A stretch of DNA of 64,000 nt from Thermodesulfobacteriota bacterium (GTDB lineage Bacteria > Desulfobacterota > Desulfobacteria > Desulfobacterales > SURF-7): assembly GCA_049320885.1 (NCBI GenBank), contig JBMORA010000048.1, positions 1-64,000 of the forward strand. Reading direction: 5' to 3'. The translations under genes and the position numbers were made by a program. Each line of letters begins with the position of its first letter. Within the stretch, counting starts at the first letter, position 1. Below the pieces are notes generated by a model. It was given only the letters and a program-made list of their open reading frames with translations. It did no database searches and was not told where the DNA came from. This document shows, one piece after another, positions 1 to 64,000 of the stretch.

Positions 1-2
1 GA

Positions 3-1721
3 AAGGCCGTCGCCGCAGGTGACGACCAAATCAAACCACGGCTGATGCTCTATAATTTCTATTTCAGCAAGGGGGATTTCGAACAAGCCGAACAGGAACT
101 GCTGCGGGCCATTGAAAAAAATCCCGGCAATTCGGATCTGCACATCATCCTGGGTCTATTTTATGTCAGCCGCAAGGAAATGGATAAAGCGGACAAAACT
201 TTCGCCCTGGCGATTGAAATCGATCCCCGGAACATCAAACCCTACCTGGTTTCGGCAGAAGTACTCACCGCCTCAGGCCAGCCGGACAGAGCCCTTTCGC
301 TTTACCGCGAGGCGCTGCGAATTCAACCGGAAAACAAAAGACTGAACCTGATTTTGGCGCGTTTCTTCCTGCAGCAGAACAAACTAATCGAGGCGGAGAA
401 GACCATCCGGAAGCTCCTGGAAGAACAACCCAACGACCTGCCGGCCCTGATCCTGAAGGGGGAGCTGCTGCTGATCCGCCAACAATACGATGAGGCCATT
501 ACCCATTTTGACCGGCTGATAGAACAAGAGCCGGGCTCCGACCGGCTCCACTACCTGAAAGCCCAGGCCCAGAACCGGAAGGGGGATAATACCGGCGCCA
601 TTGCATCCATCCAGAAAGCACTCACCATTCAACCGAGAAATATCAGCGCCAAACTGATGCTGTCCGATATCTACCTCCAGCAGGGAATGATCGAACAGGC
701 CCAGCGGGAGAATGAACAGATTTTTTCCATGCTGCATCAAAGTCCGGCCGTCAGAATGATCCTCGGGAATACCGCTGAAATCCAACAGCGAGGAAAAGAG
801 ACCAGCGTGGAGTCTTTCGACACGCTTTTTGAACTGGCCTCGGAAAATCCGGCCGGGTATCTCCATGTCGGTCAGGTGGAGTTTTTCCGGAAAAAATACG
901 ACCAGCTCATGAAAAATTTTGAGAGCGCCTTCAATGCCAACCCCAAGCTGCTCAATGTATTCACCAGCATCATTCTACTGCACGCTGTCAAGGACGAATA
1001 CGATATCGCCATCCGTAAGTGCAACGAACAGATCGAACGTATGAAAAATGAACCCGCTCTCCAGGCACTGGTCCAAAATCTACTGGGGGGCCTTTATCTT
1101 GCTCAAAACAAAACCGAGCCTGCCGAAAGCGCCTTCAAGAAGGCGATTGCGCTCAATCCCAACTACCTGAAACCTTACTATGGACTGGCCAGAGTCTATC
1201 TGATCAACAAAAAGGTGGACAAAGCCGTCGAGCAGTATCAGGCCCTGGCTTCCAAGGACCCGACCCAGACAGGCCCCCATATGGTGCTGGGAACGCTTTT
1301 CAGCATGCTGCAACGGTACGATCTGGCGGAACAGCATTACCGGACGGCCCTGGAGATCAATCCCGATTTCATACCGGCCGCCAACAATCTTTCCTACCTG
1401 CTGGCGGAGCAAGGCAGTTCCCTGGACGAGGCCCTGCGCTTATCCCTGACGGCCAAATCGAAAAAACCGGACGACCCGTTCATCAAGGACACCCTGGGAT
1501 GGGTCTACTATAAAATGGGACTCTATCCGGACGCCGTCCGGGAACTGGCGGAAAGCGCCGAAAAACTCCCGGACAACGCCACGGTGAATTATCATTTGGG
1601 AATGGCCTATTATAAGAGCGGCCAACATAAAGCCGCCAAGGCTCAACTCCAAAAAGCCCTCCGCTTGAACGAAAAATTTCCCAACGCGGAACACGCCATG
1701 GAAATCTTGAGCGGACTCTGA
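3..1721 (+). CDS. Large TPR-repeat protein, PrsT/EpsE-like C-terminus (5'-truncated by window edge)
   Basis: Many tandem TPR motifs; C-terminal NNLSYLLA...DTLGWVYY...YHLGMAY pattern. The frame is open from position 3 (KAVAAGDDQIKPRL-M), so the real start is probably upstream of the window. Confidence 0.85.
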   Translation, partial: KAVAAGDDQIKPRLMLYNFYFSKGDFEQAEQELLRAIEKNPGNSDLHIILGLFYVSRKEMDKADKTFALAIEIDPRNIKPYLVSAEVLTASGQPDRALSLYREALRIQPENKRLNLILARFFLQQNKLIEAEKTIRKLLEEQPNDLPALILKGELLLIRQQYDEAITHFDRLIEQEPGSDRLHYLKAQAQNRKGDNTGAIASIQKALTIQPRNISAKLMLSDIYLQQGMIEQAQRENEQIFSMLHQSPAVRMILGNTAEIQQRGKETSVESFDTLFELASENPAGYLHVGQVEFFRKKYDQLMKNFESAFNANPKLLNVFTSIILLHAVKDEYDIAIRKCNEQIERMKNEPALQALVQNLLGGLYLAQNKTEPAESAFKKAIALNPNYLKPYYGLARVYLINKKVDKAVEQYQALASKDPTQTGPHMVLGTLFSMLQRYDLAEQHYRTALEINPDFIPAANNLSYLLAEQGSSLDEALRLSLTAKSKKPDDPFIKDTLGWVYYKMGLYPDAVRELAESAEKLPDNATVNYHLGMAYYKSGQHKAAKAQLQKALRLNEKFPNAEHAMEILSGL

Positions 1722-1770
1722 CGCTGGCTGTGATGACCGGGAACGGATATAAACCAGGATCGCCCTTCAT

Positions 1771-2931
1771 ATGAAATACTTTTCATTCCGAATATTGTTT
1801 CTGTGTATTGCCCTGCCGCCCTTCATTCATCTGGCGACGGTTCAATCCCTTGAGACATATCTGCGGAATCAGTATAAAGAGGCGATTGAAAATACCTACC
1901 TGGGGGACACGCGGCCGCTTTTCAGCGGCGATATCCGGCTGCGAGACGCAGTCAACAACAACATCGACCGCTTTCTGGCCCGGCAACCCTTGATCAAATG
2001 GGGCGCCAAAACGGAAGTCCTGGTCACGACGAAGCAGAATTCCATCATTTATCCGAACATCTTCGCCGCCGATGAGGATTCACTGATGGCCAAGGATCGC
2101 CGCCTGGTTGCCGCGGACAACTACCGGCTCATGAATGAAGGCCTGCTGATCAGCGTCAATGTGACCTTGCAAAGAAGCTCCCTGCTGGTCATTCTGATGT
2201 TCAGCTCGTTTTATTTCGTATCCCTGCTGTTTCTCTACCGTCACTACCGGATCGGATACCGCAAAGCCGTGGAAGAGGAACGGAATCGCGAAAAAGAGAT
2301 TGCGCGGCTGCTGGAAATCGAAAAACAACATTCCGCCCGCCTGGCCGCCCTGAGGGAAGACAAACAGTTTCTGGCCGGCGAGTTCCAGAGAATCAAGAAA
2401 AAGCTGGAACATGACAAACTTCAGGCCACCAGAAACGAAGACGAGATGATTGAGGAGATGATCGCCCTGGAAGCCAAATTCCAGAACACCCTCAAATTGT
2501 ATGATGAGCAGCAGAAAGAAAACGAGTCCCTGAAGGAGATCATCCGGCAGTATGAAAAAATGCTTCAAAAAACCGACAAGCAGCGGGACAGGACGGTGGC
2601 CGCCGTCCAGAAACGCTTTAAAATGCTATACAAGAATGTTCTTTTCCAGCAGCGCGCTTATCAAGGAGTGGCCGATCTCCCGGAAGACATGAAAATAAAG
2701 GTCGAGGAGGTGATCCAGCATCTGCAGACCGATCCCGCCCTCGTGCCGGTGAAACGCAAAGTCATGATGAAACGCAATCCAAAGGCGATCCTGGAGGTGA
2801 CCTTCTCCTACAACGGCAGGCTCTACTATCGAAAAACCAGGGACAACCACATTGAAATTCTGGCCGTGGGAACCAAAAACACCCAAAACAAAGACCTGGC
2901 CTATCTGGACGGTCTTGATCTGCCGGACTGA
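1771..2931 (+). CDS. Two-TM membrane protein with coiled coil and C-terminal RelE/HigB-like domain
   Basis: Hydrophobic segments ILFLCIALPPFIHLATV and LLVILMFSSFYFVSLLFLY; E/K/Q-rich coiled coil; C-terminal ILEVTFSYNGRLYY...IEILAVGTKNTQNKDL. The ORF is solid; the domain call is by eye. Confidence 0.75.
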   Translation: MKYFSFRILFLCIALPPFIHLATVQSLETYLRNQYKEAIENTYLGDTRPLFSGDIRLRDAVNNNIDRFLARQPLIKWGAKTEVLVTTKQNSIIYPNIFAADEDSLMAKDRRLVAADNYRLMNEGLLISVNVTLQRSSLLVILMFSSFYFVSLLFLYRHYRIGYRKAVEEERNREKEIARLLEIEKQHSARLAALREDKQFLAGEFQRIKKKLEHDKLQATRNEDEMIEEMIALEAKFQNTLKLYDEQQKENESLKEIIRQYEKMLQKTDKQRDRTVAAVQKRFKMLYKNVLFQQRAYQGVADLPEDMKIKVEEVIQHLQTDPALVPVKRKVMMKRNPKAILEVTFSYNGRLYYRKTRDNHIEILAVGTKNTQNKDLAYLDGLDLPD

Positions 2932-2997
2932 AAACAGGAAGCACAAATCTCCGAACTGCGATAAAAAAGCAGCCGGCAAGGTGCTGAGGAATCCTGG

Positions 2998-3456
2998 TCA
3001 GTGCTTGGCGTTGCGGTACAAAAGGGTCGTGCTTCGCACCTTTCTGGTCAGAAGCCAGGCAAAGTTATGCATGACGGCCAGTGCCACGGAGGGTTTTTCC
3101 AGGCTGTAGCGGTCAAAATCGGCGCGTGACAGGACCAGGGCGCTGGAATCCTCCATTGTCCAGGCCGAAGCCGAACGTTTGGCTCCGTCGATGAAGGAGA
3201 ATTCACCGAAAATTTCACCTGGACGAATGATGGAAATCCACTCCTCTTCCTCTTTCCGCCAGACCATCCGGATGGTGATTTTCACGCTGCCCCGGGAGAG
3301 CAGGTACATGTTGTCGCCGATATCGTCTTCCGAAAAAATCTGAGTATCCTTCGGAAGACTGACCTCCGTCAGCAAGGTTTCGATGTCAGCCAGATCTGCG
3401 GGTGAGATGTTGTTGAACAATTCGGACAATGCCAAAAACCGGATACGGTCATTCAT
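2998..3456 (-). CDS. Stand-alone cyclic-nucleotide-binding (CAP_ED) domain protein
   Basis: IFSEDDIGDNMYLLSRGSV and GEIFGEFSFIDGAKRSASA motifs; no HTH. Confidence 0.9.
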   Translation of the reverse strand: MNDRIRFLALSELFNNISPADLADIETLLTEVSLPKDTQIFSEDDIGDNMYLLSRGSVKITIRMVWRKEEEEWISIIRPGEIFGEFSFIDGAKRSASAWTMEDSSALVLSRADFDRYSLEKPSVALAVMHNFAWLLTRKVRSTTLLYRNAKH

Positions 3457-3509
3457 TGCGGACTCCCAGGCGGGCGTTTTGGTCAGCCCGCATGAATTTG
3501 GATAACAGC

Positions 3510-4349
3510 TCAGCGATGTTCCCGCCGGGCGATTTCTTCCGTCATGAAAACAGCCACTTTTTCACTGTGGGTTTCCTTGTTGCTCTGCATCAGCTCCAAC
3601 CGTGCGGACGGCAGCAGGGCGACCATTTTTTCCAGGGTCTCAATCCCGTGGAGGGTGTCGCTTTTTGCACCGATGATAACCACCGGCGCCTGGATGAGAT
3701 GAAGCCGGTTCCACAGCGAGTAATCCTTGAGGGCATAGGCGTTGGCTTTCAGGCGGATCGGTTCCGCAGCGTCGATGGTGCCTTCGTATTTCTTCACCTG
3801 TTCCGGTTCCTTTTTCCGGTCCAGACGGAAATGCTTCAAATACAATTTCAGAATGGGGCGCACCAGCGTGTATAACCCCGCGGGAACAAAACGGATGATG
3901 AACAGAAGCCAGGGAGGAAAAGGGAAATCGCAAATCGGTGAAATCAGCAGCGCTGCTTGCGGCTGCCGAACATTCCCCGCCATGTAATCCAGGATGATGG
4001 TGGCGCCCAGGGAACTGCCGGCGAGATAAAACGGCCGCCCGTCTTCGATTTTACGCTCGATGAGTTCCCGGATGTCCATGCGCATACGCGGAACGGAAAA
4101 GTCCACCGCCTGATTTTCCGGCAATCGCGCACTCCGTTTTTCGCGTGTTTCCACGTACAATGTCCGGTAATGGGCCCCCAGATGCCCCAGGACTTCCGTC
4201 CAGCCGCTGATCAATGAAACCCAGCCGGCCACAAAAACGACCACCGGCCCGTCCCCGTTGTCGTTTTCATTTTTAAAATCAAATACTTTTAAAGCGACAC
4301 CATCGGAAACCGTGATGTATTCCTCCCGTACCGGCAACCCGGATTCCAT
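3510..4349 (-). CDS. Alpha/beta-hydrolase fold protein
   Basis: VVFVAGW oxyanion loop, GSSLG nucleophile elbow, C-terminal D/H (SDTLH, ETH). Start moved to ATG 4349 (MESGLPVREE); the longer N-terminus in the ORF track overlaps the promoter region. Confidence 0.8.
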   Translation of the reverse strand: MESGLPVREEYITVSDGVALKVFDFKNENDNGDGPVVVFVAGWVSLISGWTEVLGHLGAHYRTLYVETREKRSARLPENQAVDFSVPRMRMDIRELIERKIEDGRPFYLAGSSLGATIILDYMAGNVRQPQAALLISPICDFPFPPWLLFIIRFVPAGLYTLVRPILKLYLKHFRLDRKKEPEQVKKYEGTIDAAEPIRLKANAYALKDYSLWNRLHLIQAPVVIIGAKSDTLHGIETLEKMVALLPSARLELMQSNKETHSEKVAVFMTEEIARREHR

Positions 4350-4696
4350 CCTGCCCCCAACCAGCATATCCGTCTTTCCGAATTTCATCCCGAAACAACA
4401 ATCCATATCCCGAAGGCGCTCGAACAACGAACCGTCCATCGGTCGCCGCGGTCGTCTCCTCCCGTCGTTCCCCTGGAGTCCACCGGCCTGACCAGCATTC
4501 TTGAAAAAAAACGGTTGTGTGTCAATGCAAAAATGCAGCCAGCAATTTTGCTTGACACCCCGGAGAACCCATACTATCAACGGTAAACGAAGCGCACGCA
4601 CAATCCCGCTGCCCGGATATGGAATCTTCAGCCCCGTTCTTGATGGCGCTCCTGAAGGAAAATAAGAACATAACAATCTAACATCATGGCTTGAAT

Positions 4697-5461
4697 ATGA
4701 CCATACAGTCCGTAAACCGGGCGCTTGACATCCTGTTTCTGTTTTCCGACACCCATCCCCATCTGGGCATCACGGAAATCAGCAACCAACTGGGATTGAC
4801 AAAGCCCACCGTGCATGCCCTCGTCCGCACCTTGACCCACCGGGGATTTCTCCAGCAGGACCAGGTCAGCCGCAAATACGCTCTGGGACTTAAAATTTTC
4901 GAACTGGGAACATTTCTGGCCGGCACCATGAAAATCAACCAGATGGGCTCGGCCGTGGCCCAGCGGCTGGCGGAAGCCACCCGTCAGGTCATCCGTATCG
5001 CCATCTGGGATCAAAACACCATGCTGGTGACCCTGAATGTCTTTCCGGGGGCCAGGGAAAACCCATTTCAACAGTTGGGCCCCCGGGTACCGGCATATTG
5101 CTCCGCATCCGGAAAAGCCGTTTTGTCGGCGCTTTCCCCCAAAGCACTGAACCGGTATCTGAAGCAAATCACCATGGCGGCCTTTACCCCGTATACCATC
5201 ACCCGCCAGGAAGATCTATTGAAAGAAGTGGAAGATGCGCGCCTGAAAGGATACGCGAGTGATCGAGAAGAGTTCATGCTGGGTATCGCCTGCATCAGCG
5301 CGCCGATCTTCGATCATGCGGGAAATCCCACGGCCGCCATCAGCATTTCCTCTATACCCTCTCTGCTTTTTTCCGACAATACAGCCCCTTTCGTCGAGGC
5401 GTTGCAGCACAGCGCCGGTGAAATCTCCTCCCGTCTGGGGTATAATCAAAACATGCTCTAG
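4697..5461 (+). CDS. IclR family transcriptional regulator
   Basis: IQSVNRALDIL N-terminal HTH, CSASGKAVLS and GYASDREE...ACISAPIFD motifs. Confidence 0.95.
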   Translation: MTIQSVNRALDILFLFSDTHPHLGITEISNQLGLTKPTVHALVRTLTHRGFLQQDQVSRKYALGLKIFELGTFLAGTMKINQMGSAVAQRLAEATRQVIRIAIWDQNTMLVTLNVFPGARENPFQQLGPRVPAYCSASGKAVLSALSPKALNRYLKQITMAAFTPYTITRQEDLLKEVEDARLKGYASDREEFMLGIACISAPIFDHAGNPTAAISISSIPSLLFSDNTAPFVEALQHSAGEISSRLGYNQNML

Positions 5462-7050
5462 GTGTTGTTCAACCGCTGAAACATCCGTTTGTTCCGCCGA
5501 TAGAGGTTGACAAATTCGCCAAACAAGGTGTCGTAAATCAAGCGGTTGGCCGGATTGGGTCGATAGATGCGGCGAAAGGAGATCAGGCCCGGAATATCCT
5601 CGAAGGAAATCCGGCCGAGGGCCGCGGAGGCGATGAAAGCCGCACCGCGGGCATTGGCTTGAATGGGATTGTCGACCTGGCGGATTTCCCGGTTCAGGAC
5701 GTCGGCGAATATCTGGCACCAGGCGTCCGATTGGGCGCCGCCGCCGATGATGTTCAGACAAGCCATCCGCCGGCCGATGAACCGTTCCACGTACCGAAGA
5801 CTCCACCGGGTGTTGTAGGCAACCCCTTCCATTACCGCCCGGATGATATGGTCCCGGGTGGTGGTTTTGGAAAGATTGTACAGGCCCCCGCGCAGAGCGC
5901 CGTCATCCACCGGAGTCCGCTCCCCGTTCAGCCAGGGGGTGAAAAGAAGCTTGTGGCTGCCGGCCGGCACCGCGGAGACGATTTCATCCAAACCGGCATA
6001 GATATCCGCCGGCCCCCGGGTGCGGGACCTTATGTCCCGGCCGTGGAAAATCACATTTTCCAGCAGAAAATCAAGACATTTTCCCGCCATGTCCTGCTCA
6101 TTGACCGATTGATATTTTCCGGGAACCGCGGAAGGGAACGACGCGATGGAGCGGAACACGTCCGTTTTTTTGAACGGCACCACGGCCTGGACCCAGGAAG
6201 AAGTTCCGATATACAGATGACCGTCGAAATCCCGGACAGCTCCGGAGCCGACACAGGCGCACTGGTGGTCCGGGGAACCCATGATCACTTTCACATCCGG
6301 TTGCAATCCGATTTCCCTGGCCACTTCCGGCAACAGGACGCCGAGAACATCCGTCGGGCGCTTCAGGGGGGGGAGTTTGTCCTTTTCAATGCCCAGCCGC
6401 CGGATCAGGCCGTCGTCATAGCGGATGTGATGAATGTCCCGGATGTCGGTGACCCAGAACAGTTGGATCGAATCATGGGATGCGGCGAATTGGCCGGTCA
6501 ATTTCAGATTGAGATAGTCCTTGCTGGGCAGAAACTGCCGGGTGCGCGCATAGATCTCCGGAAATTCATGCTTTATGAGCAGAACGTGGGCGATGTCGTC
6601 CTTGCCGGACAAGGTGGGACCACCGCCGGTTTTGGGAAGCCAGCGCAGGATATTCCACAAGCCGTAACCCGCGACGCGGGGAAACCCCTGCATGATTCTC
6701 CTTACATGGGGAGCTCCCCTGGAATCCATCCAGGTGAGCGCGTTCATCAGATGACGACCACCCGCATCCACCGCCACGGTGGTGGAAAACGTGCTGGAGA
6801 CCGCCATTGCGCGGATGTTTTCCGGAGCCACCATGCGGTTGGCGACGAGCTTCCCAGCGGTCCGGATCAGCGCTCCCCACCAGTCGTCCGGATCCTGTTC
6901 CGCCCCGCCCCCTGGCAGGAACCGGATGGGGGTTTTTTCGGAAACGAAATCCATCACCTTGCCGTGCATGGAAACAACGGCCGATTTCACCCCCGAGGTT
7001 CCGTGGTCGATGGCCAGAACGTATTCTTCATGACCGGTCCTTGGGTTCAT
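5458..7050 (-). CDS. FGGY family carbohydrate kinase (xylulokinase-like)
   Basis: LAIDHGTSGVK, AEQDPDDWW, WMDSR, GTSSW, PWLNGERTP, RAVMEGVAY, GGGAQS motifs. Confidence 0.92.
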   Translation of the reverse strand: MNPRTGHEEYVLAIDHGTSGVKSAVVSMHGKVMDFVSEKTPIRFLPGGGAEQDPDDWWGALIRTAGKLVANRMVAPENIRAMAVSSTFSTTVAVDAGGRHLMNALTWMDSRGAPHVRRIMQGFPRVAGYGLWNILRWLPKTGGGPTLSGKDDIAHVLLIKHEFPEIYARTRQFLPSKDYLNLKLTGQFAASHDSIQLFWVTDIRDIHHIRYDDGLIRRLGIEKDKLPPLKRPTDVLGVLLPEVAREIGLQPDVKVIMGSPDHQCACVGSGAVRDFDGHLYIGTSSWVQAVVPFKKTDVFRSIASFPSAVPGKYQSVNEQDMAGKCLDFLLENVIFHGRDIRSRTRGPADIYAGLDEIVSAVPAGSHKLLFTPWLNGERTPVDDGALRGGLYNLSKTTTRDHIIRAVMEGVAYNTRWSLRYVERFIGRRMACLNIIGGGAQSDAWCQIFADVLNREIRQVDNPIQANARGAAFIASAALGRISFEDIPGLISFRRIYRPNPANRLIYDTLFGEFVNLYRRNKRMFQRLNNT

Positions 7051-7053
7051 TCA

Positions 7054-8280
7054 TCACCAGTCCAGATTCGTGACCACGCCTTGGTCGTCCACCCGCTGGA
7101 TGATGACACCGCCAAAGGATTCGCCGTCCTGTTTGCGCTTGTCCAGGGAGATGACCTTGGAAATCAGGTTGATGAAATCCGAAGGGTTGATACATCCCTC
7201 CGGTGGGAAAACGCCCCGCCGGGGTATCTTGCCCTGGAGCATCAACAGGGCTCCGATGGCGGCGGGAATTCCGGTGCCCTCCCCCAGGGCCTGGCTGCGG
7301 GAAGCCATATGAAAGCGGTATTCCTCGGCGGCACCGTTCCTTTTGCCTTTCACCACCACCGAACAGCAGCCGCGCTGACTGCCGAACCCGGTTTCCCGCA
7401 GAATCCGCTCCCGTTCCCGGAGGATATAGGTCACGGCAAAATCATGGGGGCTGATGGATGTGCCCATGACATCCATGGGTTCACGCCGGGTCATTCCCAG
7501 ACGGCAGATATCCTGGATCAGCTGGTAATAGGCATCCGGCAGAACCGTGCCTTTATTGGTGACTTGTTTCAAATCGATGTATTGCGGCAGGGTCAACTGC
7601 TCCGGATGGGGATACGGATACACGCGGATCCCGTTTCCCAGCACGGGAAAATCCACGGTCTGGCGAAGGGCGATCCCGTCCGGTTCAAAGTATTTCACAT
7701 GGGTCAGTTTGCCGTCCAGGAACATGGGAATGTCGATGCTCATGCAGTGGAAACGGTGGTCGATGACCCCGACGCCCTCGGTGGGCTCACCGCCGTGGGC
7801 ATGAAAAATATCCACGGAGTCCGTTGAATCCAGCAGATTATCAGCGGCGAATTTGGCCAGCAGATTGGTGGCGCCCGGCGAATTTCCCATACCGATGACG
7901 GCGGTGATTCCGGCGGCCCTTGCCGCCGAATCCATGGCCAGAACCTTGATAGTGGCGTCCACGTCATCACAGATATCCACATAGTGGATGCCCGATTCGA
8001 TCACCGCGCCTAGAATCGTCTCCACGGATTGGAAAAAAGGCCCCACGCAATTCACCACCAGATCATGCCCCCGGATCACGGACAGCACGCTCGTATGGGA
8101 CAGGGCATCCAGTTCCGCAACCGATATCTTGTCCGAGCCCAAACGGTTTTTCAGTTCATCCGCCCGCCGCCGGTTTTGATCGGCGACGCAGATTTGTCCC
8201 ACCTGCTGCTGTGCTGCCAGCGCGCCCACAACGACGCTGCCCACTGCCCCACAGCCTCCCAACACCACTATTTTTGCCAT
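7054..8280 (-). CDS. Saccharopine dehydrogenase-like oxidoreductase
   Basis: VLGGCGAVG Rossmann motif, VNCVGPF, YVDICDD, GMGNSPG, HPE, GVFPPE. Confidence 0.88.
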   Translation of the reverse strand: MAKIVVLGGCGAVGSVVVGALAAQQQVGQICVADQNRRRADELKNRLGSDKISVAELDALSHTSVLSVIRGHDLVVNCVGPFFQSVETILGAVIESGIHYVDICDDVDATIKVLAMDSAARAAGITAVIGMGNSPGATNLLAKFAADNLLDSTDSVDIFHAHGGEPTEGVGVIDHRFHCMSIDIPMFLDGKLTHVKYFEPDGIALRQTVDFPVLGNGIRVYPYPHPEQLTLPQYIDLKQVTNKGTVLPDAYYQLIQDICRLGMTRREPMDVMGTSISPHDFAVTYILRERERILRETGFGSQRGCCSVVVKGKRNGAAEEYRFHMASRSQALGEGTGIPAAIGALLMLQGKIPRRGVFPPEGCINPSDFINLISKVISLDKRKQDGESFGGVIIQRVDDQGVVTNLDW

Positions 8281-8308
8281 TTGATTGCCCCTTGGTTTTG
8301 AATTCTGG

Positions 8309-8359
8309 AAAATATTAACTTTGTTAAGATTAACTATGTTAATATTTTTCTGCTGTCAA
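8309..8359 (-). promoter_or_regulatory. Sigma70-type promoter overlapped by two tandem palindromic operators (likely TetR sites)
   Basis: TTAAC-TTT-GTTAA (8315-8327) and TTAAC-TAT-GTTAA (8330-8342); TTGACA on the minus strand at 8354-8359; about 35 bp upstream of the 8280 start. Confidence 0.7.
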
Positions 8360-8542
8360 GTGAAATTGTTAAACGGCGGTTCCGTTTTTTTTGCTCGCCA
8401 TGGATATCGTGAGCCCAGAGGATAAACGGTAAACCGAATGGAAATCGGGAGGGTTCCCGGGGAGGTTTCCAGGCTGCCTGAAAAATGAGGGACGCACCCG
8501 CCGCAACCGGGTAAAACATCCGGCTTGAATGCAGCGCTGGTG

Positions 8543-9178
8543 CTATGCCGCTTGGTTGGCGAGGCTGTGAATGAACTCGTCGATCAGCTTATCGTAAACC
8601 GCCTGCGGATGTTCCACCACATAACCGACGATATGACTGTTGTGCAGACTGATCATGCCGTGCAGAAGACTCCAGATATGAATCAGACGCAGGTAGACGA
8701 TTTCCGCGTTTTCCGGCAACCGCAGGATACGGGAAGCCGCTTCCCTGGCCAACTCCGCAATCTGCATGGAAATGCGATATTCCACCGCGGAAAGTTTTTC
8801 AAAGGGGGTGCCGATATAATCCTTGTATTTAGGTGTCGGCCGGGAAAACATGATATCGTAGTAGCGCGGTTTTTCCATGCCGAATCGCAGATAAGTCCGG
8901 ATCATCTCCCGGATTTGTTCCCGCCCGTCGTCCCGGCTCGCATGGGCCGCGGACAGATCCTGGTACAGCATTTCAAAGCCGCGAATGACGATGGAGATGT
9001 ATATTTCATGCTTGCCGGAAAAATAGTTGTAGATATTCGGCGCGGTCATGCCGATCCTGCCCGCGAGACGCCGCATGGTCAAGGCGTCGAAGCCCTCCTG
9101 GACGATGATTTCCAGGGCGTTGTCCAGGATACCTTCGCGGATTTTGGCGATTTCGTGATCTTCACGGGCGGTTTTCAT
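8543..9178 (-). CDS. TetR/AcrR family transcriptional regulator
   Basis: ILDNALEIIVQEGFDALTMRRLAGRIGMTAPNIYNYF HTH; WHG-like C-terminal domain (IWSLLHG). Confidence 0.95.
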   Translation of the reverse strand: MKTAREDHEIAKIREGILDNALEIIVQEGFDALTMRRLAGRIGMTAPNIYNYFSGKHEIYISIVIRGFEMLYQDLSAAHASRDDGREQIREMIRTYLRFGMEKPRYYDIMFSRPTPKYKDYIGTPFEKLSAVEYRISMQIAELAREAASRILRLPENAEIVYLRLIHIWSLLHGMISLHNSHIVGYVVEHPQAVYDKLIDEFIHSLANQAA

Positions 9179-9288
9179 AGGTTTTCAACCATACAGACAA
9201 CAACGCCCGGAGTCAATAGGACGCGGAGAATTTTTCGCCCTCATCGCCGATTTTCCGTTGCCAGGACCTGGATCTCATTTTCTTCTTT

Positions 9289-10848
9289 TCATTTCTCTGG
9301 ATATCCGGTGATATCCCTGATTTCCTTGTAAAGCCCCTCCAGGGCCGGATACATTTTTTGATACACGCGCTCAAACAACTCCCGATAGACGCCGACATTT
9401 CGTTGATCCGGTTCGAACACCCGGTCATAGACGACCATGGCCTGAATGGCCTCTTCAAAGGAGGAATAGACGCCTAGACCCACGGCCGTCACGATGGCGG
9501 CCCCCAGCCCCGACGTCTCAAAGGTTCTTCCCCGCACCAGGGGCAGATTGATGATATCGGCCGAGATCTGACAGATCTCATCGCTCTGGGAAGCTCCGCC
9601 GGAAACCGCCAGCCGTTGGAAACGGCTGCGGCCGCGTTTTTCCATTTTCTGGATACCGTCCAGCAACCCGTAGGCCAGGCCTTCGATGACCGCTCGATAC
9701 ACATGGGCCTTGGTGTGCACATCACCGAAACCGATCATGGCGCCCTTGGCGCAGGGTTCCTTCAAACCCGGACTCCAATACGGCTGCACCACCAGTCCCA
9801 TGGAACCCGCAGGCGCCTGGGTCAGCAAACGGTTCATGACCATTTCCGCCGGAACCCCCTTTTCCGCAGCTTCCATCATTTCCTTGTGGGCGAATTCGTT
9901 CTTGAACCAGGTGATCATCCAATAGCCGCGGAAAATTTCCACTTCCGGATTGAAATGCCCCGGAATGGGCGCCGGATAAGGCGGCATGAACGGCAGGGTT
10001 TCGAAATATTTTCTGGAGGTGGTCTGGACCGTGGCGGTGGTCCCGAAGCTCAGGCTGGCCATGTCCTGGGAGAGCACGCCCATGCCGATGGTTTCACAAC
10101 CCTTGTCGGAACCGCAGGCGATCACCGGTGTCCCCGCCGGAATGCCCGTCTGCCCTGCCGCCTTTTCGGTGATGACGCCGATCCGTCCGCCCGGCTCCAC
10201 CAGTTCCGGAAGTTTTTCCGGTTCAATCGGAAAACAGAGATTGGCGAAATTGAGCAGCTCGCCCGGTTTGCCCCATTGCATTTTTCTGTAGTTGAAGGGT
10301 ATATGCCCGATCTGCGACGCCACGGAATCACGGAATTCGCCGGTCAAGCGGCAGTTCAGAAAACCGGAAACCTGGAGATACTTGTGGGTCTTGGCCCAGA
10401 TTTCCGGTTCATTCTGACGGATCCAGTTGCATTTGCCGTCCCGCTGGGTTTTTTCCAGGGCTTCCTCCATCTTGACAATCCGCAGAGCCGTTTTCAGCAG
10501 GCCGCCGGGATGATATACGGGTTCCGCCTTGCGCTGGTCCAGCCACACCATCAGGGGGCGCAGGGGGTTTCCCTCCCGGTCCACGTTGACCATGCTGGCC
10601 CGCAGGGTGCTCACTCCCACGCCCTGGATCCGCTGGAACAATTCACCGTGTTTTTCCTTGAGGAGCCCGCAGGCCCTGCAGAGGCTGTCCCAGTATATTT
10701 CCGCATCCTGTTCGGCGTACCCGGGCCGGGGGCTCTGATAAGGTGCGTAAAATTGCTGGGATTTGTCGATCAATTCCCCGCTGATGGAAAACAGCATCAC
10801 CCGCAGGCTTTGGGTGCCGCAGTCGACGGACAAAAACACTTTTTCCAT
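9289..10848 (-). CDS. FGGY family carbohydrate kinase
   Basis: LSVDCGTQSLR, WLDQR, SFGTTAT, RAVIEGLAY, SGGASQS motifs; ATG 10848 preceded by AGGAGGGG. Confidence 0.92.
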   Translation of the reverse strand: MEKVFLSVDCGTQSLRVMLFSISGELIDKSQQFYAPYQSPRPGYAEQDAEIYWDSLCRACGLLKEKHGELFQRIQGVGVSTLRASMVNVDREGNPLRPLMVWLDQRKAEPVYHPGGLLKTALRIVKMEEALEKTQRDGKCNWIRQNEPEIWAKTHKYLQVSGFLNCRLTGEFRDSVASQIGHIPFNYRKMQWGKPGELLNFANLCFPIEPEKLPELVEPGGRIGVITEKAAGQTGIPAGTPVIACGSDKGCETIGMGVLSQDMASLSFGTTATVQTTSRKYFETLPFMPPYPAPIPGHFNPEVEIFRGYWMITWFKNEFAHKEMMEAAEKGVPAEMVMNRLLTQAPAGSMGLVVQPYWSPGLKEPCAKGAMIGFGDVHTKAHVYRAVIEGLAYGLLDGIQKMEKRGRSRFQRLAVSGGASQSDEICQISADIINLPLVRGRTFETSGLGAAIVTAVGLGVYSSFEEAIQAMVVYDRVFEPDQRNVGVYRELFERVYQKMYPALEGLYKEIRDITGYPEK

Positions 10849-10919
10849 ACTCCCCCTCCTTCCATTGCATGCTTGAGCACCGGGCGTGTGATGTTGCCCT
10901 GGGTGCTGATTCCGGATGG

Positions 10920-12479
10920 TCATTCCTTATTCACCACATGCGCCCGGCGGTGTAATTCCGCATAGGCTTGCTTTTCCGCTTCCCAGCGCCGCTCGTCCCA
11001 GGTCAGCTTCGGTTGGCACAATCCCTGGATACGTTCCATGTAGGGGAAGCCGCCTTCGGGGGTTAGAATGCCGATGCGCACGCGCCGCAGCAGAAGATCG
11101 GCGAGGTGCCGGATCTTCTCCCGGCCGGCGACGAACGGCAGCTCGGCCCAGAGGGTTTCGGTGCCCGGGATCACCTCCAGGTCTTTCAACTCCGCCTGCC
11201 GGACCAGGTCCGAAGCGGCATGGCCATACCGGCCGCAGAGTCTTCTCCAGGCCGAAGGCGTCAGGTTTTCGGGAACCACGCCATATTCCGGTACGACGGC
11301 GAACACGGATTCATCCTCGGGGATATTATCTGTGAGATTCGGAATGAACGGTCGCGCCGCTTTCAGCGTGTCCACCGCCATTTTCCGGAAAGTGGTCAGT
11401 TTGCCGCCGGTAACGGTGATCAGACCTTTATCCACCCAGACGACATTCTCCCGCGATTCCTTGGACGGGGCCAGTTTGCCCTCGCTGAGCACCGGCCGGA
11501 CACCGGCAAGGCAGGCGATGGCTTGTTCCAGGCCGACCCGGAAGGATGGAAAAAACCAGTGCAGCCCTTCCATGAGATACCGGGCCTCGCTCATGGTGGT
11601 GGCCGGTTCCTGGTCCAGATCGCTGTCGTGGTCGATATCCGTTGTTCCCAATAGTACCACGCCCTCCCAGGGGGAAATGAAAACCGGCCGCTTGTCCGCC
11701 GGATGGAAAAAACTGACCGTATGGGCCACCGGCAAAGCGGAATAGGGAAAAATCAGATGACTGCCCCGCAGGGGTCGCAGATGGAGGTGCTCCCGGGGCG
11801 ATGGGTGAAGCTTCTCGGCCCAGACTCCGGTGGCATTGACCACCGCGCTGGTGTTGATTTCCACGGAGACACCGGTTTCCGTGTCCTTGAGGGCCAAGCC
11901 GGCGACCGCTCCCGCAGCGTTTCGCAGCACCGCCTCTACGGACATATAGTTGACCGCCGTTCCGCCCCGGGCGACGCCTTCCTCGATGAGTCGCAAAACC
12001 AGTCGGGCGTCGTCCACCTTGGCGTCCCAGAACCGGAACCCGCCCACCAGATGCTCCTCCTTGATATCAGGGAGCAAGGAACGGAACAATTTGGGATTCA
12101 GATAACTGTGCTGCTTTTCGCTGGCCATCAACCCATAGATGGACAGGCCGATTTCCAGGGAGCGCTTGCCGGGTCCGTGATCGCTGTATACCGGCACCAG
12201 GATTTCCAGCGGCTCCACCAGTCCGGGTGCCTCGTTGAGCAGGCGTTCGCGTTCCCTTACCGAGGTCCGGGTCAACAAAAATTTACCTTCCTTCAAATAC
12301 CGCAAGCCGCCGTGTACCATCTTCGATGACCGGCTGGAAGTGCCCCAGGCAAAGTCTTTTTTCTCCACCAGCAGCACTTTCAGGCCGCTGCGGACCGCTT
12401 CCCGGAAAACACCGGCGCCGGTGACGCCGCCGCCGATGATCACCAGATCCCAGTTTGTTTCCATTTGAATGAGTTCCAT
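10920..12479 (-). CDS. glpD: FAD-dependent glycerol-3-phosphate dehydrogenase/oxidase family protein
   Basis: IIGGGVTGAG, GTSSRSSKMVHGGLRYL, DDARL, VNATGVW, GTTD, AGVRP, GGKLTTFR motifs. Confidence 0.88.
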   Translation of the reverse strand: MELIQMETNWDLVIIGGGVTGAGVFREAVRSGLKVLLVEKKDFAWGTSSRSSKMVHGGLRYLKEGKFLLTRTSVRERERLLNEAPGLVEPLEILVPVYSDHGPGKRSLEIGLSIYGLMASEKQHSYLNPKLFRSLLPDIKEEHLVGGFRFWDAKVDDARLVLRLIEEGVARGGTAVNYMSVEAVLRNAAGAVAGLALKDTETGVSVEINTSAVVNATGVWAEKLHPSPREHLHLRPLRGSHLIFPYSALPVAHTVSFFHPADKRPVFISPWEGVVLLGTTDIDHDSDLDQEPATTMSEARYLMEGLHWFFPSFRVGLEQAIACLAGVRPVLSEGKLAPSKESRENVVWVDKGLITVTGGKLTTFRKMAVDTLKAARPFIPNLTDNIPEDESVFAVVPEYGVVPENLTPSAWRRLCGRYGHAASDLVRQAELKDLEVIPGTETLWAELPFVAGREKIRHLADLLLRRVRIGILTPEGGFPYMERIQGLCQPKLTWDERRWEAEKQAYAELHRRAHVVNKE

Positions 12480-12496
12480 ACCCGTTTTCCTTCTTT

Positions 12497-13201
12497 TTAC
12501 AATGCCGGTGAGGGCTGGAGATTCAGCCAGATCTCGATGCTTTTTTTCATGACGTCCCGCACCACTGTTTCCACCCGGTCCAGGTCATCCGGCAAGGCGG
12601 CCAGCAAACCGCGATAATAATCGCCGGAGCTCTCCCGGGCGATTTCCAGGCTGAAATATCCGGCGGCCAGACGTTTGTAGATCTGTTCGAAGTCGTTCAA
12701 AATCAGCGGATATACCCGGTTGCGGCACTCCCGAACGAACAGTTCCTGCAGCCGCCAGTCGAACCGCACGAAAGTTCCCGCATCCGCCCGGGGCTCCGGA
12801 GCTTCCCGCAAGTGCTCCATGAGTCTGGCGGCGGCATGTTCGGCCGCCCCCCTGGCGCAGACCGGCAGGATGGTCAACCGTACTTCCAGCAGATTGGTGA
12901 TGAAACCATCCGGTATCTGCTCCGCATACCGCGACATGGTGGCCAGCATCCCCAGCCCACCCTGGTTCCAATAGTCGTTCACCAGGGTGGGCTTGCCGTG
13001 CCGAATGGTGATCCAGCCTTCCCGGGCCAGACGCTGCAGGGTTTCCCGCAGGGTAGGCCGGGTAACGCCCAGTTGCCGGGCCAGATCCCGCTCGTTCGGC
13101 AAGGCGGACCCCACCGGAAGGCTCTCGGTCAATATGGCCGTTATCAGGCGATTTTCGGCGAACTGGGTCGGCCTCAGGGGTTGCCCATCGGTCTGATTCA
13201 T
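12497..13201 (-). CDS. fadR: Fatty-acid metabolism regulator FadR (GntR family)
   Basis: N-terminus LPNERDLARQLGVTRPTLRETLQRLAREGWITIRHGKPT closely parallels gammaproteobacterial FadR ([36 protein letters not shown]). Confidence 0.85.
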   Translation of the reverse strand: MNQTDGQPLRPTQFAENRLITAILTESLPVGSALPNERDLARQLGVTRPTLRETLQRLAREGWITIRHGKPTLVNDYWNQGGLGMLATMSRYAEQIPDGFITNLLEVRLTILPVCARGAAEHAAARLMEHLREAPEPRADAGTFVRFDWRLQELFVRECRNRVYPLILNDFEQIYKRLAAGYFSLEIARESSGDYYRGLLAALPDDLDRVETVVRDVMKKSIEIWLNLQPSPAL

Positions 13202-13220
13202 GGCATGCGTTTCCTTTCTT

Positions 13221-13259
13221 CTGGTATGAGGTCATACCAGTTGCCATTTTACTTGTCAA
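13221..13259 (-). promoter_or_regulatory. fadR promoter with overlapping palindromic operator
   Basis: Perfect inverted repeat CTGGTATGA-GG-TCATACCAG (13221-13240); minus-strand TTGACA (13254-13259), 17 bp spacer, TGG-TATGAC extended -10 inside the palindrome. Confidence 0.8.
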
Positions 13260-13366
13260 ATGGAATTTTTTATGGATTCTTTATGCAGTAAACCCGGATG
13301 ATCCTGTTGTAAATTCTGGCGAATGGATGTAAAAGAAAACCAAACATTTCGGAATACGGGGGGGCC

Positions 13367-14329
13367 ATGAATCCAAGAATACCATCACACTGCCTGTTCC
13401 TGCTGTCCCTGATCGCCCTGTCAGCCGTGACGATCCCGCCGGGCCGCTCCGACGCCGCCGACCCGCCTCAGTACCAGGAAAAACGCTCCTGCATCCAGGC
13501 CGTGGACGGCTACGCCTATCTTTCGGAAAACATGACCCTGGCGGAAACACGTTCGGCAGCCTTCGCCAATGCCAGACGCCAGGCCCTGGAGGCGGCCAAA
13601 ACCTTCATCCGCTCCAAGACCAAGGTGACCAACTTCATGCTGGATTACGACACCATCTGGTCCGACAGCGAAGGCGCGGTGACTGTCATCGAACAGAAGG
13701 ACATTGGTATCGAGGACAACAAACGCTACCATGTCTGGATCAAGGCGGATGTGGAGTACGCCCTGAAACCCAAGCAAGGGGCAACCCCGGCCGCGGCGGC
13801 CGAAGGAGACCGGAACGCTCCCCTGACCGTCAAACTCTGGACTCCGGAAAAAAACTACCGGGAAGGCCAGAAAATCGAAATCTTCCTCCAGGGAAACCGG
13901 GATTTCTACGCCAAGATCGTCGACATCACCTCCAGCGGTGAGATTATTCAACTGCTGCCCAACAATTTTCGCAAAACCAATTTTTTCAAGGCCAATGAAA
14001 TCTATAAAATCCCCAACGAGGAGGATCAGTTCGACATGACCGTGGCCCCACCCTTCGGTCAGGACAAGATCATCGCCTATGTCAGTGAACTACCCCTGGG
14101 TGACGTGGCCATGGAACCCATGGCCCAGGGCGGACTGAACCAGTACCGGGGAACCGAGGAAAGCCTCGGGGTCCAGACCAGGGGCATTTTCCTGGGCGCC
14201 AAAAACGCCTCTCCCGTGAAGCCCGGATCGCCGGCCGGAAAACAATCACCGCCCGACAAACCCGGACAGCAGGAGGTTTCCGGAGTGGAATTTTTCGAAG
14301 CCACCTGGATCGTCAGCACCGGCGAATGA
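13367..14329 (+). CDS. Exported DUF4384-domain protein with FlgT-N/LPP20-like N-terminal domain
   Basis: Signal peptide; AETRSAAFANARRQALE motif; VKLWTPEKNYREGQKIEI...DFYAKIVDITSSGEIIQLLPN...YKIP...VAPPFG pattern. Confidence 0.75.
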   Translation: MNPRIPSHCLFLLSLIALSAVTIPPGRSDAADPPQYQEKRSCIQAVDGYAYLSENMTLAETRSAAFANARRQALEAAKTFIRSKTKVTNFMLDYDTIWSDSEGAVTVIEQKDIGIEDNKRYHVWIKADVEYALKPKQGATPAAAAEGDRNAPLTVKLWTPEKNYREGQKIEIFLQGNRDFYAKIVDITSSGEIIQLLPNNFRKTNFFKANEIYKIPNEEDQFDMTVAPPFGQDKIIAYVSELPLGDVAMEPMAQGGLNQYRGTEESLGVQTRGIFLGAKNASPVKPGSPAGKQSPPDKPGQQEVSGVEFFEATWIVSTGE

Positions 14330-14398
14330 GCTTTCCTACCGGGACAGTTCAATATAGGTGGGCGCCAAGATGGAGCTTTTTAGAAAATGATACGAACC

Positions 14399-16336
14399 AT
14401 GAAAACATCAACCCTGCCGTTCTTCCTCGTCCTGCTTGTCGGACTGTCCGGTTGCTACTACAACGTCAAAATGCCGCCCGTAGCCGATATCCAGATTCAA
14501 CCCCCGGGAACCCCCCTTCCCTCCCGGATGAGCCTGTATCTGTCGCCCCAGCTTAAATCCCATGTCTGGGTGGGCCGGGCCATGAACTTCGAGACCAAGG
14601 CCTATCGCTTCGAAATTCCCCTTGGGCCCTCCCTGGCCAATGCCTCCCGGGATACCTTTGAAAGCCTGTTCACCCACGTCAGCCTGGTGGACAAACCGGA
14701 AATCCAGCCCGGCACCGTGGGCCTGATCATCCCCAGCCTCAATTCCTACTACTTCGGCGTTTACGACCGCATCAAGTCCGCCGGCACCCTGCGGTCCTTC
14801 GTTTCCATGAACTGCAAGATCATCGACGGACAGGGGAAAACCGTCTGGGAAGGCAATGTGGAAGGCAGTGGCGAGAGACAAATGACCAACTATTTCAAAC
14901 GACCGGCCGAATGGAATGACAACCTGCCCCTGACGAGCCGGGACGCCATCGAGGACTGTTTCCGGAAGCTGGCCGGCCTGGTGGCCGACTCTCCGCAGGT
15001 CAAGGAATATGCAGCCAATCCGCCGCCGGTGGTCAAGCCCGTTGTCCCCCCGCCCCCGCCGCCTCCGCCGCCGCCGGTCATCGAAAAACCCAAGGAAGCC
15101 AGGCTGTATGTCAAGTCCGATCCAGAGGACGCCCGAATCCGCATTCTGAACATCCGGCCGGTGTATCGTCCCGGCATGGAGTTGCCCGGCGGCAGCTACC
15201 ACCTGGAAGTATCGAAGCCGGGGTATCAGACCAGAACCGAGTGGATCCGGCTGACGCCGGATGAGGAACGCCATGTGGAGATGGCCCTGGCCAAACTCGA
15301 TTCCCCTCCGGCCGCAGAGCAGGAAGAAGCTCTCCCGGCTCCGAAAGCCCCGGTCAGCGAGCCGGTCAAGACGGCGGCCCCCGCAACGGTGAAAGCCGAA
15401 TCTCCGCCCCTGAAAAAAAATCCGCTGCCTGAGACGAAACCGGAGGCACCGCCGCCGGAAACCGCCAAAAACCAACCTCGGGAAGAGGAAAGCAGCCTGT
15501 TTTCATTTCTATCGCCATCGGAAACAAAAGAGGAAGCGCCCCCGCCCCTGCCGGCGCGACAATACTGGGCGGTGGTCATCGGGATTTCCGCTTACTCCGA
15601 CACCCGCATCCCCTCGTTGCGCTATGCCACTGCCGACGCCAGATCGCTCTACAACTGGCTGGTTTCGCCCAAGGGCGGCAAATATCCGCCGCGCAACGTG
15701 ACCCTGCTTCTGGACAGGCAGGCCACCGGACGCAACATCAAAAATGCTCTCTTCAACTGGCTTCGCCAGGCCCTGGAAGAGGATGTGGTGATCATTTATT
15801 TCGCCGGACACGGGTCGCCGGACACCCCGGACACCCCGGACAACCTCTATCTGCTGCCCTATGACACCCAGTACGACAATATCGCCGCCACCGGCTTTCC
15901 CATGTGGGATATCGAAACCGCCCTGAAACGCTTCATCCACGCCAAAACCGTGGTGGTCGTCGCCGACGCCTGCCACAGTGGCGGTGTGGGCCAGTCCTTT
16001 GATGTGGCCCGGCGGTCGATTCGAGCGCTGGATGTCAACCCCATCGCCGCCCGCCTGGAGCAGTTGTCCGAAATCTCCGGCGGTGTGGCGGTCATCAGCG
16101 CTTCCGGCGACCGCCAGACTTCCCAGGAGGGCAAACAGTGGGGCGGCGGCCACGGCGTCTTCACCCACTTTTTCATGCAGGGCCTCAACGGCGATGCGGA
16201 CTACAACAACGATCAACGAGTGACCCTGGGGGAACTGATTCCCTATCTCTCGGAGCAGGTACGGCGAGCCACCCGGAGCGCCCAGAGCCCGACGGTTGCG
16301 GGAAAATTCGATCCGGCCTTGTCCATCGGAAGGTGA
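14399..16336 (+). CDS. Lipoprotein with PEGA domain and C-terminal caspase-like (peptidase C14) domain
   Basis: Lipobox LSGC; poly-Pro linker; PEGA-like LYVKSDPEDARI...YHLEVSKPGY; WAVVIGI, YFAGHG and DACHSG catalytic dyad; HGVFT; QSP. Alternative start at 14387. Confidence 0.88.
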   Translation: MKTSTLPFFLVLLVGLSGCYYNVKMPPVADIQIQPPGTPLPSRMSLYLSPQLKSHVWVGRAMNFETKAYRFEIPLGPSLANASRDTFESLFTHVSLVDKPEIQPGTVGLIIPSLNSYYFGVYDRIKSAGTLRSFVSMNCKIIDGQGKTVWEGNVEGSGERQMTNYFKRPAEWNDNLPLTSRDAIEDCFRKLAGLVADSPQVKEYAANPPPVVKPVVPPPPPPPPPPVIEKPKEARLYVKSDPEDARIRILNIRPVYRPGMELPGGSYHLEVSKPGYQTRTEWIRLTPDEERHVEMALAKLDSPPAAEQEEALPAPKAPVSEPVKTAAPATVKAESPPLKKNPLPETKPEAPPPETAKNQPREEESSLFSFLSPSETKEEAPPPLPARQYWAVVIGISAYSDTRIPSLRYATADARSLYNWLVSPKGGKYPPRNVTLLLDRQATGRNIKNALFNWLRQALEEDVVIIYFAGHGSPDTPDTPDNLYLLPYDTQYDNIAATGFPMWDIETALKRFIHAKTVVVVADACHSGGVGQSFDVARRSIRALDVNPIAARLEQLSEISGGVAVISASGDRQTSQEGKQWGGGHGVFTHFFMQGLNGDADYNNDQRVTLGELIPYLSEQVRRATRSAQSPTVAGKFDPALSIGR

Positions 16337-16343
16337 AAGAAAC

Positions 16344-16378
16344 AACTACGAATTACGAATGTTGAATTACGAATTGAG
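16344..16378. repeat. Degenerate 7-bp tandem repeat (AATTACG-type), 5 units
   Basis: AACTACG AATTACG AATGTTG AATTACG AATTGAG between the convergent caspase and rmuC genes. Confidence 0.7.
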
Positions 16379-16393
16379 GATAAAAGCCTTTAC

Positions 16394-17938
16394 CTATCCG
16401 TTTCCGCCCGTCTCCGTCTCATCCAGGTTATTCGCGGCATCGATCTCACTATGTGTCAGGGATAGAACCGCCCGGGCTTGATCCGTGGGCAGCTGCTCCA
16501 CGTCCCGCAGCCTTCGTTCCATGGCCCGGGTGCGGCGCGAGGAATCGTCCAGGGTATTGGCCATGGTGTGAATCTGCTTTTTCATTTTTTCCAGCACATC
16601 CCCAAATTTGGCGAACTCCGTCTTGACCGCCCCCAGGACTGTCCAGACCTCGCCGGCCCTTTTTTCAATGGCCAGGGTCTGAAATCCCACCCGCAGGCTG
16701 TTGAGTACGGCGGAAAGGGTCGTGGGACCCGCCGCCAGTACCCGATATTTCTGCTGCAGCTCGTCATGCAGCCCTGTCTGGCGAAGAATCTCGGCGTACA
16801 GGCCCTCCGTGGGCAAAAAAAGGATACCGAAATCCGTAGTGCGGGGTGGGTTGATGTATTTTTCCTGGATATCCCGGGCCATCCGGGTGACGGCGCGGCG
16901 CAGCTCGGCGGAGGCAGCCTCCACTCCCCCGGCGTCGGCAATCCGCGAGGCTTCCACCAGACGCTCATAGGCTTCCCTGGGAAACTTGGAGTCGATGGGC
17001 AGCCATACCGGCCGCCCCTGATCCCGCTCCCTTCCCGGCAGTTTGATGGCGAATTCCACGCTCTCCCGGCCCTCCCGGGTATGGACATTGCGTTCATACT
17101 GGTCGCTGGTAAGGATTTCCGAAAGAATGGCGCCCAGCTGGTACTCGCCCCAGGTGCCACGTTCCTTGACATTGCCCAGCAAGCGTTTCAGGTCCCCCAC
17201 ACCGGTGGCCAAAGTATGCATTTCCCCCAGCCCCCGCTGCACCGCCTCCAGGCGCTCGCTCACCAGCTTGAAGGACTCGCCGATCCGTTTCTCCAGGGTG
17301 TCGTGCAGCTTCTCGTCCACGGTCCGGCGCATTTCCTCCAGCTTTTTCTCGTTGCTTTCCTGGATCCGGCGGAACTGCTGGTCCAGGATCTCCCGGGCTT
17401 TTTGCTGTTCCTGGTGCTGAACCGTCTCCAGCCCCTTGAGGGCCGCGATCACATCCGATAGATGCCGACGCTGGTCTTCCATGACCTGCCGCAGTTTCTC
17501 GTCCACCGCCTGCCGGACCTTGTCGAAACGCTCCTCGGTAACGGCCCGCATTGCTTCGAGTTTGGTCTCCGTGCCGGACCGGATCTCCCGCAGCTCCGAT
17601 TTGGCGCCTTCCGTCAGTTTTTCGATCTCGGCCCGGGTGGCGGCAGCGGCCTCCCTCGTGGCCAGGATCAACCGGTCCATGGTGTCTTTCTGATGCTGAC
17701 CCAGGGTGTCGATGGTTCTCACCAGCACCTCATTGGCCCGGGCCTGGACCGAGGCCACCTCCTCCCGCAGCCCCCGGCCCTGTTTTTCCCCGTCCTCCCG
17801 GGCCAGGCGCAGTTCCTCCCGCAGGGTCTTTTCCAGATCCCGGGCAGCCAGCAGCCGAATTTTCATCATGATAAACAGCAGCAGAAACAACACCAGGGCC
17901 ACGGCCGCAAGCAGCACCGTTTCAACAATGGTCGGCAT
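16394..17938 (-). CDS. rmuC: DNA recombination protein RmuC
   Basis: N-terminal TM, long coiled coil, RGTWGE, LPIDSKFP, KYINPPRTTDFGILFLPTEGLYAE, GPTTL. Confidence 0.95.
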   Translation of the reverse strand: MPTIVETVLLAAVALVLFLLLFIMMKIRLLAARDLEKTLREELRLAREDGEKQGRGLREEVASVQARANEVLVRTIDTLGQHQKDTMDRLILATREAAAATRAEIEKLTEGAKSELREIRSGTETKLEAMRAVTEERFDKVRQAVDEKLRQVMEDQRRHLSDVIAALKGLETVQHQEQQKAREILDQQFRRIQESNEKKLEEMRRTVDEKLHDTLEKRIGESFKLVSERLEAVQRGLGEMHTLATGVGDLKRLLGNVKERGTWGEYQLGAILSEILTSDQYERNVHTREGRESVEFAIKLPGRERDQGRPVWLPIDSKFPREAYERLVEASRIADAGGVEAASAELRRAVTRMARDIQEKYINPPRTTDFGILFLPTEGLYAEILRQTGLHDELQQKYRVLAAGPTTLSAVLNSLRVGFQTLAIEKRAGEVWTVLGAVKTEFAKFGDVLEKMKKQIHTMANTLDDSSRRTRAMERRLRDVEQLPTDQARAVLSLTHSEIDAANNLDETETGGNG

Positions 17939-18009
17939 GTATTCCTCCGGATATATGTTGTACCACAGCCGGTCCGGGCACCATTTTCGGCAAGGTCTAT
18001 GGATCCCGT

Positions 18010-18753
18010 CTATGCAAGCGCCGCGGCAACGACGGCTCCGGTCACAGCCGAGTTGAAGTACGGCTCGGGGTCATGCGCGCGGTGTCCGTTGTCGATGAGC
18101 ATTTCCTCGACCCGGGGTCCGAACTTCTCCCGCAGGGAAACCGCTGCGGCTTTGTCGCCGACGGCGCGAATGTTCACCCACCGTTCGACGGCTCCCGGCC
18201 ATCGTCCTTTTCCTTCGATCGGGGGGGGATCGAGGTGTTTGAAAATCATCGGCGCTGCAAGCGGCGACCCAAGGGTCACAAACGTGTGTACCCGCCAGCT
18301 CGGATGATTGCACAATGCCATGTAAGAAAGCAGCGTCCCCAATGAATGGGCCACGAGCACACGGGTGTCGTCACCGACCATGGCTTCGGCCCGGGCGCGC
18401 ATCCGGACGCGAAGATCGGGTCTGGTGGCCATGATCGTCACCATATCCACAATACGGTCAAAGGCGGCGTCGCTCAGCGCCGTTTCAAGCGCGGCGATCA
18501 TGTTGCCGCCCGCGAGGTTCGCCAGGGATTCGGCGATGCCCGCCCGTGATTTCTGGAGCTGGAGATCGGCTTCCGTTTCGGGCTGCCGCCGAAAAAGATC
18601 GCCATAGAAACAGACATCGACATCCCCGTCGGCGATCTCGACATCGTGGTGCCACAGCCCGTCGCGCAGCGCCGGCAGCCAGCGCGCCTTCAATTCGTGC
18701 GGCCCCCAGAACTCATTGAACGCCCCGTGAACCAAAAGGATTCGTGCCATCAT
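18010..18753 (-). CDS. Alpha/beta-hydrolase (serine peptidase/lipase-like) protein
   Basis: LLVHG, YGDLF, VAHSLG nucleophile, VTLGSPL, WVN...GD, C-terminal HDPEPY. Confidence 0.8.
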   Translation of the reverse strand: MMARILLVHGAFNEFWGPHELKARWLPALRDGLWHHDVEIADGDVDVCFYGDLFRRQPETEADLQLQKSRAGIAESLANLAGGNMIAALETALSDAAFDRIVDMVTIMATRPDLRVRMRARAEAMVGDDTRVLVAHSLGTLLSYMALCNHPSWRVHTFVTLGSPLAAPMIFKHLDPPPIEGKGRWPGAVERWVNIRAVGDKAAAVSLREKFGPRVEEMLIDNGHRAHDPEPYFNSAVTGAVVAAALA

Positions 18754-18967
18754 CCCTCCTTTGCATCAACCTTGTTATACGCTACCGCGGACATAGTATA
18801 ATTTCCCGGAAACGTAAAGATGTTTCACCAGATGCGCCGGGGAGAACATTTGGTGGTGAAGCCTTGTGGGGCTATGGTGAAATGATCTTGTAAATCCTCA
18901 TCAAATGATGGTAACTAGATAAAGTCGAAAACCCGCCAGCAGATGGAGTTGTATTCGTGGAAGCAGC

Positions 18968-19636
18968 ATGAGACCTATTTTTTTTGTTATGATATTATTT
19001 GGTTGTACTTTGACTGCTTGTGCCGGCTGGTATAGCAGCAAAGTGGTAGAAATGCGTTTGAAGGCCGAGGCCGGTGATGTGTCATCTCAATTTTACCTGG
19101 GATTGATGTATGCGGAAGGCCAGGAAGACCTGGAACAGGATTATGCGGAAGCCTTCAAATGGTGGTCCAAGGCCGCCGATCAAGGTGATGAAAAGGCCCT
19201 GTTCAACATCGGGTTGATGTACGACACCGGCAAGGGCATGCCCCAGGATGATTCCAAAGCCGCAGAGTGGTGGCAGCGGTCAGCTGACAAAGGGCTGGCG
19301 GAAGCGCAATACCGTCTCGGACTGCTGTATACCGACGGCAGGGGAGTTCCCCGGGATGAGGAACAGGCCGTTCTGTGGATAACCAAAGCGGCCTCACAAG
19401 GCCATGCCGCGGCCCAATTCAATCTAGGGCTGAAATACTATGAAGGCAAGGGAGTGGTCCAGGATGATGCCGAAGCCGTCAAATGGTGGACCAAGGCGGC
19501 TGAACACGGAGATGCCAAGGCCCAATTCAGGCTTGGATTCATGTATGATACCGGTAAGGGCGTACCCCAGCAAGATCCGAAGGAGGCCTCCAGGTGGTAC
19601 CAAAGGGCTTCAAAAAATGTATTCAGAGCCAGATAA
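18968..19636 (+). CDS. Sel1-like repeat lipoprotein
   Basis: Lipobox LTAC; five A-Q-x-x-L-G-x-x-Y-x-x-G-x-G-V-x-Q-D...W-x-K-A-A repeats. Confidence 0.92.
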   Translation: MRPIFFVMILFGCTLTACAGWYSSKVVEMRLKAEAGDVSSQFYLGLMYAEGQEDLEQDYAEAFKWWSKAADQGDEKALFNIGLMYDTGKGMPQDDSKAAEWWQRSADKGLAEAQYRLGLLYTDGRGVPRDEEQAVLWITKAASQGHAAAQFNLGLKYYEGKGVVQDDAEAVKWWTKAAEHGDAKAQFRLGFMYDTGKGVPQQDPKEASRWYQRASKNVFRAR

Positions 19637-19793
19637 CGCCTTGTAGGGCCGGCATTCCCCCGATGGTTGATCCTCGCGTCCGCCCCTTCCCTGACATCTA
19701 ATTCCATGAACATCGAACGTAAACGCTCCGCCACGCATCGGTCCTGCCTATCTTGACTTCCCGTTTCCGGGGGTTCTCTTTTTCTTTAAATTC

Positions 19794-19822
19794 TTGACAT
19801 TTAATTAATATTAATATAAATT
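19794..19822 (+). promoter_or_regulatory. Putative sigma70 promoter for the SBP-MCP pair
   Basis: TTGACA-N17-TAAATT in a very AT-rich stretch about 200 bp upstream of the SBP start. Confidence 0.55.
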
Positions 19823-20017
19823 TCAAATAGTAAAAAGGCTTCCAAATCTCTTTTGACGAAAATTCGTCCGTTCACACTTGCTCTTTTCTTCTCTGACCCG
19901 GGCTCCGGACAAAACGATATGGCGCTTATCGCACCTTTACCCCGGCGATTCGCGCCTTGGTTTATAAAGTAATGAAACGCTGTCCCATTCCACCTCATTT
20001 TGAAAGGAGGCGTCACC

Positions 20018-21319
20018 ATGCAGGCTCATTTTTTCACGCGGATACAGAAAAAATGCTTTTTTATGGTAATGATGACCGCCCTGCTCGGCCTATTATCCGT
20101 GCAAGGCGCAACCGCGGAGATCGCCAAAATCGGATTGAACTACCCGAAAACCGGGCCTTACTCGGTGGAGGGCCTGGATCAATTCCGCGCCGCGGAGCTG
20201 GCTGCCGAGGAAATCAATGCCGCCGGAGGAATTCTCGGCCAACAAATTGAAATCGTATGGCGCGATTCCCAGTCGAAACCCGATGTCACAACAACCAATG
20301 TAACCGAACTGATCGATAAGGAAGGCGTCAAGATGGTTTTCGGTGGTTCCGCCAGCAGCGTAGCCATCGCCGCCGGCAAGGTCTGCCGGGAAAAAGGCCG
20401 CATTTTTTTTGGGACCCTGACCTATTCCACGGAAACCACCGGCGAGGAAGGCCACCGCTACATTTTCCGCGAGTGCTACGATGCCTGGATGGGCGCCAAA
20501 GCCCTTTCTTCCTATATGAAAGAACAATTTGCGGGTAAAAAGTATTTCTATATAACGGCGGATTACACCTGGGGATGGACCACCGAGGCGGCGGTCCGGA
20601 AATTCAGCAACACCGAAGACAAATCCATGCACAAAGGAATGTTGACGCCGTTTCCCACCGCCACGGAAGAGGATTTCAAAAAAGCCATCGCCTTCGCGAA
20701 AATGGTCAAGCCGGATGTGCTGGTACTGGTGCTTTTCGGAAAGGACATGACCACGGCGGTGAGGATCGCGACGACCATGGGGTTGAAAAAGGACATGCAG
20801 ATCATCGTACCGAATATCACGCTGGGAATGGCCGAAGGGGGCGGCGCCAAGGTGATGGAGGGCGTTATCGGCGCCCTGCCCTGGGACTGGAAAGTTCCGT
20901 ATCAGTACAATTACACCCGGGGCATTCAATTCGTCGAGAAATTCGCCGCCAAATACAACCGCTACCCCAGTACTTCCGGTGCTTCGGCCTACACCATCCT
21001 CTACGAATACAAGGCCGCCGTTGAACGGGCAGGCACCTTCGACACGCCCGCCGTGATCAAGGCCCTGGAAGGACATGAATATACCTTGCTGAAGGACAAG
21101 CAGATCTGGCGTGATTTCGATCACCAGTCCGTCCAGACGGTTTATGCCGTGCGCTGCAATCCGGAAGAGATTGTCAACAAGGATAAGTTCAAACTGGACT
21201 ATTTCGAAATCCTGAGTTCCATGCCCGGGTCCGAAGCGGTAAAAACCCGTGAAGAATGGAATGCAGCGCGCATTGCAGCCGGCAAGCCCACAACCCTGGA
21301 AAAGCTTCCGGGAGAATGA
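20018..21319 (+). CDS. Periplasmic substrate-binding protein, branched-chain amino acid (LivJ/Peripla_BP_6-like) family
   Basis: RBS AAGGAGG then ATG 20018; signal peptide; [13 protein letters not shown]...[14 protein letters not shown]...[17 protein letters not shown]. Confidence 0.9.
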
Positions 21320-21423
21320 ACGAAACACCGTCTCGACGGTCCTTGACCGCCGGGGAACCGGTATTGAATTCGCCGACTAACCGGCGGTTCGCGAAACCTA
21401 AACCGCAAAATGGGAGAAATCCG

Positions 21424-23592
21424 ATGAACTGGCTGATCAGATTGGTATCCGGCAGTTTGGGACGCAAAATTCTCTTCGGGTTTTTATCGTCGCTTTTCCC
21501 CATGCTGGCCATCGTCGGGGCCACCTATTTTCCTGTCCGGGCCAGAACGGTCGAAAACAATGCACGGATTATGAAACTGATCATCAAAGGCAGCGCCGAT
21601 GAAATGAATGGATTCATCGAAGCCCAGGAAAACCAGTTTGCTAAATGGACAGCCGAGGATATTTACGGGATGGCCATCGAATTCAATACGGTTATGGAAA
21701 TCAGCAGCCATTTCCAAACCATGCTGGACGGTCAAACCGGATTTGTATTGATGCTGCTTGCCGACAAGGACGGCAAGGTCATCGAGGCCGTCTCCGGCGG
21801 GTCCGCCAAGGGACAAAAAACCGAGGGGATCAAGGGCCAAACCATTGAGGGCCTGGCCGTTCAGACAGACATGCCCGACCGCAGCGCCGTGGCGGTGGCC
21901 ACCGATTTCATGCGCCGGATCGGCCGGCGGTCTGATTTTACCTATGTTTTCAGACTCAAAACCAAGGATTCGAGCGGCAAGCCCAATGGCTTTTTCCTGG
22001 CGTATATGGACTGGTCGAATCTGTATCAATTCACCAGAACGGTTACGCTTGCGATGCAGGCAAACGGTTTTTCCAATGCCCGCGTGGCGGTCCTGGATGT
22101 GGTTTCCGGAACCGCTGTTGCCCATTCAAATGAGGATTGGATTGACAAGCGCCTGGAACTCGGTTCCGAGCTGAACGCCTGGCTGAATGCGAATCAAAGC
22201 GGCGATTTCCGGGTAATCAATACCGACGCCGGGGATGAATTTGTCGGCGGCATACCCCTGCGGAGAGCGGGGAGCCTCTTTCAAGAAAAAACGGTTGCCA
22301 AGGAACAAGCTCGTTTGATGGTATCCGCTTTCGTGCCGGTGGCCGATGTTGTCAGCGTTCTGAACAGAATTCTGTGGGCGTCCATCGGCATTGCCATTGC
22401 GGGCTGCCTGTTGGTCATTCTGATCGGTTATTTCATCGCGCGTTCCATCACCAGGCCCATCGGTAAAGCACTGGCATTGGCTCAGGGCATCAGCACCGGC
22501 GACCTTTCCCAGCGGCTCGGCATGAAACAGGCGGATGAAATCGGTCATCTGGCCCGTGCGTTGGACATCATGGCCGACGGCCTGGAAGAAAAAGCGAAAC
22601 TGGCCGATCAAATCGCTTCCGGCGATCTGACGCGCGATGTGACCATTCTGTCCGACAAGGATACCCTCGGTCAGGCCCTGCATACCATGATGCGCAACGT
22701 AAGCGGGATCGTCGCGGAACTGCAGGCCGCCGGCGACCAGGTGGATACCGGCGCCCGGCAAGTGGCGACTTCCAGTCAATCCCTGTCTCAAGGAGCCACC
22801 GAGCAGGCATCGGCCATCGAGGAAATCACCAGCACCATGACGGAAATCGGCTCCCAGACCAAAACCAATGCCGAAAACGCCACCCAGGCCGATCGGTTGG
22901 CCGCGGATGTCAAAAACACCGGCAATCACGGCGCTGAACAAATGACCGAAATGATCAAGGCCATGGCTGCCATCAGCGATTCCAGCTCGCAAATTTCGAA
23001 GATCATCAAAACCATCGACGGCATTGCTTTCCAGACCAATCTGCTGGCCTTGAACGCCGCCGTGGAAGCCGCACGGGCCGGAAAGCACGGCAAGGGGTTC
23101 GCGGTTGTGGCCCAGGAAGTCCGCTCGCTGGCCTCCCGCAGCGCCAAAGCCGCCCAGGAGACCGCCGAATTGATCGAAGGCTCCATGCAACGAGTAGCCA
23201 ACGGCAGCGCCATAGCCGAACGAACGGCAAAAGCGCTGGAGGAAATGAACCGCGGCATCGGCAAGGTGGCGGATCTCATCGCTGAGATCACCACCGCCAG
23301 CAATGAACAGGCCCAGGGAATTTCCCAGATTTCTCATGGATTGAACCAGGTTGACGGCGTCACCCAGCAGAATACCGCCAATGCCGAAGAGACCTCCTCG
23401 GCCGCCGAAGAGCTTTCGTCACAAGCCGAGTCCATGCGTCGGCTGCTGGTTCGATTCAAACTGAAGACGGGAACCGGGGCCACCGCATCCGCCGAGCCTT
23501 CACCCCAAGCATGGGCCGGTAGGACCGGATCGCGGCTCCTGCATATCAGCGGTCCCCAAAAACGGATTGCCATGGATGGCATCGAAAAATGA
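21424..23592 (+). CDS. Methyl-accepting chemotaxis protein (Cache-like sensor, two HAMP, MA domain)
   Basis: Two TMs; HAMP motifs (DEIGHL, DTLGQAL); [37 protein letters not shown]. Alternative start at 21316 overlaps the SBP stop (ATGA). Confidence 0.93.
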
Positions 23593-23895
23593 TACGTGTC
23601 ATGAACAGAACAGCAACAATGCCTGGATCACCCCGTAACCCGAGAAATCCGATCCTGAATAAAAAACTCCCGCCGGTTTCGCTACGAACAGCGCTGGCGA
23701 AACATTGGTTCTGAGCCCTTTCGCAAAGGTCCGTCCTGGACATTGGACGTTATGTCGCTGGCGCATTCCTTCGTATTACCTGCAGATTATTTCCTGGCCA
23801 AAACCTGTAAATGCCGATACAATATTGATTCTGCGCAACGAATCAGGAGCGGGTCGGCGGCGTTGCGTATCACCGGCTTAAGATCAGGAGGTATT

Positions 23896-24546
23896 TTGTC
23901 TTCGTTGCGCGTTCGTTATCAAACCATCGAGTTCGGTGAGGTCGACATTCATGTCCGGACATTGAGAGATCGATATCAATATCTGGATGTTGACGGTATC
24001 GCCGAAAAAGCTGGCATTTTTTCCGCATCATGGCCGCTGTTCGGGGTCGTCTGGGCTTCGGGAAAGATCCTGGCCCACCTCATGCTGGATTATGAGATTG
24101 CCGGCAGGCGAATCCTGGAAGTCGGCTGCGGCATCGCATTGGCAAGCCTGGTGTTGAACCACCGGCGGGCGGATATCACCGCCACGGACCACCACCCTGA
24201 GGCGGAACGTTTTCTGCTGGAAAATGTCAAGCTCAACCAGGGGAATACAATACCCTTCGTCCGCACAGGATGGGGAGATGCGGTCAGCAGCCTGAGTGAT
24301 TTCGATCTCATTATCGGAAGCGATTTGCTGTATGAGAGGGGTCATGCTGACATGCTCGCGGGCTTTATCGACCAGCATGCCAGGCCGCATTGCGAAGTAA
24401 TCCTCGTCGATCCGGGACGGGGCCAGCAAGCGCGCTTCACCAAAAAAATGACGGGCCTCGGCTATTCCTACTACCAGCAAAAACCTGCCGCAACAAACCT
24501 TTCGGCAGAGCCGTTTTTAGGTCGGATTTTGCGCTACACCCGATAG
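23896..24546 (+). CDS. Class I SAM-dependent methyltransferase (Nnt1/METTL21-like, Methyltransf_16)
   Basis: RBS AGGAGG then TTG 23896; FGVVWASG, ILEVGCGIAL, ATD, DLIIGSDLLY. Confidence 0.85.
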   Translation: MSSLRVRYQTIEFGEVDIHVRTLRDRYQYLDVDGIAEKAGIFSASWPLFGVVWASGKILAHLMLDYEIAGRRILEVGCGIALASLVLNHRRADITATDHHPEAERFLLENVKLNQGNTIPFVRTGWGDAVSSLSDFDLIIGSDLLYERGHADMLAGFIDQHARPHCEVILVDPGRGQQARFTKKMTGLGYSYYQQKPAATNLSAEPFLGRILRYTR

Positions 24547-24610
24547 AGAAACGTCAGCTGGATTTATCACATTTTTTTCATAGTTCGACTAGGTAGATTC
24601 CCTCCCAAGT

Positions 24611-24743
24611 TGTGAAAAAAAATTAACAATTATCAGCCAATTGTCTAGAAAACAACAGGTCGGATATCATGTTTATATAATTGTATTTCATATAGTTGCC
24701 ATGCTTATATCCCTCGCATCACATTTTTAGCATAATTTTTGCT
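24611..24743 (+). promoter_or_regulatory. Putative enhancer sites and degenerate sigma54 promoter of the PEP-CTERM gene
   Basis: TGT-N12-ACA (24611-24628), TGT-N10-ACA (24642-24657) and TTAGCATAATTTTTGCT (24727-24743; AG-N10-GC instead of GG-N10-GC). Confidence 0.5.
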
Positions 24744-24811
24744 TAATGATAGCCCATATCGTCTCGCCCATTTTTCGCCAAAACCCTAAAAATTATGGAG
24801 GAGGAAAGCCA

Positions 24812-25444
24812 ATGAGAACTATTGCCATTTTCTTTTGCAGCTTCCTGCTGGTTTTTGGTTTGACCGGCACAGCAGCCGCCTACCCGATCAACTCAGCCGC
24901 CGATGCGGCCCTGGCTGGCTCAACCGTCATTGATTTTGAAGACCAAATTTTAGGAACATACGCGTCCATCACCATCGGCAATGTGAGCTTCACAGCGGTC
25001 AATAACCATCTAAACATCGATAATGTTTATCAGATGTATAACCAATCCGGAATATATCTGGACAATGGAACCTATTCCAACGAAGGTTTTGGTGTCTTGC
25101 GCATGGACTTCGCTTCCGCGACAAACGCTTTTGGTTTCACATGGGGCATGGCCGAACCCTTTGCAACCTGGGTCCTCACTGCCTATGATGCCGGAAACAA
25201 CATTCTGGAAAGCCGAAATCTGCCGTCAACTGGCGCTTCCTCAGCCGGCGAGTTCTTCGGATTGGCCGCCAATAACATCTCATACGCAACATTGGCCTGG
25301 AACGGCAGTTATGACTGGGTGGCAATAGACAATTTCACCTTTACCGAAACCGCCGCCGCCGTCCCTGAACCGGCGACCATGCTCCTTTTCGGCGCGGGAA
25401 TGATCGGTCTCGTCACGACATCGCGAAAAAAATGTAAAAAATAG
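24812..25444 (+). CDS. PEP-CTERM sorting domain-containing surface protein
   Basis: RBS GGAGGAGG; signal peptide; beta-rich body (IDFED...IDNFTF); C-terminal VPEPATMLLFGAGMIGL followed by basic RKKCKK. Confidence 0.93.
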   Translation: MRTIAIFFCSFLLVFGLTGTAAAYPINSAADAALAGSTVIDFEDQILGTYASITIGNVSFTAVNNHLNIDNVYQMYNQSGIYLDNGTYSNEGFGVLRMDFASATNAFGFTWGMAEPFATWVLTAYDAGNNILESRNLPSTGASSAGEFFGLAANNISYATLAWNGSYDWVAIDNFTFTETAAAVPEPATMLLFGAGMIGLVTTSRKKCKK

Positions 25445-25494
25445 TGCTAAAAAATGGGCGGGCCCGGATGCGTCCGGCAATTTATGGTGCCATC

Positions 25495-25524
25495 AAAAAA
25501 GGCCCGGCGGTATCCGCCGGGCCT
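25495..25524 (-). terminator. Rho-independent terminator
   Basis: Hairpin GGCCCGGCGG-TAT-CCGCCGGGCC with an A6 run on its left, which is a U-tract on the minus strand. Confidence 0.8.
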
Positions 25525-25550
25525 GAAAGCCGGACCATTCGGCGGCGATG

Positions 25551-25699
25551 TCATCCACAGAGGCTGCATGCTGCAGACATTTTTCGCAGCGTTCATTGCG
25601 GTCCTTGATCTCCACCTCTTCCTCAATATTCCAGAATTTCTGAATACAGCTGCTGATGCAGAACTGCTCTTGGGAAGTAATGGGTTTTTTCTTCGCGGA
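25551..25699 (-). pseudogene. Remnant of a small Cys-rich protein (no start codon, apparent frameshift)
   Basis: Directly after the EamA stop the same frame reads SAKKKPITSQEQFCISSCIQKFWNIEEEVEIKDRNERCEKCLQ; a 1-nt shift gives ACSLCG-stop just before the terminator. Confidence 0.4.
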
Positions 25700-26545
25700 T
25701 TACTCCGTCCGACGCGCGCTGACCAGGGAAGCCGCGGTCACCGCCAGCACAATGATGCCGCCGCCGATGAGTGAATGAGCCCCCGGCGTTTCGCCGATGG
25801 CGAGAAACACCCACACAGGATTGAACACCGGCTCGATAACGGCGATGAGATTCGCCGAAACCGCGGAAACCCGCTTGATCGCAATGGAAAAGAGAATCGC
25901 GGACAGACCGATCTGTATAACGCCCAGCACCGCGATGGCGGAGAGGGACTGCAGGGTCAGTTGCGGCACCGGCAGAAACAACGATATGATCAGGCATATT
26001 CCCGCCGTGAGCCAATGGGACAGCAGGATGGATTCCAGCGGTGAACCGTCCTTCTGCAGACGCATGAACACGAAGTAAAAACTGAAGGTGATCGCCGATA
26101 GGATTCCGAGCACATTGCCGAACCATTTTCCACCGCCCAGTTCGTCAAAAAACATGACGATCATACCGACCAAAATGATTGGAAACGCGACGAAATGTTC
26201 AATCCTCGTGCGTTCCTTCAATACCACGGCGCTAATCAGGGCGGTCATCACCGGCGCGATATATTGAAGAAGGATCGCATTGGCCGCGGTGGTGGTCTTA
26301 TTGGCCGAGACGAACAGCAGCATGGTGGCGGCATTGGCCATGGCCGCAGCCGTCTGGGGAAAAGAAAAATGGATATGGGGCCGCCTCAGATAACCAAGGA
26401 TCACCATGGACGCAATGAGACTGCGCATTCCTGCTATCGCTATGGGGTTCCAGTCGATGATCTTGATGAACAACCCGGCGATGCTCCAGAGAAACGCCGT
26501 GGCCGCCATGGCCAGAACGCCGGCTTTTTTATTCAGATGTTTCAT
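25700..26545 (-). CDS. EamA/DMT family transporter
   Basis: About 10 hydrophobic helices; LWSIAG, ANAILLQYIAP, VLKER, IEPVFNPVW...GETP. Confidence 0.92.
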   Translation of the reverse strand: MKHLNKKAGVLAMAATAFLWSIAGLFIKIIDWNPIAIAGMRSLIASMVILGYLRRPHIHFSFPQTAAAMANAATMLLFVSANKTTTAANAILLQYIAPVMTALISAVVLKERTRIEHFVAFPIILVGMIVMFFDELGGGKWFGNVLGILSAITFSFYFVFMRLQKDGSPLESILLSHWLTAGICLIISLFLPVPQLTLQSLSAIAVLGVIQIGLSAILFSIAIKRVSAVSANLIAVIEPVFNPVWVFLAIGETPGAHSLIGGGIIVLAVTAASLVSARRTE

Positions 26546-26772
26546 TTTCCGAACCAAATCCTTCCCGCTTAACTATCCTGGGTGATTCATAAGCATAAAT
26601 AGGAAACAAGAACAATAGGTCATTCGATTTTTTACTATTGATCTTTTCCACCGGGTTCATTACTCTCGGTCCGGACAACGATTTGTTCGAGCCGGAATAT
26701 TGTTCCGTTCCATTCCCGAAGCGGCAATGTCGCCGATTGGGAAAAATTCCAACCACTTCATCAGGAACCGAC

Positions 26773-27378
26773 ATGAAACTTCTCACGTTCAGCGACGTCC
26801 ATTGCAGCGAGAAACACTGCACCGAATTGGTGAAGATGTCCGTTTCCGTGGACATGGTTATCGCCGCCGGCGATCTTGCTCTGGTTCGAAAAAACCTGGG
26901 GGAGACGATCCGCATACTGGCGGCCATTCAAAAACCCACGGTTCTGGTTCCCGGAAACAGTGAAAGCCTGGAAGAACTTCTGGAAGCCTGCAGCGGCTGG
27001 ACCAATGCGCACGTGCTGCACGGCAGCGGCATCGAGTTGATGGGGCGCTCGTTTTTCGGGATCGGCGGCGGCATTCCCGTCACCCCGTTCGGGTCATGGA
27101 GTTATGACTTCACCGAAGACGAAGCGACACAACTGCTTTCCACCTGCCCCCGCAACGCCATTCTGGTGACCCATTCACCGCCCAAGGGAGTGGTGGATGT
27201 CTCTTCCGGGGGGCAGCATTTCGGAAGTCTTGCCATCCGGCAGGCGATCCTGGACAAGAGCCCGCTTCTGTGTGTGTGCGGTCATATTCATGAAAGCGCC
27301 GGCAAGTGTGAACGGCTAGGAGATACGCCGGTGATCAACGCCGGTCCCAAGGGCTTCATCCATGAAATCCCGGACTGA
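26773..27378 (+). CDS. Metallophosphoesterase (calcineurin-like)
   Basis: SDVH, AGDL, PGNSE, THSPP, CGHIHE motifs; ATG 26773. Confidence 0.9.
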   Translation: MKLLTFSDVHCSEKHCTELVKMSVSVDMVIAAGDLALVRKNLGETIRILAAIQKPTVLVPGNSESLEELLEACSGWTNAHVLHGSGIELMGRSFFGIGGGIPVTPFGSWSYDFTEDEATQLLSTCPRNAILVTHSPPKGVVDVSSGGQHFGSLAIRQAILDKSPLLCVCGHIHESAGKCERLGDTPVINAGPKGFIHEIPD

Positions 27379-27429
27379 ATCCGGGATCCCTGACAGGTCA
27401 GGGCCGGCGCCGGACGGTAACCGGACAAG

Positions 27430-27849
27430 TTACGGCGCGGTGGCATCCTTCTCCTCGATCCGGTAGGTATGGCCGACGGTGGCGTTCAGGGAGGCCACGG
27501 CGCTGCAGTACTTCGTGGCCGACAGGGAAATGGCTTGTTCCACGGCCTTGGGCTTCACTCCCCTGCCGGTGATCACGTATTCGATATCCACGTGACGGAA
27601 GCGTTTGGGATAGTCTCCGGCCTGTTCCCCTTGGATATTGACCCGGACGGAGGTGAAGACGGCTCGTTTTTTCTTGAGAATGGAAACGATATCCATGGCC
27701 GTGCAGCCTGCCACGGCCATCAACATCAGTTCCATGGGCGAAGGGCCGCTGCCGCCTTCATGATCGTCCAGGATCACGGCGGGTCCGGTACCGGACCGGC
27801 CGACAAACTGCATGGCCGACACCCAGTTCACTTGGGCTTGAATGGTCAT
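27430..27849 (-). CDS. OsmC family protein (YhfA-like)
   Basis: GPSPMELMLMAVAGCTAMD and KYCSAV motifs; ATG overlaps the upstream stop (TAATG). Confidence 0.92.
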   Translation of the reverse strand: MTIQAQVNWVSAMQFVGRSGTGPAVILDDHEGGSGPSPMELMLMAVAGCTAMDIVSILKKKRAVFTSVRVNIQGEQAGDYPKRFRHVDIEYVITGRGVKPKAVEQAISLSATKYCSAVASLNATVGHTYRIEEKDATAP

Positions 27850-28511
27850 TACGACAATTCCTTTCTGAAGTCATCATCCTTCCGGCAAAGCCGGAGGCTT
27901 GGAATGGTTTCTTCCGGATCAGCCGGCGAACCGGAATTTTGGCTGCTGGTGAATTCGTCATACAATTCCCGCAATCCAAGCCGGATATTGCCATTGTACT
28001 TCCGATACAACCGCCGGATTCTTTCCGCCGGCAGAGCACCGGAAACGCCCAGCAGGCGGTCCACCAGCAAGGACAGCAACTCCGGCGATGTCCGCGTGAA
28101 AACCAGAACCGGAAGCCAACCAAGACCATGCGAGGTAACCACCACCGCTCCGGCACGGCGGAGATGAAACCTCAGGCGCATCCGGGAAAACCGGGAAAGC
28201 TGTTCCACGCCGTCGATCAGAAAAGCGGCTGCCGTCGGCTTCTCCCGCCTGATCTTCCGGATCATCTTCCCTGTGAGGCTCCGGCGCTGCCGATCAAAGC
28301 GCAGGTTCACGACCCGATAGCCGGCCTTTTCCAATTGACGGCCCAACTCCGCCAGCAAGGTGGTTTTTCCACTGCCTTCAGGCCCGACAATGGCGGCACG
28401 GCAATTCAAGGCGGCAAGGCGCAGCAGCAGTTCCTCCCGATTCGTATCCATGAAATGATACGGCAGGCTGTCGATACATCCGCTGGAAAAAGGGTTATTG
28501 CGGGCGTTCAT
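27849..28511 (-). CDS. Small P-loop (AAA+-like) ATPase
   Basis: NPF N-terminus, Walker A IVGPEGSGKTT, Walker B FLIDGVEQ, VVTSH, GNIR...LYD. Confidence 0.85.
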   Translation of the reverse strand: MNARNNPFSSGCIDSLPYHFMDTNREELLLRLAALNCRAAIVGPEGSGKTTLLAELGRQLEKAGYRVVNLRFDRQRRSLTGKMIRKIRREKPTAAAFLIDGVEQLSRFSRMRLRFHLRRAGAVVVTSHGLGWLPVLVFTRTSPELLSLLVDRLLGVSGALPAERIRRLYRKYNGNIRLGLRELYDEFTSSQNSGSPADPEETIPSLRLCRKDDDFRKELS

Positions 28512-28890
28512 GTTCGGGAAGCGGATCACCGGCAAGCCGGACAGCAGAATCATGGGGCGAGACGACGATTTCCTGTTGAACAGCCTGCTGGATTCCCTCA
28601 CCTCCCAATTCAAGCGCCCAAATCAATGCGATCAGGTTTCCGGTGAAGCTGTAGGGCCTTTCCGGCAGACGCAACCGGAAAGGCCGCCGTTCCCGGGCAC
28701 GGGGTGCATCAAAAAGGAGTTCCTCCACCACGGCCAGATCCTGGGTGCCCTTTCCCCGGGTATACCAGAACAAACGCAGAAACATGTTTTTCGGCGTCTC
28801 GGCCAGATCCCAGGAAACATGTCCCGTCATCGTCTCCCCGGGCCGATAAACCGTTTTCCCGTCAGCGGGTTCTATGGATAATGGATTCAT
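28495..28890 (-). CDS. Hypothetical beta-sandwich (arrestin-N/SpoOM-like) protein
   Basis: YRPGETMTGHVSW...LRLFWYTRGKG...FRLRLPERPYSFTGNLIALIWALEL; tightly packed between DUF3592 gene and ATPase. Confidence 0.7.
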   Translation of the reverse strand: MNPLSIEPADGKTVYRPGETMTGHVSWDLAETPKNMFLRLFWYTRGKGTQDLAVVEELLFDAPRARERRPFRLRLPERPYSFTGNLIALIWALELGGEGIQQAVQQEIVVSPHDSAVRLAGDPLPEHERPQ

Positions 28891-28894
28891 GGAA

Positions 28895-30592
28895 TCACCG
28901 TCCGATCTCCATGGGTTGAACCTCCATTTCAAAATCCTCCTGGGTGTCCGGCCATCTGGGGATATCGTAATGCAGGCTGATTTTCCAGATGATGGCGTTG
29001 TGCTCGCTCTTGAAGGAATGCATGCTGTCGGCTGGAATGACAAAAGACAGCTCCCCGCTCCGAATGGTCGCCGGATTTTCGGAGGCGATCAAATCCTGCC
29101 GATAAAACTCGCGCTTATCCGTGCAGGAATCGGTCCCGCGGCGATAGGTGGCGGATTCCTCACCGGTCAGCACGAGACGGAACCGATGGATTGCTGTCAC
29201 ACGGCCTTCCGTCCGCCATCGCAGACCGATACGCTCGCCAAGGCGTACTCCGTCGTCGAGGAGCATGATCTGGGGCCGCGGATTGAAGAATGCCAGCAGA
29301 TAATAGAAAACGCTGAAAAACAGAACCGCGCCGATGAGAACAAACGGAATCAAAAAAAGGCTTAAAAACAGATCCGGGTTTCCCGAGCGCCAACCCTGGA
29401 TTGCCTGGAAGACAAAAACGGATACGATCCCGTTCCAGAAGAGAGCAATGAAGAGGGTGACAAGGATTTTTCCGGCTGGAGACGTGCGAGGTCTGAGGAC
29501 CAGGGGACCTGATTTCAGCCCCCATTTCCCGTTGGTATTGCCGGCTGAGTCCTGGGCCGTGTTCCGCCGGCCGGGTTCCGAATCCGCGGGTCTGCGGATG
29601 AAATATAACGTGCCGAACAGCCCCACGGCCATGAAAACAACCGGCACTAGTACCAACAGGGCTTCAAGCCCGAGTTCTCTTTTCAGGACCGCTTCGGCCG
29701 GATTGCCCGGATTCACGTAACAGACGGCGGCGCTACCCGGCGGATAGCGTCTCACCACCTCGGCTTTGGAGTCGTATCCACCGGATGACCCGCCGATGAA
29801 TTTATACCGGCTCGAACGGTATGCCTTTCCTTGATAAGAGTAGGAATAGACGATATCCACGCTGTAGGTGGTGCCGTCATCGCTGTCATGGCTTCTGACC
29901 CGGCTGGACTGAATCGTGCAATCCGTCGCCGGCCAGTCTTCGGAATCAATGGATTGAATCACGGCCGGCAGAAAAACGAAATACCCCAAGGCAGCCCCGG
30001 CTGCGAAAAAAACAAGGAAAAACGCCGTCGTGACCGGACGGGTAAAACGGTTTTTCCGCGATGCGGTTGTCAGGGAATACGTCTTTGTCCTGGGGCCGGA
30101 AAACCGCCAGGTCGAATAGATGATCCCTCCCCCGACAATGACAAAAATCAGGGGCAGTAAAACCAGCAGGCCGGTGAGCAGACTTTTCTGTTCCAGCGCG
30201 GACTGGGACGGATCCAACGGATCGACGTAGCACTCCGCCTCCTGCCCCACGGGATATCGCCCGGCGAAGGCGTCGGCCTCGTCAACGGTATTTTCCGTCA
30301 CAGCCCCGGCTCCTGGATTGATCCGGTCCGAATGATACGTGATTCCCCGGTGGATATACCGGTAAGCGATCCGGGCCGCGTAGCCTTCGTCATCGGCGTT
30401 GACACTGCTTTCCGTGATGACGCAGGGCGTCCGGGTCCAGCTGCCGGCCTGAAACGAACGGTAGGTGTCGAACAACACTATCCCGCTGAATATCAGCCCC
30501 ATTATCAGAAAAACCAGTCCGAACAAGGTGAGACCGATTTTCCCGGTTACCGTACCGGAAGTTCCGGAAGAAGAAAACGTGAATCTGGACAT
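28895..30592 (-). CDS. Membrane protein with two DUF3592 repeats and a C-terminal beta-sandwich domain
   Basis: Two repeats of TM-W.x.T.x.C.x.I.x.x.S...Y.x.Y...G.x.x.Y.x.S.x.R...YP.G...CYV[DN]P..P-TM; later ALFWNG TM pair and soluble C-terminal domain. Confidence 0.82.
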   Translation of the reverse strand: MSRFTFSSSGTSGTVTGKIGLTLFGLVFLIMGLIFSGIVLFDTYRSFQAGSWTRTPCVITESSVNADDEGYAARIAYRYIHRGITYHSDRINPGAGAVTENTVDEADAFAGRYPVGQEAECYVDPLDPSQSALEQKSLLTGLLVLLPLIFVIVGGGIIYSTWRFSGPRTKTYSLTTASRKNRFTRPVTTAFFLVFFAAGAALGYFVFLPAVIQSIDSEDWPATDCTIQSSRVRSHDSDDGTTYSVDIVYSYSYQGKAYRSSRYKFIGGSSGGYDSKAEVVRRYPPGSAAVCYVNPGNPAEAVLKRELGLEALLVLVPVVFMAVGLFGTLYFIRRPADSEPGRRNTAQDSAGNTNGKWGLKSGPLVLRPRTSPAGKILVTLFIALFWNGIVSVFVFQAIQGWRSGNPDLFLSLFLIPFVLIGAVLFFSVFYYLLAFFNPRPQIMLLDDGVRLGERIGLRWRTEGRVTAIHRFRLVLTGEESATYRRGTDSCTDKREFYRQDLIASENPATIRSGELSFVIPADSMHSFKSEHNAIIWKISLHYDIPRWPDTQEDFEMEVQPMEIGR

Positions 30593-30682
30593 GACGTTCA
30601 GCCGCCCGCATGGGGTAACGATAATGGTTCGGATGCTTCCACAGCGGACCTCACCATACCATCAATTCCGGCGATACTCAAG

Positions 30683-30716
30683 TTCCTGGCGATAATGATT
30701 CCTGGCGATAATGATT
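30683..30716. repeat. Exact 16-bp tandem direct repeat in a divergent promoter region
   Basis: TTCCTGGCGATAATGA at 30683-30698 and 30699-30714; degenerate copy TTCCGGCGATACTCA just upstream. Confidence 0.8.
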
Positions 30717-30796
30717 GCGTCCGCGCCTGTTTGCTTATATAGATACATGGCATCCCATTCCCGATCCGAAACCATATAACGAGAAAGCTGGCGCAG

Positions 30797-33283
30797 ATGA
30801 AAAAAGAACCGAAAAACACCATTGCACCGGACCCTCCGGAGAATGTCAGAACCGGACACGATCTCGAGAGCATCAAGCAGGATCTCCTGGAAAACCTCCA
30901 GTATGTCCTGGCCAAACCAGCCGCCATGAGAACCCTGAACGACCATTATCTGGCCGTGGCCTACAGTGTCCGCAACCGGATGATCAAACGCTGGAGCGAC
31001 ACGGTTGAAAAATTCTTTGCCTCCAACTCCAAGGCAGTCTGCTATTTCTCGGCTGAATTCCTCATTGGCCCCCAGCTGAGGCGGAACCTGATCAGTCTGG
31101 ATATCTACGACACCATGAACCGGGCCACCGCCGAGCTGGGGATGAACCTGAACGGCATCATCGAACACGAACCGGAGCCGGGCCTGGGCAATGGCGGTCT
31201 GGGCCGTCTGGCCGCCTGCTACATGGAGTCCTTCGCCACCCTGGGCGTACCCGCCATCGGGTATGGAATCCGGTATGAGCACGGCATGTTTCATCAGACC
31301 TTCCGGGACGGCTGGCAGGTGGAACTTACCGACAACTGGCTGCAACTGGGAAACCCCTGGGAAATTCCTCGTCCCGAACGGGTATATGACGTGTATTTCG
31401 GCGGCCGGACGGAACATGTCGCCGGCCCCGACGGTAAAAAAAGGGTTGTCTGGCACCCGGCCAAAATCGTCCGCGGCATGGCCTACGACACCCCCATACT
31501 GGGATATCAGGTTGAATCCGCCGGCATGCTGCGCCTTTGGAAAGCCGAGGCCCACGAGTCCTTCGATTTTCAGGACTTCAATACCGGCGATTACTACGGC
31601 GCCGTGGAAATGAAAATTACCGCCGAAAACATCACCAAGGTGCTCTATCCCAATGACGAGCAGATGCAGGGCAAACAGCTGCGCCTGGAACAGCAATTCT
31701 TTTTCGTGACCTGCTCCCTGCAGAACCTGATCGAGATGCACCTCTTGAGGGAAAGGACCCTGGACAATTTCCCCCAAACCTTCGCCGTGCAGTTGAACGA
31801 CACCCACCCTTCCATCGCCGTGGCGGAATTGATGCGCCTGTTGGTGGACGAGCATGGATTGGAATGGGAGTGGGCCTGGCGCATCACGGAAAACACCTTC
31901 GGCTACACGAATCACACCCTGCTGCCCGAGGCCCTGGAAAAATGGCCCCTGCCGCTGTTCGCCGCCCTGCTCCCCCGCCACCTGGAAATCATTTACGAGA
32001 TCAACCGGCGCTTCCTGGACCATGTCCTGCTCAATTGCGCCCATCTGAACGTGCGCCCGGATGCGGTGTCCCTCATCGACGAGACCGACCAGAAATACGT
32101 CCGCATGGCCAACCTGGCCTGTGTCGGCAGTCACGCCATCAACGGTGTTGCCGAACTGCACACGGAACTGTTGAAATCCCATACGCTCAAGGAGTTCCAC
32201 ACCTTGATGCCTGAAAAATTCAGCAACAAAACCAATGGGGTAACCCCGCGTCGCTGGATCGTCCTGTGCAATCCGCGGCTGGCCGGCTTGATAACGGAGA
32301 AAATCGGCGATGGCTGGATCAGAGACCTGGAACGGCTGCGCGAATTGGAGAATTTCGCCGACAACCAGGGCTTCCTGGCCAAATGGTGGCTGGTGAAACA
32401 AAACAACAAACGGGAACAGGCGGAATATGTACTGAAAAAAACCGGCGTGGTATTGAATACGGATTCCCTTTTCGATGTCCAGGTGAAACGCATCCACGAA
32501 TACAAACGCCAGCACCTGAATGTTCTGCATATCATCAGCCTGTACAACCGCATCAAAAAAAATCCGGGTGCCGATATAACCCCGCGCACGTTTGTCTTCG
32601 GCGGCAAGGCGGCGCCGGGTTATTACATGGCCAAGCTGATCATCAAACTCATCAATTCCGTGGCGGATGTCGTCAACCGGGACCCGGATGTGGGCGGCAG
32701 GTTGAAAATCGTGTTCATCCGCAACTTCAATGTCAAACTGGGGCATCGGATATATCCACCGGCGGACCTGTCCGAACAAATCTCCACTGCCGGGAAAGAG
32801 GCCTCGGGCACTGGCAACATGAAATTTTCCATGAACGGCGCCCTGACCATCGGTACTCTGGACGGCGCGAACGTCGAAATCCGGCAGGAAGTCGGCGCAG
32901 AAAACTTTTTTCTGTTCGGCCTGAACGCCCATGAGGTGCAGGAACTGAAGGCAAGCGGTTATCGCCCCCTGGACTATTACCATGCCAATCCGGATCTCCG
33001 GGAGGTCATCGACCTCATCCGTTCCGGCGTTTTCTCAAATGGAAACGAAGAGTTGTTCAAACCGCTGGTGGACTCACTGCTCTACGAGGACAAATACATG
33101 CTCCTGGCCGATTATTCATCCTACCTGGATTGTCAGGCGAAAGTGGACCGGCTCTGGAAAAACCAGGAAATGTGGACCCGCATGTCGCTGCTCAACGTCG
33201 CCCGGATGGGAAAATTTTCCTCGGACCGCGCCATCCGGGAATATTGCCGGGATATATGGAAGGTGGCGGTGCACGACCGATAA
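30797..33283 (+). CDS. glgP: Glycogen/starch/alpha-glucan phosphorylase
   Basis: GLGNGGLGRLAAC, QLNDTHP, YTNHTLLPEALE, QVKRIHEYKRQ, EASGTGNMKF (PLP lysine). Confidence 0.97.
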   Translation: MKKEPKNTIAPDPPENVRTGHDLESIKQDLLENLQYVLAKPAAMRTLNDHYLAVAYSVRNRMIKRWSDTVEKFFASNSKAVCYFSAEFLIGPQLRRNLISLDIYDTMNRATAELGMNLNGIIEHEPEPGLGNGGLGRLAACYMESFATLGVPAIGYGIRYEHGMFHQTFRDGWQVELTDNWLQLGNPWEIPRPERVYDVYFGGRTEHVAGPDGKKRVVWHPAKIVRGMAYDTPILGYQVESAGMLRLWKAEAHESFDFQDFNTGDYYGAVEMKITAENITKVLYPNDEQMQGKQLRLEQQFFFVTCSLQNLIEMHLLRERTLDNFPQTFAVQLNDTHPSIAVAELMRLLVDEHGLEWEWAWRITENTFGYTNHTLLPEALEKWPLPLFAALLPRHLEIIYEINRRFLDHVLLNCAHLNVRPDAVSLIDETDQKYVRMANLACVGSHAINGVAELHTELLKSHTLKEFHTLMPEKFSNKTNGVTPRRWIVLCNPRLAGLITEKIGDGWIRDLERLRELENFADNQGFLAKWWLVKQNNKREQAEYVLKKTGVVLNTDSLFDVQVKRIHEYKRQHLNVLHIISLYNRIKKNPGADITPRTFVFGGKAAPGYYMAKLIIKLINSVADVVNRDPDVGGRLKIVFIRNFNVKLGHRIYPPADLSEQISTAGKEASGTGNMKFSMNGALTIGTLDGANVEIRQEVGAENFFLFGLNAHEVQELKASGYRPLDYYHANPDLREVIDLIRSGVFSNGNEELFKPLVDSLLYEDKYMLLADYSSYLDCQAKVDRLWKNQEMWTRMSLLNVARMGKFSSDRAIREYCRDIWKVAVHDR

Positions 33284-33288
33284 ATTTA

Positions 33289-33305
33289 TTGGTACTATAC
33301 TTGCA
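33289..33305 (+). promoter_or_regulatory. Sigma54 (-24/-12) promoter
   Basis: TTGGTACTATACTTGCA = GG-N10-GC, 56 bp upstream of ATG 33362 with RBS AAGGAG. Confidence 0.7.
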
Positions 33306-33361
33306 TAATTTTCTCCGTAATAAGGCCGCAACCCTACTGTTACCTTAAAGGAGAAGAGCGC

Positions 33362-33724
33362 ATGCTTTCCAGTATCCGGCAACGCCAGGAATCCAACAGC
33401 CACCATGTATCGGTTCTCCAGACGGAATATCACAGCGTGGAGATCGCCCTGGACGATTTCGCGCTGTTGTACCAGTTCCGGCTGCGAAAAACAGAATCCT
33501 GCCCCATGTGTTTCATCGTCCGCAAGGATTCCCAGCTGCTCCAGCAACTGGAGGTGGGCCGGGTTTTCCAGATGAAATTCCATGCCAGCGGCGCACCGGG
33601 ATCAACCCCGTATATGAATACGAGAATCGAAACAATTTCAATTGATTCCAGCGGATGTTTCAAGGATCACTGTATTGTTGGGCTGGCGGTCGTCGAGTCG
33701 CCCCCCCCTGTTTCCATGCACTGA
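33362..33724 (+). CDS. Small hypothetical protein, degenerate PilZ-like beta-barrel
   Basis: YHSVEI...LYQFRL...MCFIVRKDS.LL..LEVG...T.I..I...G.FKDH.IVGLAV resembles deltaproteobacterial PilZ-like proteins (recall, unverified); good RBS. Confidence 0.6.
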   Translation: MLSSIRQRQESNSHHVSVLQTEYHSVEIALDDFALLYQFRLRKTESCPMCFIVRKDSQLLQQLEVGRVFQMKFHASGAPGSTPYMNTRIETISIDSSGCFKDHCIVGLAVVESPPPVSMH

Positions 33725-34230
33725 TGGATACAGCTGCCGCGTACGGGCCTCAGCCTATTGAAAATTAATAAGGATATCGAAATGCCATCGCCAAATATGG
33801 ATTCGGACGGTATTGATTTTCCACGCATGAATCAGTTTTTTCGTTTTCAGCAATTCTATTTCTGGGAATTATCCCTGCCCTGGGTTCAGGCTCCCCCGAA
33901 AGCCTCCCGCCGATTGATGGCGCATTCGATGGGACACCTGCCCGGCGATCCGTCTGGACCATCGGATTACCCCAGGGACGATTTCCAAGGCATCCGGCAA
34001 CCGTTGCCCGTTGCGGCCAACCAGTTACCCTGGTGAAACCGGTCCGGCTCTGAATACAAAAAAACATCTTCCGTATCTTTTTTTATACTTTCATCCATCT
34101 GCCCCAGCCGAGCTCTTGACGCCCCTCCATGATTGCGGTTATGGAATTCATCCATTACGATGAGGTCATCCGGAAAGCCCATTACGGAAGCCGTTTCAGA
34201 AATCCGCGGTTCCATCTTCGGGAGAACGAT

Positions 34231-35775
34231 ATGAAGACCCTGAAAAAATCGATCATTCATCTGGTCCTGGCCTTGATATTCCTTGCCGCCGCCAGCCATG
34301 CCGCGGATCCTTCGGCAACGGATTTCACGGTTTTGTTTTTCAACGATCTGCACGGCCACCTGCAACCATTTACCGTGAAAACCGAAAACGGCACCGGGGA
34401 AGTGGGCGGCATCGCCCGGATGGCCGCCCTGGTGAAATCCATCCGCGCCGACAACGACCGCAAGGGGGCCAAAACTTTCCTGGTGGTGGCCGGGGACATC
34501 CTCCAGGGCACCCCCCTGTCCACCCTGTTCCGCGGCGAACCCGACATCGAATGTTTCAACCGCATGGGCGTGGATGTCGTCACCATCGGCAATCATGAAT
34601 TCGATTTCGGCCTGGACAACCTGGGGCGATTGCGGCAACAGGCCGCATTCCCCTTCATCAGCGCCAACATCGTCCGGCAAGACGGCGGCCGACCCCTGGC
34701 GGATTCAGCGGCATTTCTCGAGCTGGGCGGGGGGAGGCGCCTCCTGGTCATCGGGGTCACCACTCCGGATCTGATGACCACCACCAATCCGGATCATGTC
34801 GCGGAACTCCAGGTGACGGATCCGGTCTCGGCGGTCGTGGACGTTTTCAATCGTTACGGACGCCCTGGTCCGGCGATCCTCTTGTCCCACTGCCGCCACC
34901 GGACCGACCGGGAAATTGCCGAAGCCCTGCCGGAGCTGGCGGCCATCATCGGCGGCCATGATCAGATTCTGCTCTCCCCCCGCCGTCTGGTGAACGGTGT
35001 ACCGATTTTTCAGGCCTTTGAAAAAGGCCGTTACCTGGGCCGGTTGGATTTTCAAATCCAAGAAAAAACCGGCAAGGCCGTCCTGATCGCCGACACCTAT
35101 CTGCCGGTCACCGCCGCCATTGCCCCTGATCCGGAAATGGAGGCCCTTGTGAAGTCCTATAGCGACCGGATGGATGCCCGCTTCAGCCAAGTCATCGGCA
35201 CCGCGGCGGTGTTCCTGGACGGCGAACGCGAGCACATCCGCTGGGAGGAAACCACCCTGGGCAATTTCGTCACCGACACCATGCGCCGCCACACCGGTAC
35301 CCGCATCTCCCTGCTCAACGCCGGCAGTCTCAGGGCCAGTATCAACACCGGCGCCATTACCGTGGCGGATGTATTCCGGGCCATGCCCTATGCCAACGAA
35401 CTCGTCACCCTCGAACTCTCCGGCCGGGAGCTCCTTCGGGTTCTGGAGCGCGCAGTGCAGGGACAACGCGAAGAAGAGGACGGCGGATTCCTGCATGTAT
35501 CCGGCTTGCGCCTCACCATTGAGGGGAACAGGCCGGTGCGGGTCCTCGTGGACCCGGAAGGCGGCCCGCTGCTGCCGGAGGCTGTCTATTCCGTGACCAT
35601 TACCGATTTCCTGCATGCCGGCGGAGACGGTTACCGGATTTTCTCTGGCAAACCGGCCGTCCGCACCGGGCTGCCCTTGCGGGAACTGCTCGTGGACCAG
35701 ATCCGGTCCCTGAAAACGGTTTCGTCCGCCCTGGACGGCCGCATCAACCGCCTTGAAGGCGGCAAAACCCCATGA
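34231..35775 (+). CDS. Periplasmic bifunctional UDP-sugar hydrolase/5'-nucleotidase
   Basis: Signal peptide; FNDLHG, GGIAR, AGD..QG, GNHEFDFG, LSH, GGHDQ, NAGSLR, GGDGY. Confidence 0.93.
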   Translation: MKTLKKSIIHLVLALIFLAAASHAADPSATDFTVLFFNDLHGHLQPFTVKTENGTGEVGGIARMAALVKSIRADNDRKGAKTFLVVAGDILQGTPLSTLFRGEPDIECFNRMGVDVVTIGNHEFDFGLDNLGRLRQQAAFPFISANIVRQDGGRPLADSAAFLELGGGRRLLVIGVTTPDLMTTTNPDHVAELQVTDPVSAVVDVFNRYGRPGPAILLSHCRHRTDREIAEALPELAAIIGGHDQILLSPRRLVNGVPIFQAFEKGRYLGRLDFQIQEKTGKAVLIADTYLPVTAAIAPDPEMEALVKSYSDRMDARFSQVIGTAAVFLDGEREHIRWEETTLGNFVTDTMRRHTGTRISLLNAGSLRASINTGAITVADVFRAMPYANELVTLELSGRELLRVLERAVQGQREEEDGGFLHVSGLRLTIEGNRPVRVLVDPEGGPLLPEAVYSVTITDFLHAGGDGYRIFSGKPAVRTGLPLRELLVDQIRSLKTVSSALDGRINRLEGGKTP

Positions 35776-36782
35776 AAGCGACAACGTCATGCCCTCCGGC
35801 GACACCGACAGCCGCCGGAATTCCGTTCCAGTTGATTCTGGCCCCCATCCGCGGCATCACCGACTGGGTCTATCGCTCCGTTTTCCAGCGCCATTTTCAA
35901 GGCTTCGATCTGGCCGTTGCGCCTTTCATCGCCACGGTTCCATCCTCCCGGTTCGCGCCCAGGCTCCTCAAGGACGTGCTGCCGGAAAACAACAGGGGGA
36001 TGCGGATCATCCCCCAGCTCTTGGGCAAAACGCCCGCGGATTTCATCCGCATGGCCCGCTGTCTCCATGACCTGGGGCATGAAACCGTCAACTGGAATCT
36101 CGGCTGCCCCTATCCCATGGTGGCCCGCAAAGGCAGGGGTTCCGGGCTCCTGCCGTTTCCGGAAAAAATTCAGGTCTTCCTGGACCATGTCGTTCCCGCC
36201 ATTCCCAACCGCCTGTCCGTCAAAACCCGCCTCGGCCGGGAGGAACCCGGCGAAATCCGGCAGGTGCTGGGGGTCCTGAACCAGTTCCCCCTGACCGACC
36301 TGATCGTTCATCCCCGCACCGGCATCCAGATGTACACCGGGACCATCCACCGGGACATGTTCCGCTGGTGCCTGGAGAACAGCCGCCATCCGGTGATATA
36401 TAACGGCGATATCACCGACACCCGGACATTCGGCGAGCTGCGGCGGCTGTTTCCCGATGTCGGGACCTTTATGATCGGCAGGGGGGCGCTGGCGGATCCA
36501 TTTCTGCCCGCCGAATTGCGGGGTCTGAAACCGCCAACGCCACCGGAAAAAGTCGCCGCCCTGAAGCGCTTCCATGATGACCTGCTGGCGGCCTACACCC
36601 CCCTGTTCAGCGGGCCGGCTCACCTGACGGACCGCATGAAAGCCCACTGGCAATACTGGGCCGCCTCTTTTGCGGACGGCGCGAAATTGCTGAAAGCCGT
36701 CCGCAAAACCCGCCATGTCGATGCCTACCGCATCACCATCGAACAGCTTTTCTCCCGGGGACTCACCTGGAAATCCGGCTAA
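35772..36782 (+). CDS. tRNA-dihydrouridine synthase family protein
   Basis: LAPIRGITD, PQLLG, NLGCP, GSGLL, VKTRLG, VHPRT, YNGDI, MIGRGALADP. Confidence 0.92.
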   Translation: MKATTSCPPATPTAAGIPFQLILAPIRGITDWVYRSVFQRHFQGFDLAVAPFIATVPSSRFAPRLLKDVLPENNRGMRIIPQLLGKTPADFIRMARCLHDLGHETVNWNLGCPYPMVARKGRGSGLLPFPEKIQVFLDHVVPAIPNRLSVKTRLGREEPGEIRQVLGVLNQFPLTDLIVHPRTGIQMYTGTIHRDMFRWCLENSRHPVIYNGDITDTRTFGELRRLFPDVGTFMIGRGALADPFLPAELRGLKPPTPPEKVAALKRFHDDLLAAYTPLFSGPAHLTDRMKAHWQYWAASFADGAKLLKAVRKTRHVDAYRITIEQLFSRGLTWKSG

Positions 36783-36800
36783 GCAGATCAGGGGGGAATT

Positions 36801-39077
36801 TCATTCCAATATGGAACGGATTTTTGTTGAAAGTTCCAAGATGTTGGAAGGTTTTTGGATGAATCCGTTGCACCCCTTGTTCATGATTTCGTTGGCTTGA
36901 CCGTTGATGGAATAGCCGCTTGAAAGCAACACCGGGATCCCCGGTTGAATTTCTCTGATGAGATTGAAGGCGGTGCCGCCGTCCATGCCCGGCATGATCA
37001 TGTCGAGTATGACCAGATCGATTTTGGTGTCTTTCATCCTCAATCGTTCGCAGGCCTCTTTGCCGCTTTTTGCCGCGATGACATGGTATCCCAAGGTTTC
37101 CAGAATGGCCCGGGTCACCTCGATGATCATTTCCTCGTCATCAACCAGAAGAATGGTCTCGGAGCCCTTGACCAATGTGTTTTCAATACCGGGTTCGGAC
37201 AGCGGCTTTTTTTTCGAAATCGGTAAATAGATATGGAAGGTGCTGCCAAAGCTTATTTCGCTCCTTACCGTTATCATGCCATTGTGATTGCGGATAATGC
37301 CATAGGCAGAGGCCAGTCCCAGGCCGGTTCCGCGGCCTTTTTCCTTGGTCGTAAAAAACGGATCGAAAATTTTTTGCCTTGTTTCTTCGTCCATGCCGAT
37401 GCCCGTGTCGGAAATTGAAATTCTGGAGTACCAGCCGGGCCTGGTCTCGTAGTATCGGCAGAATTCCTCGCTGAGCAAAATGCCGCCGGTTTCGATAAAC
37501 AGATCGCCTCCGTTCGGCATCGCCTGCCATGCGTTTACAAACATGTTCAGAAGTACCTGCTTGATCTGCTCCCGGTCAACCTCAACCACCAACGGTTCCT
37601 GAAACTTGGCATGAATTCTGATTTCCTTTTTCGTCCTTCCGAACATGTTCGCGCTTTCTTGAACAATTTCATTTAACTCCGCCGGTTTTGTTTCATATTT
37701 TCCGCCCCGGGCAAGTCCTAGAAGTTGTCCCGTCAGATCGCTAGCGCTTTTCACATACGACTCTATCCCGCGCAGATGTTCGAGATGCGGGTGAGGCGTT
37801 TGCGGATCGATCGACAGGAGGGACGCCCGGCCCTGGATTCCCATCAATATGTTATTGAAATCATGGGCGATTCCTCCAGCAAGCGTCCCGATCGCTTCCA
37901 GCTTCTGCGATTGGATCAGTTGCATCCGCAAATTCTCTCTTTCCGCTTCGGCATGTTTCCGTTCCGTGATGTCGGTGAAAATACCTTCGACCCCCAGTAA
38001 ATTCCCTTCCTTGTCGTAATAGAAATGACTGTTGGTGGAGACGATGACCGGTGAGCCGTCCTTTCGCTTCAGCGTTACCTCATAGTCTTTTACCCGACCG
38101 TATTTTTTCAGTTGATGAAGAAACAGCAACCGATCCTCCGGATTGCAATAGAATTCCCGGGCGATGTTTCTGCCGATCAATTCATCCGCAGTGGGGATTC
38201 CCAGCAGACGGGCGCCGGATGGGCTTACGAAGGTGATATTCCCGCTGGTGTCGGCGCGGTACAAAGTATCCGTCATGTTTTCCACCAGATTCCGGTACTG
38301 CTCCTCGCTGACCTTCAGCGATTCTTCACTTCTTTTTTGTTCCGTTATATCGAACAGCGACAGAAGGCGGAGATCGGTTCCGGGTATGCCGCTCATCCAG
38401 AGGATGACATCCCGGCGCTCGGCGGCTTTCGTTCGCATGGATGTTTCCAGTTTCAGGGAATGATGGGAAGGCAGGGGGCGGCAGTTGTTTTGATACCCGG
38501 CCAAGATGTCGGCCGTTGTTTCTTCAGCGAACAAACTTGTCCAGTTTTTCTTGCCTTCCAGTTCTTCCTTGCGGTATCCGCTCAGCTTTTCAAACTCATG
38601 GTTGACCAACAGAATCGTATGATCTCGCTTTACAAACAGTATGCCGGCGCCGACATTTTCAAAGAGCGCTTTGTAAAAGGGTTCCGATATCTGACAGTCA
38701 TGGGTTTCATTCAATCGGCCGCTGACCTCGCTCCCCTGCGCGATAATGGCCTGGAGCCGTGAATCTTGGTCACTGTATACATGGAAAGTACTCCAGAGGA
38801 AGGTGCGGATGTTACCTTCCTTGGTTATGATCGGCAGAACGGCGGAATCCCAATGAACTCCCGACGAAGCCTGTTCGATTCGGATCTTATTCAGCTCATG
38901 TTCCGGGAAGGCGAACAAAGAATCCACGCCGACACCGCGAATCTCATCGGACCGATAACCGGTTTTTTTCTCGAAGGCCTTGTTGACGAAGAGTATTTTC
39001 GAATCCTGATCCCAGGCGATGACCGACGCTTCGGAGGTGTTCAAAAAATGTCGCAACTGTTCAGGCATGGTAGTCAT
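36801..39077 (-). CDS. Hybrid sensor histidine kinase (3 PAS, HisKA, HATPase, receiver)
   Basis: Three PAS/PAC (DITE.K); [33 protein letters not shown]; receiver VDDE, DMIMP, QKP. Confidence 0.96.
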
Positions 39078-39326
39078 GAAGCGAATTTCGCGTCTTTGGG
39101 ATGTTTTCAGATAATTATATGATTCTTATCGGAATTATATAAACCATGCTGGTTATCAAGTCAATAACCGTATGGGGTACTCCTCTTGACCGTCCGGATC
39201 AGGACGAATGCGCCGATACTGCCACCACAGGATCGGGTCGAAGAAACCCCCTTGCCTGAAACGGCGAGGACATGATACAGGTCATTTTCAATGCAATTTC
39301 ATCCCCCCTTCCTGAAAGGAACTTTG

Positions 39327-40178
39327 ATGCTGAACCGAATCGCCGCCGCTTTGCTGGTTTTTCTTTTCATTCCCGTCCAATCACAGGCCCTGGCGGCCGG
39401 AGATCCCAATGACGCCGAAGGCGGCAAGGATCCGGCCCTGTTCAGCCGCATGCCGGGCTTCCACATCTACCAGTACCAGGAAATCGATTTCGACCGCTTT
39501 GATTTTCCGGTGGGACCCGATAAAAATCAAGCGGTGGAGGGAAGGCATTTCAGCATCGATTACTACGCCAATGAAGGCATCCAGATTCCCAGCGGCCTTC
39601 AAATCTCGCGCAATTATGCCAATGCCGCCAAATCCGTCGGCGGTGAAACCGTTTACGAATACGAAGACGGCGGCATCCAGTACACCACCCTGAAGGTCGC
39701 CCAGAAGGACGCCGAGGTCTGGGCCCTGGTTTCGGGAGCCAGCAACGGCATGTACAAGGTGCATATCGTTGCAAGGCAGGCCATGAAGCAGGAAGTGACG
39801 GCCAACGCCGAAAACCTGGCCGGCAGCATCACCGCCACCGGAAAAGCCGCGATCTACGGCATTTATTTCGATACCGGCAAAGCCGAGATCAAGCCCGCGT
39901 CGGAACCGGCTGTCACTGAAATTGCCAAGCTGCTCAAGGCCGATCCGAAACTCAAGATTTTCGTGGTGGGACATACCGACAATGTCGGGGCCTTCGATTC
40001 CAACCTGCAACTCTCCCGGAACCGCGCCGCGGCGGTGGTCGCCGCGTTGGTCGGCAAACACGCCGTCGCCGCTTCCCGCCTGACGCCCTTCGGAGCCGGC
40101 CCCACCGCCCCGGTGGCTGCCAATACCAGCGAGGAAGGCCGGGCCAAAAACCGCCGGGTGGAATTGGTTGCCCAGTGA
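39327..40178 (+). CDS. OmpA family peptidoglycan-binding protein
   Basis: Signal peptide; GIYFDTGKA, VVGHTDNVG..N..LS..RA, NRRVEL. Confidence 0.92.
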   Translation: MLNRIAAALLVFLFIPVQSQALAAGDPNDAEGGKDPALFSRMPGFHIYQYQEIDFDRFDFPVGPDKNQAVEGRHFSIDYYANEGIQIPSGLQISRNYANAAKSVGGETVYEYEDGGIQYTTLKVAQKDAEVWALVSGASNGMYKVHIVARQAMKQEVTANAENLAGSITATGKAAIYGIYFDTGKAEIKPASEPAVTEIAKLLKADPKLKIFVVGHTDNVGAFDSNLQLSRNRAAAVVAALVGKHAVAASRLTPFGAGPTAPVAANTSEEGRAKNRRVELVAQ

Positions 40179-40341
40179 CCTTCATGGAAAAACAAAGGCG
40201 GGATCGTCCATCTCCAAAACGGGGCTTGAATGATCCCGCCATTTGTAGTATTTTCTTTCATCCTAAGATAGTCGACGGTATCCGGAACAACGGCATCGAG
40301 CGTCGGACCCCGATACGGTTCACCCTGACCCTCAACCGCTC

Positions 40342-40788
40342 ATGGAATATGAAGGAATGGATGTGGCCACCCAAGCAGCCCCCGACTCCGTCCTCTGGCC
40401 CCTGGCCCTGTACTGCGCCGTCGTAATTTTTCTGGCCGCCGTCATCGTGGGTCTTTCGGCTTTGCTGGGTCAGCGTCATTCGGAAAGGACCACGGGTGAG
40501 CCTTATGAGTCCGGCATCGCCCCCACCGGATCGGCGCGGATCCGGTTCGATATCAAATTTTATCTTTCGGCCATGTTTTTCGTCCTGTTCGACCTGGAGG
40601 CGGTGTTCATTTTTGCCTGGGCCATCGCGGCCCGCCCCCTGGGATGGACCGGTTATCTGGAGATTCTGATTTTCATCATCGTTCTCGTACTGGCCCTTTT
40701 TTATCTCTGGCGCGTGGGTGCCCTGGATTGGAGAACGGCCAAGCACCGGATCTGCTTGATTCAGGACGAGAAACCGCCGTCGGGATGA
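40342..40788 (+). CDS. nuoA: NADH-quinone oxidoreductase subunit A
   Basis: PYESGI, FYLSAMFFVLFDLEAVF, GALDW; start may be GTG 40363. Confidence 0.95.
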   Translation: MEYEGMDVATQAAPDSVLWPLALYCAVVIFLAAVIVGLSALLGQRHSERTTGEPYESGIAPTGSARIRFDIKFYLSAMFFVLFDLEAVFIFAWAIAARPLGWTGYLEILIFIIVLVLALFYLWRVGALDWRTAKHRICLIQDEKPPSG

Positions 40789-40919
40789 CAATGGACCGGC
40801 GGTCGAAGTGAATCCAATTCAAGGCGCCCGCGGGAAGAACGGTTTCACCGTTTGGCCTTTACGAGGGTTTCCCGGGTTTCGCTTCGTTCGTCAACCTTAA
40901 CCGAAACAGAAGCCGTGCC

Positions 40920-41354
40920 ATGAAAAATGTAAGAGATTTGTTGCTGGAAAAAGGCGGGCAGGTGCATACCGTATCTCCGGACGCGACGGTTTACGAAGCG
41001 CTCCAGTTAATGGCCGACCGGAACATCGGCGCTCTGGTGGTTTGTGACGGGAAAGACATGAAAGGACTTTTTTCCGAGCGCGACTACGCCCGCAAGATCG
41101 TCCTGAAAGGCAAGCTCTCCAAGGAAATCCGGGTCCGGGAGATCATGACCACGGAAATCATTCATGTCACTCCGGACCAGGACATCGAGACCTGCATGGA
41201 ATTGATGAGCCATCATCATATCCGCCATCTGCCGGTTCTGGAACAGGGCCGCTTAAGCGGCCTCGTCTCCATCGGCGATGTGGTCAAGGCGATCATCGAA
41301 CACAAGGAAGAAATCATCGAGCAGCTGGAAAGTTATATCAAGGGGAAACGATAA
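40920..41354 (+). CDS. Tandem CBS-domain protein
   Basis: [12 protein letters not shown]...[39 protein letters not shown]. Confidence 0.95.
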
Positions 41355-41977
41355 TGCGATTACAGGATGCATTTTCCAGGATCACGGGCCTGCCGGACAC
41401 CGGGGATGAGCTGGGAGGCAACATCGTGTTCACCCGGCTGCAACAGCTGGCGGCCTGGGGCCGCAAGCATTCCATCTGGCCTTTCGGTTTCGGTCTCTCC
41501 TGCTGCTTTGTGGAACTGGCCACCAGTCTCACCAGCCGGTACGACATCGCCCGTTTCGGCGCGGAAGTCATCCGGGGAACCCCCCGGGAGGCGGACCTGA
41601 TGATCATCGCCGGCACCCCGTTCATCAAGATGGCGCCCATCATCCAGCGGCTGTATGAACAGATGATGGAACCCCGCTGGGTCATTTCCATGGGTTCCTG
41701 CGCCAATTCCGGCGGCATGTACGATGTCTACAGCGTGATCCAGGGTGTGGACAAGATTCTGCCGGTGGATGTCTATATACCGGGTTGCCCGCCCAATCCG
41801 GCCGCCTTCATCCACGGCGTGATGCTGCTTCAGGAAAAAATCGGTGCTGAAAAACGTCCCCTGAGCTGGGTTGTCGGCCCGCAACAAGTGGAAAGCGCCC
41901 CGCTCCCCTCCATGCGGGATCGCAGACGCGAAGAAAGAAAGCGCATGACGGAACTGCGTTCCCCGGACGGGGTTTGA
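41354..41977 (+). CDS. nuoB: NADH-quinone oxidoreductase subunit B
   Basis: [25 protein letters not shown]. Confidence 0.97.
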
Positions 41978-41980
41978 GCA

Positions 41981-43768
41981 ATGAAGCCGAATGATGAACG
42001 GACTCCGGAGAACGAACGGATGAATCCGCCAAGGGATATCGTCGATGATCTCAAAAGCCGCTTCGGCGAGGACTTTCTCGGGCAGCAACCCAGCATGGAC
42101 GACATTCCGACCGTCTGGTGCCACCGGGACAGAATCGCGGACATGCTGCGCTTCCTGAAGGATCGGAGCGGAGGGGCCTATCCCATGCTGTATGACCTCA
42201 CCGCCGTGGACGAACGCCGGCGGCAAGCCAGGGACGGCCAGCCTCCAGGCGACTTCACCGTCGTTTATCACCTGGCCTCGTTTGACGGCAACGGGGATAT
42301 CCGCATCAAGACGCCCCTTGCGGGGGATCATCCTTCCATTCCCTCCGTCATCCCCATCTGGCAGGCGGCCGCCTGGTATGAACGGGAAATCTTCGACATG
42401 TTCGGCATCGGTTTTACCGGTCACCCGTTCCTCCGCCGCATCCTGTTGCCATCCACCTGGGAAGGGCATCCCCTGCGCAAGGAGCATCCCTGCCGGGCGA
42501 CGGAAATGGGACCTTTTCAATTGCCCGTGGAAAAGCAGCAACGCGAGGAGGAAGGCCTGCGCTTCCGGCCCGAGGAGTGGGGTTTGAACCGCCGCCGGGG
42601 GGAAACGGACTACATGTTCCTCAATTTAGGACCCCAACATCCCGGCACCCACGGCCTTTTCCGGATGATCCTGCAATTGGACGGCGAGGAAATCGTGGAT
42701 GCGATTCCGGAAATCGGCTTCCATCATCGCGGGGCGGAGAAAATGGGGGAGCGCCAGACCTGGCATACCTATATCCCCTACACCGACCGCGTCGACTACC
42801 TCGGCGGGGTCATGAACAACCTTGCCTATGTACTCGGGGTGGAGCAGCTGGCGGGCATCCGGGCGCCCGATCGGGCCGCCGTCATCCGGGTCCTCCTTGC
42901 GGAACTCTTCCGGACAGCCAATCACCTGATCTGGCTGGGCACCTTCGTCCAGGACGTGGGGGCCATGTCGCCGGTTTTTTTCACGTTCAATGACCGGGAG
43001 CACATCTTCGAAATCATCACGGCCATCACCGGCGGCAGGATGCACCCGAGCTGGTTCCGCATCGGCGGCGTGGCCCAGGACCTGCCCAACGGCTGGGATT
43101 CGCTGGTGCGCCGCTTCCTAGAGTACCTCCCGCCCAGGCTCACGGAATATCATCAGCTGGTCATGGCCAACCGCATCTTCCAGGCCCGCACCCGGGGAGT
43201 CGGCTGCTATACCGTCCGGGAAGCCCTGGATTGGGGTGTCACCGGACCGGGTTTGCGGGCCTGCGGTCTTGAATGGGATCTGCGGAAAAAACGCCCTTAT
43301 TCCGGTTACGACCGCTTCGATTTCGACATCCCCACCGCCGTGAACGGGGATTGCTACGACCGGGCCGTCGTCCGCCTGGAGGAAATCAGGCAGAGCCTGC
43401 GCATCATCGCCCAGTGTCTGAACAACATGCCGGAAGGCCCCTGCAAGGCCGATCACCCCCTGACAACCCCTCCCCCCAGGGAAAGGACCCTGCGGGATAT
43501 CGACACCCTCATCCCCCATTTTCTGGGAGTCGGCTGGGGGCCGGTGATTCCGGCCGGCGAGGCCTGTGTGCGCATCGAGGCCGCCAAGGGAATCAACAGC
43601 TATTATCTGATCAGCGACGGCGACATCCGGGCCTACCGAATCCGGATCCGGGCGCCCTCTTTTCCGCATTTGCAGATGGTTCCGGCCATCAGTCGCGGTA
43701 TGCTGGTGCCGGATCTGCTCGCCATCCTGGGCAGCATCGATTATGTCATGGCCGATGTGGATCGCTGA
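41981..43768 (+). CDS. nuoCD: NADH-quinone oxidoreductase fused subunit C/D
   Basis: [17 protein letters not shown] (C part) fused to [26 protein letters not shown] (D part). Confidence 0.96.
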
Positions 43769-43810
43769 GGAATCGGATATGAAGGAGAACCGCTGGAAGG
43801 ATATCGCCCC

Positions 43811-44275
43811 ATGCTGAGTGAAGAGGAAATTCGGGAAATCCGGGCCGTCCTCGGCCACAGTGAGAGCAAACCGGCCGCCGGCCTGGATGCCCTGAAAATC
43901 GTCCAGCGCCGGCGGGGCTGGATTTCGGACGAGGCCTTGGGGAATGTGGCGGATCTTCTGGGCATGAGCCCCGCGGAACTGGATTCCGTGGCCACTTTCT
44001 ACAGCCTGATCTTCCGGCGGCAGGTCGGGCGGCACGTGATTCTGATCTGCGACAGCGTCAGCTGCTGGGTCATGGGGTACGAATCCCTGCTGGAAGTGCT
44101 GCGAAAACGGCTGGGAATCGGGTTCGGCGAAACCAGTGCCGACGGACGCTTCACCCTGTTGCCCCATCCCTGCCTGGGGGTTTGTGAACGGGCCCCGGCC
44201 ATGATGATCGACGATGATCTGTACGGCCCGCTGGAAGCCGGACAAATCGAATCCATATTGGCGACATACGATTGA
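43811..44275 (+). CDS. nuoE: NADH-quinone oxidoreductase subunit E
   Basis: VATFYS, CDSVSC and CLGVC [2Fe-2S] ligands. Confidence 0.95.
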   Translation: MLSEEEIREIRAVLGHSESKPAAGLDALKIVQRRRGWISDEALGNVADLLGMSPAELDSVATFYSLIFRRQVGRHVILICDSVSCWVMGYESLLEVLRKRLGIGFGETSADGRFTLLPHPCLGVCERAPAMMIDDDLYGPLEAGQIESILATYD

Positions 44276-45582
44276 CGGATAAAACGAGACATGAGGCAGC
44301 GCTTCCATTGAAACATCCCCTCACCCAGCATTTTCAAACCGGCAGGCCGCCCCTGGAACTTTCGGAGTACGAGCGGGCCGGCGGCTATCAGGCCATGCGC
44401 CGGGTTCTCACTTCCATGGAGCCCGGACAGGTGACGGCCCTGGTGAACGAAGCCAATCTCCGCGGCCGGGGCGGGGCCGGTTTTCCCACGGCCCGCAAAT
44501 GGAGTTTCGTGCCCATGGGCAAGGACGCGCCCAGGCCCAAATACCTGGTGGTCAACGCCGATGAAATGGAGCCGGCCACGTTCAAGGACCGGGTGCTCCT
44601 GGAGGGGGATCCCCACCAGCTCATCGAAGGAATCATCATCGCCGCCTACGCCATCCAGGCCGATATGGCCTATATTTTCATCCGCCAGTGCTATGCCGAG
44701 GCCTTCCGGGGGCTGACAAAGGCCATTTCCGAAGCGTATTCCAAGGGCTATCTCGGGAACAATATTCTCGGGACGGGTTTCCATCTGGAACTTCGGCTGC
44801 ATGAAAGCGCCGGCCGGTATATCTGCGGAGAGGAAACCGCCCTGCTGAACGCCCTGGAAGGCAAACGTCCGGTTCCCAGGGCCAAGCCGCCTTTTCCACC
44901 GGTCATCGGTCTCTGGGGCAAGCCCACCGTGACCAACAATGTGGAAACCATCTGCAACCTCCCCCATATCGTTCGGCACGGGGCGGCCTGGTTCCGATCC
45001 ATCAGCCTGGTCCCGGACGGCGGCACCAAGATTTACGGAGTCAGTGGCAAGGTGCGGAAACCGGGGGCCTGGGAACTGCCCCTGGGGGTCACCATCCGCG
45101 AAGTCATCGAGGAACACGCCGGCGGCATGCGGCCGGGGGAAAAACTGCGCGCCGTTCTGCCCGGAGGCGCTTCCACGGATTTTCTGACCGTGGATCACCT
45201 GGATGTCAAAATGGATTTCAGCTCCATGCAGGCCGCGGGCAGCCGCCTGGGAACCGGGACCATGGTGGTGGTGGATGAGAAGACCTGCATGGTGGGGTTG
45301 GTGCTCAACCTCATCCGGTTTTTCGCAAGGGAGTCCTGCGGCTGGTGCACCCCCTGCCGGGAAGGCCTGCCCTGGATCGTGAAACTCCTGACCGCCATCG
45401 AAGAGGGCCGCGGGCTGCCGGAAGACCTGGAACGGCTGAAACAACAGCCGGATCTCCTGGGGCCGGGTCACACCTTCTGTCCCCTGGCTCCGGGCGCCAT
45501 GGAGCCGCTGCAGAGCGCCCTCACGTATTTCGAGGACGATTTCAAACGCCATATTCGGGAAAAACGATGCCCATGGAAATAA
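44272..45582 (+). CDS. nuoF: NADH-quinone oxidoreductase subunit F
   Basis: LRGRGGAGFP, NADEMEP, YICGEETAL, ESCGWCTPCREG, FC. Confidence 0.97.
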   Translation: MTDKTRHEAALPLKHPLTQHFQTGRPPLELSEYERAGGYQAMRRVLTSMEPGQVTALVNEANLRGRGGAGFPTARKWSFVPMGKDAPRPKYLVVNADEMEPATFKDRVLLEGDPHQLIEGIIIAAYAIQADMAYIFIRQCYAEAFRGLTKAISEAYSKGYLGNNILGTGFHLELRLHESAGRYICGEETALLNALEGKRPVPRAKPPFPPVIGLWGKPTVTNNVETICNLPHIVRHGAAWFRSISLVPDGGTKIYGVSGKVRKPGAWELPLGVTIREVIEEHAGGMRPGEKLRAVLPGGASTDFLTVDHLDVKMDFSSMQAAGSRLGTGTMVVVDEKTCMVGLVLNLIRFFARESCGWCTPCREGLPWIVKLLTAIEEGRGLPEDLERLKQQPDLLGPGHTFCPLAPGAMEPLQSALTYFEDDFKRHIREKRCPWK

Positions 45583-48305
45583 AGGAAGCGGTGACCATCT
45601 ATATCGAAGGCAGACCTTACCGGGTGGATACCGGCCGGAACCTGCTCCAGACCTGCCTGTCCCTCGGCTTCGACATACCGCATTTCTGCTGGCACCCGGC
45701 CCTGGGTTCCGTGGGCGCCTGCCGCCTGTGCGCCGTCAAACGCTTCCGGGATGAAAAGGACGACCGGGGCGAACTCGTCATGTCCTGCATGACCCCGGTG
45801 AGCGAGGGCCTGCGCATTTCCATCGCCGACCCGGAAGCGGTCCGCTTCCGGGCTGCCGTGATCGAGTGGCTGATGATCAACCATCCCCACGACTGCCCGG
45901 TGTGCGACGAAGGCGGCGAATGTCACCTCCAGGACATGACGGTGATGACCGGCCATGTCCGCCGGGAATACCGTTTCCGGAAACGGACCCATCACAACCA
46001 GGATCTCGGTCCGTTCATTCATCATGAGATGAACCGCTGCATCCAATGCTACCGCTGTGTGCGTTTCTATCGCCAGATAGCCGGGGGCCGCGACCTGAAT
46101 GTGTTCGGGGCCCACGATCATGTCTATTTCGGACGCCACCGGGACGGCGCATTGGAAAGCGAGTTCAGCGGCAATCTGGTGGAGATCTGCCCCACCGGCA
46201 CCTTCACCGATAAAACCCAGAAAGCGCACAACACCAGGAGTTGGGATCTCCAGACGGCCCCTTCCATTTGCGTGCACTGCGGCCTGGGCTGCAACACCCT
46301 TCCGGGGGAGCGGTACGGCCTGCTGCGCCGCGTGCGCAACCGCTATCATCACGAGATCAATGGATATTTTCTTTGCGACCGCGGCCGTTTCGGTTATGAG
46401 TTCGTCAACAGCGGCAGGCGTCTGCGCAGCCCCCTGGTACGCATAAACAGGAAATCCCCCCGGACCGTCGTCTCCTTGGAGGAATGGTTACAAAGGGCCG
46501 CAGAACGGCTGGCAACTCCGGAACGAGTCCTCGGCATCGGTTCCCCCCGGGCTTCCCTGGAAGCCAATTTCACCCTGCGGTCCCTGGTGGGCCCCGAACG
46601 CTTTCACGCCGGATTGTCCGCCGCCGATTTTCGTCTGCTCAACCTCGGCCGGAGCATCCTCACCCGAAGTACCGCCCCACCGGCTTCGGTTCAGGACGCC
46701 GCCCGGGCCGACGCCGTTCTGGTCCTGGGGGAGGACCTTACCCAGACCGCCCCGATCCTGGCCCTGGCCCTGCGGCGCATGGAATACCGGCAGGCCGCCG
46801 AGGCCGCCCGCGAGATGCAGCTCCCGGAATGGGATGAGGCGGCCGTGCGGGAATTCTCCCAGCAACAAAAACCCGCCCTGTACATTGTCACCCCCCAACC
46901 CACCCGGCTGGACGACGCGGCTTGCGCAACTTTCCGCTTACCTCCGGACCTCATCGCGGACCTGGGTTTCGCCGTGGGGCGGGCCCTCGCCCAGCCCTTG
47001 ACGGAAGCCCGGAAACCGAAGGAGATATCGGTCGAGCCCGCCGCCGAAATCGCCCGGGCACTGATCAACGCCCGGCGTCCCCTGGTGGTGACCGGCGCTT
47101 CCCTGGGCAGCGAGGCGGCGGTGCAGGCCGCCGCCAATATCGCCTGGACCCTGGGCCGCCTGGGAAAACCGGCCGCTTTTCTCTTTTGCCCGCCGGAATG
47201 CAATAGCCTGGGATTGAGTCTCCTGGAAGGCCGGGAGCTTTCCGCCGCCTTTCAATCCCTTGAAAACGGCCAGGCCGATACGGTGATCATCCTGGAAAAC
47301 GATCTCTATCGGCGGGCGCCGGCACCGGTCGTGGACGCCTTCCTTAAGCGGGCGCGCACGGTCATCGTCCTGGATCACCTGGACACGCCCACGGCTGAAA
47401 AAGCCGACCTGGTTTTTCCAGTGGCGACCGTTGCCGAAAGCAGCGGCATCCTGGTGAATCATGAGGGCCGGGCCCAACGGTTCCATGCCGTCCTGCCGCC
47501 GGACGAAACCGTCCGGGAGTCTTCCCGCCTGCTGGCCGGACTGGCGGCGAAGGTCACCGCGGAATCTTCCGGCCGTAAGTTCCGCAGGGAAGAAATACTG
47601 GCGGAGCTGGCGGAGGCGTTTCCGGTCTTTTCCGGCTTGGCCGGACCGGTCCCCCCCCTGCCCTGGCCGGCCCCGGGAGGCAAGGTTCCCCGCCAGTCCA
47701 TCGGCTACAGCGGCCGGACCGCCATGAACGCGCATATCGATCCGCACGAGCCCAAACCGCCGGAAGATCCGGACTCCCCGTTGGCCTTTTCCATGGAAGG
47801 ATATGAGGGGCGGCCGCGGCCGGATCTCATCACCCGCTACTGGGCTCCGGGCTGGAATTCGGTTCAGTCCCTGAACAAATATCAAGCTGTCGTGGGCGGC
47901 CCCCTCAAGGGCGGAAGTTCCGGACTGCGCCTGTTCCCAACCACTTCCACGGAGGAAGCGGAGCTTTTTCCACCCCCGCCAGTGCCGCCCGAACCGGAAC
48001 TGCGGGAGGACGAACGGATCCTGATCCCCCTGTATCACCTGTTCGGTTCGGAAGAGCTGAGCATGTCGTCCCCGGCCGTGGCCGGACAGGCCCCCGCGCC
48101 CTACCTGGCCCTGGGTCCGGATGACCCGCTGGCCGAACCGGGCATGAACGTCGGTCTGGTCTTCGGCGGCGCCTTGTTGACATTGCCGGTTGCCGTTCTG
48201 CCGGGTCTGTGCAGGGGAGTCGCGGGCCTGCCCGCCGGGCTGCCCGGCATTCCCGTGGATTCACTGCCCGCGCGGGTCCGGCTTTCCAAGGAGACGCATC
48301 GATGA
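45573..48305 (+). CDS. nuoG: NADH-quinone oxidoreductase subunit G (long, N7-cluster type)
   Basis: [42 protein letters not shown]...C. Confidence 0.95.
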
Positions 48306-49255
48306 TCCTGATCCTGAAACACCTGCTGGTGGTCTTCGGCGTGCTGGCGGCGGCTCTCTCCGCCAGCGCCGGTCTGGTCTGGCTGGAACGGCGCTTGCTG
48401 GCGTTGTGGCAGGACCGCTACGGACCCAACCGGGTAGGTCCCTTCGGGCTGCTCCAGGTGGCGGCCGACGGCTTGAAAATGTTTCTCAAGGAGGACTGGG
48501 TCCCCCCCTTTGCCGACAAGCCCGTTTTCATTCTCGCTCCGATGCTGGCCCTGGTGGTCGCCCTGCTGGCCTTCGCCGTGGTGCCGTTCACTTCGGAAAT
48601 CATGGTGGCGGATCTCAATATCGGGCTGCTGTTCTTTCTGGCCCTGGTTTCCCTGGGCGTCTACGGCGTGGCCCTGGGGGGCTGGTCCTCCAACAACAAA
48701 TACGCCTTGCTGGGCGCCGTCCGCGGCGTGGCCCAGATGCTGAGCTACGAAGTCTTCATGGGCCTCTCCCTGATGGGCGTGGTGCTGCTTGCCGGCACCT
48801 TCAACCTGCGGGAAATCGTTCTGGCCCAGGAAAACATGTGGTATTGCATCCCCCAGTTTCCGGGCCTGTTGATTTTCACCATTGCGGGTTTTGCCGAAAC
48901 CCACCGGATGCCCTTTGACCTGCCGGAAGCGGAAAGCGAGCTGGTGGCCGGCTATCATACGGAATATTCCGGGATGAAATTCGGTTTGTTTTTCGTGGGC
49001 GAATACCTGGGCGTCACCATGACTTCCGCCATGATCGTCACCCTGTTTTTCGGCGGCTGGCTGGGTCCCGTGCTTCCGCCCATCGTCTGGTTCGCCGGCA
49101 AAACCTTCGTGTTCATCTGTCTTTTCATTCTGGTGCGCTCGGCCCTGCCGAGACCGCGCTATGATCAACTCATGGCCTTTGCCTGGAAAGTCCTCCTGCC
49201 GCTGTCGCTTCTGAATCTGGTGGTCACGGGGGCCGTGGTGGTGGCCGGCGCTTGA
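48302..49255 (+). CDS. nuoH: NADH-quinone oxidoreductase subunit H
   Basis: [44 protein letters not shown]. Confidence 0.96.
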
Positions 49256-49292
49256 ACACGGGAAGGGCGAAGGAAGAAAGGAACCGCGAATC

Positions 49293-49808
49293 GTGCTGAG
49301 TCTGTTGCAGGGTCTCTGGGTCATGTTGCGGCACACCTTCCGGAAACGGGAAACCGTTCAGTATCCGGAAGAACAGCTCTATCTGCCTCCGCGCTTCCGG
49401 GGCCGGATCATTCTATCCCGTGACCCCGATGGTGGCGAGCGCTGCGTGGCCTGTCATTTGTGCTCCGCCGTATGTCCCGTGGATTGCATCGCCCTTCAGG
49501 CCGGGGAGGATGAAACCGGCCGGCGGTATCCGGCCTTTTTCCGGATCAATTTTTCCCGCTGCATCCTCTGCGGATTCTGCGAGGAGGCCTGCCCCACGGC
49601 GGCCATCCAGCTGACTCCGGATTTTGAAATGGCCGAATACGACAGACGCAATCTGATCTACGAAAAAGAAGATCTGCTGATCAGCGGACCAGGGAAATAT
49701 CCCGGTTACAACTTCTACAGGGCCGCCGGAACGGCCGTCGGCGTAAAGGGCAAGGGCGAAGGGGAAAACGAAAATCCGCCCGTGGATGTAAAGGGCCTCC
49801 TGCCCTAG
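49293..49808 (+). CDS. nuoI: NADH-quinone oxidoreductase subunit I
   Basis: [12 protein letters not shown] and [12 protein letters not shown]. Confidence 0.96.
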
Positions 49809-49855
49809 TCGGAAATACGGATGATCACGAGTGTAAACGGAGGAAGGAGCAAAAG

Positions 49856-50401
49856 TTGACGAACATCATGTTTTATCTGGCGGCAGCGGTGGCGATCCTG
49901 TCGACACTGATGGTGATCACCCGGCTCAACGCGGTGCATGCACTGCTGTACCTGATCGTCTCCCTTCTTTCCGTGGCCCTGATCTTTTTCATGCTGGGAG
50001 CCCCTTTCGCCGCGGCCCTGGAGGTCATCATCTATGCAGGGGCCATCATGATCCTGTTTGTGTTCGTGATCATGATGCTCAACCTGGGACCGACGGCCAT
50101 CGAAAAGGAACGCCTGCTGCTGGCGCCCGGGATGTGGCCAGGACCGGCCCTGCTGACGGGGGTCCTGCTGGCTGAACTGTTTTATATTCTGGCCGGAAAT
50201 CCGCTCGGACCGGCGAGCGGGACGGAAGTAACCTCCCTTTCGGTGGGACTTTCCCTGTTCGGTCCTTACATGCTGGGAGTGGAACTGGCATCCATTCTGC
50301 TGCTGGCCGGACTGGTGGGCGCCTTTCACTTGGCCCGGCAAGGCACGGAAATGGAGGGAACCGTCAACCGGGCAAACACCGGCCGTCAACCGACGGGGTA
50401 A
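49856..50401 (+). CDS. nuoJ: NADH-quinone oxidoreductase subunit J
   Basis: NAVHALLYL, IIYAGAIMILFVFVIMML, ELASILLL. Confidence 0.95.
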   Translation: MTNIMFYLAAAVAILSTLMVITRLNAVHALLYLIVSLLSVALIFFMLGAPFAAALEVIIYAGAIMILFVFVIMMLNLGPTAIEKERLLLAPGMWPGPALLTGVLLAELFYILAGNPLGPASGTEVTSLSVGLSLFGPYMLGVELASILLLAGLVGAFHLARQGTEMEGTVNRANTGRQPTG

Positions 50402-50454
50402 CCGCAAACGGTCCCTGACAGGATAATCAATCGAATTCACTGGAGACGAAGAAC

Positions 50455-50763
50455 ATGCTCACCATCCCGACTTCCCACGGCCTGATGCTGGCCGGGGTTC
50501 TCTTCCTGATGGGATTCACCTGCGTGCTGGTGCGCCGCAACATCATCTTCATCCTGCTCGGTCTTGAAATCATGTTCAACGCCGCGGGGCTGGCTTTCGT
50601 CACGGCCGGCGCCCGCTGGGGCCAGCCCGACGGGCAGATCATGTTCCTGTTCATCCTGGCCACGGCCGCGGCGGAGGTCTCCATCGGGCTGGCCCTGGTG
50701 TTCCAGCTGGTCCGGCGCCTGCACACCCTGGACATGGATCAAGCCGACGGAATGAAAGGGTAA
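50455..50763 (+). CDS. nuoK: NADH-quinone oxidoreductase subunit K
   Basis: RRN...[19 protein letters not shown]. Confidence 0.96.
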
Positions 50764-50767
50764 CGCA

Positions 50768-52660
50768 ATGGAACTGCTGTGGTTGATACCCGCCCTGCCC
50801 CTGACCGGTTTCATCCTCCTGCTCCTTCTTTCCTCGCGTCTTCCGCGGGTTCTTACCGGCGCCCTGGGGACGGCCAGCGTGGGTCTCGCCGCCCTGACCA
50901 CGTTCTGGGTGGCCGCGGACTTTCTGTTCGCCAGGCCCCGGCCAGCCGTTTTCACCCAGCGGCTCTGGACCTGGATGGCGGTGGACCGCCTGCACCTCGA
51001 GATCGCTTTTCATCTGGACGCCCTGACCCTGATCATGATGCTGGTGATCACCGGCGTCGGCTTCTTGATCCATCTGTACTCCGTGGGATACATGGCCGGA
51101 GACAAGGGGTATGCCCGCTTTTTCGCCTACATGAACCTGTTCGTGGCCGCCATGCTGGTGCTGGTGCTGGCCGACAGCCTGCCCCTGCTCTATTTGGGCT
51201 GGGAGGGAGTCGGTCTGTGCAGCTATCTCTTAATCGGTTTCTGGTACGAAAATCCAGCCAACGGTTACGCCGCCAGAAAAGCCTTCGTGGTCACCCGGGT
51301 GGGGGATACGGCCATGGCCGTCGGCCTCTTCGTTCTGTATGACTGCTTCGGCGTCCTGGGGATTCAGGACGTCATGAACCATGCCGCCGCCGCCTGGCCG
51401 ACGGGATCGGTCACGGCCGTGGCAGTGGCTCTGCTGCTGCTGGGAGGAGCGGTGGGAAAATCCGCCCAACTCCCCTTACAGACCTGGCTGCCGGACGCCA
51501 TGGCCGGCCCCACGCCCGTCAGCGCCCTCATCCACGCCGCCACCATGGTGACCGCGGGCGTCTATCTCCTTGCCAGGACCCATGTGATCTTCCTGCTGGC
51601 GCCGGCGGTCCTGAACCTGACGGCCTGGATCGGCGCAGCCACCCTGCTGCTGGCCGGGTTCAGCGGACTGGTTCAGAGGGATATCAAGCGCGTCCTGGCC
51701 TACTCCACCATCAGCCAGCTCGGCTACATGTTCCTGGCCCTGGGGATCGGCGCCTGGTCCGCGGCGATTTTCCACCTGATGACCCACGCATTTTTCAAGG
51801 CCCTGCTCTTTCTGTGCGCCGGAGCGGTGATCCACGCCCTGGGCGGTGAACAGGACATGTACCGCATGGGCGGTCTGAAAGCAAAGCTGCCGCTGACGTT
51901 CTGGACCTTCCTCGTCGGCGCGGCCTCCCTTTCTGCCCTGCCGCTGATCACGGCCGGCTTTTACAGCAAGGACATGATCATCTGGGAGTCTTATGCTTCC
52001 CCCATGGGCGGTCCGGGCTTGTGGACGGCCGCTGTCGCGGGCGCCCTGCTCACCTCTCTTTACACCTTCCGCATGGTATGGCTCACCTTCGCGGGACCGG
52101 TCCGCACACCGGTGCATCATCCCCCGGGTACCGCCATGACCCTGCCCCTGCTGGCCCTGGCGGCCCTGTCCCTGTTTTCCGGATTTCTGGAAGTTCCCAA
52201 AACCCTGGGAGGCCCGCACCTGCTCTCCGGTTTCCTGCACGCCTGTCTGCCGCCGACCCTCCTGGCCCCGCAGCGGGAAAGCCAGGAAGCCCTGTTTGAA
52301 CTGATTTCCGCGGGTGTTGCGCTGCTGGGCATCCTGTGGGCCTGGCGACTCTACCGGCCCGCTTCCAGGGCCCTTCCCGAGAATCCGCCGGTATCCCCCC
52401 TGCCCGTGTTCCTGCGTAATTTCTGGTTCGGCGGCTGGGGTTTCGATCGCCTGTATGACTTTTTGCTGGTAACGCCTTATCTGACCCTGGCCCGGATCAA
52501 CCGAAACGACGTCATCGACGGCGCGTTTACGGCTCTTTCCCGGCTCGGCAAAACCGGGCACCGGAACCTTGCCCGGACCCAGAACGGACGCCTGCGCACC
52601 TATGCATGGGGCATCGGCATGGGCGCAGCGGCCGTCATCGCAATGGTGGTGCTCTTATGA
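50768..52660 (+). CDS. nuoL: NADH-quinone oxidoreductase subunit L
   Basis: IHLYSVGYM, GWEGVGLCSYLLIGFW, GKSAQLPLQTWLPDAMAGPTPVSALIHAATMV. Confidence 0.97.
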   Translation: MELLWLIPALPLTGFILLLLLSSRLPRVLTGALGTASVGLAALTTFWVAADFLFARPRPAVFTQRLWTWMAVDRLHLEIAFHLDALTLIMMLVITGVGFLIHLYSVGYMAGDKGYARFFAYMNLFVAAMLVLVLADSLPLLYLGWEGVGLCSYLLIGFWYENPANGYAARKAFVVTRVGDTAMAVGLFVLYDCFGVLGIQDVMNHAAAAWPTGSVTAVAVALLLLGGAVGKSAQLPLQTWLPDAMAGPTPVSALIHAATMVTAGVYLLARTHVIFLLAPAVLNLTAWIGAATLLLAGFSGLVQRDIKRVLAYSTISQLGYMFLALGIGAWSAAIFHLMTHAFFKALLFLCAGAVIHALGGEQDMYRMGGLKAKLPLTFWTFLVGAASLSALPLITAGFYSKDMIIWESYASPMGGPGLWTAAVAGALLTSLYTFRMVWLTFAGPVRTPVHHPPGTAMTLPLLALAALSLFSGFLEVPKTLGGPHLLSGFLHACLPPTLLAPQRESQEALFELISAGVALLGILWAWRLYRPASRALPENPPVSPLPVFLRNFWFGGWGFDRLYDFLLVTPYLTLARINRNDVIDGAFTALSRLGKTGHRNLARTQNGRLRTYAWGIGMGAAAVIAMVVLL

Positions 52661-54228
52661 TGCTTGCATGGCTCGTCCTGATACCGGTATGCGGCGGCAT
52701 CCTGGCCTGGACCCTGGACCGCCGGTTTCCGGGATCGGCCCGCTGGATATCGCTGATCACAATGCTGATGGACCTTGTGCTGTCGGTTTCCCTCCTGCCC
52801 GCCCGGCCGGCTGTCGACGCCGTGGCCGGCCCCTTTCTGACCTCCGTGGATTATCCCTGGATTCCGGCCCTCGGTATCCGCTTCCATCTCGCCATGGACG
52901 GACTCAGTCTGGTGCTGGTGCTGCTCACTCATTTTCTGGGGATCGTGGCCATCGCCTCCTCCTGGACCGAAATTGAACACCGGGCCGGCTTTTTCTTTTT
53001 CAATCTGTTGTGGGTCCTGGCCGGGATCATCGGTGTCTTTTTGGCCCTGGATCTGTTCCTCTTCTACTTTTTCTGGGAAATGATGCTGATTCCCATGTTT
53101 TTCCTGATCAGCGTTTTCGGGCATGAAAACCGGGTTTACGCCGCCGTCAAGTTTTTCCTTTTCACCCAGATCAGCGGCCTCCTCATGCTGCTCGCCATCC
53201 TGGGATTGTATTTCATCCACGGCCGCCATACCGGGCATTATACCTTCAACTATACGGAACTCCTCGGCACTCCGGTTGCCGGCATCACGGGGATCCTGCT
53301 CATGCTGGGATTCTTCACGGCCTTCGCGGTCAAGCTTCCGGCCGTTCCGGTCCACACCTGGCTTCCGGACGCTCATACCGAGGCGCCCACCGCCGGCAGC
53401 ATCATCCTGGCGGGTCTCCTGCTGAAGACCGGAGCCTATGGCATGATCCGCTTCGTGATCCCCCTGTTTCCGGAAGCCGCGGCTTTTCTGGCGCCCGCGG
53501 TTATGACCCTGGCCGTGATCGCCATCCTGTACGGCGCCTTGCTGGCTCTGTCCCAGACGGATTTCAAGCGGCTGGTGGCCTACACCAGCGTCAGTCACAT
53601 GGGGTTTGTCATGCTGGGGATTTTCGCCTGGAATCCCCTTGCCCTCCAGGGCGCCGTCATGCAGATCATCTGCCACGGACTTTCCACCGGCGCGCTTTTC
53701 TTCCTGGCAGGGGCCCTCCAGGAACGCCTTCTCAGCCGGGACATGGGTCGCATGGGCGGTTTGTGGAACTCCGTCCCGCGCATGGCCGGAATGGCGCTGT
53801 TTTTCTCCCTGGCCTCGCTGGGTCTGCCCGGACTGGGGAATTTCGTGGCCGAATTCACGGTGCTGATCGGCGTCTACCAGGTGAACGGTGTCATGGCCGT
53901 TTTCGCCTCCCTCGGCCTGATCGGCGCCGCCGTGTATTCCCTCTGGATCATCCAGGCCGTTTTTCACGGTCCTTCCCCGCGGGAACGCGTCCTTGCGGAC
54001 CTCTCGCTTCGCGAAACCGCGGCCCTCGGCGTCATGCTGGCTGCCCTGGTCATTCTGGGACTCTATCCCCAGCCGGTTTTCCGGACCTCCCAGCCGGCCC
54101 TGGACCATATGTCCCGATTTGTTTCCAGCGCCGGAAAAACCGGCCGGGGAATCTCTCCGGCCGCGTTCCATCGTGCCGTCAACCCTCCGCCCGCGGACCA
54201 TGGAGGCTTTCGCCATGCATCGCCCTGA
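52657..54228 (+). CDS. nuoM: NADH-quinone oxidoreductase subunit M
   Basis: DGLS, FYFFWE, VKLP.VP.HTWLPDAH.EAP, AYTSVSHMG; ATG overlaps the nuoL stop (ATGA). Confidence 0.96.
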   Translation: MMLAWLVLIPVCGGILAWTLDRRFPGSARWISLITMLMDLVLSVSLLPARPAVDAVAGPFLTSVDYPWIPALGIRFHLAMDGLSLVLVLLTHFLGIVAIASSWTEIEHRAGFFFFNLLWVLAGIIGVFLALDLFLFYFFWEMMLIPMFFLISVFGHENRVYAAVKFFLFTQISGLLMLLAILGLYFIHGRHTGHYTFNYTELLGTPVAGITGILLMLGFFTAFAVKLPAVPVHTWLPDAHTEAPTAGSIILAGLLLKTGAYGMIRFVIPLFPEAAAFLAPAVMTLAVIAILYGALLALSQTDFKRLVAYTSVSHMGFVMLGIFAWNPLALQGAVMQIICHGLSTGALFFLAGALQERLLSRDMGRMGGLWNSVPRMAGMALFFSLASLGLPGLGNFVAEFTVLIGVYQVNGVMAVFASLGLIGAAVYSLWIIQAVFHGPSPRERVLADLSLRETAALGVMLAALVILGLYPQPVFRTSQPALDHMSRFVSSAGKTGRGISPAAFHRAVNPPPADHGGFRHASP

Positions 54229-55657
54229 TTTCATCGCCGTCGCCCCGCTGCTGATTCTCGCTTTTTTTGCCGTCGCCGTCATGCTGGCCATCGCTCTGCG
54301 CCGGAATCATGCCGTCGCCGTGTCTCTCAGCCTGACGGGCCTTGCCGCAGCCCTGGGAGTTCTGCCCTTTTCGGCGCCCCTGACTCCGCGCCCCGTGACC
54401 CCCCTGTTGGTCGTGGACGGCTTCGCCCTGTTTTACCTGGGCCTGATTCTTTCGGCCGCCGCCGCCGTGGTTGTCTTTGCCTGGGATTATCTCCGCCGTC
54501 TGGACGACCTGCCGGAGGAGTTCTATTTCCTGCTGCTGGTTGCAACGCTGGGCGCCGGCATTCTGGCAGTCTGCCGGCATTTCGCCTCCCTGTTTCTGGG
54601 GCTGGAAATCCTCAGCGTTTCCCTCTATGGCTTGATCGCCTACACCCGCGACCGGAATGTCAGCATCGAGGCCGGGTTCAAATACCTGGTGCTGGCGGCC
54701 GTTTCCGCCGCCTTTCTGCTGTTCGGCGCGGCCCTGATCTATTCGGAAACCGGCGCCCTGGATTTCGGCAGCCTGCTGCCCCTGTTTCAAGCCGGACCGG
54801 CAGGACGGCAATCCCTGATGCTCCTCAGCGGCCTGGGGCTGGTGATCACGGCCGTCGGTTTCAAGCTGGCCCTGACGCCGTTTCACATGTGGACCCCGGA
54901 CATTTATCAAGGGGCCCCGGCGCCGGTGACGGCCTTCGTGGCCGCCGTCTCCAAGGGCGCCGTGGCGGCCCTGCTGGTGCGCCTGTTTGCACCCGTGGAT
55001 CTGCATCAATGGGGCTCCCTGTTCGTTGTTTTCGCCGTCATGGCCGGGGCCTCCATGATTGCCGGCAACCTGCTGGCCCTCATGCAGGACAACATCAAAC
55101 GCATCCTGGCCTATTCCTCCATCGCCCACATGGGGTATCTCCTCACCGCCTTCCTTTCCGGCGGGCGGGAAGCCGTTCTGGTGGTGACTTTCTACCTCAC
55201 GGCCTACATCATCAGCATCCTGGGGTGCTTCGGGGTGATCGCGGCCCTGTCTTCCAGGGAAGGGGACGTTGAAACCGTCGGGGATATCCGGGGGCTTTTC
55301 CTTCGCCGCCCATGGCTGACCGGCGTATTCACGGCCATGCTGCTGTCCCTGGCCGGCATTCCGCTCACCGCCGGATTTATCGGCAAGTTTTTCGTGGTGA
55401 CCGTCGGCATTCAAGCCGCCCACTGGGTACTGGTCGTCATCCTGGCCCTCACCAGCGGCGTGGGCCTGTTCTACTACCTGAAGATCATCATCGCCATGTT
55501 TTCACCGGCGCCGGAGGAAGCAGTAGGCGTTTTTTTGAATCGGCCCGCGGCATCGTCCATGGTTGCCCTGACCTTTGCCGTTCTTTCCGCGCTGCTGCTC
55601 TGGCTGGGCGTCGGACCGTCCTGGCTCATGCGGATGATCGGGAAAATGGTGGGATAA
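54215..55657 (+). CDS. nuoN: NADH-quinone oxidoreductase subunit N
   Basis: EAGFKY, FKL..PFHMWTPDIYQGAP, KRILAYSSIAHMGY, GIPLTAGFIGK. Confidence 0.96.
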   Translation: MHRPDFIAVAPLLILAFFAVAVMLAIALRRNHAVAVSLSLTGLAAALGVLPFSAPLTPRPVTPLLVVDGFALFYLGLILSAAAAVVVFAWDYLRRLDDLPEEFYFLLLVATLGAGILAVCRHFASLFLGLEILSVSLYGLIAYTRDRNVSIEAGFKYLVLAAVSAAFLLFGAALIYSETGALDFGSLLPLFQAGPAGRQSLMLLSGLGLVITAVGFKLALTPFHMWTPDIYQGAPAPVTAFVAAVSKGAVAALLVRLFAPVDLHQWGSLFVVFAVMAGASMIAGNLLALMQDNIKRILAYSSIAHMGYLLTAFLSGGREAVLVVTFYLTAYIISILGCFGVIAALSSREGDVETVGDIRGLFLRRPWLTGVFTAMLLSLAGIPLTAGFIGKFFVVTVGIQAAHWVLVVILALTSGVGLFYYLKIIIAMFSPAPEEAVGVFLNRPAASSMVALTFAVLSALLLWLGVGPSWLMRMIGKMVG

Positions 55658-55711
55658 CAGCCCCACCCTTCCCGGTTTCCGCCGGACTCGTTCAGAAACG
55701 GAGAATCGATC

Positions 55712-57220
55712 ATGCAGAAAAAACATATACCGGTCATCGTGGGAATTTCCCAGTACACTCAGCCGAAGGATGCGGCCTGTCCGCTGGATCCACTGGGATT
55801 GATGGCCAGAACCGGCCGGGAGGCCTTTGAGGAAGCCGGCGGCGGCAACCTGTTGCGGCAGTGCGACACCATCCGGGTGATCAATCTGGTCTCCTACCCC
55901 TATGCCGACGCCTGCGGCGAACTGGGAAGAACCCTCGGGATCAATCCTGGAAAAACCGTATACGGCGGCATCGGCGGCAACAGTCCTCAAATGTTCGTCA
56001 ACCAGGCAGCCGCGGAGATCGCCGCAGGCAACAGCCGCGTGACCCTCATCGCCGGCGCCGAGGCAGCGGCTTCCGTACGCCGCTTTCAGAAATCGAACAC
56101 CGCTCCCGACTGGCCGGCGGGCGGGATCCCCCAACGGATCGACACGGACAACCGGGAAGGATTTTCCCCTTTGGAAAGCCGGCACAATTTTCTGATCCCG
56201 GCTTTTGCCTATGCCATGCTGGAAAATGCCCTGAGACATGCCCTGGGGCGCGACCTGGAAGATCACCGCCTTGCCATGGGCCGCCTCTTTGAACGCTTCG
56301 CCCGCGCGGCCTCCCGCAACCCCCGGGCCTGGGTCCGGGAAGCATATACAGCGGACGCCATCACCCTGACCGGTCCCGACAACCGGATGGTCTGTTTCCC
56401 CTACACCATGCGCATGATCGCCAACTACTTCGTGGATCAATCCGCGGCCATCGTCATGACCAGCGAGGAAACGGCCGATGAGATCGGCATCCATCCGTCC
56501 CGGCGCATATACCCCATGGGCGGAGCCGGCCTCTGCAACATCTGGAATATGTCACGGCGGGCGGATCTGACCGATTCCCCGGCCTTGCGCGAGGCCATCT
56601 GGCTGGCCCTGGATCAGGCCGGAATCCGGACCGAGGACATCGATTTCTTCGATCTGTACAGCTGTTTTCCCTCGGCGGTGGAGATCGCCTGCCGGGAGCT
56701 CGGCATCCCGGAAAACGACCCCCGGGACCTGACGGTCACCGGCGGTCTGCCCTATTTCGGGGGGCCGGGAAACAACTACTCCCTGCACGCCATCGCCGGA
56801 GTCGTGGAAAGGCTTCGCGCCAACCCGGGACAGAAGGCTTTGGTCACCGCCCTGGGCTGGTACAACACCAAATGGGCCGTCGGTATTTATGGCAGTCTGC
56901 CCGGTGCCCATCCATGGGAGGAATCCGATTATTCCGCCATTCAGGAACGCATCGACGCGGAAGCCCTGCCGGAACCGCTGGAAGCGGCCGAGGGGAATCT
57001 ATGTATCGAAACCTATGTCATCGGCCACGGCCGCGCCGGCGAACCGGACCACGGAATTGTCCTGGGCCGTCTGGAAAACGGCCGGCGGGCCTTCGCCAGG
57101 ATCGACGCAGCCCCCCGAATTCTGGAAGAAATGGAAAAAACCGAGCTGATCGGATTGTCCGGCAGGGTCCGGCATGACGGCGACAGCGGATACAATTACG
57201 TCACCATCGAAGGGTTTTGA
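55712..57220 (+). CDS. Thiolase-like protein (acetyl-CoA acetyltransferase superfamily, non-canonical type)
   Basis: PVIVG, GGNSPQ, VDQSAAIV, DLYSCFPSAV, TVTGGLPYFGGPGNNYSLHAI plus an extra C-terminal domain. Confidence 0.85.
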   Translation: MQKKHIPVIVGISQYTQPKDAACPLDPLGLMARTGREAFEEAGGGNLLRQCDTIRVINLVSYPYADACGELGRTLGINPGKTVYGGIGGNSPQMFVNQAAAEIAAGNSRVTLIAGAEAAASVRRFQKSNTAPDWPAGGIPQRIDTDNREGFSPLESRHNFLIPAFAYAMLENALRHALGRDLEDHRLAMGRLFERFARAASRNPRAWVREAYTADAITLTGPDNRMVCFPYTMRMIANYFVDQSAAIVMTSEETADEIGIHPSRRIYPMGGAGLCNIWNMSRRADLTDSPALREAIWLALDQAGIRTEDIDFFDLYSCFPSAVEIACRELGIPENDPRDLTVTGGLPYFGGPGNNYSLHAIAGVVERLRANPGQKALVTALGWYNTKWAVGIYGSLPGAHPWEESDYSAIQERIDAEALPEPLEAAEGNLCIETYVIGHGRAGEPDHGIVLGRLENGRRAFARIDAAPRILEEMEKTELIGLSGRVRHDGDSGYNYVTIEGF

Positions 57221-57231
57221 TCCCTACCGCA

Positions 57232-57261
57232 GCGGGAAAGGCGGGCCGGCGCCTTTCCCGC
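57232..57261. terminator. GC-rich hairpin between convergent genes (probable terminator)
   Basis: GCGGGAAAGGCG-ggccgg-CGCCTTTCCCGC, 12-bp perfect stem; no clear U-tract. Confidence 0.6.
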
Positions 57262-57268
57262 CACTCCT

Positions 57269-57757
57269 CTAGATAAACTTCAGGTATTTGCTCTTCACGC
57301 TGATCAGTTCTTCACTGGTCAGTTTCAGGCGGCCCGCCAGGGTCTGCGCGAAAATCCGGTACAGGATGTAATACAGGGAGGCTTTCTCGGATTCGCTCAA
57401 GCGGTGCATGCTGGTATTGTCGATGGCCAGGCAGACGACATCCTCTTCCGCATATACGCTGGCGGTTCTGGAAAACTCGCCCAACAGGCTCATCTCGCCG
57501 AAAATATCTCCCCGTTTATCCAGTACGCACAACGGCCTGCCCTTCTTGGTGACGCGGATTCGGCCGAAAATCAGGATATACAGGTTGCCGTCATATGTGC
57601 CTTCCGTGATGATCTCTTCACCGGTTTTGTATTTGCGAATTTTGCTGAAGGCCAGCAAACGCTGGAGATCATGATCGCTGAAAGGACTGAGCGTCGGGAT
57701 ACGCTTCAAATCCGGAATGATTTTCTGGTTTGTTCCCAATGAAATGGATTCTAGCAT
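57269..57757 (-). CDS. Stand-alone cyclic-nucleotide-binding domain protein
   Basis: IITEG..DGNLYILIFG, GDIFGEMS...RTASV; RBS GAGG. Confidence 0.9.
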   Translation of the reverse strand: MLESISLGTNQKIIPDLKRIPTLSPFSDHDLQRLLAFSKIRKYKTGEEIITEGTYDGNLYILIFGRIRVTKKGRPLCVLDKRGDIFGEMSLLGEFSRTASVYAEEDVVCLAIDNTSMHRLSESEKASLYYILYRIFAQTLAGRLKLTSEELISVKSKYLKFI

Positions 57758-57815
57758 GACGGCACCTCACTTGGTTTTGTATTCAATGCATGCCTTGCAT
57801 GTCGATTATTTCTTT

Positions 57816-57832
57816 ATCAAGTACTGTGCCAA
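57816..57832 (-). promoter_or_regulatory. Sigma54-type promoter
   Basis: Minus strand TTGGCACAGTACTTGAT (GG-N10-GA), 58 bp upstream of the cNMP gene. Confidence 0.6.
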
Positions 57833-58391
57833 CTCGAAGGGTCTGATTGAATCATATGTGATAACAGGCAACTTTCAGCGGTTGGCCCGTACGGAAGACG
57901 GGAAAGACCTGTTCACAAAAAAAGACAGCTACGGACGTGGACTTTATCTTTTTGTCAGCGATGTCGACTTGCATGAAAGTGAATCGAAAAAACTGTGCGC
58001 GGAATGCAAGCATTAAACACTCGTCGGTGTGCTATCATTTTTAGCTGTTAAAAATAAAAATGAGCCGGAAAGTTCTTGGGGATTCGACGGCCATCACGAC
58101 TGGCCGTGGTGGTACCGGCAGAGGATCTATTTCCTCGGCCATCTGTACGGGCCGGCCTGATTCGGCCCCGGAACGAATCATTCATACTAATTCCATCCGA
58201 AAATTTTTAGTTCAATGCCCCACCCCCGAGCTAACCGGCTGATCGCGACGGCTGATTATACAATATTATATAATTTTTTAGAGATTTATATTGTAAATGG
58301 AATTATTCCGGCGGGCCGCCGTTATTAGCTGAAATGAACTATTTCATCCATGGTTAATTTTTGCTAACTTATTGTTTTTTTTATGAATATC

Positions 58392-58420
58392 TTGACAAAC
58401 CTCCGCTTTGTCATTATAAA
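58392..58420 (+). promoter_or_regulatory. Sigma70 promoter with overlapping palindrome
   Basis: TTGACA-N17-TATAAA; inverted repeat TGACAAA-N7-TTTGTCA (58393-58413). Confidence 0.7.
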
Positions 58421-58468
58421 GCAACTCCTTTCAACAAATCGTTAAAAAAAGGGTAGAGCCGATAACGC

Positions 58469-61129
58469 ATGAACAGAATCCGACAACTATTACATTCGAA
58501 AAAACGGTTGGTTGACGGCCTTGAGTTCCCGGACATCACCAAAGCCTCGGAAGAAGGCGGCTGCGGTGTTGTCGGCTTTTGCTGCACCAAGCCGGTTCCC
58601 GGACGTCATATCTATGAACCGTCGAGATTGATGCACAATCGCGGCAACGGCAAGGGCGGAGGGATCGCCGCGGTGGGACTCGTTCCGGAACAACTCGGCG
58701 TCGACCGCCGCGTTCTGGATGATTGTTATATGATCCATGTCGCCTTTTTGGATGCCGGCGTGCGCCCCGAATTGGAAAAAAAGTATCTTACACCGTACTT
58801 TGATGTGGAAACATCCCGCAAACTCGACACGGTGGATGACTGGACGGCCATCGCCGGACTGGAAGTGCGACCGCCGGATGTCTGGCGCTATTTTACCCGC
58901 GTCAAGCCGCCGGTTCTGGACGCCTTCATCCAGGAAAACCGGCTTGAAACCATCTCCCGGCGCGAAGCCGAGGAAGAATTCGTCAGTCAAAACAGTTTCA
59001 AGCTGAATCAGGAATATTACGCCTCGCTGAAGAATCAAAAAGCCTTCGTGCTGTCCCACGGCCGGGATATCATGATCCTGAAGGTGGTCGGCTATGCCGA
59101 GGCCATCGTCAAATATTATAAAATCGAGGAACTCGCCGCGCATGCCTGGATCGCGCACCAGCGTTTTCCCACCAAGGGCCGCGTATGGCACCCGGGTGGC
59201 GCCCATCCGTTTACGGCCATGAATATGGCCCTGGTCCATAACGGCGACTTTGCCAATTACCACTCCGTCACCGAATACCTGCTCCAGCGTCATATCTATC
59301 CGCAGTTCATCACGGATACCGAAGTGTCGGCCCTGATGTTCGATCTGCTCAACCGCACCTATAAATATCCGCTTGAATACATCATCGAGGCCCTGGCGCC
59401 CACCACCGAATTGGATTTCGACCACCTGCCCCTTGAAAAGCAGCGGGTATACCGGGCGATCCAGGCCACCCATATCCACGGATCGCCCGATGGGCCCTGG
59501 TTTTTCATCATCACCCGCAATCTTCCCGAAGAGAAAAAATTCCAACTGATCGGCATCACCGACACGTCCATGTTGCGGCCCCAGGTATTCGCCTTTTGCG
59601 ACGGCGACGTGCAGGTCGGGCTGATCGCCTCGGAAAAGCAGGCCATCGACGCCACCCTGCTCAGTCTGGCCCGGGATGACAGACGCATCTGCCCGGTTGC
59701 CGACCGGTATTGGAACGCCCGCGGCGGCAGCCACACGGACGGCGGCACCTTCATGTTCAATCTGGAGCCGGATGCCTCCGGCCAGATCCGGATGACCTGC
59801 ACGGATAAGTTCGGGAGCCCGGTGCTGCTGCCGAAACCGTCGGCGCCCTTTGACTTTACGAGAGAGGATGTTTTCGAGCCGGATGCGGCGATTGCCGACG
59901 AGATCAAGCGCGGCTTTGATACGGGTTCGGCGGAAACCGTCTTCGCTTATGTCCGCGACCATATGGCCGCCTGGCGTTTCGAGGATGTCAAGGCCGTATG
60001 CCGGGCCATCCGCAGACAGGCCATGGATCGCAACCATACGGCGACCGCCATCCAGGCCCTGACCCTGCTCAACGATCGGCGCTATCCCACCGGCCCCAAG
60101 AAACGGAGCCATCTCCTGCATATGATCCGCACGGAGCTGAATCGATTGTTTGACGACCTGCCGGCCATTGCGAAGAACGACAGGGATGGCGGCGCCTATC
60201 GTCGGATCGATTATCAAACCCGCCATGCCCTGCGGCCGCCCATGGGTGACGAGACCACCCTCGTCATCCATGCGGACGTCTTCCCCGCCGAAGGCGCCGA
60301 GTGTGACGCGGCGCTGCTGGTGGATGCCTATAACAAAGGCTGGCGGAGATTTATCAGCTACAATTGTTCCGGACAGCGCTATGTCGGTTGCGGACTGGGA
60401 CCGGAAACGGACGGCGTCGTCATCGACGTATACGGCAGTTCGGGCGATTATCTGGGCTCCGGCATCGACGGTTTGACCATCACGGTGCACGACAACGCCC
60501 AGGACCAGCTGGGGCAGATCATCAAGCGCGGTAAACTGGTGGTGTACGGCGATGTTGGCCAGACCTTCCTCTACGGCGCCAAGGGCGGTGAAGTGTATGT
60601 CATGGGGAACGCGGCGGGCCGACCGCTGATCAATTCCGTGGGCCGGCCCCGGGTGGTGATCAACGGCACCTCCCTCGATTTTCTGGCCGAATCCTTCATG
60701 GCCGGCGATCCGCATCAAAACGGCGGCTTTGTGGTGTTGAACGGCATCCGGTTCGATGACGACGGCCGCATTGTTCCCCTGGACGAACCCTATCCCGGCA
60801 GCAATCTGTTCTCCCTGGCTTCCGGCGGCGCGATCTATATCCGCGATCCCCGGCAGGTATCCGTTGCCGGTCAATTGAACGGCGGCGTATTCCTGCCGTT
60901 GACCGAAAAGGATTGGGAATTGATCTTGCCCTATCTGGAAGAGAATGAACGTTTGTTCGGTATCCGGATTACGGACCTGCTGACCGTGGACGGAAAATTG
61001 TCCGCCCCGGAAAACGTGTACCGGAAGGTCGTGCCCGTTGCGGTGGCCGCGAAAATGCCCCGGCAACCGCAACCGCCGGTGAGGGCGGAGGAAACCGAAC
61101 AGGAAACCGTGGGTGATCTTTCAAATTAG
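58469..61129 (+). CDS. Glutamate synthase-related protein: class II glutamine amidotransferase + GXGXG domains, no FMN domain
   Basis: Short propeptide then CGVVG (Ntn Cys); HNRG, AHQRFPT, AHPF, HNGD, TDTE; C-terminal GQRYVG, GSSGDYLGSG, GDVGQTFLYGAKGG beta-helix repeats. Confidence 0.85.
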   Translation: MNRIRQLLHSKKRLVDGLEFPDITKASEEGGCGVVGFCCTKPVPGRHIYEPSRLMHNRGNGKGGGIAAVGLVPEQLGVDRRVLDDCYMIHVAFLDAGVRPELEKKYLTPYFDVETSRKLDTVDDWTAIAGLEVRPPDVWRYFTRVKPPVLDAFIQENRLETISRREAEEEFVSQNSFKLNQEYYASLKNQKAFVLSHGRDIMILKVVGYAEAIVKYYKIEELAAHAWIAHQRFPTKGRVWHPGGAHPFTAMNMALVHNGDFANYHSVTEYLLQRHIYPQFITDTEVSALMFDLLNRTYKYPLEYIIEALAPTTELDFDHLPLEKQRVYRAIQATHIHGSPDGPWFFIITRNLPEEKKFQLIGITDTSMLRPQVFAFCDGDVQVGLIASEKQAIDATLLSLARDDRRICPVADRYWNARGGSHTDGGTFMFNLEPDASGQIRMTCTDKFGSPVLLPKPSAPFDFTREDVFEPDAAIADEIKRGFDTGSAETVFAYVRDHMAAWRFEDVKAVCRAIRRQAMDRNHTATAIQALTLLNDRRYPTGPKKRSHLLHMIRTELNRLFDDLPAIAKNDRDGGAYRRIDYQTRHALRPPMGDETTLVIHADVFPAEGAECDAALLVDAYNKGWRRFISYNCSGQRYVGCGLGPETDGVVIDVYGSSGDYLGSGIDGLTITVHDNAQDQLGQIIKRGKLVVYGDVGQTFLYGAKGGEVYVMGNAAGRPLINSVGRPRVVINGTSLDFLAESFMAGDPHQNGGFVVLNGIRFDDDGRIVPLDEPYPGSNLFSLASGGAIYIRDPRQVSVAGQLNGGVFLPLTEKDWELILPYLEENERLFGIRITDLLTVDGKLSAPENVYRKVVPVAVAAKMPRQPQPPVRAEETEQETVGDLSN

Positions 61130-61156
61130 CATGGGTCAAACACGCATAGGATTGAT

Positions 61157-61726
61157 ATGACCATCAGAATCAAAAGAGGCCGATCCGCTCCGTCCCTGAC
61201 AGATTCGGTCCGGGAGATCTCGGGCGTGGATCTCGGGGCCTGCTACCAGTGCCGGAAATGCTCCTGCGGTTGCACCGTAACCGGGCATGCCCAATCCCCC
61301 CCTGCTGAAATCATCAGACGTCTGCAACTGGGCGCAGGGCATGAACTGCTCCGTAACGATCTGATCTGGACCTGCGTTTCCTGCGAAACCTGTTCTGCCC
61401 GCTGTCCCATGGGGGTCGACCTGGTGGCCGTCATGGACGCCCTGCGCGCCCTGGCCGTCGCGCAGCAAGCACCCGTCCCGGAAGGCAACGTCCCGCTGTT
61501 CAACAAGGCGTTTCTCAAGACGGTGGCCCTCTTCGGCCGGACATACGATCTGGGTCTGATGGCGGCTTATAAGATCGGCACCGCCTCCTATGGCCGGGAT
61601 GCGGATAAAATCCCCCTGCTGCTCCGGAAAAAAAAAATTGCGCTGCTGCCGTCGCTGAGCCCCGGACGCCGGGCGGTAAAAAGAATTTTTCAACAAACCG
61701 GACAAAACAAGGGAAATATCAAATGA
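61157..61726 (+). CDS. hdrC: Heterodisulfide reductase subunit C
   Basis: CYQCRKCSCGC and CVSCETCSARCP ferredoxin motifs; IIRRLQLG. Confidence 0.9.
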   Translation: MTIRIKRGRSAPSLTDSVREISGVDLGACYQCRKCSCGCTVTGHAQSPPAEIIRRLQLGAGHELLRNDLIWTCVSCETCSARCPMGVDLVAVMDALRALAVAQQAPVPEGNVPLFNKAFLKTVALFGRTYDLGLMAAYKIGTASYGRDADKIPLLLRKKKIALLPSLSPGRRAVKRIFQQTGQNKGNIK

Positions 61727-62601
61727 GATATGCCTATTATCCCGGATGTTCAGCGGAATCCTCGGCCCGGGACCTGCACGCTTCCAGTCTGGCCGTAACC
61801 CGCAAGCTGGGCATCGAGCTGAAGGAGATCCCGGGCTGGTCCTGCTGCGGCGCCACACCCGCCCACCAGACCGATCGCATCCTGGCGGCATCCCTGCCGG
61901 CCGCCAATCTGGCCAAGGCCCGGGACATGGGCCTGGACATCGTGGTGAACTGCGCCGCCTGTTACAACCGGTTGAAAATGGCCAATCACGAAATCCGGAA
62001 CCATTCGGACATGCGGAAAAAAGTGGGGAAGGCCCTGGGCCGGGATTACGACGGTTCGGTCAAGGTCCGGCACCTGATGGAAGTGCTCCTCGAGGATGTC
62101 GGCCTGCCGGAACTTGCGGGAGCGCTGCCCCATTCCCTGGGCGGGCTGAAAGTCGCCTCGTATTACGGCTGCCTGCTGGTTCGTCCCCATGAAGTCACCC
62201 GTTTCGACGATCCTGAAAATCCCCAGGCAATGGACCGGCTGGTAACGGCCATGGGCGGAGAAAGCCTGGACTGGCCTGCCAAGGTCGACTGCTGCGGCAA
62301 CAGTCTGTCGCTGACGACCCAATCGAATCTGGTGGTGGATTTTTCCGACAAGATCATCCAGATGGCCAAGGCCGCGGGAGCCGAATGTATCGCCACCGCC
62401 TGTCCCCTGTGCCAGGTCAACCTGGACCTCCGGCAGAGCGACATCCAAAAGCAAACCGGGCGGAAATACAACCTGCCTGTTTTTTACATCACCCAACTGC
62501 TGGGGTTATGCCTGGGTCTTTCCCGGGCGGAACTCGGTCTGAACAAGCTGGTGGTTTCTTCATCACGGATTGAAAAAGCCGTGCAAGCGGCTGCGGTATA
62601 A
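61723..62601 (+). CDS. hdrB: Heterodisulfide reductase subunit B
   Basis: YYPGC, CCG, CAACY, YYGC, CCG, CPLCQ.NLD: two CCG domains. Confidence 0.93.
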   Translation: MRYAYYPGCSAESSARDLHASSLAVTRKLGIELKEIPGWSCCGATPAHQTDRILAASLPAANLAKARDMGLDIVVNCAACYNRLKMANHEIRNHSDMRKKVGKALGRDYDGSVKVRHLMEVLLEDVGLPELAGALPHSLGGLKVASYYGCLLVRPHEVTRFDDPENPQAMDRLVTAMGGESLDWPAKVDCCGNSLSLTTQSNLVVDFSDKIIQMAKAAGAECIATACPLCQVNLDLRQSDIQKQTGRKYNLPVFYITQLLGLCLGLSRAELGLNKLVVSSSRIEKAVQAAAV

Positions 62602-62622
62602 ATGGTAAGGGGCGTTGACATT

Positions 62623-64000
62623 ATGGCAAATACGGAAATGAAGAAAACCGGCGCGGTGCTGGTGCAGGGCGGCGGAATCGCGGGGGTTCAGGCCTCCCTC
62701 GATCTCGCCAATTCCGGTTTCAAGGTGTATCTCATCGAACGTTCCGCCGCCATCGGCGGCATGATGTCCCATCTGGACAAGACCTTTCCCACCGGAGATT
62801 GCGCCACGTGTATTGTTTCCCCCAAGCTGGTGGAATGCGCCCGGAATTTGAACATCGAAATCCTGACCCACGCGGAACTGGTCGGCATCGAGGGCGAGCC
62901 CGGTCATTTCACCGCCGCCGTGAGGCAGTCTCCGCGGTATGTCCGTGAAACCATCTGCAATGACTGCGGCGACTGCTATTCCGTCTGCCCGGTGGATATC
63001 CGGGACCGGTTCAATCGGGACCTGGGAACACGCAAGGCCATCGCCAAATACTCCCCCCAGGCCGTGCCGAATATAGCCGGAATTCTCAAGCTGGGCCATG
63101 CGCCCTGTAAAACCGGATGCCCCGCCAATATCAACGTGCAGGGCTATGTCCAGCTGATCAAGAAAAAGGAATACGTCAAGGCCGTCAACCTGATCCGGGA
63201 AAGAAACCCCCTGTCCGCCATCTGCGGCCGGGTCTGCACCCATCCCTGCGAAAGCGCCTGCCGCCGCGGCAAGGTGGATGCGCCGGTGGCCATCCGGCAG
63301 TTGAAACGGTTTGCCTCGGACAAGGAAATGGAACTGCTGGCCGAAGGCAAGATCTCCCTGCCGCCGGAACAATTTCCGGCAGCGGACGCCCCGAAAATCG
63401 CGGTGATCGGCGCCGGCCCTTCCGGCCTCACGGCCGCCCAGGATCTGGCCGATCGCGGCTACGCCGTAACCATCTATGAATCATCGCCTGCGGCCGGCGG
63501 GATGCTGCGCTGGGGCATCCCGGCCTATCGGCTTCCGGTGAACGTGCTGGATCATGAGGTCGAACTGATCCGGCGCAAAGGCGTCGCCTTTGTTTACAAC
63601 TGCAAGATCGGGAAGGACATCACTTTTGATCAACTTCGCCGCGACCATGCCGCGGTCTTTGTCGGCGTCGGCGCCCAGAAAGGCGCCCCCATGAATGTCA
63701 AGGGCGAAGACCTGGACGGAGTTGTCCAGGGGTTGGATTTCCTGCACCGGTCCGGAACGGAAGCCGACAAGCCGGCGCTTACGGGTCATGTGGTCGTTGT
63801 CGGCGGCGGGGATGTGGCCATGGATGCCGCCTGTTCCGCCAGACGGCTCGGCGCCCGAACCGTCAGCATCCTCTACCGCCGGACGGAAACGGAATTGCCG
63901 GCCATTCAGGAAGAAATCAACCATGCCCGGGAAGAAGGCGTTCGGTTTGAATTCCTCACGACGCCGGTGGAATTCATCGGCGATGGCCAGGGCCGGCTGC
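62623..64000 (+). CDS. hdrA: HdrA-like flavoprotein with inserted GltD-like NAD(P)H oxidoreductase module (HdrL type), 3'-truncated by window edge
   Basis: Not in the ORF track because it has no stop in the window. Translates VLVQGGGIAGVQASLDLA...LDKTFPTGDCATC, CNDCGDC...CP, then PCKTGCP...CGRVCTHPCESAC, IAVIGAGPSG, GGMLRWGIPAYRLP, VVGGGDVAMD, YRR. Confidence 0.9.
   Translation, partial: MANTEMKKTGAVLVQGGGIAGVQASLDLANSGFKVYLIERSAAIGGMMSHLDKTFPTGDCATCIVSPKLVECARNLNIEILTHAELVGIEGEPGHFTAAVRQSPRYVRETICNDCGDCYSVCPVDIRDRFNRDLGTRKAIAKYSPQAVPNIAGILKLGHAPCKTGCPANINVQGYVQLIKKKEYVKAVNLIRERNPLSAICGRVCTHPCESACRRGKVDAPVAIRQLKRFASDKEMELLAEGKISLPPEQFPAADAPKIAVIGAGPSGLTAAQDLADRGYAVTIYESSPAAGGMLRWGIPAYRLPVNVLDHEVELIRRKGVAFVYNCKIGKDITFDQLRRDHAAVFVGVGAQKGAPMNVKGEDLDGVVQGLDFLHRSGTEADKPALTGHVVVVGGGDVAMDAACSARRLGARTVSILYRRTETELPAIQEEINHAREEGVRFEFLTTPVEFIGDGQGRL

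Follow-up and report, generated by a model that had tools for sequence, protein, structure and literature searches.

When nitrogen is scarce, ammonium is assimilated chiefly through glutamate synthase (GOGAT). The window analysed here, a stretch of 64,000 nucleotides from a Thermodesulfobacteriota bacterium, ends in a gene for a glutamate-synthase amidotransferase (GAT) followed by Hdr-type genes, raising the question of whether a glutamate synthase is encoded here and from where it would receive its electrons. The initial annotation had read a run of four genes with gaps of 27, -4 and 21 nt, an arrangement that we recovered as the first four of ten co-directional genes, GAT-hdrC-hdrB-hdrL-mvhD1(Sec)-metV-mvhD2-metF-FMN_A-FMN_B, extending to contig position 72624. 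The numbering of the contig (C48, locus L001) continues that of the window, whose edge lies at 64000, and the six genes past this edge are spaced by -35 to 47 nt.

58392..58420, + strand: predicted sigma70-like promoter, TTGACA-17-TATAAA
58469..61129, + strand: GAT, 886 aa, predicted class II glutamine amidotransferase fused to a GXGXG beta-helix
61157..61726, + strand: hdrC, 189 aa, two 4Fe-4S motifs
61723..62601, + strand: hdrB, 292 aa, two CCG domains, cysteines kept
62623..67092, + strand, contig C48: hdrL (Moorella-type HdrA), 1489 aa, a fusion of two HdrA halves that also carries a GltD-like NAD(P)H module; the window holds the 5' part to 64000
67140-67592, + strand, contig C48: mvhD1, in-frame TGA, putative selenocysteine
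67589-68257, + strand, contig C48: metV
68290-68688, + strand, contig C48: mvhD2, four Cys, without the ADLAG motif
68728-69633, + strand, contig C48: variant metF, His at the Asp120 site
69648-71069, + strand, contig C48: FMN_A, inactive Fe-S counterpart of the synthase domain
71035-72624, + strand, contig C48: FMN_B, ferredoxin and intact synthase domain, TTG start inferred

The gene spacing suggests that the operon is co-transcribed. Of the single promoter proposed initially, a sigma70-like candidate upstream of GAT stands, both of its hexamers being kept in a genome of the same genus (G002), but it is absent from the output of a consensus promoter scanner, which reported no plus-strand promoter in 57200-64000 and passed over TTGACA-17-TATAAA because the last T is missing.

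GAT yielded Pfam matches to GATase_6 (E 1.8e-5, below the cut-off) and GXGXG (PF01493, E 8e-14, residues 635-796) and to no other family, in agreement with the annotation of the first gene as carrying these two domains only. Alignment with PurF and GlmS places the nucleophile Cys32 directly after a leader of 31 aa, and EGG/CGV, R58, HQR, HNG and TE are invariant in 71/71 sequences; a Cys nucleophile behind a predicted leader together with glutamine-binding residues points to a class II amidotransferase. The FMN synthase domain had been expected downstream or elsewhere, and reading downstream indeed revealed two Glu_synthase-domain genes along with mvhD1 and mvhD2. FMN_B (PF01645, E 1.7e-87) aligns with GltB residues 816-1170 (E 3e-50) and keeps the motifs MSxG, GEGG and QGAKPG in 77/77 sequences, so that it is predicted to be the synthase domain binding FMN and 2-oxoglutarate. 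FMN_A is the iron-sulfur twin of this domain and catalytically dead. Its best fold match is the GltB FMN domain 781-1194 (Z 23.8, rmsd 3.6, 310 aligned), and general FMN barrels alone are found among the top Foldseek matches listed. Orthology of FMN_A with the GltB central domain found no support, as Pfam gave E 9e-4 for Glu_syn_central vs 5e-10 for Glu_synthase and the fold match falls on the FMN domain instead. Each of the two FMN proteins carries its own ferredoxin-like domains; they are fused in 4/40 more distant loci, and 9/38 genomes have no strong Glu_synthase match other than FMN_B.

The trio, being encoded by three genes, is not the single alpha chain of ~1500 aa with a separate GltD that defines bacterial GltBD. 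Split archaeal-type glutamate synthases and MgsABC also have the GltB domains on separate genes and a ferredoxin-fused FMN subunit. Compared with these, the operon has a duplicated, dead FMN subunit, the GATase-GXGXG fusion and MvhD/Met/Hdr partners, and gmaS and mgd were not found here in a search of two families. F420-dependent glutamate synthase types have also been mentioned (10.1101/2021.09.25.461819). With Azospirillum brasilense GltB/GltD (PDB 1ea0, 2vdc, 6s6s) the operon shares a class II amidotransferase whose Cys nucleophile follows a leader peptide, the FMN synthase domain, the GXGXG beta-helix and a GltD-like NAD(P)H module, located inside HdrL here. Unlike GltB/GltD it comprises three polypeptides: the amidotransferase is fused to GXGXG, an inactive Fe-S copy of the synthase domain stands where GltB has its central domain, ferredoxin domains are added, the cluster motif has four Cys, and free GltD is absent.

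The Hdr genes correspond to a set already known, the HdrCBA-MvhD-MetVF genes of the Moorella type. The Hdr-type methylene-THF reductase of Moorella thermoacetica and Sporomusa ovata consists of the same six genes in the order hdrC-hdrB-hdrA-mvhD-metV-metF (PMC9430772, PMC5736913, PMC6085437), and HdrA has 1489 aa here vs 1487 in the Moorella type, the two sharing a pair of TrxR-like halves, the GltD insert and both of the Glu/Lys pairs. HdrL also agrees with the published description in having no inserted ferredoxin domain in its second half, the likeness to Moorella HdrA being one by description (PMC9430772). The present set differs in a second, divergent mvhD, a MetF without the folate-binding Asp and the three glutamate-synthase genes, and its neighbourhoods hold nitrogen genes vs Wood-Ljungdahl genes for the Moorella/Sporomusa set. 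In Desulfobacterium autotrophicum HRM2, likewise a sulfate reducer, HdrL is an HdrA/GltD fusion followed by mvhD, and MvhD contains selenocysteine; the passages on its hdrA/hdrL loci place them with mvhD, dsr and fdh genes and do not mention GltB-type neighbours (PMC2702500). The methanogen HdrABC-MvhAGD complex (PDB 5odc) shares the HdrA TrxR domain with equivalents of E356/K409, the HdrB cysteines, HdrC and MvhD; unlike there, GltD splits the inserted ferredoxin domain here or the domain is deleted, and hydrogenase genes are absent from the operon.

The GltD-like insert with GGGDVAMD...YRR was confirmed at HdrL residues ~156-630. As such an insert has already been described for Moorella-type HdrA (PMC9430772), its presence alone does not point to a GOGAT beta subunit. 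The proposal that the Hdr genes replace this subunit holds in one respect, as 40 distant loci contain no stand-alone gltD beside the trio and GltD-like sequence occurs inside HdrL alone, but not in another, as the insert is typical of Moorella-type HdrA and 34/40 of these loci lack a neighbouring hdrA. Similarly, the NADPH-type YRR motif is present here, whereas only 6/50 HdrL orthologues have it and 44/50 carry an acidic NADH-type motif. At the bifurcating FAD, the Glu/Lys pair equivalent to E356/K409 of 5odc is complete in the first half of HdrL (50/50 and 50/50) and nearly so in the second (46/50 and 48/50). The inserted ferredoxin domain, which docks soluble ferredoxin in methanogen HdrA (PMC9430772), is split by the GltD module in the first half and absent from the second, leaving the initial reading unsupported on this point. 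Docking of a separate MvhD by each half was discarded, since N- and C-terminal HdrA domains align in the second half only.

For mvhD1 no significant SECIS fold was found after the TGA (z -0.19), so that selenocysteine rests on the alternation of Cys and TGA and on selA. The ADLAG motif separates 36/38 Hdr-adjacent MvhDs from trio-side MvhDs (0/64). Among the 40 distant loci mvhD accompanies the trio in 36, and a FAD/Fe-S oxidoreductase takes the same position in the other 4; that one or the other always stands beside the trio points to a bound donor module.

The adjacency of GAT and hdrC is conserved in 62/62 close loci from eight phylum labels, the 80 close loci being the best-scoring of 569. 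Hdr-type operons form one clade in the tree, and the 62 junctions therefore represent one origin rather than 62 events. Across eight phylum labels the ten genes are kept together in two circularly permuted orders, a rearrangement that split FMN_B from GAT and retained GAT-hdrC. The metF gene precedes FMN_A in 79/79 close loci, metV follows hdrL-mvhD1 in 29/30 further genomes, and the two lie at opposite operon ends in most genomes. In the 40 more distant loci the trio is kept and its partners differ. This build of glutamate synthase occurs in 86/301 sampled genomes of the source phylum and in seven further phylum labels. The ten-gene operon is common to many anaerobic bacteria, and many of its holders belong to phyla from which sulfate reduction is not known. 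The source genome itself contains dsrA and ACS.

On balance we lean slightly towards a three-subunit glutamate synthase that receives NAD(P)H electrons via a co-opted Hdr-MvhD-MetV-MetF chain, and we infer activity, complex formation and the direction and path of the electrons as follows. GAT, FMN_A and FMN_B would form an Fe-S glutamate synthase assimilating ammonium together with glutamine synthetase: GAT would hydrolyse glutamine, FMN_B would add the ammonia to 2-oxoglutarate and reduce the product on FMN, and FMN_A would supply Fe-S clusters and probably take the scaffold role of the GltB central domain. The family would dispense with GltD and draw electrons through exchangeable input modules, mostly a dedicated MvhD. 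In the Hdr-type clade this module would be the co-opted Moorella-type HdrL-HdrCB-MvhD-MetV-MetF set, with NAD(P)H (NADPH in the source genome, NADH in most relatives) oxidised at the GltD module of HdrL and electrons passing via MvhD, MetV and the variant MetF into the Fe-S chain of FMN_A/FMN_B. The variant MetF would be a flavin relay or scaffold that has lost folate chemistry. The intact HdrB cysteines have no role in this scheme and count against it. Complex prediction for FMN_A with the variant MetF (alignments A3 and A2) scored 0.00, giving no call either way.

The fate of MetF sets this reading apart from one in which two active enzymes share a hub, MetF-MetV still reducing methylene-THF or oxidising methyl-THF while HdrL-BC distributes electrons among NAD(P)(H), glutamate synthesis and the folate pool, with methyl-THF, for example, as donor for making glutamate. 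Transfer from methyl-THF (-200 mV) to the GOGAT couple would be downhill by ~25-30 kJ/mol when calculated with a derived GOGAT potential, and the invariant place of metF before FMN_A, an intact MetF with MetV and MvhD before the trio in 19/40 distant loci, and the ACS and dsrA genes would suit such a hub. The intact copies fit real folate chemistry in the family and count against our preferred scheme. The variant MetF retains the catalytic Glu28 (invariant in 82/82 MetF sequences), the Gln183 equivalent in the source genome, and a TIM-barrel MTHFR fold in its model (pLDDT 91; TM 0.71-0.78 to MTHFRs), observations that we counted against a loss of folate chemistry. However, the folate-binding Asp120 is missing in 77/77 Hdr-type copies (Y59/F10/H7/T1; His in the source genome) and kept in 35/36 controls (non-operon MTHFRs). 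This residue is called invariant and essential in MTHFR (PMC9900621), and D120N leaves 0.3% of kcat (PMC11094777). Gln183 is found in 48/82 sequences and replaced in 34/82, by His in 26. Moreover, metV and metF are mostly separated, metF is absent from 11/36 mvhD-linked trio loci, another MTHFR-domain gene is present in 33/33 genomes, and contig C16 of the source genome carries another hdrL-mvhD-metV-metF cluster, apart from this operon, in which the Asp is intact. We thus regard two active enzymes on one hub as unlikely.

It is also quite improbable that the genes are merely co-regulated, the trio working as a glutamate synthase that depends on ferredoxin while the Hdr-MvhD-Met genes supply a reduced soluble carrier, or were captured once and co-travel under nitrogen control. 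The distant trios without hdr, the single origin of the Hdr type and the ferredoxin-like domains of both FMN proteins would allow this, and Sporomusa MetVF, loosely bound to Hdr, did not co-purify with HdrBCA-MvhD (PMC9430772), so that such modules can be loose, which also counts against the co-opted chain. Yet the ten genes were retained across inter-phylum transfers and through a rearrangement keeping GAT-hdrC, the MetF change tracks the Hdr-type operon, and the constant MvhD or oxidoreductase neighbour suggests a bound donor. N-methylglutamate synthase is likewise split into amidotransferase, GXGXG and FMN subunits, and canonical gltB of ~1500 aa is already present in 21/38 holders, with a second split synthase in 7 more and in the source genome, so that the operon is often redundant as GOGAT, a point that also counts against our preferred scheme. 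That the trio is an N-methylglutamate synthase, or a catabolic enzyme feeding glutamate electrons to Hdr, is nevertheless very improbable: oxidising glutamate to glutamine and 2-oxoglutarate with NAD+ would be uphill by a calculated ~50 kJ/mol, and one family searched per pathway gene in the 98%-complete source genome stayed below cut-off (TIGR03105, GmaS-type glutamine synthetase, best 318 bits vs 470; TIGR01373, SoxB/MgdA, 33 vs 529), with no gmaS/SoxB/MgdA-type gene recognised among recurring flank families.

Of the link to nitrogen metabolism proposed at the outset, the ammonium assimilation context thus holds, while the N-methylglutamate partners were not found. Nitrogen genes occur in 14/61 close loci (26/61 including NifA-like regulators) vs ~1% of random windows of the source genome, and in the distant loci glnA accompanies 17/40 and any of glnA/amtB/P-II/nrpR/gdhA 20/40. 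The operon flanks of the source genome hold no nitrogen gene and its leader no ANTAR element. ANTAR-type leader hairpins were seen in 4 relatives and were dismissed as a general feature: a two-hairpin rule matched 1/109 leaders, and a looser rule, written after the motif had been sighted, 4/109, all from relatives of the same family. An Rfam scan of six leader-containing loci gave no match, and the NrpR operator GGAA-N6-TTCC, present in 54/126 loci, is by eye mostly intragenic and not clustered in leaders.

A glutamate synthase fed directly with NAD(P)H is calculated to waste roughly 50 kJ/mol. We tentatively consider, as a doubtful extension, that the ten proteins together make up a glutamate synthase that couples energy by flavin-based bifurcation. 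In it, the strongly favourable reduction of glutamine/2-oxoglutarate (~-45 to -75 mV) would be the high-potential sink by which the HdrL flavins drive an uphill transfer, for example of NAD(P)H electrons onto a carrier of low potential, or HdrB would tap a thiol pool. The wider family might then be a modular GOGAT plugging through its own MvhD into lineage-dependent partners, be it methyl-THF oxidation, an FAD-linked substrate dehydrogenase or an Hdr hub.

In the titles, abstracts and main-text passages covered by a literature search, mostly of open-access papers, no description of glutamate synthase combined with Hdr was found. Where metF and hdrABC are called in these genomes, they are likely to be mistaken for a methylene-THF reductase of the acetogen type or for sulfur metabolism. 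If the co-opted chain is real, it would give the Hdr-MvhD-MetVF module, for which the second acceptor has been stated to be unknown (PMC9430772), a partner reaction that can be tested, and a GltD-free synthase that swaps its electron-input modules would add an undescribed branch to a textbook enzyme. By joining a three-piece glutamate synthase with electron-handling proteins otherwise known from acetogens, the operon suggests that nitrogen assimilation is powered here in a way not yet described.

The initial annotation had read the end of the window as a candidate electron-bifurcating glutamate synthase (GOGAT), and the four co-directional reading frames on which it relied are real, with gaps of 27, -4 and 21 nt. 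As it described, the first gene has amidotransferase and GXGXG matches only and the HdrA contains a GltD-like module with GGGDVAMD...YRR. Reading contig C48 (JBMORA010000048.1) downstream for the Glu_synthase gene or mvhD that it had proposed to look for, we found two Glu_synthase-domain genes and two mvhD genes.

Genes of the operon (positions on C48, whose first 64,000 nt are the window)
58469-61129, + strand: GAT, amidotransferase and GXGXG domains, 886 aa
61157-61726, + strand: hdrC
61723-62601, + strand: hdrB
62623-67092, + strand: hdrL, HdrA with GltD-like module, 1489 aa, crossing the window edge
67140-67592, + strand: mvhD1 (Hdr-adjacent), in-frame TGA at codon 19
67589-68257, + strand: metV
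68290-68688, + strand: mvhD2
68728-69633, + strand: metF (product MetF*)
69648-71069, + strand: FMN_A, Glu_synthase domain, 473 aa
71035-72624, + strand: FMN_B, Glu_synthase domain, about 529 aa

Past the window the genes are spaced by -35 to 47 nt, and a TTGACA-17-TATAAA element at 58392-58420 is retained in a genome of the same genus (G002); a promoter scanner listed no + strand promoter within 57200-64000. We infer that the operon genes are co-transcribed. The host genome (5.6 Mb, 98% complete) contains dsrA, ACS and selA. Since TGA (6 of 34 copies, the host included) and Cys (28 of 34) alternate at codon 19 of mvhD1, the sequences indicate that the TGA probably encodes selenocysteine; no SECIS fold stood out at this TGA. 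Upstream of the operon, window positions 49856-57757 hold NuoJ/K/L/M/N-like membrane subunits (recognised by eye), with a thiolase-like gene at 55712-57220 and a cNMP-binding gene at 57269-57757, none of them recognised among the listed recurring flank families. Downstream, at about 72930-74700 (L001:15930-17700), there is a remnant resembling a transposase gene, along with a small pair of genes, which we take to resemble an addiction module.

GAT, FMN_A and FMN_B, here called the trio, very probably constitute an assimilatory glutamate synthase. A leader of 31 residues precedes Cys32 of GAT, and EGGCGV, Arg58, HQR, HNG and TE, aligned with PurF and GlmS, are invariant in 71/71 orthologues. 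FMN_B matches residues 816-1170 of A. brasilense GltB (E 3e-50) and keeps MSxG, GEGG and QGAKPG in 77/77 sequences. FMN_A is paralogous to FMN_B over its full length (24% identity), and its model (pLDDT 80) is best matched by the FMN domain of GltB (Z 23.8, rmsd 3.6, 310 aligned). Because QGAKPG and GEGG are present in 0/88 FMN_A sequences and 12 cysteines are invariant, FMN_A appears to be a dead iron-sulfur twin of FMN_B, and it may take the position of the GltB central domain.

Scanning GTDB with an FMN_A alignment confirmed at least 569 of 600 candidate stretches, and the best 80 of these carry labels from eight phyla (Desulfobacterota/Thermodesulfobacteriota, Planctomycetota, Verrucomicrobiota, Bacteroidota, Ignavibacteriota, Spirochaetota, Chloroflexota and FCPU426). 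Among these best 80 of at least 569 loci, where a gene was counted only if the locus extended 700 nt or more past it, GAT is followed by hdrC in 62/62, so that the adjacency first noticed in the window is conserved; likewise metF-FMN_A is found in 79/79, mvhD2-metF in 76/76, FMN_B-GAT in 65/70, hdrC-hdrB in 59/60 and hdrB-hdrL in 60/60. A metV orthologue was found in 30 genomes from these loci, directly after hdrL-mvhD1 in 29. The operon starts with mvhD2 in most genomes and with GAT in the host and its near relatives, the two orders being a circular permutation that retains all ten genes. A tree that included 23 GAT proteins of ten-gene, Hdr-type operons puts them all on a single branch (FastTree support 100), hence the conserved close loci are not independent events.

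Of 301 genomes sampled from the phylum, 86 have an FMN_A orthologue, and 40 of these 86 loci, picked for long contigs and family spread, were fetched. All 40 contain FMN_A and FMN_B, fused into a single ORF of 974-1052 aa in four (L222, L223, L224, L230), and 39 contain GAT, which lies beyond the fetched stretch in the remaining one. The partner is mvhD-metV-metF with the folate-binding Asp intact and no hdr in 19 of the 40 loci, mvhD only in eight, mvhD-metV in three, an FAD-linked Fe-S oxidoreductase in four, another hdrA arrangement in three and the HdrL-MetF* type in three; MvhD accompanies the trio in 36, and GltD-like sequence was found only within HdrL. Thus, the trio forms the constant core; MvhD is the partner found with it most regularly, and Hdr is a clade-specific addition. 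MvhD1 and MvhD2 occupy separate tree branches. The trio-side MvhDs keep four cysteines and show ADLAG in 0/64 rows (a few of them truncated N-terminally), the Hdr-adjacent ones show it in 36/38 rows (some genomes counted twice), and so do 7/8 other MvhDs of the host. In L250 (6075-7919), L251, L253 and L254, whose GATs form one branch, the place of mvhD directly upstream of FMN_A is taken by an FAD-linked oxidase of 614-623 aa that contains a 4Fe-4S dicluster domain and may be a substrate-driven electron input.

The set hdrC-hdrB-hdrA-mvhD-metV-metF is known from Moorella and Sporomusa, where it encodes the Hdr-type methylene-THF reductase. Sections of PMC9430772 describe Moorella HdrA as a 1487-aa protein in which two TrxR-like domains occur together with a GltD insert and the pairs E696/K750 and E1204/K1246, the second half being without the inserted ferredoxin domain, and HdrL agrees with this published description; HdrL-type fusions also figure in a portion of PMC2702500. 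As HdrA/HdrL of known Hdr modules carry GltD too, the insert alone, taken initially as a sign of GOGAT, does not point to it. Numbered from Ala2, E701/K754 of HdrL are kept in 50/50 sequences and E1203/K1244 of the second half in 46/50 and 48/50. The inserted domain of methanogen HdrA is said to bind ferredoxin (PMC9430772, in part). In HdrL this domain is split by GltD in the first half and missing from the second. The annotated NADPH-type site holds for the host HdrA, which has YRR, and does not extend to the family, as only 6/50 orthologues have YRR and 44/50 are acidic there; an acidic motif at this place favours NADH by the usual Rossmann-fold rule. The host carries a second hdrL-mvhD-metV-metF cluster (C16:12185-18660, - strand) with MetF Asp intact and 46-49% identity for HdrL, MvhD and MetV; hdrB and hdrC, sought on that contig, gave no match.

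In the Hdr-type clade the Hdr-MvhD-MetV-MetF* set would supply the trio with electrons from NAD(P)H, MetF* serving as relay, a reading that we favour with reserve. Computed on generally known potentials, the GOGAT couple would be placed at around -45 to -75 mV, about 50 kJ/mol downhill from NADH, a drop that would suffice for reducing ferredoxin and leave 23-28 kJ/mol over. Coupling is allowed since the Glu/Lys pairs and the HdrB cysteines are kept, and the missing ferredoxin dock argues against a simple methanogen-like scheme; we consider energy-coupled electron flow doubtful. Certainty decreases from the trio as GOGAT through electron supply by the Hdr set to energy coupling, all read from parts, motifs and neighbourhoods.

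That MetF* is still active and the operon a shared hub is unlikely in our view. Its model is an MTHFR barrel with an invariant catalytic Glu; at the site of E. coli Asp120 the host has His, and among 82 sequences Tyr/Phe/His/Thr occupy it in 77/77 Hdr-type and Asp in 5/5 Hdr-less operons. Asp is also found in MetF of the 19 Hdr-less distant loci and, as a control, in 35/36 non-operon MTHFR domains, with Glu in one (one operon copy left out). Sections of PMC9900621 call Asp120 invariant and essential, and D120N is given 0.3% of kcat in an excerpt of PMC11094777 (see also PMC11868366). Another MTHFR-domain gene exists in 33/33 genomes checked (in four of them by weak matches only), and the host has eight MTHFR-domain matches in all. 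Less likely still is a co-regulated cluster without a complex; the Hdr-less loci speak for it and the retention of all ten genes speaks against it. An N-methylglutamate-type role, raised initially, or a catabolic one is improbable, and it is nitrogen genes that surround the operons: the flanks repeatedly contain nrpR, amtB, P-II, glnA, gdhA and genes for GAF-sigma54 (NifA-like) regulators. Of 61 close loci whose flanks span 4 kb or more, 14 have nitrogen genes, versus 0.8% of same-size random windows of the host genome, and 26 do when NifA-like genes are counted in, versus 1.2%, the queries being taken from the same flanks and kin among the 61 loci not being independent. The gene glnA is present in 17/40 distant loci.

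GAT leaders of four same-family relatives (L023, L024, L025, L026) form A1/G4-hexaloop hairpins overlapping a terminator, the ANTAR signature according to parts of PMC3369931, which also mention that in Desulfotomaculum reducens glutamate synthase genes have ANTAR sites. The host GAT leader lacks such an element; one lies at C9:103052-103135, after a gene resembling GAF-ANTAR regulators and before a partial Glu_synthase match. Regulators recurring beside these operons (L029:5085-6380, L073:2407-4728) combine a KaiC-like N-terminal domain with GAF and sigma54-activator domains in one case and a similar N-terminus with XRE-HTH and cupin domains in the other. Also recurring is a gene for a protein of about 130 aa without a Pfam match (L220:6889-7299; similar in L221, L059, L087), which lies close to the operon as well as to glnA and a class I amidotransferase.

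In 9/38 genomes no Glu_synthase match other than FMN_B is strong (30/38 without a completeness figure); the rest have canonical gltB (21), a second split type (seven) or a contig-edge fragment (one). The host's second split synthase (C33:83530-88712, L038:7531-12713, - strand) comprises a 397-aa, weakly GAT-like gene, a ferredoxin-FMN gene and a GXGXG-GltD fusion, and adjoins carA/carB-like and purF-like genes.

Article searches, with supplements outside their scope, found no published description of the ten-gene build and wiring in the text covered, nor do the consulted portions of PMC6085437, PMC5736913, PMC7325909 and 10.1101/2021.09.25.461819 describe the same combination. The build is apparently undescribed so far; each of its parts comes from a known family, and the operon is a real, conserved variant.
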